Assembly (NCBI GenBank): GCA_046542505.1
Contig: JBKHBH010000018.1
Location: 1 to 29,781, forward strand
Direction: 5' to 3'
Source of the DNA: Thermovirgaceae bacterium
GTDB taxonomy: Bacteria > Synergistota > Synergistia > Synergistales > Thermovirgaceae
DNA length: 29,781 nucleotides
Shown here: positions 1-29,781 of the stretch, one piece after another
How positions within the stretch are numbered: position 1 is the stretch's first letter
Layout of the letters: the number at the start of each line of letters is the position of its first letter
Translations under genes and position numbers: made by a program
The notes under the pieces: generated by a model
The model's input: only the letters and a program-made list of their open reading frames with translations
Told to the model about the DNA's origin: nothing
Databases searched by the model: none

Positions 1-152
1 TTTTTCCGTGAGGCAACGAATCCGTTTCGTCTAGGTTTTAGGTGAGGCAACTCGGCGACTAGTATCGAAAAACCCTCTCGGGTATAATCGGGGGAAATCT
101 TTCGCAAAAAGACCTGCCATACGGGTTTTTTCGAAGAAGGGATGAAAAGCTA

Positions 153-536
153 ATGGACGTCAGACGTATCTTGATCGGAGCTGCCATCCTTTTGGTTGTC
201 GTGACAGGAGTCATGTACGTATCGGGCCGTCGGGATAAACCGGTTCCGGAACAGGCGGCAGAACTTCCTGCCCTGCTGGAATTCATGACACCTACGTGAC
301 CGGCCTGCAAGGCGATGGAACCGGTGGTTTCAGATCTTGAAAAGAAACATGGAGGGAAGGTCGATGTCAGGGTTGTCGACGTATATGAGAACACGGAACA
401 GGCCAGGGAGTACGAAGTCCGGGTTGTTCCCACCTTTTTCCTCCTTGACGGAAGCGGAGAGGTCCTCGAACGGGTCGAAGGGTACATGAACCTTGAAGTA
501 ATCGAGAGCATGCTGGAAAAACACGGCATCCTCTGA
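153..536 (+). CDS. Membrane-anchored thioredoxin-family selenoprotein (UxxC, TGA at 297-299 read as Sec), 127 aa
   Basis: ATG153 follows GAAGAAGGG and is in frame with the 315..536 ORF. Translation: MDVRRILIGAAILLVVVTGVMYVSG (hydrophobic anchor)...LLEFMTPT-TGA-PACKAMEPVV...VVPTFFLLD. The TGA sits exactly at the first Cys of a thioredoxin CxxC, and the cis-Pro VPT motif is present. Confidence 0.88.
317..331 (+). promoter_or_regulatory. Candidate bacterial SECIS hairpin
   Basis: GGAACC-GGT-GGTTTC stem-loop whose G-first apical loop starts 24 nt after the in-frame TGA; this fits the bacterial SECIS geometry. Folded by eye. Confidence 0.55.
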
Positions 537-571
537 GGAAGAACTCCTGAGTCGGATAGTGTTTCGTCAAT

Positions 572-606
572 GCCCCGGAGCTTTTGCACGCCCGGGGCCT
601 TTTTTT
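572..606 (+). terminator. Intrinsic terminator after thioredoxin
   Basis: GCCCCGG...CCGGGGC stem followed by C and T7. Confidence 0.75.
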
Positions 607-782
607 ATTGTGCAACCAAAAATATCGGGAACAAAATAAACAAAAGCCGGCGTGAAGTTTATTTTGTTTGTCTGGATTGAAGGAAAGACCAATGAAGGGG
701 GATGGGGCCGATAGGTACAAAACATTCAAACAGGAACCGACGGACCCTGAAAGCCGTTACCTACAGGATTTCCCGAAAATAG

Positions 783-812
783 TTGAACAATGCTGCTGCT
801 CGGGTTTATTAT
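783..812 (+). promoter_or_regulatory. Putative sigma70 promoter of arcC
   Basis: TTGAAC-N18-TATTAT, about 40 nt before ATG854. Confidence 0.4.
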
Positions 813-853
813 TATGAAGGCAGAAAATCGTTGCCGGTAAGGGAGAGGGGATC

Positions 854-1813
854 ATGGAAGTCAAGGCGAAAGTCGTTATTGCCCTGGGAGGGAACGCTCT
901 TCAGGAAAAGGGGATGCCGCCGACGGCAGAGGCGCAGCTTGAGGTTGTCGCAAAGACGGTGGAACATTTGGCCGAACTGAGCTGCAGAGGATATGAAATG
1001 GCCGTGGTGCACGGTAACGGGCCGCAGGTAGGTCGCATCGTCCTGTCGCAGGAGATTGCCGCCCGCGAAAACAAGGAAACTCCGGCCATGCCCTTCGATG
1101 TCTGTGGAGCCATGAGCCAGGGTTTCATCGGGTACCAGATCCAGCAGAAACTCAGGGACGCCCTCCGGAACAAAAACCGGAACGTTCCGGTGGTTACCCT
1201 GGTCACGCAGGTAGTGGTCGATCCGAATGATCCGGCCTTTGAAAACCCCGCCAAACCAATCGGACCATTTTTCTCGGAGGAAGAGGCTCGGGACATTGAG
1301 CGGGAAAAAGGCTACGTCATGCGGGAGGATGCCGGGCGTGGATGGCGTCGTGTGGTGCCGTCGCCGATCCCGCAGAGAATCGTGGAGATTCCTTCCGTGA
1401 GAAGGCTTTGGGACACGACCATCGTTATCACGGCGGGTGGTGGCGGTATCCCCGTCATCCAGAACATGGACGGCTCGCTGACTGGGGTGGAGGCGGTCAT
1501 CGACAAGGATCTTGCCGCCGAAAGACTTGCCGAAGACATCGGCGCCGATATCCTGCTGATTCTGACGGAGGTGGACAAAGTCTACCTCAACTTCGGCAAG
1601 CCCGATCAGAAAGCCCTGGACAAGGTCACCGTCCCCGAAGCGATCCGGTATGTCGAGGAAGAACACTTTGCTCCCGGAAGCATGCTGCCCAAGGTGATGG
1701 CGGCCATTACCTTCGCACGAACCTTCCCCGGCAAGAAGGCGATCATAACCTCCCTTGAAAAGGCCGTTGACGCCCTTGAGGGTGACGCCGGAACGGTCTT
1801 CATGATGGCATGA
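854..1813 (+). CDS. arcC: Carbamate kinase
   Basis: VIALGGNAL, HGNGPQVG, GAMSQGFIGY, PAKPIGPF, GWRRVVPSP, GGGGIPV, EAVIDKDLA and GSMLPKV motifs; GGAGAGGGG RBS. Confidence 0.96.
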   Translation: MEVKAKVVIALGGNALQEKGMPPTAEAQLEVVAKTVEHLAELSCRGYEMAVVHGNGPQVGRIVLSQEIAARENKETPAMPFDVCGAMSQGFIGYQIQQKLRDALRNKNRNVPVVTLVTQVVVDPNDPAFENPAKPIGPFFSEEEARDIEREKGYVMREDAGRGWRRVVPSPIPQRIVEIPSVRRLWDTTIVITAGGGGIPVIQNMDGSLTGVEAVIDKDLAAERLAEDIGADILLILTEVDKVYLNFGKPDQKALDKVTVPEAIRYVEEEHFAPGSMLPKVMAAITFARTFPGKKAIITSLEKAVDALEGDAGTVFMMA

Positions 1814-1816
1814 ATG

Positions 1817-1846
1817 AAGCGGGGCCCTTCTTCAGCCCCGCTTTTT
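1817..1846 (+). terminator. Intrinsic terminator after arcC
   Basis: AAGCGGGGC-loop-GCCCCGCTT ending in a T5 run. Confidence 0.85.
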
Positions 1847-2060
1847 GCGGAAACTGCCGTTTTCTCCTAGCCTTATCCCCGGCTGCCGGATCTACTTCGG
1901 TGAAGCCCAACTGCAACAGCAACCGGTAAACTCCCCTCATGCAGGGGGTGTTTTCCGGTTCCGGCAGAGGGAGTCGGCGGTATACTTTTCAGAGAAGCCA
2001 AATTGTATATAATGGAGAAAAGTATATTTGCATACACTGTATAAGGGGAGGAATCACGTA

Positions 2061-3212
2061 ATGAAGGCGGTTCAAATAGGAGCAGGACTGGTCGGGCAAC
2101 TGATCACGGCGGATCTCATGCAGGATTTCGAGATGACCGTGGTCGATCTCGATGAAAAGGCATTGAAAGCCATCGAGGAAAAATATCCCGGTGTGAAGAC
2201 CGCCGTTGCTTCGGCAACGGATGCCGCGGCCCTCGGACCTGTCCTGGAGGACGCGGATATCGTGACGGCCGGGGTCCCCGGGAAATTCGGCTATGAAATG
2301 ATGAAGACCGTCATCGGTCTCGGCAAAAACCTGGTGGATATTTCCTTCATGGCGGAGGATTTTGAGAAACTCGACGACGAGGCGAAGAAAAAGGGCGTTA
2401 CGGTGATCCCCGATATGGGTGTGGCGCCGGGGATGTCAAACTTTCTGATGGGACGTGGAGCCGCACTCCTGGACGAGGTGGAAGACGCTCACATCTATGT
2501 CGGAGGGATCCCGACGAAGCCGGTTCCTCCCTTTAATTATCAGGTGACCTGGTCTCCGAAAGACTGCATCGAGGAGTTTACCAGGCCTGTTACCATCGTC
2601 AGCGACGGGAAACAGGAAGTGCTCGAAGCGACGTCAGGCCTGCACTTGCGGGAATTCCCGGGTGTCGGAACCCTGGAGGCCTTTTATACCGACGGGCTCA
2701 GGAGCCTGGCGAAAAACATCAGGGCGAAGCACCTTGGAGAAATGACCCTTCGCTGGCCGGGGCACGTTGAGCAGATGAGGCTTCTTCGGACCATGGGCCT
2801 TTTTGAAGAAAAGCCGAAGCTCCTGGGAGGCAAGGAAGTGATCCCCCTGGACGTGGCGGCGGACATGCTCTTCCCTCTCTGGAAGATGGAGCCCGAAAAG
2901 GGAGATCGGGACCTGACGGTCATGGAGATTGACGTCCACGGTTTCAAAGGGCGCGACGAGATGACCTGGAGCTGGTACCTGCTCGATTATTTCGATGAAC
3001 AAACCTGGAACACGTCCATGAGCCGCTGCACGGGGTGTACTTGCTCGATTTTTGCGAGGGCCGTCGCGAAGGGACTCGTAAGGGAAAAGGGCGTTCTTCC
3101 TGCGGAGAAGCTCGCGGCAAACGACGAACTTTACAATTTTGTAATTGCGGAACAGAAAAAGCGCAGGATAAATTACGTGGAATCCGTCAAGACCGTTAAA
3201 AACGTACGATAG
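2061..3212 (+). CDS. Saccharopine dehydrogenase family oxidoreductase (L-lysine 6-dehydrogenase-like)
   Basis: N-terminal Rossmann GAGLVG; GVAPGMSN, YVGGIP, LEAFYTDGLRSL and TLRWPGH motifs. Start taken at ATG2061 after GGGGAGG rather than the track's 2028. Confidence 0.85.
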   Translation: MKAVQIGAGLVGQLITADLMQDFEMTVVDLDEKALKAIEEKYPGVKTAVASATDAAALGPVLEDADIVTAGVPGKFGYEMMKTVIGLGKNLVDISFMAEDFEKLDDEAKKKGVTVIPDMGVAPGMSNFLMGRGAALLDEVEDAHIYVGGIPTKPVPPFNYQVTWSPKDCIEEFTRPVTIVSDGKQEVLEATSGLHLREFPGVGTLEAFYTDGLRSLAKNIRAKHLGEMTLRWPGHVEQMRLLRTMGLFEEKPKLLGGKEVIPLDVAADMLFPLWKMEPEKGDRDLTVMEIDVHGFKGRDEMTWSWYLLDYFDEQTWNTSMSRCTGCTCSIFARAVAKGLVREKGVLPAEKLAANDELYNFVIAEQKKRRINYVESVKTVKNVR

Positions 3213-3221
3213 CGATGGGCA

Positions 3222-3261
3222 CGAAAAGAGGGGCTCCCGGGTCATGGAGCCCCTCTTTTCG
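3222..3261. terminator. Bidirectional intrinsic terminator
   Basis: Perfect 16-bp inverted repeat CGAAAAGAGGGGCTCC / GGAGCCCCTCTTTTCG between convergent genes, with A4/T4 at the base. Confidence 0.9.
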
Positions 3262-5679
3262 TTATTTTGAAAGCGTGACCGTAAAGGTCTTGCCGCCTCC
3301 CGCCGGAAGTTCGTATATCTCGTCCCTGACGGCGACCCGGATTGGACCGGCGGTGGTTAGAAGGTCCTTGACGGTGAGCTCTTGGGGAGTAATGTCGAGG
3401 GTCAGGGCGTGCCCCCTGTACCTGACGTGCATGTGCAGGTGCCCGAGCTCTTCCGGAAGGGAAGGATTGAAGCGGAGAATGTCCCCCCTGGCTTCCAGTC
3501 CTGTGTACGCCCGCTGGAGAATATCCGCCGTCCCGGCCATGGCGCCAAGGTGAATACCTTCCGGGGTGGTCCCGCCCTGGATGTCGGCCACATCGCTTTC
3601 AAGGGCTTCCTTGAAGAACTGCCAGGACTGTTTCCGGTTGGCCCTCGAAAGGACCCATGCGTGCACCACCCGGCTCAGCGTAGAGCCGTGGGATGTGCGC
3701 TTGAGATAATATTCGATGTTGTCGGGGATGGTTTCGTACCTGAAGTCATATCCCAGTTCCTCGAAGATCTCCCGAAGCTCATCGCTGGAGAAAAGGTAAA
3801 AAAGCATCAAAACGTCCGCCTGCTTGGATGCCTTGTATTTGTTCGGAGTGCTGTCCTCTGCTTCCAGAACTCTGTCGAGGCGCTGGATATCGTCGTACTT
3901 CTTCCGGTATCCTTCCCAGTCGAACTCTTCGAGTTGTTCGTATCCTTCGAACTGGCTGATAATCCCGTCACCGTGGAAGGGGATGAACATCTTCGAGGCG
4001 ATGTCCTCCCAGTGTTCCATTTCCTCTTCCCTGAGACCGAGTCTTTCCGTCAGCTGCTCGTATTCCGTCTCAGAGAGAATATGTTTCAGCTCGAGGGCCC
4101 GGTTCAGTATCCAAACGGCCATGACGTTGGTGTAGGCGTTGTTGTTCAGGCCCGGTCTGTCCGACCAGGGGTAGCCGTCATGGTATTCGTCGGGCCCCAT
4201 GACACCGAGGATTTCGTAACGGTTTTTCTGGGGGTTCCAGGTGGCGATGCTCGCCCAGAAACGGGCGATCTCGAAGAACATTTCCCCTCCGTAAAAGGAC
4301 ATGAACTCCAGGTCGTTGGTCACCTGATAGTACTGCCAGATGTTGTAGGCGATGGCGGCGTTGACGTGTCTTTGGAGGCTGGAGTTGTCGGGTATCCAGC
4401 GGCCGGATTTGGGGTTCAGGTGGAGCATCTGGCTTTCTTCCCGCCCGTTGCTCCCGCTCTGCCAGGGGTACATGGCCCCGCTGTATCCGGCCCTTTGTGC
4501 GGCTTCACGTGCCGCGTCGATTCTCCTGTAACGGTACATGAGAAGTGACCTGGTGATTTCCGGCATCCGAAGGTTGAGCAGCGGGAAAATATAAATCTCG
4601 TCCCAGAAGATGTGCCCCCTGTAGGCTTCGCCGTGCCATCCCCGGCTCGGGACTCCGACATCGAGGTCCATGGTGTGCATCGAGGTGGTCTGGAGCAGGT
4701 GAAAGGTGTACAGGTGCAGGATTTCCGACGTCCTGTTGCTGTCATTTTCGCTGTGGGGGTAGAAGTCGATCTCGAAACGGCGCCAGAGCCTGTCCCAGGT
4801 TGCTGCATGATTTTCGAGGAGCTTTTCGAAGGACGTCCCGCCGGAAATGGCTTTGGCCGCGTCCAGGGCGCACTCTGACATGGCGTGGTCCCTGGAGGTG
4901 TAAAGGGCGACGGTTTTTTCTACAGACACTTCGTCGCCCTGTTCGACGTCGACGTTGAATATGTGGGCGATGTAACCGCTTTCTTCGAAACATGTCCTTT
5001 TGGGGTTCAGCTGTTCTCCGTTCATTTGCACGATGGTTCTGGCGGCCTCGGCGATCTCGAGCTTCGACTGGGTGGTCTTCACCTTCAGGAGGATGCCTTC
5101 GGCGTCGAGTTCCTTCGTTTCGACAGGCAGAAGGTGGCGGCTGTTCAGTGCCCGGTATCGTGGGACACCGTCGTTGATGACAGTGCCGTCGAGGGCCGAC
5201 TTGAACTGGATCGTCCCGGCCCAGTTTTCCGCCGTCAAGGTGGTCTGCTGGGCAGCGAGATGGGGAAAGGTCATGTGCACGATCCGCCTGGTTTTGAGGA
5301 CGCAGATGCGTCCCTGGCTGTCCTCGAAGCGGACGAACCGCTGGAGGACGCCGCTTCGGATGTCAAGCTCCTGCCTGTAGGAATGTATTGTGACCTCTCT
5401 CAGGTCGAACCAGGGAGACTGCGGGAGCCTGAATTTCAGCGTCAGCCAGTTGGGCAGGTTGACCAAATCCTCATTTTCGATGGTGTGGCCGGCTATCTCA
5501 GTTTTCAGGCGATTGTACCCGCCGGCAAGGTACGTCCCCGGGTAATGGACTCCATTGGCGTCAGATTCCGCGGCGGCGCCCCTGGTTGCAAAATAGCCGT
5601 TTCCGAGGGTGCACAGGGCCTCCCGGAGCTTTTCGTTTTCAGGGTCGAATCCTTCATAAGTGAACATCCAGGAACTCAT
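3262..5679 (-). CDS. Glycoside hydrolase family 65 alpha-glucoside phosphorylase (trehalose / trehalose-6-phosphate phosphorylase-like)
   Basis: REALCTLGNGY, GEAYRGHIFWDE, GAMYPWQS, VMGPDEYH (catalytic Glu), KQADVLML, HGSTLS and GIHLGAMAG motifs. Confidence 0.93.
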   Translation of the reverse strand: MSSWMFTYEGFDPENEKLREALCTLGNGYFATRGAAAESDANGVHYPGTYLAGGYNRLKTEIAGHTIENEDLVNLPNWLTLKFRLPQSPWFDLREVTIHSYRQELDIRSGVLQRFVRFEDSQGRICVLKTRRIVHMTFPHLAAQQTTLTAENWAGTIQFKSALDGTVINDGVPRYRALNSRHLLPVETKELDAEGILLKVKTTQSKLEIAEAARTIVQMNGEQLNPKRTCFEESGYIAHIFNVDVEQGDEVSVEKTVALYTSRDHAMSECALDAAKAISGGTSFEKLLENHAATWDRLWRRFEIDFYPHSENDSNRTSEILHLYTFHLLQTTSMHTMDLDVGVPSRGWHGEAYRGHIFWDEIYIFPLLNLRMPEITRSLLMYRYRRIDAAREAAQRAGYSGAMYPWQSGSNGREESQMLHLNPKSGRWIPDNSSLQRHVNAAIAYNIWQYYQVTNDLEFMSFYGGEMFFEIARFWASIATWNPQKNRYEILGVMGPDEYHDGYPWSDRPGLNNNAYTNVMAVWILNRALELKHILSETEYEQLTERLGLREEEMEHWEDIASKMFIPFHGDGIISQFEGYEQLEEFDWEGYRKKYDDIQRLDRVLEAEDSTPNKYKASKQADVLMLFYLFSSDELREIFEELGYDFRYETIPDNIEYYLKRTSHGSTLSRVVHAWVLSRANRKQSWQFFKEALESDVADIQGGTTPEGIHLGAMAGTADILQRAYTGLEARGDILRFNPSLPEELGHLHMHVRYRGHALTLDITPQELTVKDLLTTAGPIRVAVRDEIYELPAGGGKTFTVTLSK

Positions 5680-5683
5680 TCTC

Positions 5684-7267
5684 TCACTCCTTTTTCAGGT
5701 GTTGCCGAAGTTTCTCGAGAAACGACCGGACCGAACCCGTGTCGGGCAGGCTGTAGCGGGCCGAGGTCTCTTCGCGCGGGGCCTTTCCTTCGGTGACCAC
5801 GATGCCTATGCCCCTTTCGCGGATGACCGCAAAGGCGTCTTCGTCAGTGGTGTCGTCGCCGAAATACATGGGCAGCGTTTCGTGCATCCTGAAGCCGAGG
5901 GCGTCCAGCAGCCAGAGGAGGGCTTTCCCCTTGTCCCAGTCCAGGTCGGGGCGCAGTTCGAAGACTTTTTTCCCGGACCCCTTGATGAGGCCTTCATGGC
6001 GAGAGAGGACTTCGTCCACGGCGGCTTCTACCTGGGGGATCTCCCTGTTGGCCACAAGTCGGTAATGAATGGCGATGGAGTATTTCTTCCGTTCCACGGC
6101 GGCTCCGGATATATCCGAGACAAGATCCCGCAACCGGGATTCGGCCGAATCAAGAGTGGGCAGAAACTCATCGCCTTGTTGGAAGGAGAGGTCCAGGCCT
6201 TTTGGGCCGGAAATGTCAAAACCGTGACTCCCTGCGTATACGAGGCTGTCGATGCCGACGAGGCTTCTGACGTCCTTGAGGTCCCTGCCGCTGATAACGA
6301 CGAGCGTGCAGGATTTGGAAAGTTCTTCCACCGTTTCCCGGGTTTCGGGCGGGATGACGGCGTCTTCGGGGCGGTCGACGATGGGTGTGAGCGTGCCGTC
6401 GTAGTCCAGGGCCACAAATGGTCTTAGTCCTTCCAGCTGCGCTGTGATTCTTTCGAAGTTTTCCATGGCCGACGGGAGGCTTTCGATGGCTGCCGAAGCC
6501 CGGGGGCGTTCTCCGTTGACCGTCACCTGAGAAAGGTCGGTGACGATCCGATCGGCGCCCCGGCGCAGGAGTTCTTCTCCGTGCCCTGTCCTGTCAACGC
6601 CGATGACGAGTCCGAAGCCGCCTTTTTTGCCGGCTGCAACGCCGGATTCGGCGTCTTCGAAGACCACGGCCCTTTCGGGCGGTGTGCCGATTTCACGGGC
6701 GGCCTTGAGGAAAATGTCGGGGTCAGGTTTGCCCTTGAGCCCCTCGCTTTCTATGTGGGTTCCGTCGACCCTCGTATCAAAAAGCTCCTGGAGTCCCGCA
6801 ATTTCAAGGACGGCTTGTCCGTTCTTGCTGGAGGTCACTACCGCCGTCTTGAACCCCTTTGCCCTGAGCATGGCGATCAGAGCCGTGGCCGACTCAAAAA
6901 CTGTGACGCCGTCTTTTTTGAGCATTTCATGAAAATAGCCGTTTTTCCTGTTTCCGAGGCCGCAGACCGTTTCCGCTTCAGGCGGGTCCTCGGGAGATCC
7001 CCAGGGCAGGTCGATCCGCCTTGATTCGAGAAAGCTTTTGACTCCTTCGTAGCGAGGTTTTCCGTCAACATACCGCACGTAATCGGTGGAGATGTCGAAG
7101 GGCTTCCAGTCTTTTCCTTTACTGCGTTTTTCAAGGTATTCGTCGAACAGCTTTTTCCATGAAGCGGCGTGAACCTTCGCCGTTTGGGTGATGACGCCGT
7201 CAAGGTCGAACAGGACCGCGTCAAACTCTTCATTGCCGATATTTACGTCAATTTTCGCGTCTTTCAT
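5684..7267 (-). CDS. otsB: Fusion of beta-phosphoglucomutase-like HAD domain and trehalose-6-phosphate phosphatase (OtsB) domain
   Basis: N-domain: FDLDGVIT, GKPDPDIF, VFEDAESG. C-domain: ALDYDGTLTPI, ISGR, YAGSHG, FELRP-WDKGKA, FGDDTTDEDAF. ATG7267 follows AAGGAGG; 4-nt gap to the GH65 gene. Confidence 0.9.
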   Translation of the reverse strand: MKDAKIDVNIGNEEFDAVLFDLDGVITQTAKVHAASWKKLFDEYLEKRSKGKDWKPFDISTDYVRYVDGKPRYEGVKSFLESRRIDLPWGSPEDPPEAETVCGLGNRKNGYFHEMLKKDGVTVFESATALIAMLRAKGFKTAVVTSSKNGQAVLEIAGLQELFDTRVDGTHIESEGLKGKPDPDIFLKAAREIGTPPERAVVFEDAESGVAAGKKGGFGLVIGVDRTGHGEELLRRGADRIVTDLSQVTVNGERPRASAAIESLPSAMENFERITAQLEGLRPFVALDYDGTLTPIVDRPEDAVIPPETRETVEELSKSCTLVVISGRDLKDVRSLVGIDSLVYAGSHGFDISGPKGLDLSFQQGDEFLPTLDSAESRLRDLVSDISGAAVERKKYSIAIHYRLVANREIPQVEAAVDEVLSRHEGLIKGSGKKVFELRPDLDWDKGKALLWLLDALGFRMHETLPMYFGDDTTDEDAFAVIRERGIGIVVTEGKAPREETSARYSLPDTGSVRSFLEKLRQHLKKE

Positions 7268-7445
7268 GTTTGTCCTCCTTTGCAGGGGCTTTACCGCCTG
7301 CATCCGTTGGCTGTCACAGCCGATTGGGCATAGGAGCGATTATCCTCTATATTCGGGCTCGCATGGCCATATGGTAATGGAACAGCAAGGTACGATCAAA
7401 AGGATGGTCGATGTTTCCCAGGGTTCACGGTTTGGGCACAGTGGC

Positions 7446-8045
7446 TCAGTCGCGCTTTTTCAAAAAGGGAAACCCCTTTCTGCGAAATATCAAGGTCCCC
7501 AGAACCAGTGTTGACATTGTCCAGGCAAGCACGTTCATGGGCAGGTGCTCGAAATCGACTCCGATCATGATGGCATGGGCGCTGACAAGGAAAAAAGCAA
7601 TGTAATTCAAGGTGTGGATGGCTTTCCACCAGGGGATGGAACGGCTGAATCGGGCTGTGGCGGCGGTAAGGATGAAAAGGTAAATGGCGGCCCTGCCACC
7701 GAAAGCGAGAAAGCCTTGCAAGGAGTCCGTTTCAGGTATAAAAACGCCGGGGTCCTTCATGTACAGGCTGTAGGCCGAGGCATGGATGACCATGAGCGAC
7801 AGTGCCGCGACAGCAAAAAGATGATGGACAGGCAAAAAGGGCTTACCGATGATCTTGTTGAGCTTTCTGGTGAACGCCGAGGCCATTATGGCGAAAAAGG
7901 ACGAAAAATAGCCAAGAATCCCGGCACCTCGCACAATGGCATAAAGCCATGAACCGGGGGGGATGAGAAAAAATAGATATGCAGTAACAGCCAGCGGCAA
8001 GGTACTTACAAAGCCGAGGAAAAGCCGATATCTTCGTGTGTTCAT
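7446..8045 (-). CDS. Ferric-reductase-like transmembrane (di-heme cytochrome b, MsrQ-like) protein
   Basis: About six hydrophobic segments with paired His in VHHLFAVAALSLMVIHA and WKAIHTLNYIAFFLVSAHA; ATG8045 after AGGGGG. Confidence 0.75.
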   Translation of the reverse strand: MNTRRYRLFLGFVSTLPLAVTAYLFFLIPPGSWLYAIVRGAGILGYFSSFFAIMASAFTRKLNKIIGKPFLPVHHLFAVAALSLMVIHASAYSLYMKDPGVFIPETDSLQGFLAFGGRAAIYLFILTAATARFSRSIPWWKAIHTLNYIAFFLVSAHAIMIGVDFEHLPMNVLAWTMSTLVLGTLIFRRKGFPFLKKRD

Positions 8046-8321
8046 ATAAATCCCCCTTGCCGGTATGACTACGCTTGTTCCGCCTATCAGTGTATCAAAA
8101 GACTGTCGAAGCGAACAATTGGCTATTGGAAGGGTTGGTTTGCAGGCTCCATCAAAGGGGGAGTGATAAAGTTCAAATGCGAAAATGCGGTTTTGCGACA
8201 TGCAATGTGATGTACAATTGCACGTTTTTTTCAAAACGCCAGGACCAGGTCGATCCTCCCGGCCCTTTTGAGGATCGTCGTTTTTACTGGGGTCCGGCAG
8301 GTTCCGGTTCGTGCCGGTTGG

Positions 8322-9119
8322 TTATATGTCAATCGTTCTGCAGACCTGTATTCCGGCGCGTTTTGCCTCTTCGAGGATCTTTTCGCCGAAATCCTCGAAG
8401 CCGGGGACGCTGCTCGTGGTGTCTTCAAGAAGGATCAGTTTTTGCAGCGTTTGATCATCCATTGCCTCCATCATGTCCCTGAGGGTGTTCGCCACACAGT
8501 GGCTCAGGGCCTGACCGGAAACGAGGACTTTTTCCGCGGAAGAAAGTTCTTCCAGGAGTTGTCGATTGAGTCGGGTATGAGGGTCTTCGGGGTCTTCCAC
8601 TTCGGCCTTGAGGACGGAGTAATGTTCCGTCCAGAGATTCATCCCCTTCAGGATGTAGTCGGCCCTCTTGACTTCACGCCGCTCCCAGCCGGTCACACGG
8701 AAGTGAATCCTTTCTTCCATGAGGTGGCCCCAGGAGGCGAGAATGCAATGCTCGGGCCATATTGTGTGGCGGTATTTCCCTGAGGACTCGAGTTTTTGCA
8801 GATATTCCGACACTTTGTCTTTTGCCGAAGGGTCTGCGGGAGTCCATTTCCCCGATGCCAGGTCTTGTGGCCCTATTTGCGTGAAGGGTTCCGGCATTTC
8901 TCCGGTCTCGTCGCGCCAGAAAGAAGGGTGGGAGATGTCCGTGACGAAATGGGTGTCGAGAGTGACGTGGAAATTTCTCATCTTTCGGCTTTCCATGAGT
9001 CTGTCCATGAGAGCGCAGAGCCTTGATGTGTCATCCGGGGCTCCAGGCACGAACAGTGATCCTTTCGGATGACAAAAGTCATTCTGGGCGTCGACAATAA
9101 GCATGTCAACTGTTGCCAT
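8322..9119 (-). CDS. Nicotinamidase / isochorismatase-family cysteine hydrolase
   Basis: LIVDAQNDFC, TLDTH, WPEHC, KG and GQALSHCV motifs (Asp-Lys-Cys triad plus metal ligands); ATG9119 after AAAGGAG. Confidence 0.88.
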   Translation of the reverse strand: MATVDMLIVDAQNDFCHPKGSLFVPGAPDDTSRLCALMDRLMESRKMRNFHVTLDTHFVTDISHPSFWRDETGEMPEPFTQIGPQDLASGKWTPADPSAKDKVSEYLQKLESSGKYRHTIWPEHCILASWGHLMEERIHFRVTGWERREVKRADYILKGMNLWTEHYSVLKAEVEDPEDPHTRLNRQLLEELSSAEKVLVSGQALSHCVANTLRDMMEAMDDQTLQKLILLEDTTSSVPGFEDFGEKILEEAKRAGIQVCRTIDI

Positions 9120-9228
9120 GACAATCACTCCTTTCTCCTGTGCTTCTTCAATCCTACCAAAGTGGTATCCTGTTTGGACATATCCCCAAGGCTTCAATGC
9201 ATCCTGTGCAGAATCTGGAGGAGACGAC

Positions 9229-9834
9229 ATGAAACTCGTACGGTGTACCGTTAAACAGGTGGATCTTTTGACGCGAACCATTATGCGGGCTTTCCGAAAG
9301 GATCCCTTCTATGAATATGTGCTGTCTTCACCGGCGAACCGCAAAAAAGGTGACCGGGCTCTCTTTCGCTATATGGTGCGGCTGGGTGTCCTCTACGGGC
9401 GCACCGAAGCTGTTTCGGGAAAATGCGAAGCGGCCGCTGTCTGGTTCCCTTCGACAGGTGTTCCCGGATCCGCCTGGTACCAGAGAAGGGCAGGGGTGCT
9501 GCGGGCCCGGCTGTATCTGGGACGTGAGATCATGGCGCGATACGAGCGCATCAATGTTCAAGTGTTTTCTCTGCAGGAAAAGCTGGCCCCTTTTCCGCAT
9601 TGGTATCTTTTCCTGCTCGCCGTGGATCCCGACAGGCAAGGGGAAGGTCTCGGCAGGCGTCTTCTGGAATCAGGCCTTTTCGGACTCGATGCAATCAGCA
9701 TGCCATGTTACCTGGAGACGTTTCGTGGTGATACGGCTGAAATGTACGAGAAATTCGGGTTTCGGACGCTGGAAGAGCGATGTCTTTCAGAGGAGGGACT
9801 GAAGGTTTTTTGTATGATTCGTCACCCCCAATGA
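9229..9834 (+). CDS. GNAT family N-acetyltransferase
   Basis: HWYLFLLAVDPDRQGEGLGRRLL (acetyl-CoA motif A), CYLET, YEKFGF; ATG9229 after GGAGGAG. Confidence 0.88.
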   Translation: MKLVRCTVKQVDLLTRTIMRAFRKDPFYEYVLSSPANRKKGDRALFRYMVRLGVLYGRTEAVSGKCEAAAVWFPSTGVPGSAWYQRRAGVLRARLYLGREIMARYERINVQVFSLQEKLAPFPHWYLFLLAVDPDRQGEGLGRRLLESGLFGLDAISMPCYLETFRGDTAEMYEKFGFRTLEERCLSEEGLKVFCMIRHPQ

Positions 9835-9887
9835 GGACGGATTACGTCTCAAAATCGCCGTTATTCGCAGTTATTTGGCGTTTTTGT

Positions 9888-9916
9888 TTGACAGAATGAA
9901 CAAAAAATGTAATAAT
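9888..9916 (+). promoter_or_regulatory. Sigma70 promoter of the binding protein-patA unit
   Basis: TTGACA-N17-AATAAT with TG at the extended -10 position. Confidence 0.65.
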
Positions 9917-9974
9917 GCTTATGCTTAACTTTGCATGTTTTGCTTTCGATCATGCAATTCTGGAAAGTTCCTTA

Positions 9975-10003
9975 GGCCCGGCAAGGTAGCGGGGCCCTTT
10001 TTT
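9975..10003 (+). terminator. Terminator-like hairpin inside the 5' leader (possible attenuator)
   Basis: GGCCCGGC-AAGGTA-GCGGGGCC (7 of 8 pairs) then C and T6; lies downstream of the promoter and upstream of the CDS. Confidence 0.6.
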
Positions 10004-10127
10004 ATAACCTGGCTGGACGTTTCTCCTTCCGCGTGGTTTTTGTTTTTTAAGATTATGGGTTTGTGACGCTGTTTTTATACAGCAGCGCTGGTAGAGAAGT
10101 AAATTTTGGAAGAAGGAGAGTGTGTGC

Positions 10128-11051
10128 ATGCGAAACTGCTTGAAAATGACAATGGCTGTTCTATTGATAGTGAGTCTGATGACGTCGGGAGGGCTCTCGG
10201 CGAAAGCCCTTGCGGCCGAGATGCCGGAAGAATACGAGGGGACCGTCCGAATAGCGGCGCAAACCATAAACGAAACGGTTGTACTTGCCTGGATGGCAAA
10301 ACACTTGCTTGACGAATACACGGGGCTGGAGACGAAAATCACGACGAGTTTCATCTCGGAAAACCCTCTTCACGTAGCCATGGTCAGCGGAGAGGTCGAT
10401 ATTTATCCTGGGTGGACCGGGACGCAGCTCACGGGGATCCTCAGGTATGACGGCCCCAATCTCTCAGCTGAAGAATCTTTCAAAATAGTCAAGGAAGGAT
10501 TCGAGAAAAACTTCGATATAACCTGGGCCAAGCCGGTTGGTTTTAATAACACCTATGTCATGGCCGTCAGGAGAGAAACTGCAGAAAAATACGGGCTCGA
10601 AAAAGCATCGGATCTCAAAGAATATGCCGGCGACTGGAAACTGGGAGGAGACGAAAATTTCGACACCCGTCCTGATGCCTATCCGGGCTGGTCCGAAGCA
10701 TACGGGATTGAGTTCAAGGACATCGTCCCCATGCAGTATTCCATGATGTACAGGGCGATTGACAACAATGAAGTCGACGTTATCGCGGCCTATTCGACGG
10801 ATCCAAGGATCGCCAAGCTTGACCTGGTGATGCTCGAGGACGACAGGGAATTTTTCCCCGACTATCACGCAGCCTACATCGTTGACATGGGTATGCTTGA
10901 AGAATACCCCGCCGTTCTGGATGTTCTTGAAAAACTGAGCGGGAAGATCGACGAAGCCACAATGTCAGGACTGAATGGCCGTTATGACGAGGGGGAAGCT
11001 CCGGAAGACATAGCAGAGGAGTATCTCAAGTCCATCGGGCTCATAAGCTAG
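10128..11051 (+). CDS. OpuAC/OsmF-family (glycine betaine/choline-type) ABC substrate-binding protein
   Basis: Signal peptide ending ALA-AE with no lipobox; VDIYPGWTGT, GFNNTYVMAV, AYSTDPRI and LEDDREFFPDY motifs; AAGGAG RBS. Confidence 0.88.
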   Translation: MRNCLKMTMAVLLIVSLMTSGGLSAKALAAEMPEEYEGTVRIAAQTINETVVLAWMAKHLLDEYTGLETKITTSFISENPLHVAMVSGEVDIYPGWTGTQLTGILRYDGPNLSAEESFKIVKEGFEKNFDITWAKPVGFNNTYVMAVRRETAEKYGLEKASDLKEYAGDWKLGGDENFDTRPDAYPGWSEAYGIEFKDIVPMQYSMMYRAIDNNEVDVIAAYSTDPRIAKLDLVMLEDDREFFPDYHAAYIVDMGMLEEYPAVLDVLEKLSGKIDEATMSGLNGRYDEGEAPEDIAEEYLKSIGLIS

Positions 11052-11082
11052 ATCTCTTAGTGTAGAAAAAAGGAGGTTTTCC

Positions 11083-12429
11083 TTGAAAGACAGGGGATTG
11101 AAAGTCAGGGAACTGACGCAGGAAGCACTGGGGCTGATTTCGAAAACCAGTCTCGAGGAAAATGAAAAGAAACAGTTGATTGAAGATACGGTCAAAAACT
11201 TCCGGGAGCACCTGAACCCCGGGTTTTTGGAATATCGCAAATCGGTCTCGACGGACTATACCGCTTTGGAATGGGAGGACCGAGGGGCCACCTTTATGGA
11301 TGTCAGCGGGCACGAATTCATCGACTGCCTGGGAGGCTACGGGATGTTTAATTGCGGCCACAGGCATCCCAAAATCCTGAAGGCACTGACGGATCAGCTC
11401 AGGCGACAGGCACTGAGTTCCCAGGAGCTTCTGGACCCGTTCCGTGGAAAGCTGGCAGAAATACTTTCCATTGCTTCGCCAGGGGATCTCCAATACTCCT
11501 TTTTTACCAACAGCGGGACGGAAAGTGTTGAAGCGACTTTGAAGCTGGCGAGACTCCATACGGGAAAAACAGGCATTATTTCAACGATCGGTGCCTTTCA
11601 CGGCAAAAGCATGGGCTCTTTGAGCGCCACGTCGAAGGCGATGTTCAGGGAACCTTTCCTGCCACTGGTTCCAGGGTTTCACCACGTTCCATACGGGGAT
11701 GCCGAAGCGGTGGAAAGGAAAATAAAGACATCGGCCTATACGGGAAACGATATTGCTGCCGTGATCCTTGAACCGATACAGGGTGAAGGTGGTGTCAATG
11801 TACCGCCATCGGGATATTTGAAAGAGGTCCGTGAAATTTGTGACAGGCATGGAGTTCTTTTGATCTTGGACGAGGTACAGACCGGAATGGGACGCACAGG
11901 GAAACTCTGGTGCTGCGATCACGAGGATGTTGCCCCTGACCTGATGGCCGTAGGAAAAGCCTTTGGCGGGGGAGTCATGCCGGCGGGCGCAGTAATTGGT
12001 ACCAAAGAAGTCTGGGAGAAATGGACGCCCAACCCCTTCCTGCATTCGACAACCTTCGGCGGCAACCCCTTGGCCTGTGCGGCGGCTATTGCTGCCTTTG
12101 ACGTTATCTTTGAGGAAAATCTCTGCGAAAAAGCGGCTGAAAACGGGTCCTATTTCATGGACGGCATCAGCAACATCGGCAAAAATTACCCGGAGGTGTT
12201 CAAGGAGGTTCGAGGCAAAGGGCTTCTGATCGGTATGGAGTTCACTTCCAATGAAAAGGGTTATGCCGTGGCTTCGGGACTTTTCAAAAGAGGGGTTCTT
12301 GTAGCAGGGACCATGATCAATTCGAAAACGATCCGTGTCGAGCCGCCCTTGACGATTTCCCGGGAAATGATAGACAGGGTGCTCGAGATTTTATTTGAGA
12401 CACTTGAAAGTGTGAAAAAGGGCGATTGA
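11083..12429 (+). CDS. patA: Putrescine aminotransferase (class III PLP)
   Basis: EHLNPGFLEYRKSV, FIDCLGGYG, NSGTESVE, GAFHGKS, LEPIQGEGG, DEVQTGMGRTG, GKAFGGG, VLVAGTMINSKTIRVEPPL; closely PatA/YgjG-like. TTG start after AAGGAGG. Confidence 0.92.
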   Translation: MKDRGLKVRELTQEALGLISKTSLEENEKKQLIEDTVKNFREHLNPGFLEYRKSVSTDYTALEWEDRGATFMDVSGHEFIDCLGGYGMFNCGHRHPKILKALTDQLRRQALSSQELLDPFRGKLAEILSIASPGDLQYSFFTNSGTESVEATLKLARLHTGKTGIISTIGAFHGKSMGSLSATSKAMFREPFLPLVPGFHHVPYGDAEAVERKIKTSAYTGNDIAAVILEPIQGEGGVNVPPSGYLKEVREICDRHGVLLILDEVQTGMGRTGKLWCCDHEDVAPDLMAVGKAFGGGVMPAGAVIGTKEVWEKWTPNPFLHSTTFGGNPLACAAAIAAFDVIFEENLCEKAAENGSYFMDGISNIGKNYPEVFKEVRGKGLLIGMEFTSNEKGYAVASGLFKRGVLVAGTMINSKTIRVEPPLTISREMIDRVLEILFETLESVKKGD

Positions 12430-12482
12430 TTACACTGCGGTAATCAGCCGGCGTTTATGCAACGCTCGCGTTTTTTCTCAGT

Positions 12483-12517
12483 GAGACAGGGCATTCTTAA
12501 TGCCCTGTCTCTTTTTT
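12483..12517 (+). terminator. Intrinsic terminator after patA
   Basis: GAGACAGGGCATT / AATGCCCTGTCTC 13-bp stem followed by T6. Confidence 0.9.
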
Positions 12518-12687
12518 GGCCTGTCTGGATTTGATTTTTCGTTTGGTTCTGCAAGATCAGCCTGGTGTATGATGAATAAAAAGCGTGTTTCGTCTGCCTT
12601 TTACATGCTGCGTGTTCTCGGGGGACCGAAAGACTCTTGACGGGGATGGCGAAACGCAAACAATACCGGACAACAAGGGGGAGCACG

Positions 12688-13680
12688 ATGGACACATCGA
12701 AGAACACTGTAAGAGCCGCTGTCGTCCAGGCAGCACCGGTTATCATGGACGGGAAGAGGACGCTGGAAAAAGCCCTGGATCTTGTAAATGTCTGCGGGCG
12801 AGAGAACGCCAGGATCATCGTTTTTCCAGAAGCCTTCATTCCAGCCTACCCAAGGGGTCTCTCTTTCGGAACCGTTGTGGGCAGCCGATCCGAAGGGGGC
12901 CGGAAGGACTTCGGAAGGTATTTCAGAAACTGTGTCGATGTTCCTTCCGAGACGACGGAGGCCCTTGGGCAGGCCGCGAAAAAATACGGCGCCTATTTGG
13001 TCATGGGCGTCGTTGAGCGGGAGGGCGGCACCCTTTTTTGCACGACACTGTACTTCGGCCCTGACGGAAGCTTGCTCGGCAAGCACAGGAAACTGAAACC
13101 AACCGGGTTGGAACGGATTATCTGGGGGGAGGGCGACGGGAGCACCCTGACCGTGGTCGACACACCCTACGGGAAACTCGGCGGTCTCATTTGCTGGGAG
13201 AACTACATGCCCCTTGCCCGAGCGGCCGTATACGGCAAAGGGACGACACTCTACGTGGCTCCCACGGCGGATGCGAGAGAGGAATGGCAGGCGACGATCC
13301 GCCACATAGCCCTTGAAGGCCGTTGTTTCGTTTTGTCCGTCAACCAGTATGTCCATAAATCAATGTATCCCGAGGATCTCGAATGTTTTTCGGATCTCGA
13401 GAACCAGTCGGAGCACATATGCCCGGGCGGGAGCGCGATTATCGGACCCCTCGGACAATATCTCGCGGGCCCTGTCAGGGACAGGGAGGACATTCTCTTG
13501 GCCGATCTTGATCTATCCCTTATTCCCCAAAGCCGGTTCGATTTTGACGTCGTGGGCCACTACGCCCGTCCTGATGTGTTTCGCCTCCTGGTGGACGAAA
13601 GGCCCAGACGGAGTGTCTCTTTTTCTGCAAAAGAAGAAAACCGGGGCGACGAAAACAACCCACCGGAAGATATGGATTAA
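12688..13680 (+). CDS. Nitrilase (carbon-nitrogen hydrolase, branch 1-like)
   Basis: VFPEAFIPAYP (Glu), HRKLKPTGLERIIWG (Lys), LICWENYMPLAR (Cys), DVVGHYARPDVF; ATG12688 after AAGGGGGAG. Confidence 0.92.
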   Translation: MDTSKNTVRAAVVQAAPVIMDGKRTLEKALDLVNVCGRENARIIVFPEAFIPAYPRGLSFGTVVGSRSEGGRKDFGRYFRNCVDVPSETTEALGQAAKKYGAYLVMGVVEREGGTLFCTTLYFGPDGSLLGKHRKLKPTGLERIIWGEGDGSTLTVVDTPYGKLGGLICWENYMPLARAAVYGKGTTLYVAPTADAREEWQATIRHIALEGRCFVLSVNQYVHKSMYPEDLECFSDLENQSEHICPGGSAIIGPLGQYLAGPVRDREDILLADLDLSLIPQSRFDFDVVGHYARPDVFRLLVDERPRRSVSFSAKEENRGDENNPPEDMD

Positions 13681-13788
13681 AGGCATGGAAGGAAGAGGTC
13701 CATTTGGATCTCATGGAAGCCGTTTGTCCTTCAGGGAAGTATTCATTGATGCGGGAAGCGTCAGGTTGTAAAAATGGGAGGTTGTCCG

Positions 13789-14373
13789 ATGCGTTGTGAT
13801 CGATGCGAGAAGAAACCCTGCGGCACAGGAGACCCCTGTATCGAAACGGATAGTGACGAACTCTATTCGGACCCCGAAGAGCGGAAGCTGTTTCGTGTTT
13901 CCGCGGAAGTGGAAGCCCTGTATTACGGGGAGATTTGCCGCCTGGAGGAAATCATGGAGTTCTGCCGGCGAATGGAGTATGAAAAAATCGGTCTGGCCTT
14001 TTGCATCGGGCTGGCCGAAGAGGCTCGGGTCGTTGCGGAAATTCTTGAACGGGAGTTCGAAGTGCATTCCGTCTGCTGCAAGGTGGGAGGATTGCCGAAA
14101 GAAAAATTCGACATGCCGGAACGTCCCTGGATCGGTTCAGTAACTTGCAACCCCGCCGAGCAGGCCCGTATTCTCGATGAAGAAGGATGCCAGATGCATG
14201 TGGTTTTGGGCCTGTGCGTAGGACATGACTCACTGTTTTACCGACATGCGAAGGCGCCGGTTACGACCCTGGTAACGAAGGACAGGAAACTGGGACACAA
14301 CCCTGTCGCTGCGGTGTACTGCCCTTATGTACGGGATCATATCGGCGGCAGGCCCGCCGAAAAAATAAAGTAG
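13789..14373 (+). CDS. DUF1847 family Cys-rich putative metal-binding protein
   Basis: CxxCxxxxC N-terminus, RLEEIMEFC, KIGLAFCIGL, SVCCKVG, CNPAEQA, GLCVGHDSLF, TTLVTKDRKLGHNP; ATG13789 after GGGAGG. Confidence 0.88.
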   Translation: MRCDRCEKKPCGTGDPCIETDSDELYSDPEERKLFRVSAEVEALYYGEICRLEEIMEFCRRMEYEKIGLAFCIGLAEEARVVAEILEREFEVHSVCCKVGGLPKEKFDMPERPWIGSVTCNPAEQARILDEEGCQMHVVLGLCVGHDSLFYRHAKAPVTTLVTKDRKLGHNPVAAVYCPYVRDHIGGRPAEKIK

Positions 14374-14483
14374 ACGGAGCATGTGCGGTGACTGATTTAT
14401 ACTTGTCAATAATACGGGGAAGAGAGTCCTAATGGATTTGCCAAAGAATTTGCGTGACGCATGAAACACGGGAGGTGGAGGAA

Positions 14484-15659
14484 ATGAAGCACGAAGCCCC
14501 AAGAAACGTACCGGAAAAACTTTTGCTGGGACCAGGACCGACTCCTGTTGAAAGCAGGGTTTTGAGAGCTCTTTCGGAACCAACGCTGGGACATCTGGAC
14601 AAGAACTTTGTCTCCATCATGGACGAGACCAGGGATCTGCTCAGGTATGTTTTCCAGACGAAAAACGATTTGACGGTGGCAATGTCTGGGACCGGAAGCG
14701 CGGGCATGGAGACGGCCTGCGTCAACATGATCGAAAGGGGCGACAAGGTCATCGTCTGTGCCCACGGGGTGTTCGGCACCAGGATGGTTGACGTGGCGGA
14801 GCGGTGCGGCGCCGAAGTCGTGACCGTTTCGGCGCCCATGGGCAAGCCCGTAGATGCGGAAGACGTGGCTCGGGCGATCAGGGACAATCCCGATGCGAAA
14901 CTGGTGGGAATCGTTCACGCCGAAACCTCGACGGGTGTGCTCCAGCCTTTGGAGGAAATTTCTGGAACCGCCCATGACGCGGGCATGTTCATGGTCGTAG
15001 ACGCTGTAACCTCTCTGGGTGGCATGGAAGTCCCCGTTGACCGGCTCGGGCTTGACATGGTCTACAGCGGGACCCAGAAATGCCTCGCCTGCCCTCCCGG
15101 CCTTGCACCGGTGACGGTTGGTCAGAAGGCTGTGGAACTCATCAAAAACAGGCAGCAAAAGGTTCAGAGCTGGTACCTCGACCTGACAATGATTATGCGC
15201 TATTGGGGAGAGGAACGTTTCTATCACCATACAGCCCCTGTGAACATGATCTACGGGTTGAATGAAGCCTTGCGGATTATCGCCGAAGAAGGACTCGAGA
15301 ACCGGTGGAAAAGACACAAAAAGAATGCCGAGGCCCTTTGGGAAGGTCTCGAAGCCCTTGGCGTGAGGCTTTTGGTGGGCGAAAAATTCAGATTGCCGAG
15401 CCTGACGTCCATCGTCGTTCCGGAAGCCGTCGACGAGGCGAGGGTGAGAAAAGACCTTATGGGCGAGTACGCCATCGAAATCGGTTCCGGACTCGGCGAG
15501 CTCAAGGGGAAGATTCTTCGTATCGGGCTCATGGGAAGCGGTTCGAAGAAGGAGAACATCGTGTTCTTCCTCTCGGCTTTCGGCAACGTATTGAAGAAAC
15601 AGGGATTTGCAGCGGATGTCAGTGGAGCCCTGGAAGCTGTCGAAAAGAAGCTCTCCTGA
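14484..15659 (+). CDS. Alanine-glyoxylate / serine-pyruvate aminotransferase family (class V PLP)
   Basis: LLGPGP, SGTGSAGME, VHAETSTG, VDAVTSLGG, YSGTQKCL (PLP Lys), YHHTAPVN, LRIGLMG; ATG14484 after GGAGG. Confidence 0.93.
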   Translation: MKHEAPRNVPEKLLLGPGPTPVESRVLRALSEPTLGHLDKNFVSIMDETRDLLRYVFQTKNDLTVAMSGTGSAGMETACVNMIERGDKVIVCAHGVFGTRMVDVAERCGAEVVTVSAPMGKPVDAEDVARAIRDNPDAKLVGIVHAETSTGVLQPLEEISGTAHDAGMFMVVDAVTSLGGMEVPVDRLGLDMVYSGTQKCLACPPGLAPVTVGQKAVELIKNRQQKVQSWYLDLTMIMRYWGEERFYHHTAPVNMIYGLNEALRIIAEEGLENRWKRHKKNAEALWEGLEALGVRLLVGEKFRLPSLTSIVVPEAVDEARVRKDLMGEYAIEIGSGLGELKGKILRIGLMGSGSKKENIVFFLSAFGNVLKKQGFAADVSGALEAVEKKLS

Positions 15660-15704
15660 ATGAAACGGGAGCAAATCATGTAACACACAGGACTCCGGCA
15701 AACC

Positions 15705-15740
15705 GGCCGGGTGAATCGAGCCCGGCCTGGCGCCCTTTTT
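15705..15740 (+). terminator. Possible terminator after the class V aminotransferase
   Basis: GGCCGGG / CCCGGCC stem; the T5 run is displaced by several bases. Confidence 0.4.
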
Positions 15741-15808
15741 CGACACGATTTCCGTTGCAGGAAGGTTTCAGGTATATATGATATGCAGGCAATGAAAGGG
15801 GCTGCTGA

Positions 15809-16729
15809 ATGGAGGATCAAAAATCGGGGACAAAGCACGAGCGGGCTGGGTTTTTTGCTGCCGTTGCGGCCTTTGGTTCGTGGGGGTTTTTGCCCGTTTT
15901 CTGGAAGCAGCTGAAAGATGTGCCTGCACTGGAGATTCTGTGTCATCGAATATTCTGGTCCATGGTTTTTGTCTTTATCGTCTTGTTTGTTCAGGGGCGC
16001 CTCAGGGAAATCGGCGAGATCGTCAGGAAACCGCGCATCGCCGCTCTTCTCACACTGAGTGGAGCTGCGGTGGGACTGAACTGGCTGATTTTCATATGGG
16101 CCGTCAACGTTGACAGGGTCCTGGAAGTCAGCCTCGGATACTATATCAACCCGCTGATGACGGTCTTTTTGGGATTCATCGTATTCAGGGATATTTTGCG
16201 GCCCATTCAATGGATCGCCATCGGGATAGCCGCCGCGGGCCTGGGGTACCAGCTGGCCCTTTTCGGCAGACTGCCTCTTGCGGGACTTGGCGTGGCAACA
16301 ACTTTTGCATTGTACGGTCTGATCCGGAAAGTGACTCCTGTAGGCGCTATTTCGGGGCTTTTCGGCGAGATGATTGTTTTGACTGTGCCGGCACTGGCAT
16401 ATCTTCTGTTTCTGGCATCAGGCGGTCAAGGGGCCTTTCTCTTTGGCCCGGTGCACAGGGATGTCTTTCTCATTGCATCAGGCGTGGTGACTTCGATCCC
16501 ACTTTTCTGTTTTGCATACGCGGCACGGCGCCTTCGCCTGGTTACCATAGGCATCCTCCAGTATATTGGTCCGACGATTTCCTTTTTCCTGGGGACGTTC
16601 CTGTACAAGGAACCCCTGACCATGACACAGATCATCACTTTTTCCTGCGTCTGGACGGCCGTGGTGCTTTATACAGTTGACAGTGTCATGGTGGCCAGGC
16701 GTTCTGCACCGCCCCGGTCGGCCGGATAA
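15809..16729 (+). CDS. rarD: EamA-family transporter RarD
   Basis: WGFLPVFWK, EILCHRIFWS, NWLIFIWAV, SLGYYINPL, YGLIRK and GILQYIGPT motifs; about ten TM segments. Confidence 0.92.
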   Translation: MEDQKSGTKHERAGFFAAVAAFGSWGFLPVFWKQLKDVPALEILCHRIFWSMVFVFIVLFVQGRLREIGEIVRKPRIAALLTLSGAAVGLNWLIFIWAVNVDRVLEVSLGYYINPLMTVFLGFIVFRDILRPIQWIAIGIAAAGLGYQLALFGRLPLAGLGVATTFALYGLIRKVTPVGAISGLFGEMIVLTVPALAYLLFLASGGQGAFLFGPVHRDVFLIASGVVTSIPLFCFAYAARRLRLVTIGILQYIGPTISFFLGTFLYKEPLTMTQIITFSCVWTAVVLYTVDSVMVARRSAPPRSAG

Positions 16730-16810
16730 TGCACCGGGAGGACAGCGTGATTTCTTGTATAATGAACGCAAGGCGCAGCATTCGAGCCATTCCGAAAGGA
16801 GTACCAGGAA

Positions 16811-17287
16811 ATGACCGTTTTTTTCCTTCCCAAAAAATTCCGAACCGAAGACCTCCCGACCGTTGCCTCGGAACTGACATGGCTGCAGAGTATCTTCGTG
16901 AAAGATTTTTCGCGCAGTTTCGATGGAAACAAGGTCACCCCCCTTGCCGCGGCGGGTATCGTCGAATCCCTTGCCTACCTCAGCGGGGGGGACATTTCGG
17001 CATCGGACATCCTTTCTGCAGCAAAAGTCGCCTCAAAGACCGAGGAAGAAGCTGAACGGCTAGCCCTTTTTACGAAGGCCCTTGCCGGACTCTGGTTCGG
17101 TGGTGATGAAGAATCTGCCCCGTGGTGGAAGGAAGAATCCCGTGGCGTCAGGGACGCTGTTCGTTCGGTCTTGAGGGATATCGAGAGGGGCAGGAACCCG
17201 AGAAGGATCCTTGCCAACGCAGCACTGGGATTCATGACACGGCCGGATATGGTGCAATACCGGCGTGACATCGGGATAGACGAGTGA
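16811..17287 (+). CDS. Hypothetical soluble protein (158 aa)
   Basis: AAAGGAG upstream, TATAAT about 50 nt upstream, stop overlaps the next start (GTGA). Confidence 0.7.
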   Translation: MTVFFLPKKFRTEDLPTVASELTWLQSIFVKDFSRSFDGNKVTPLAAAGIVESLAYLSGGDISASDILSAAKVASKTEEEAERLALFTKALAGLWFGGDEESAPWWKEESRGVRDAVRSVLRDIERGRNPRRILANAALGFMTRPDMVQYRRDIGIDE

Positions 17288-18372
17288 GTGGTGCCATGAA
17301 GGAGCCGGGTCAGGGGAAGATCGGCGGAGACTTCCAGCGGGAAAGCCTGATAGCGGTACTTTTGACGATCATCACGATCATCGCCGTGGGAGCTGTTCTG
17401 AAGGCGGCCGAGTCTGTCATCCTGCCGCTGGTTCTTGCGTGGCTTCTGTACTTTATCTTCGCCCCCATCGTGCGTCTGTTGACGCGGCGAAAGATTCCGA
17501 CGCCATTGAGTACCGCCTTCGTGCTGGCCCTGTTCATAGGCGTCTGCTTTGCCGGGGCCATGTTTCTCAATGGTCGTATCATGAACTTCATAACGGCCTA
17601 CCCGCGGTACCAGGTGCGGTTCGATGAGCTGCTGCAGACTTTGGTGCAGACCTTTGATGTTCCGCGAAGCTTCTTCGGGCAGGTTGATCTGGGGTCTATG
17701 GTGGGAAGGTACGTGCTGTCCCTCTCCGGGTTTTTCGTCTCTTTTGTTTCCAACCTGGTCCTCGTGGCGATTTTTCTGGTTTTTCTCCTTCTCGGAGCGC
17801 CCTATTTCGGAGTGAAAGTCCGTCTTGCCTTTTCGGAGCGGAATGCGCGAAAGATTCTTCACGTCATGAATTCCATAGCGCTGCAGATAGGGCGCTACCT
17901 GACACTCCAGACGTTGATCAGCCTGGCCACCGGCCTTCTCGTCTGGTTTGCCCTTGACAGGATAGGTGTGGATTTTCCTGTAACTTGGGGGGCACTGGCC
18001 TTTGTCCTCAATTTCATCCCCACTATTGGTTCAGTGATCGCCTCCATCCCGCCCATTCTGCTCGCTTTGGTCCAGTTCCAGCCCGAGCTTGGGCCGGTGG
18101 TGGCGACGACGATCGTGCTTCTGGTGATTCAGCAGACCATGGGAAATATCGTGGCGCCGAAAGTCATGGGCGATCGGCTGAATCTCAGCCCCGTGGTCAT
18201 CATGGCTTCGCTGCTTTTCTGGGGCTGGCTGTGGGGGGCTACCGGGGCCATTCTCTCCGTTCCCATCGCATCCTCACTCAAAATAATTTGCGACAACGTG
18301 GAAAAACTCAAAGTCATCGGTATCATGATGGAGTCTTCGAAAAGCTGTGAGAGGCGTCTTTTCCGAAAATGA
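17284..18372 (+). CDS. AI-2E family transporter (PerM/TqsA-like)
   Basis: Multi-pass membrane protein; LAFVLNFIPTIGS, GNIVAPKVMGDRLNLSPVVI and FWGWLWGATGAILSVPI motifs. Start could be ATG17296. Confidence 0.92.
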   Translation: MSGAMKEPGQGKIGGDFQRESLIAVLLTIITIIAVGAVLKAAESVILPLVLAWLLYFIFAPIVRLLTRRKIPTPLSTAFVLALFIGVCFAGAMFLNGRIMNFITAYPRYQVRFDELLQTLVQTFDVPRSFFGQVDLGSMVGRYVLSLSGFFVSFVSNLVLVAIFLVFLLLGAPYFGVKVRLAFSERNARKILHVMNSIALQIGRYLTLQTLISLATGLLVWFALDRIGVDFPVTWGALAFVLNFIPTIGSVIASIPPILLALVQFQPELGPVVATTIVLLVIQQTMGNIVAPKVMGDRLNLSPVVIMASLLFWGWLWGATGAILSVPIASSLKIICDNVEKLKVIGIMMESSKSCERRLFRK

Positions 18373-18731
18373 GCGGGGAGGAGAAACAGGTGACGAAAAG
18401 TCCGGAGAACGGATCTTGCAAAGAAGAGGTTACCCTTGATGAAGCCAGCATTTCGAAGATCGCCGACGAAGTCAGGCGGCGGAACAAAAGGCATAACTGC
18501 AGACAAAACCTGGCCGACGTTTTTTTACGGGACATCCTGACCATTCGCGAAGACCTTGAGGTGCACCATAAAATTCTCTATGTGCTCCTGGTTTTTTTGG
18601 GAATGGTCCTTGTGTGGTATGGTGTCTGGGGAATCGTTGCCGTGGTTCCGTTGTTTAAAAACCCGGTGGTGGCATTTTTTGCCGGGGTGGCGGTCCTGTT
18701 TTTCACGGGGACCTTTTACCGTCGGCTTTGA
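18369..18731 (+). CDS. Hypothetical membrane protein with two C-terminal TM helices
   Basis: ATGA overlap with the AI-2E stop; charged N-terminal half followed by two hydrophobic segments. Confidence 0.7.
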   Translation: MSGEEKQVTKSPENGSCKEEVTLDEASISKIADEVRRRNKRHNCRQNLADVFLRDILTIREDLEVHHKILYVLLVFLGMVLVWYGVWGIVAVVPLFKNPVVAFFAGVAVLFFTGTFYRRL

Positions 18732-18762
18732 TGGAAAGCGAGCGAATCCTGGAGGTACCCCC

Positions 18763-19647
18763 ATGATGAAAAACGGACTCATAAAATCCTGTCTTGTCAT
18801 GCTTTTCACCGCTGTTTTACTTGTCGGACAGGGCATTGCCGCCGAAATTATCCTTACGGCTCCTGATCACGCGGGAATCGGCAAACCCTTTACGGTTATG
18901 GTCTCCGCGGAGGACCTCCCCGATGAAGGCGTTTTGTCCTGGAGGGGGATCGAGGTCCCCCTCGATTTTCGCAAGGAAGGAAACAGGCATTTTGCAATGG
19001 TCATGCTCGGATCCCAGGCGGACGAGGCTCCAGGGACCTCCCCGACGGTGAAAGTTCGGCTGAATGTCCGGGGGAAAGAGAGAATACTCGAAAAAGCCAT
19101 CAGGCTGAAGGCGATAGAGTATCCCGTTCAGCACCTGTCCGTCCCGGAAAAAATGGTTACGCCGCCCAAGGAAGTTCTCGAACGCATTAGGGAGGAAACT
19201 GCGATGGTCAAGGAAGCTTTGGCAAGATCAAGGCCCAAGCGCCTTTGGGACATCCCTTTTGTGCCTCCCCTTGAAGGGGCCGTGACGAGCCCTTACGGGA
19301 CGACCAGGACGATGAACGGGATGAAAAAGGGCATTCACAAGGGAGTGGACCTCCGGGCTGCCATGGGAACTCCCGTTGCGGCGCCGGCCGCAGGTGTCGT
19401 AGCCCTGGCCGGGGATCTGTACTTTGCCGGGAAGTGTGTCTATATTGACCACGGGAACGGCGTGTTTTCGGTCATGATGCACCTTTCGGAGATTGCGGTG
19501 CAGACCGGGGATCCAGTCGGGGCAGGGGATGTAATCGGTAAAACAGGGCAGTCGGGCCGTGTGACAGGTCCGCATTTGCATTTTGGCGTCCGGGTTCACG
19601 GGAAGTGGGTCAATCCGCTTCCCCTTGTCGCGTCGGATCAATCCTGA
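18763..19647 (+). CDS. Secreted M23 family metallopeptidase
   Basis: Signal peptide; HKGVD (HxxxD), IDHGNG, MHLSEI, GRVTGPHLHFG (HxH), VNP; ATG18763 after GGAGG. Confidence 0.93.
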   Translation: MMKNGLIKSCLVMLFTAVLLVGQGIAAEIILTAPDHAGIGKPFTVMVSAEDLPDEGVLSWRGIEVPLDFRKEGNRHFAMVMLGSQADEAPGTSPTVKVRLNVRGKERILEKAIRLKAIEYPVQHLSVPEKMVTPPKEVLERIREETAMVKEALARSRPKRLWDIPFVPPLEGAVTSPYGTTRTMNGMKKGIHKGVDLRAAMGTPVAAPAAGVVALAGDLYFAGKCVYIDHGNGVFSVMMHLSEIAVQTGDPVGAGDVIGKTGQSGRVTGPHLHFGVRVHGKWVNPLPLVASDQS

Positions 19648-21587
19648 AGATGCTCATAAAAATCCCTGTCGATTTCTTCCAGGCGTTCCATAAGGGTTTC
19701 CCAATTTCCGAACAGGTCCTCGACATTCCTTGAGATTGTGTCTCTTTCAACCATGAGATCCTTGACCAGGTCAGAATTTTGAAGGACGTCGGGTCGGCAG
19801 AGCTTTTCGTCGATTTCATCAAGGCGCGTTTCCGACCGTGAGATTTTCTCCTCAAGTGGCTTCAGGTCGTCAAGTACCTTGCGCCTCATCCTGTAACGTT
19901 CGTTCCGCCTGGCCGCCTCGAGGCGTTTTTTCGCCTTCTCGGAATTCCCCCCTCCGCCGTTTCCCGAAGGTTTTTGTTGCTCCGGTGAGTTCCGGTCTTC
20001 AGCTTCGCGTTTTTTGAGATATTCCGACACGTTTCCAGGATATTGGCGGCACGTGCCATGGCGAATTTCGACGACACGCTGAACGGTTTCATCAAGGAAC
20101 CACCTGTCGTGGGAGATGATCAAAGCCGTCCCGTTCCATCCCCTGAGGGCCAAAAGCAGGATTTCCCTTGTCGTTATATCCAGGTGGTTCGTTGGCTCAT
20201 CGAGGATCAGGAAGTTCGAATCGGTGAGAAGGAGCTTGAGAAGCGCCAGGCGGGATTTTTCACCACCGGAAAGAATATTGACGGGTTTTTCAATTTCTTC
20301 GCCTTCGAAAAGGAAGGCTCCGAGAAGATTGCGGCGTTCTGCGTCGGACGCGCTTGACGGTACCGAGCGAATTTCCTGCCAGACGGTCTTGTCCATGGAC
20401 AGATTTGACTCCGATTCCTGGGAAAAGAAAGCCTTTTTCACCTTGTGCCCGTACCGGACGACTCCCTCTGTAGGAGTTTCAAGTCCTGCGATAATGCGGG
20501 CCAGGGTGGATTTCCCGGCTCCGTTGACGCCGACGAGGGCGATTTTTTCGCCCCTTCTGATCTCCATGTCAACGCCGGTGAATACCTTTTTGTCTTTGTA
20601 GGCTTTCCCAAGATTCTTGCACTGGGCCACTTCGAGACCGCTCCTCGGGCAGGGCGGGAAGTGTATCGATGGCTTTTTCTGATCGTCGCGGACCCGGATG
20701 GTTGTTTCCTTTTCGAGCTGCTTCAGCCGGCTTTGAACCTGTGAGGCTTTCGAAGCCTTGTACCGGAACCGTTCCACGAAGGACATGATCTCATCCCGGC
20801 GGCGTTCCTGCTTCTTTGCCGTCCTTTGGGTGATTTCCTCCCGGCGTACGCGTTCCTCGAGGTATGCTGAATAGCCGCCCTTAAAAGTTTCAACCCGGCC
20901 CTCTGAGAGTTCCGCCGTTTGTTCCGTGACGGTGTCGAGGAAGTGCCTGTCATGGGAAATGGCGATGACGGTGTTCGACGTGGAAACCAGATAGTGTTCA
21001 ACCCATTGTACGCTTTCCAGATCGAGATGGTTCGTAGGTTCGTCGAGCAGGAGAATGTCGGGCCCTTCAAGCAACAGAGCGGCCAGGTAGATTCTCATTT
21101 TCCAGCCTCCGGAGAACTCGGAACATGAGCGCTCCGCATCGGACGTGGAAAAGCCCAAACCAGCAAGAATCCTCCCGGCTTCGGCCTCGAAGGAATAGCC
21201 CTGCATGTTCTCAAACCGCTCGCGCTGCCTTTCGTAGGCATGAAGTGTCCGCTTTTCGTCATTGCCGGAGGCGATTCGTTCTTCCAGGTGGCGGAGACTG
21301 GACTCGAGATCTTCCAGACCGTAGTGTTTTCGAAGAAAGGATATGACAGGCATGTCTTCCAGTTCGACAAAATCCTGGGGGAGATACCCGATAGTCTTCT
21401 GTGGAGGAATTTCCACAGTCCCCGAATCGGGGAACACTTCTTTTGTGATTGTTTTCAAAAGCGTTGTCTTGCCGGTACCATTGGCACCGATAAGCCCCCA
21501 GCGTGAGCCTGACGGTATGGACCAAAAGAGGTCATTGAAAAGTTCTTTTCCTCCCAGCGTCAGTTTCAGTCCGTCGATGCGTATCAT
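19638..21587 (-). CDS. ABC-F family ATP-binding protein (Uup/YheS-like)
   Basis: Two ABC cassettes (GANGTGKT/FSGGWKMR/LLLDEPTNHLD and GVNGAGKS/LSGGEKSR/LILDEPTNHLD), interdomain linker, C-terminal coiled coil, no TM domain. Confidence 0.95.
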   Translation of the reverse strand: MIRIDGLKLTLGGKELFNDLFWSIPSGSRWGLIGANGTGKTTLLKTITKEVFPDSGTVEIPPQKTIGYLPQDFVELEDMPVISFLRKHYGLEDLESSLRHLEERIASGNDEKRTLHAYERQRERFENMQGYSFEAEAGRILAGLGFSTSDAERSCSEFSGGWKMRIYLAALLLEGPDILLLDEPTNHLDLESVQWVEHYLVSTSNTVIAISHDRHFLDTVTEQTAELSEGRVETFKGGYSAYLEERVRREEITQRTAKKQERRRDEIMSFVERFRYKASKASQVQSRLKQLEKETTIRVRDDQKKPSIHFPPCPRSGLEVAQCKNLGKAYKDKKVFTGVDMEIRRGEKIALVGVNGAGKSTLARIIAGLETPTEGVVRYGHKVKKAFFSQESESNLSMDKTVWQEIRSVPSSASDAERRNLLGAFLFEGEEIEKPVNILSGGEKSRLALLKLLLTDSNFLILDEPTNHLDITTREILLLALRGWNGTALIISHDRWFLDETVQRVVEIRHGTCRQYPGNVSEYLKKREAEDRNSPEQQKPSGNGGGGNSEKAKKRLEAARRNERYRMRRKVLDDLKPLEEKISRSETRLDEIDEKLCRPDVLQNSDLVKDLMVERDTISRNVEDLFGNWETLMERLEEIDRDFYEHLQD

Positions 21588-21659
21588 GAATATATTTTCA
21601 GCAGTCCTGACACAGATTGCCCTGTCTGGAAATTTTCCCTTCCCGTCTTTTTGCCGGGA

Positions 21660-22118
21660 CTAAAATACATCGAAACCAGGCCGGAAGATAAGAACGGAAC
21701 AGTGGGCATAGCGAATGACGTTGGCCGCCGTGCTTCCGACAATCATTTCCTGTATGCCGCTCATGCTCCGGTATCCGACAATGATGAGGTTGAATTCCCC
21801 TTCTTTCGCCGTCTTGATGATCTCTTCGGCAGGGTTTCCCTCTTTGAAAAGAATGGGGTGTTCGTGTTTCTGGAGGTCTGGAAAATTATCCTCCGACTTG
21901 CGGATGTAATACCGGATTTTCTTTTCGGCGCTCTCCCGTGCGTTTTGTATTGCGTTTTCCGGAATCCATTTCTCGAACCCCATCCAGGAGGAGACGAGGG
22001 GGAGGACATGAAGAAAGGAAACACTCACATCAAGGCGTTCCGCAAGGGAATGGCCGTAGTCGACAAGAGGCTCGGTAAGCTTTCCGATATCAACGGGTAC
22101 AAGTATTTTTCTCGGCAT
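21660..22118 (-). CDS. Universal stress protein (UspA family)
   Basis: KILVPVD, FLHV, GNPAEEII, LIIVGYR, VGSTAANVIRYAHCSVLI; ATG22118 after GAAGGAGG. Confidence 0.92.
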   Translation of the reverse strand: MPRKILVPVDIGKLTEPLVDYGHSLAERLDVSVSFLHVLPLVSSWMGFEKWIPENAIQNARESAEKKIRYYIRKSEDNFPDLQKHEHPILFKEGNPAEEIIKTAKEGEFNLIIVGYRSMSGIQEMIVGSTAANVIRYAHCSVLIFRPGFDVF

Positions 22119-22194
22119 AATGTGCCCTCCTTCGTTATTGTTGACATGCTCTGAGAAATATACCACAACCAGGATCATAACCCCGGAAAGTCAG

Positions 22195-22234
22195 AAAATG
22201 AGGGACTCCGCAAAGGATTTCGGCGGAATCCCTC
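22195..22234 (-). terminator. Probable terminator after the nitroreductase
   Basis: GAGGGACTCCGC / GCGGAATCCCTC stem (one mismatch) followed on the minus strand by ATTTT. Confidence 0.5.
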
Positions 22235-22264
22235 AAGCAAGGGGCGGATACGTCGTGTGTCAAG

Positions 22265-22801
22265 TCACCGGTATTCGCGGATCTCTTCCAAATCTTTCCG
22301 GTGTTTGGGACGGGGTCCCTTTTCAGCGGGGTGACCCAGGCTGACCAGAAGATCCACCTTTGTGGAAAAGGGGAGATCAAGCAGTTTTTTGACGTTTTTT
22401 TCGTTGAACCATCCGAGGATGCACGTCCCGAGACCTTCTTCGGCGGCCTGAAGCACGAAGTGCTCGCAGGCCATGCCGATATCGAGGAGGCTGAAATCGG
22501 TGCCGCGGAACATGCCTCCCAGCTTTGAGGCATACTGGCCAGACTGCCTGACCACGGCGATAATGACAGGGGCTTTTTTCGCGAAAGAGTTCATGGAGTA
22601 GATCCCCGAAAAAGCCTGATCAACGATCTCTTCCCTGAGGGGATCGCTGTCGCAGACGATGAATTTCCATGGCTGGGAATTGCAGGCGGAAGGCGCCAGT
22701 CGTGCCGCTTCCAGACACCGTTCCAGGGCTTTGCGGTCCACTGAGTCGGTCTTGTACATTCGGCTGCTGTATCTGTTTTTTGCGAGATCGAGGAAATTCA
22801 T
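22265..22801 (-). CDS. Nitroreductase family flavoprotein
   Basis: RYSSRMY, ARLAPSACNSQPWKFIV, DIGMACEHFVLQAAEEGLGTCILGWF, LGHP; ATG22801 after AAAGGAG. Confidence 0.93.
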   Translation of the reverse strand: MNFLDLAKNRYSSRMYKTDSVDRKALERCLEAARLAPSACNSQPWKFIVCDSDPLREEIVDQAFSGIYSMNSFAKKAPVIIAVVRQSGQYASKLGGMFRGTDFSLLDIGMACEHFVLQAAEEGLGTCILGWFNEKNVKKLLDLPFSTKVDLLVSLGHPAEKGPRPKHRKDLEEIREYR

Positions 22802-22895
22802 GAAAATTTCTCCTTTCAGGAGATTAGACCGCTTAGCGTGTTGCCCTCTTCCGTCGTATAGGGTAGAAAGGCAGTACACTATCAGGCGGAAATAC

Positions 22896-22924
22896 ATTAT
22901 ATAACCTGGATGTTCTTTTTCCAA
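22896..22924 (-). promoter_or_regulatory. Sigma70 promoter of the nitroreductase
   Basis: Minus strand TTGGAA-N17-TATAAT. Confidence 0.6.
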
Positions 22925-22941
22925 TGTAAACGGGTGGTTTC

Positions 22942-23835
22942 ATGGGCGGAGTTGAAAAAATCACCGGTTTTGTCCTTTTAGCAACGGGAGTGGCACTGCA
23001 TTTCGCTACATGGCCCTGGATCATGGCTTTTGGAGTCGTCCTGGGAGGAACGGTTTTGCTTATCCTGCCGGGCAAGGTGATGCTCTCGATACTTGTTCTG
23101 CTTTCCGGCGCATGGGTCTGGAGCTTTTTTTCGAAAGGGAGTGTCAGTTGTCTCGTGTGTTTTGCAGCAACCATCGCAATCACGGGTGTCCTGGCGCTCC
23201 GACACCGGCTTCTTGGGGAGTGGAATGAGCTGCTGGGGGAACCGCTGCCCTTTTTGGCGAAAAGGAAACTGTACCGCATGTGCGGGCTCTTTTTCCCGCT
23301 TGTCCTTTTCCCCCTGTGGGGGCTTGGTGCGTACCGGATAACCTTGGGATGTCTGGCGGTGGCCATTTTCCTGGCCGAAATCCTCAGGAAACGAAGCCCT
23401 GTGTTCGACAGAGGGTTCAGTCGGTTTTTTGCCGGGGTGAGCAAGAAAAAGGAGGCTGAACGTGTCTCTGGGACGGCCTGGTATCTGTGGGGAGCGACGA
23501 TTGCTTCATTTTTCCCGGGCCTCGCGGGCCCGGCTGCGCTTGTCATGATGACCCTGGGCGATGCCTGGGCCGTAATGGCAGGCATGCGATGGGGCCGGTA
23601 CCACATTCTCGGTAAGAAGACTGCTCTGGGGACATTCGCCTGTTTCGCCGCAGCTTTTTTTGCGGGTTTTGCCTTCGCGAATTTGAACTCGCATGCGCCG
23701 GTTCCTGTCGTCCTTTACATTGCAGGCGCTTCCGTCTCGGCCGTTTCGGAGCTGATCACGCCCGGCAACTGGGACAACCTTACTGTAGCGCCCGCAACTG
23801 CCTTGACGATCTGGGCCGCCGGGTTGCTTCTTTAG
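22942..23835 (+). CDS. Dolichol/phytol/diacylglycerol kinase-like (SEC59/VTE5/DGK1, CTP-dependent) membrane protein
   Basis: Multi-TM; RKLYRM, E-x-x-RVSGTAWY, LGDAWAVMAGMRWGR...KKTALG, SEL...WDNLTVAP. Start is uncertain (weak RBS). Confidence 0.75.
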   Translation: MGGVEKITGFVLLATGVALHFATWPWIMAFGVVLGGTVLLILPGKVMLSILVLLSGAWVWSFFSKGSVSCLVCFAATIAITGVLALRHRLLGEWNELLGEPLPFLAKRKLYRMCGLFFPLVLFPLWGLGAYRITLGCLAVAIFLAEILRKRSPVFDRGFSRFFAGVSKKKEAERVSGTAWYLWGATIASFFPGLAGPAALVMMTLGDAWAVMAGMRWGRYHILGKKTALGTFACFAAAFFAGFAFANLNSHAPVPVVLYIAGASVSAVSELITPGNWDNLTVAPATALTIWAAGLLL

Positions 23836-26800
23836 TCCGTGTTCCTCTCTGCCTTGAGGTAGCACTGTTCCCTGAAAGCGGCGATCTCCGCATCGAGGTT
23901 CGGATTGGGTGAATCCCCGAAAAATGCGTGAATGAGCGGAACGAGAAGGGAAGGGTCCTTCTTCCGTTGTTCTTTCAGAAGAGCCCGTATTTTCGCCGTG
24001 GAGACGCTTTCCTGCATGCAGGTAAAGGGGCCCACGTGAAAGATTCCGCAGATTCCGTCTCTGCCGGAATTCAGGCTTCCCCTGAGGTACTCGTTGAAAA
24101 GCCCTATGGCAAGGGCGGATTCGCCCATGACATCGCCGTGATAGATGCCGTCTTCTTCCGCCTGTTGGATGATCCTTCGGGGCAGGGGGATCACGTGGCG
24201 GTCCCCGAGCTCCTTCTCGAGTATTTTCATGAATTTTCTTTCGGTCCAGTCCATGTAGAAATCGGCCGCCTTGTAGCTGATGTGCCTCGTGTTTCGCCAT
24301 GCGAGATAGGTGACGTAGCGTAGCCACTCATGAACCGGGCCGCGTATGAGTTCAAGGCCCTGTCTTTCGAGTTTCCGGATGACCTGCCCGGTGTACGGGT
24401 CGTGTTGTCGCATGTAGATTTCTCCGATGTAGAGGACGAGGGGAAACCGCTTTACTCCGGAATCCGATAACCCCTTGAAGATCCCGATACTTTCTTTCAA
24501 CCAGGGAGAAATATTCCTGAATGATGCGCCTTTATTCTCCAGGTTCTCCATGAGACTGCCACGGCTGCGGATTGCGGCTTCGTTGAATTCATCCGTGTTA
24601 CTGGCGTAGGGCCTGTAGCGGAGCAGCAGATCGTCAAAAATGTCCGCCGTGAAAATGGCGTTGTAAAGGTCTGAAACAAGGTCGATCAATTTGGGGGTCG
24701 AAAGGTCTATGGACAGGGTTTCCATGTCGAGATACCCTTTCGCGGCGTGGGGCGAGATAATGGGTATTCCGCCAAGCCCCTGCTCTTCAAGAAAAAGCCT
24801 TAATGCCTCAACGTATTTCCCGAAACGGCATGGACCGCTCGTGGTCGGGAGAAAGACCAGATAGTCCTCCTGCACTTTTTTCGCGCCGATATCTTCGACA
24901 AGCCCCTCGATTGACGAGATGACATCGCCGATGACTCCCTTCAGGGGGAAGCAGGTTTCCATTCTGATCAACCTGTTCGCCGCCTCCCGGGACTCGGGGG
25001 TGTCTGTTGGAAGCACCCTTGTGTCAATGCCATAGTGACGGGCCGCGGCGGCGGCAATCGGGCTGACTTCTCCCATGTAGGGAATGAGCCATCGCCTTTT
25101 GCTTCCCTCGATTTTCTTTTGGACCGGAAGGAACGAAAAACGAGAAAGGGGAATGTCGCCGGCGCTTTTGTGCCTTTTTACGACACGCTGGTGCGCTTCG
25201 GCCCGCGTGACGAAGGGGGCGTTGTTTGTCTGGGCATCAGTCATAAGATGCAGGAATGGCTTGTCGGCGCGGCGGAAAATTTCCTGTTCCATGAAGAACT
25301 TGATGGAGTCTGGTCCGCATGCGAAATTCATCAGCCGGACGGGGTAAAGGTCCGGGTGTCTCGCAGTATAGATCGAAGCTTTCAGGATTTCCACGCTGTG
25401 TTCCCAGTACTCGTTGTCCACGAGGTCGTCGATGGGGATGCCTTCAAAACGATGCCGGAGAAATATCTGTGGAATATACCGCATACCCCGGGTCGTGGAA
25501 AACATGTAACCGGAATTTGACGAGGCTTCGGGGTCAAGGAGAACATAGTCACGGCCGGTCCCGACGTATCCTGGTTCGCCTGATCGCTCAAGATCAGAGA
25601 GAAATTTCTCGCCCTCTGCGGCGAGATCCTCCAGAAACGCCCGGGTTTTTTCATCGGCGTCCAGAAAGGCTTTCGTGATTTTATTGACCGGAATGTCGTA
25701 TCCTGCCCTTTTCAAAACACGGTGAAATTCGCGGGCCATCTTGTCACGGTTTCCGAGATGCCAGACGGGGAGCAAAAGACGTGCATCATTAAGTGAAAGG
25801 AGGTCCTTCAGGACAAATCCTTCCGCCTCTGTGTAAATGCAATACATGCGCATTGATCCGTTTGTCGCGGGCGTGTCGATAAAGCTGGGTATGAAAAGAT
25901 GGGAAATCCTGTCGTCCGAAGCCAAGAGAGCTGCATGCCCGGTGGCCAGTTTCATCGCCACGCAGTATTCCGTCGATGCCAGGCGTGTCCCCATGGAGGA
26001 TATGGAAGAATTGGAAACAGGCGAAAGAACGGGAAGAAAACCCAGTAAACTGAAAACCGCCGAAGACCAGACGGCATGCTCCGCGATGGTACAGCCGCAA
26101 CGCCGGATACCAACCGTCGGTCTGTCGGTGTCCAGGCTTTTGCCGAGCCGTTCGTGGGTGATGCCCTGGAAGTGTTTTTCAAGTAATTCGTGGAAACGCT
26201 GTACGTAATCCGGTTGACGGCCGGCGACTCCCTCGCTGTTTCCCCTCGGACAGAAGCCCCCTGAGACGATTTCCTCCTCTCCTATGCGAAAGATCTTCAA
26301 CATGCAGTCCCTTTTGCCGCAGGAAAGTGGGCCGAAATAGCTGGAACAGTGTTGCTCTTCATGAGAAAAGGACAAGTCGGCGATGTTCCAGCCCCTGAAG
26401 GCGCTTTTTGCTTGTCCCCCCCGGTTTCCCAACTCGAACACCCTGTTTCGGACCCAGAGTGCCGCGCCGTAGGCTCCGAAAAGCTCCCTGTAGGGGTAGG
26501 CGTGAATTTCTTTCCCTGTGACCTGGGCCATCGCCGCCAGGAAGGCCTTCCCGAGTGCGGGTCCTCCCTGGCAGGAGCATTTTTCGCCAACGTGCTGTTG
26601 GCCGCCGACGAACTTGTTGAAATAGCTGGCCGCCGTGGAGCGCACGATTGCCGCTGCGATTTCGCATTTGGAGAAGTTTTCGGCAATGAGCCTGTTTTCT
26701 TCCATTTCCATGAAAACACCGCACGTGGCGTCGATAACGGGGACCCTCACTGCTTTCAGAGCTTCTTCCTGCAGGGAGTCTTTCACGTCGAGGCCGATGA

Positions 26801-28289
26801 CCCCGGCCATGTTTTCAAGAGTCTGGCCGGCCCCTGCCTGGCAGGAATAGTTCATCCGGGCTTCCTGGACTTCGTCCGTCGCGTTGCCTGCGGTCCGCTT
26901 GAAAGTGGTGAATTTCATGTCCTGGCCTCCGATTTCGAAGACGGTGTCGATGTCGGCATCCCAGGACTTGATTCCCATGGCGTGACAGGTAATTTCGTCA
27001 ACCGCGGCGTCAGGAACGGAAAATCCGAGGGATTTTAGCCCCTTTCGTCGGGCGGGGCTGACCAAAACCCGCTCGAAGAGTTTCCTGGCGGACCCTGTGG
27101 TGCACACGCCCCTGACGGTATAACAGCCGCTGTTTCGGGCGAAATGGCGCATGATGGCCTGGAGGGCCTTCAAGGGGTTTCCGTGCGTGCTGATATACAT
27201 GCTGTCGAGGATTTCACCAGTGTCCAGATGAACGACAACGGCTTTCGTGGTCGTGGAACCGCCGTCGACTCCCAGGACCACCTCCGGGTCTATCCCCGGG
27301 TTTTCGTTCAATCCTGCAGTGACAGGCTCTTTTTCGTAGATATGGGCTTCAGGCAGCGACGACGCCAGAGACGGTGCGTATTGCCTGTTTTCACGGGCTT
27401 TCAGGGCGACTTCATCAAGCCTTGCCGGGTCCAGAACATGGGAATTTCCCCGTTCCGCCGCAAGAGCGGCGGCCCCGACGGCGCCGACGTTAAGAAAATG
27501 GTCAGGGATTTTTATCGTGGTTTGGGTGAGTTTCCCTATCTGTTTCACTATCGGTGCCATGCGTGTTAACCCGCCCGTCACAGCGATTTCGGAGGCCGAT
27601 TCAAAGCTGCGTGAGCCGATAACGTCCTGGACGAAATTTGAGGCCACGGTACGGAAAAGCTTTGCAAGGATGTGAGGTCTGGGCATCCCCTCGTTCTGGT
27701 CATGGATAAGATCCGACTGGATGACCACGCCGCAGCGGGCGTTGTAGCCGGGAGAGTCGGGGTATTCGGAGGCCTCTCTTGCGGCGGCGGAGAAAAACTC
27801 TTCAGGCAATCCGCTGGAACCTGAATCGGAATCGGTGCAAAAAAGCCGGCGGATCTGTTTTTCCACAAGGGTCCCCGATCCGCCGCCGCATTTGGTGTTC
27901 GTGCCCCATTCAAGAATGAAACGCTTGCCCTTTCTCTCGGCGATATTGAAGTAATAGGAGTCCTTGGCCCCGAGATGAAAAGCCGTATCAGCCCAAGGTG
28001 CCACGAGGAACAGGCCTTTCGCCAGGGTGACGCTGTCGTATTCGTAGAGGGCCCCGTCGAAAACGGAGGGAAAAAGGTCTGCTCCGATGCCCGTGAAGGC
28101 AGTGCTCCGGAGATTTGAAAGGGGTATTGCCTTCGTGAGCTTCGGCCAGATGACGGTTTTCAGGACGTCAAGGGGCTGCCCGCAGTGGGGTTCCGGCCGG
28201 GGGGAGTAGAGGATATTGAAATCCTTGTCGATGACGGAACAGTGTATCGCGGAAGAACCGATATCGAAACCCGCATAAAGCTCAACCAC
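23832..28289 (-). CDS. Four-domain CoA-activase/reductase-dehydratase protein (2 x BadF/BadG/BcrA/BcrD ATPase + 2 x DUF2229-like), PlsA/PlsR-Ger-like, ~1485 aa
   Basis: GFDIGSS...NTKCGGGSG...RCGV; GVDGGSTTTK...EIGGQDMK...MNYSCQAGAG...TCGVF; Cys linker; EYCVAMKLATGH...FACGPDS; ETCFPLK...GPCRFGKY...PFTCM. GTG28289 follows AGGAG. Confidence 0.85.
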   Translation of the reverse strand: MVELYAGFDIGSSAIHCSVIDKDFNILYSPRPEPHCGQPLDVLKTVIWPKLTKAIPLSNLRSTAFTGIGADLFPSVFDGALYEYDSVTLAKGLFLVAPWADTAFHLGAKDSYYFNIAERKGKRFILEWGTNTKCGGGSGTLVEKQIRRLFCTDSDSGSSGLPEEFFSAAAREASEYPDSPGYNARCGVVIQSDLIHDQNEGMPRPHILAKLFRTVASNFVQDVIGSRSFESASEIAVTGGLTRMAPIVKQIGKLTQTTIKIPDHFLNVGAVGAAALAAERGNSHVLDPARLDEVALKARENRQYAPSLASSLPEAHIYEKEPVTAGLNENPGIDPEVVLGVDGGSTTTKAVVVHLDTGEILDSMYISTHGNPLKALQAIMRHFARNSGCYTVRGVCTTGSARKLFERVLVSPARRKGLKSLGFSVPDAAVDEITCHAMGIKSWDADIDTVFEIGGQDMKFTTFKRTAGNATDEVQEARMNYSCQAGAGQTLENMAGVIGLDVKDSLQEEALKAVRVPVIDATCGVFMEMEENRLIAENFSKCEIAAAIVRSTAASYFNKFVGGQQHVGEKCSCQGGPALGKAFLAAMAQVTGKEIHAYPYRELFGAYGAALWVRNRVFELGNRGGQAKSAFRGWNIADLSFSHEEQHCSSYFGPLSCGKRDCMLKIFRIGEEEIVSGGFCPRGNSEGVAGRQPDYVQRFHELLEKHFQGITHERLGKSLDTDRPTVGIRRCGCTIAEHAVWSSAVFSLLGFLPVLSPVSNSSISSMGTRLASTEYCVAMKLATGHAALLASDDRISHLFIPSFIDTPATNGSMRMYCIYTEAEGFVLKDLLSLNDARLLLPVWHLGNRDKMAREFHRVLKRAGYDIPVNKITKAFLDADEKTRAFLEDLAAEGEKFLSDLERSGEPGYVGTGRDYVLLDPEASSNSGYMFSTTRGMRYIPQIFLRHRFEGIPIDDLVDNEYWEHSVEILKASIYTARHPDLYPVRLMNFACGPDSIKFFMEQEIFRRADKPFLHLMTDAQTNNAPFVTRAEAHQRVVKRHKSAGDIPLSRFSFLPVQKKIEGSKRRWLIPYMGEVSPIAAAAARHYGIDTRVLPTDTPESREAANRLIRMETCFPLKGVIGDVISSIEGLVEDIGAKKVQEDYLVFLPTTSGPCRFGKYVEALRLFLEEQGLGGIPIISPHAAKGYLDMETLSIDLSTPKLIDLVSDLYNAIFTADIFDDLLLRYRPYASNTDEFNEAAIRSRGSLMENLENKGASFRNISPWLKESIGIFKGLSDSGVKRFPLVLYIGEIYMRQHDPYTGQVIRKLERQGLELIRGPVHEWLRYVTYLAWRNTRHISYKAADFYMDWTERKFMKILEKELGDRHVIPLPRRIIQQAEEDGIYHGDVMGESALAIGLFNEYLRGSLNSGRDGICGIFHVGPFTCMQESVSTAKIRALLKEQRKKDPSLLVPLIHAFFGDSPNPNLDAEIAAFREQCYLKAERNTD

Positions 28290-28448
28290 GAAACCATCTC
28301 CTGTCAAAAATTTCCGTGCATTTCCTATTATAAACATTCTTGACGGTTTTGAAGGCACTGAAAGGTCGCTGTGGAAGGCTTATGTTACGATATTCCGGAA
28401 GACACCATGGACATGATGTCCGACACAATCCAAAGAGGAGGTGGCCGG

Positions 28449-29781
28449 ATGAAGATTCGGCTTCTGGAAGGCGACGTTTCGGGATTTAAAGGCGATGCCG
28501 TCGCCATATTGCTCTATGAGGAAGAACTTGAAAAGGTGCATGTGGTCGGGAAAGACCTCGCGCCGATCGTGAAAGATCGCATGGACAAGAGCGCCTTTAC
28601 GGCGAAAAAGGATACCCTTTTGGCCGTTCCGGTTTATGAAGGACGGGTGTCGGCAGTATACCTCGCCGGCCTCGGCTCGAAGGGTAAAGCCGAACCTGAT
28701 GCCATGCGTCGCGGTTCAGCTGGAGCGATCCGCCAGGCGATGCAGGACAGGTTCCGTTCTCTTGCCGTATCGGGGGTGTCAGAATTTGACTCCAATGAGA
28801 CGGTCCGTGCCGTTGAAGGCGTCGTCATCGGGGCTTATCGCTTCCTGAAGTACAAGACCGATTCCCAAAAGCAGGAACTTCCCCCGGAGATGGAGGAAGT
28901 TTTCATTGCAGGTTCGGGCGACACGGCCCTGAAGAAGGGCCGGATAGCAGGTGAAGCCCAGAATATCGCGAGAGACCTCGCCAATGAACCGGGCAACGTC
29001 ATCAATCCGGCTGTTCTGGCAGAAAAAGCCGCGGAGCTTGCCGCCGAGTGCGGTCTCGAATGTACCGTTTTTGAAGAGGACGAACTCAGGGAAATGGGAA
29101 TGAACGGACTGCTGGCCGTCGGTGGCGCGTCGGAGACGCCCCCGCGACTGATCCATCTCGTCTATCGTCCGGAAAAGACCGCAAAGAGGCGGATTGCTTT
29201 TGTCGGAAAGGGTATCACTTTCGACAGCGGAGGCCTGAACATCAAGCCTGGCGAGCATATGAGAACCATGAAGGGCGACAAGACGGGAGCCTGCAACGTG
29301 ATGGCTGTGATGAAAGCCGTTTCACGGCTGAAACCTCCGGTGGAAGTGCACGGCTTAATCGGTGCCGCCGAGAACATGCCCGGAGGCGGGGCGTACAGGC
29401 CTGACGACGTGATCGTCATGAAAAACGGCAAGACCGTGGAAATCGACAACACCGATGCGGAAGGACGCGTGACCCTTGCCGATGTTCTTGCTTATGCCTG
29501 TGAGCAGAAACCCGCCGCGGTGGTGGATATGGCGACTCTGACCGGCGCTTGCGTCGTCGCGCTGGGCGAATATACGGCAGGTCTTTTTTCGCCTGATGAT
29601 TCCATGGCGCAGAAGTTTCTCGAGACATCCGCTGAAACGGGGGAAAGGATGTGGAGGCTTCCACTGGATGATGAGCGTCTCAGGAAAAAGATCAAATCCG
29701 ACATCGCCGACGTGGTGAATACGGGAGGCCGAACCGGAGGAGCCATTACGGCGGCCATGTTCCTCGAGGAATTTGTCGAAA
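28449..29781 (+). CDS. pepA: Leucyl aminopeptidase (M17), 3' end runs off the window
   Basis: Not in the ORF track because there is no stop in the window. Manual translation from ATG28449 (RBS GAGGAGG): ARDLANEPGN, FVGKGITFDSGG, MKGDKTGA, AENMPGG, VEIDNTDAEGRVTLAD, DMATLTGA. Confidence 0.95.
   Translation, partial: MKIRLLEGDVSGFKGDAVAILLYEEELEKVHVVGKDLAPIVKDRMDKSAFTAKKDTLLAVPVYEGRVSAVYLAGLGSKGKAEPDAMRRGSAGAIRQAMQDRFRSLAVSGVSEFDSNETVRAVEGVVIGAYRFLKYKTDSQKQELPPEMEEVFIAGSGDTALKKGRIAGEAQNIARDLANEPGNVINPAVLAEKAAELAAECGLECTVFEEDELREMGMNGLLAVGGASETPPRLIHLVYRPEKTAKRRIAFVGKGITFDSGGLNIKPGEHMRTMKGDKTGACNVMAVMKAVSRLKPPVEVHGLIGAAENMPGGGAYRPDDVIVMKNGKTVEIDNTDAEGRVTLADVLAYACEQKPAAVVDMATLTGACVVALGEYTAGLFSPDDSMAQKFLETSAETGERMWRLPLDDERLRKKIKSDIADVVNTGGRTGGAITAAMFLEEFVE

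Follow-up and report, generated by a model that had tools for sequence, protein, structure and literature searches.

An intact gene for a divergent single-chain PlsA/Ger-family protein, a candidate ether-lipid reductase, in a Thermovirgaceae genome

The window, here meaning the whole analysed stretch of 29,781 nucleotides from a Thermovirgaceae genome, contains an intact gene that codes for a full-length protein of the PlsA/Ger family. Judged from its sequence, the product is probably (roughly 0.6) a self-contained, oxygen-sensitive and ATP-driven Fe-S reductase, which most likely would convert acyl esters of membrane glycerolipids into ethers. It belongs to a deep branch of the family in which no characterised member was found.

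The open reading frame delimited mechanically spans 23832..28358 on the minus strand and gives 1508 residues from a GTG start, while the recorded protein P0002 has 1485 residues, is 100% identical and corresponds to 23832..28289. The relatives start at the same point as the GTG at 28289. These were also the coordinates and the approximate length (~1485 aa) proposed by an earlier sequence-only reading, and they are identical to the recorded form. Residue numbers given for the window protein follow the 1508-residue numbering of the mechanical frame. An open frame of 4.5 kb that finds homologues by the hundred at E = 0 is not a product of chance. The features discussed are the following.

22942..23835, plus strand: convergent neighbouring gene for a 297-aa polytopic membrane protein; its stop overlaps the stop of the PlsA/Ger-family gene by 4 bases
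23832..28289, minus strand: coding sequence, from the GTG at 28289-28287 to the stop codon at 23832-23834, for the 1485-aa PlsA/Ger-family protein
23847..25109, minus strand: Red2, second reductase-like domain, with C1136 (ETCFPLK), C1177 (GPCRFGKY) and C1447 (PFTCMQE)
25182..26129, minus strand: Red1, DUF2229 reductase/dehydratase-like domain (PF09989), with C799 (TEYCVAMK), C840 (YCIYTE) and C1014 (NFACGPDS)
26229..26381, minus strand: Cys-rich linker, HCSSY..SCGKRDC..GGFCPRG, with invariant C671, C680, C685 and C703
26424..27296, minus strand: Act2, second HgdC-like ATPase domain (PF01869), cluster cysteines C506 (NYSC) and C546 (TCGV)
27324..28289, minus strand: Act1, first HgdC-like ASKHA ATPase domain (PF01869), cluster cysteines C157 (NTKC) and C209 (RCGV)
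28298..28302, minus strand: Shine-Dalgarno-like AGGAG, read from the sequence, 8 nt upstream of the GTG start

The Pfam search returned two PF01869 (BcrAD_BadFG) stretches (E 1.8e-33) and PF09989 (DUF2229) at residues 748-959 (E 2.1e-31). Red2 gave no Pfam match; it aligns along its full length with the matching region of Thermotoga maritima Ger and is an internal repeat of Red1 (hhalign probability 85%, E 6.5e-6, 76 columns), with TEYCVAMK lying over METCFPLK. Two activase domains of the ASKHA type, a Cys-rich linker and two three-cysteine reductase-like domains had been described from the letters alone, and this architecture is borne out by Pfam, by the alignment with Ger and by the Red1/Red2 repeat; every motif then quoted (NTKC, RCGV, NYSC, TCGV, the linker string, YCVAMK and CQAGAG) is present in the protein. 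The ATPase domains make up the first ~640 of the 1485 residues, and the remainder is a conserved double domain with six cysteines. In all there are 14 cysteines, two in each ATPase domain, four in the linker and three in each reductase domain, and all are kept in 17/17 rows of the window clade, 3/3 of the sister clade and 86-87 of 87 other family rows. The four linker cysteines are invariant in 26/26 rows of one family alignment and in 86/87 main-family rows.

Act2 carries the canonical motifs DGGSTTTK and EIGGQDMK and aligns with the solved HgdC activator 1HUX at E 4.5e-19. Act1, which aligns with 1HUX and with 4EHT (E 4e-5), has an altered phosphate-2 motif, FHLGAKD in place of E/D-x-GG-x-D. 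C506 and C546 align to residues 127 and 166 of the 1HUX chain, the [4Fe-4S] ligands of HgdC, and C157 and C209 fall in the same columns. The ATPase domains are homologous to those of 2-hydroxyacyl-CoA dehydratase activators (HgdC 1HUX, HadI 4EHT) and of class I benzoyl-CoA reductase (MbdQ/MbdP 9GAI). With these systems the family also shares its working logic, in which ATP hydrolysis drives electrons into a catalytic module whose Fe-S centre is held by cysteines. The HgdC-type activator is a homodimer, whereas that of the window protein is a fused tandem. A class I benzoyl-CoA reductase ATPase subunit (BcrABCD/BzdNOPQ) was rejected as an identity at 45.1, 44 and 25.4 bits against NCBIfam cut-offs of 578, 312.85 and 380.2, respectively. 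An HgdAB plus HgdC system was likewise rejected, with no PF06050 in the reductase half of the protein (E <= 1) or in the genome, and with a fused tandem activator. The catalytic half has no significant match to any solved chain; the top match of the Red1 profile was a 'Dehydratase family protein' chain at a non-significant E of 0.42. The activase chain 7YYL_E matches Act2 at E 1.7e-14. Entries 6ENO and 7YYL, titled 'Dehydratase family protein' and 'Putative CoA-substrate-specific enzyme activase' in the PDB, are the double-cubane cluster protein and its reductase, and one may speculate that the catalytic half, with its six cysteines, could accommodate a cluster site of six Cys.

Membership of the PlsA/Ger family, already suggested by the sequence-only reading, rests on the two PF01869 stretches plus PF09989 and on the match to T. 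maritima Ger (Tmari_0479, AGL49404.1, P0183 in our set; the same accession heads Table S21), with which the window protein is colinear at 26% identity over 1397 columns (E 2e-95, ~94% of length). The Ger of T. maritima, a glycerol ester reductase also called 'modified PlsA', was verified by expressing it anaerobically in E. coli (PMC13159169). The same source gives E <= 1e-50 and a query coverage of at least 30% as limits for Ger homologues (PMC13159169), and the window protein lies within both with its E of 2e-95 and 1397 aligned columns. The 'BBD' architecture (PF01869 twice plus PF09989), there given for Ger and kept in all alkyl-ether producers (PMC13159169), is present here together with a further reductase/dehydratase-like C-terminal region. 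Among 1.84 billion proteins the nearest relatives of the reductase half were fused PlsA/Ger-type proteins (1460 matches at E <= 1e-3). The names attached to such proteins in databases include 'CoA activase' and 'acyl-CoA dehydratase activase-related protein', as had been predicted of an annotation pipeline. T. maritima Ger has the same order of Act1, Act2, four-Cys linker, Red1 and Red2, shares all 14 cysteines, and is also a stand-alone gene in a genome encoding Mss. The window protein is about 70 residues longer and differs at C-V-A-M-K and C-I-Y-T-E in Red1 (C-F-P-V-E and C-P-F-V-Q in Ger), at position 1043 (Gln instead of His) and at CQAGAG in Act2 (CSAGTG in Ger).

In three trees the window protein falls in a strongly supported branch with proteins of Synergistota, Petrotoga, Acetomicrobium and Planctomycetota. 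This window clade and its sister clade are together split (support 100, branch 0.74-1.28) from T. maritima Ger and from PlsA-type rows of Listeria and Collinsella. The trees were unrooted. Neither D. alkenivorans Ger nor an assayed PlsA is among their rows; PlsA is represented by its Listeria monocytogenes and Collinsella aerofaciens homologues, themselves unassayed, and within that set the window protein stands outside the clade spanned by the experimentally characterised members placed. No characterised member was found in either the window clade or the sister clade, and identity to any verified enzyme is ~25%. That the protein might come from an uncharacterised, divergent clade was an earlier suspicion, with which the support of 100 for the separation agrees.

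The departures in motif on which that suspicion was built also hold for the clade as a whole. Window-clade proteins have C[VI]A[MR]K in Red1 against CxPxK in the main family, and CQAGAG against CaAGTG or CSSGCG. The second Red1 motif is C-I-Y-T-E in the window protein against CPyv in the main family, and position 1043 is Gln in the window clade and His in at least 90% of main-family rows. Of the main-family patterns expected of a PlsA in the strict sense (CxPxK and CPxx in Red1 and, as in Listeria and Collinsella, C-S-[AS]-G-C-G in Act2), the window protein has none. Since the altered residues lie beside the cluster ligands of Red1, the chemistry could differ.

The sister ('mid') clade is the nearest outgroup, joined by a branch with support 100 and 31-35% identical in the reductase half. 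It consists of uncharacterised proteins of 1454-1587 aa from Desulfatiferula olefinivorans, Desulfoluna spp., a Desulfobacteraceae MAG, Woesearchaeota, Nanoarchaeota and Spirochaetales, in which Pfam finds only two PF01869 plus PF09989. Both clades have the Act1 FH-GAKD motif and a KCGGGSG motif. Unlike the window clade, the sister clade retains the ancestral CxPxK, CPyv and His at position 1043, and the substitutions of the window clade at these sites are therefore derived.

In its own genome, which is 93.5% complete, the window protein is accompanied by no second match to itself, to T. maritima Ger or to PF01869, and neither a PF06050 (HGD-D) match nor a separate dehydratase partner was found, which leaves the ATPase domains without another client. 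The genome does encode a homologue of Mss, 41% identical (E 5.8e-111) to the verified T. maritima Mss (AGL49750.1, Tmari_0825, P0475 in our set). Among 251 sampled Synergistota genomes, 34 carry the window type, and an Mss homologue (E <= 1e-50) occurs in 31/34 of these versus 53/217 of the others; six related families within a single phylum account for this co-occurrence, so that the genomes cannot be counted as independent events. Mss was not found in three window-type Synergistota genomes, nor in one of the four tested outside the phylum sample. Eight of 151 Thermotogota genomes have the window type and none of the eight has the T. maritima type, which is found in about 60 others; in Petrotoga-like Thermotogota with the window type, Mss was present in 5/5 tested at 70-71% identity. 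One relative has a further Mss copy, placed two genes upstream. No other full-length family member accompanies the window type in the window protein's own genome, in 4/5 others or in 8/8 Petrotoga-like genomes, and the Synergistota genomes G338 and G182 have both a window-type and a main-type copy.

The neighbourhoods (30 loci, 110 ORFs) held no recurrent lipid-synthesis gene, and no genes of a CoA-ester pathway lie nearby. A small regulator (MarR) is often found upstream of the gene in Planctomycetota, resembling the TetR upstream of the Collinsella PlsA-type gene. The convergent 297-aa neighbour, which has no Pfam or NCBIfam match, looks like a CTP-dependent diacylglycerol/polyprenol kinase from Atlas features of 0.90-0.92 and a structural TM of 0.87 to a 'diacylglycerol/polyprenol kinase family' cluster. 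Eight loci, of which L004 and L083 are one and the same place, keep it beside the gene; these 7 places belong to the closest relatives. Farther away it is absent, and it may have no functional tie to the gene. The labelled loci that keep it are from Thermovirga, Thermovirgaceae and Synergistaceae, plus 'Bacterium M3-1'.

What follows on substrate and product, on the route of the electrons and on the linker's part in it is inferred. The two fused HgdC-like ATPase domains would form a pseudo-dimer holding one [4Fe-4S] cluster on C157/C209 and C506/C546, the potential of which would be lowered by ATP hydrolysis so that single electrons are driven onward, perhaps by way of a four-Cys site in the linker. 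The electrons would arrive at clusters held by the two homologous reductase domains through three cysteines each, where reduction and dehydration of the ester carbonyl would give an alk-1-enyl ether, the PlsA outcome, or, taken further, a saturated alkyl ether, the Ger outcome. The saturated alkyl ether is the favoured product, and the organism itself would then make ether lipids, which the Mss homologue in its genome helps to suggest. Literature searches on Synergistota, Petrotoga and the Planctomycetota holders of the gene turned up no data on their lipids. Homology alone is no guarantee of activity: in E. coli the Ger2 of D. alkenivorans, a full-length homologue, did not lead to ether lipids (PMC11150832).

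It is unlikely, if worth serious consideration, that the same ATP-driven, low-potential reductase acts on another substrate or gives another product (the sn-2 position, another lipid class, only membrane-spanning tetraesters, or a non-lipid carbonyl), the clade then being a third functional class. The deep split from all verified members placed in the three trees, the changes beside the Red1 ligands with His to Gln at 1043, and the altered Act1 phosphate-2 motif common to both clades would suit such a shift, and the presence of both types in G338 and G182 argues against simple redundancy. DUF2229 proteins also turned up in organisms that are not known for ether lipids, such as Thermus thermophilus among the control genomes. 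Set against this, the window clade retains all cofactor ligands and the full domain order, no neighbourhood among the 30 loci and 110 ORFs points to a non-lipid pathway, and the window type is alone in most genomes, which fits replacement better than a new function.

A strict PlsA-like plasmalogen synthase, stopping at the alk-1-enyl (vinyl) ether and yielding plasmalogens but no saturated alkyl ethers, appears rather improbable. The Listeria and Collinsella PlsA-type proteins do share the four-domain architecture and the Cys set, and two papers hold Ger and PlsA to be indistinguishable by sequence (PMC13274423, PMC11868695). Whereas PlsA/PlsR of Clostridium perfringens is encoded by two genes (Q8XL48, Q8XL47), the PlsA of facultative anaerobes such as E. 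faecalis (Q835P9) is a single polypeptide like the window protein, and plasmalogen synthesis has been verified for the single-chain enzymes of E. faecalis, L. cremoris and B. longum (PMC12838417). The Listeria protein, however, is only 24.6% identical to the window protein (tblastn, E 7e-55) across the deepest split in the trees, and the CSSGCG/CSAGCG and CxPAK of the Listeria and Collinsella proteins do not occur in it. Indirectly, it also counts against this reading that the window clade is found in thermophile-rich lineages, replaces the Ger type in Petrotoga-like genomes and travels with Mss as T. maritima Ger does.

The view that the window protein is a mere 'activase', an electron-injecting ATPase for a separate 2-hydroxyacyl-CoA dehydratase or benzoyl-CoA reductase, agrees with the database names and with the best solved relatives being activators of 2-hydroxyglutaryl-CoA and 2-hydroxyisocaproyl-CoA dehydratases, but is hardly credible given the conserved six-Cys double domain beyond residue ~640, the 93.5% complete genome with neither PF06050 nor further PF01869, and scores of 25-45 bits against cut-offs of 313-578 for the NCBIfam benzoyl-CoA reductase equivalogs.

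The ester-to-ether reductase remains the preferred reading. Ether-bonded and membrane-spanning lipids of bacteria make the 'lipid divide' from archaea less sharp and are the basis of the brGDGT proxies for temperature and pH, for which knowledge of the anaerobic producers and their enzymes is still partial (PMC13159169, PMC11868695, PMC13274423). Surveys score every homologue of T. maritima Ger as 'Ger', yet a large share of such matches in Synergistota, Petrotoga-like Thermotogota and Planctomycetota belongs to a separate deep branch with its own motif signature, which in the genomes searched here is tied to the Mss gene, within one phylum, more tightly than the main type. The 'activase' labels now in use overlook what the protein probably does. 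A bolder and quite improbable extension is that the window clade is a third PlsA/Ger functional class, fixed early and transferred among anaerobes (Synergistota, Petrotogaceae, Planctomycetota and others), in which the Red1 changes (Ala for Pro behind the first ligand, Gln for His at 1043) would suit work with Mss on membrane-spanning diacid lipids, turning tetraesters into tetraethers, or else would yield a product made by neither PlsA nor Ger. On the tetraether version of this idea, the window clade would provide the ether-forming step that is still lacking on the way to brGDGT-like lipids in anoxic settings.

The PlsA/Ger-family gene occupies a single long open frame of the minus strand (23832..28358), which gives 1508 aa when counted from GTG; the recorded protein (P0002) has the same sequence in a 1485-aa form with a GTG start at 28289, and residue numbers here follow the 1508-aa frame. 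An AGGAG stands 8 nt upstream of GTG 28289, and the start position is common to the relatives. The coordinates 23832..28289 proposed in the sequence-only reading are exact, since the recorded start, the AGGAG context and the relatives' starts agree. The base composition of the gene is that of the remaining window, and an M17 aminopeptidase gene lies upstream in divergent orientation. Features referred to below are:

23832..28289, minus strand: PlsA/Ger-family protein, 1485 aa
22942-23835, plus strand: 297-aa polytopic membrane protein, downstream and convergent, its stop overlapping the stop of the PlsA/Ger-family gene
13774-14373, plus strand: DUF1847 protein (E 3.4e-55), between carbon-nitrogen hydrolase and class-V aminotransferase genes

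Pfam matched BcrAD_BadFG (PF01869) in two parts of the 1508-aa protein and DUF2229 (PF09989) once, at residues 748-959; the NCBIfam 'acyl-CoA dehydratase activase' domain model scored slightly below its cut-off and the benzoyl-CoA reductase equivalogs far below theirs. The second ATPase domain, Act2, aligned with the solved HgdC activator 1HUX (E 4.5e-19), C506 and C546 falling on chain residues 127 and 166. Act1 aligned more weakly with solved structures (4EHT, E 4e-5), and its C157 and C209 occupy the same columns as the cysteines of Act2; these columns correspond to the [4Fe-4S] ligands of HgdC. The phosphate motifs of Act2 are canonical, whereas Act1 keeps the phosphate-1 Asp and has FHLGAKD as phosphate-2 motif instead of E/D-x-GG-x-D. 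The ATPase domains are followed by a linker with four invariant cysteines (C671, C680, C685 and C703) and by two reductase-like domains, Red1, which is the DUF2229 region (C799, C840 and C1014), and Red2 (C1136, C1177 and C1447). Red2 is without any Pfam match and is a repeat of Red1, as seen by profile-profile comparison (probability 85%, E 6.5e-6, 76 columns, TEYCVAMK aligned with METCFPLK). No solved chain in the PDB was matched significantly by Red1 or Red2, either by sequence or by profile.

The protein belongs to a deep branch, here called the window clade, which had support 100 in all three trees and joins a sister clade. The two clades together were set apart from every other row, again with support 100 in each tree, by a branch of length 0.85 in the 104-row FastTree tree, 0.74 in the 48-row IQ-TREE tree (LG+G4) and 1.28 in the 37-row IQ-TREE tree (LG+C20 PMSF). 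On the far side of this split, in the main body of the family, are the T. maritima glycerol ester reductase (Ger), other Thermotogota proteins and, in both IQ-TREE trees, the Listeria and Collinsella proteins, these two rows being absent from the FastTree tree. All three trees are unrooted and were built without D. alkenivorans Ger (SHJ90043.1) and Ger2 (SHK01260.1), the PlsA and PlsR of C. perfringens (Q8XL48/Q8XL47) and the PlsA proteins of E. faecalis (Q835P9), L. cremoris and B. longum. The sister clade consists of Desulfatiferula olefinivorans, Desulfoluna, a Desulfobacteraceae MAG, Woesearchaeota, Nanoarchaeota and Spirochaetales. The full-length proteins of the DPANN archaea Woesearchaeota and Nanoarchaeota (P0393, P0395, P0405, P0411 and P0437) nest with those of Desulfobacterota; archaeal homologues of this sort were reported earlier in PMC13159169.

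All 14 cysteines were kept in 17/17 rows of the window clade, 3/3 of the sister clade and 86-87/87 other family rows. The lone exception is a copy on the Paraclostridium bifermentans plasmid pHD0315_2-2 (L118:2644-6492), 1282 aa long and missing the three Red2 cysteines as well as the 4-Cys linker, which may be degenerate or functionally different. Around the conserved cysteines the clades differ, and the contrasts given in the sequence-only reading are borne out by the per-clade alignment.

Residues distinguishing the window clade from the main body
Red1 first Cys: window clade TE[FY]C[IV]A[MR]K; main body e.CfPvK
Red1 second Cys: window clade kyCiYTE; main body CPyvq
Act2 cluster Cys: window clade NYSCQAGaGQ; main body MN.vCaAGTGs (Listeria CSAGCGS, Collinsella CSSGCGS)
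Position 1043: window clade Gln; main body His (at least 90% of rows)

As the sister clade still has CxPxK and CPyv, together with His at position 1043, the states of the window clade are derived. Loss of EIGGQD from the first ATPase module characterises a large, old branch of the family, as the motif comparison confirmed.

The results above show the architecture, the ligands and the homology; from the homology with HgdC-type activators and the PlsA/Ger enzymes, we infer an electron path, a substrate and a product. The tandem ATPase domains would share one [4Fe-4S] cluster and, at the expense of ATP, would pass low-potential electrons to the clusters ligated by the Red1 and Red2 cysteines. At these the carbonyl of an ester would undergo reduction and dehydration to give a vinyl ether, as in plasmalogen synthase (PlsA; mechanism summarised in PMC8788747), or taken onward to an alkyl ether, as in Ger. 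The favoured reading, with a probability of about 0.6, is that the protein converts membrane glycerolipid esters to ethers by reduction, probably to alkyl ethers. T. maritima Tmari_0479 and D. alkenivorans SHJ90043 yielded 1-O-alkylglycerols in anaerobic E. coli, according to PMC13159169, where the enzyme is named Ger. The T. maritima Ger used here is AGL49404.1, found by a search of the Thermotogota phylum and exact look-up, and the same accession heads Table S21; its alignment to the window protein spans 1397 columns, with 26% of residues identical (E 2e-95).

Action on another substrate, or formation of another product, appears unlikely. A strict plasmalogen synthase is slightly less probable still. 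Ger and PlsA are described as inseparable by sequence in PMC13274423 and PMC11868695. As PlsA-type references, annotated Listeria monocytogenes and Collinsella aerofaciens homologues from the plasmid collection stood in for assayed PlsA; plasmalogens and plsA orthologues of Listeria are mentioned in PMC9702350. Several of the 'plasmid' records with PlsA homologues (0.3-2.9 Mb; Listeria L117/NZ_LR134399.1, Acetoanaerobium, Fusobacterium vincentii and Collinsella) look like misfiled chromosome pieces. That the protein is a mere activase is very improbable and was rejected, because PF06050 was not found in its own genome (Synergistota; 2.14 Mb, 142 contigs, 93.5% complete) and the subject gene is the sole match there to PF01869, as it is to itself and to T. 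maritima Ger. The window-type gene is likewise the sole full-length family member in 4/5 other window-clade genomes. Literature on Synergistota, Thermovirga and Petrotoga, and likewise Desulfatiferula, gave no usable reports of ether lipids or dimethyl acetals, and no lipid analyses of window-clade holders were found in the literature.

The 297-aa membrane protein is without a Pfam or NCBIfam match and looks like a CTP-dependent diacylglycerol/polyprenol kinase (SEC59/DGK1/VTE5), judging from Atlas features (0.90-0.92) and a structural comparison (TM 0.87). It adjoins the PlsA/Ger-family gene at 8 loci, which amount to 7 related places because two of the loci coincide. The gene order with the membrane protein and then nitroreductase, Usp and ABC-F is conserved among the closest relatives, in records bearing the labels Thermovirga, Thermovirgaceae or Synergistaceae and in 'Bacterium M3-1', and not further out. 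No recurrent lipid gene was seen in the window-clade neighbourhoods (30 loci, 110 ORFs). In Planctomycetota a MarR gene in the same orientation lies immediately upstream at 4 of the 30 loci (L033, L035, L078 and L081), and five loci (L030, L033, L044, L055 and L058) have a 4HBT thioesterase gene downstream; other recurrent neighbours were Zn-ADH (2), an OYE flavoprotein (2) and a MacB/FtsX permease (3).

The closest relatives found by homologue search were 76-85% identical, followed by 'Thermovirgaceae bacterium' proteins at 56-57%, proteins of Petrotoga, Defluviitoga, Acetomicrobium and Synergistales at 51-53%, and many of Sedimentisphaerales, Phycisphaerae and other Planctomycetota, Anaerobaca lacustris among them, at 46-48%. 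A species-genome scan with two narrow peptide patterns, which returned close relatives alone, gave the same distribution and added the complete genome 'Bacterium M3-1' at 77% and single records of Chloroflexi, Cloacimonadota, Lentisphaerae, Clostridia and Thermoplasmata. When the full library was searched with the reductase half, 1460 representatives matched at E <= 1e-3; just three of them were at 44-47% identity and four at 30-35%, the bulk being at 25-30%. A homologue search starting from the Petrotoga protein found no Thermotoga protein. Of 151 Thermotogota genomes, 95 gave a hit to the Petrotoga protein (E <= 1e-20). The window type, with at least 74% identity to that protein, was found in 8 and the T. 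maritima type (~1400 aa, 24-31%) in about 60, the remaining matches being single ~350-aa ATPases only. The Petrotoga/Defluviitoga proteins (P0031) are 69% identical to that of Acetomicrobium (P0025), a member of Synergistota, and nest with it in the tree. This identity far exceeds the closeness of the two phyla, and the gene has therefore moved between them; for Petrotoga-like Thermotogota the sequences point to inter-phylum transfer, the T. maritima-type gene being lost or absent there.

The window's own genome (G000) also encodes a 500-aa radical SAM/SPASM protein homologous to the verified membrane-spanning lipid synthase (Mss) of T. maritima (AGL49750.1; 41% identity, E 5.8e-111), located as follows:

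G000:C2:12202-13515 (locus L125:1402-2904): Mss homologue, between the SecF gene and the gene of a LapA-domain protein

In a sample of 251 Synergistota genomes, 105 had a PlsA/Ger-family match (E <= 1e-30). The window type occurred in 34, spread over six families; in the other 71 all matches were at 23-32% identity, most of them to main-type proteins of ~1410-1460 aa from a single family, and two genomes of the 251 had both types. Mss homologues (E <= 1e-50) were found in 84/251 genomes: in 31/34 with the window type, compared with 17/71 with other family matches and 36/146 without a family match, counts that are not independent because the sampled genomes are kin. Outside this sample, Mss was present in 5/5 Petrotoga-like genomes (70-71% identity) and in 3/4 further window-clade genomes, two with stop codons within the match. 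An Mss match lay within 6 kb of the PlsA/Ger-family gene at only 1/92 loci; this locus is that of 'Bacterium M3-1', which has a second Mss-like gene (L004:2604-3941) two genes upstream of the Ger-like gene.

The PlsA/Ger family is already known, and PMC13159169 reports 'Ger homologs' both in Synergistetes and in the PVC group. Added here are the delimitation of the branch, which the published trees of that paper (Data S1 and S2) may already show, and its derived active-site signature, the exclusive presence of the window type in Petrotoga-like Thermotogota, and the association with Mss. D. alkenivorans Ger (1458 aa, 159 kDa, 25.9% similar to Ger2) could belong to the sister clade, whose proteins occur in its relatives; the HGD-D-rich domain string published for it, 'BBDHDHDH', weakly favours placement in the main body, and 0/4 sister-clade proteins had an HGD-D match. 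If it does belong to the sister clade, confidence in a Ger function of the window clade would rise.
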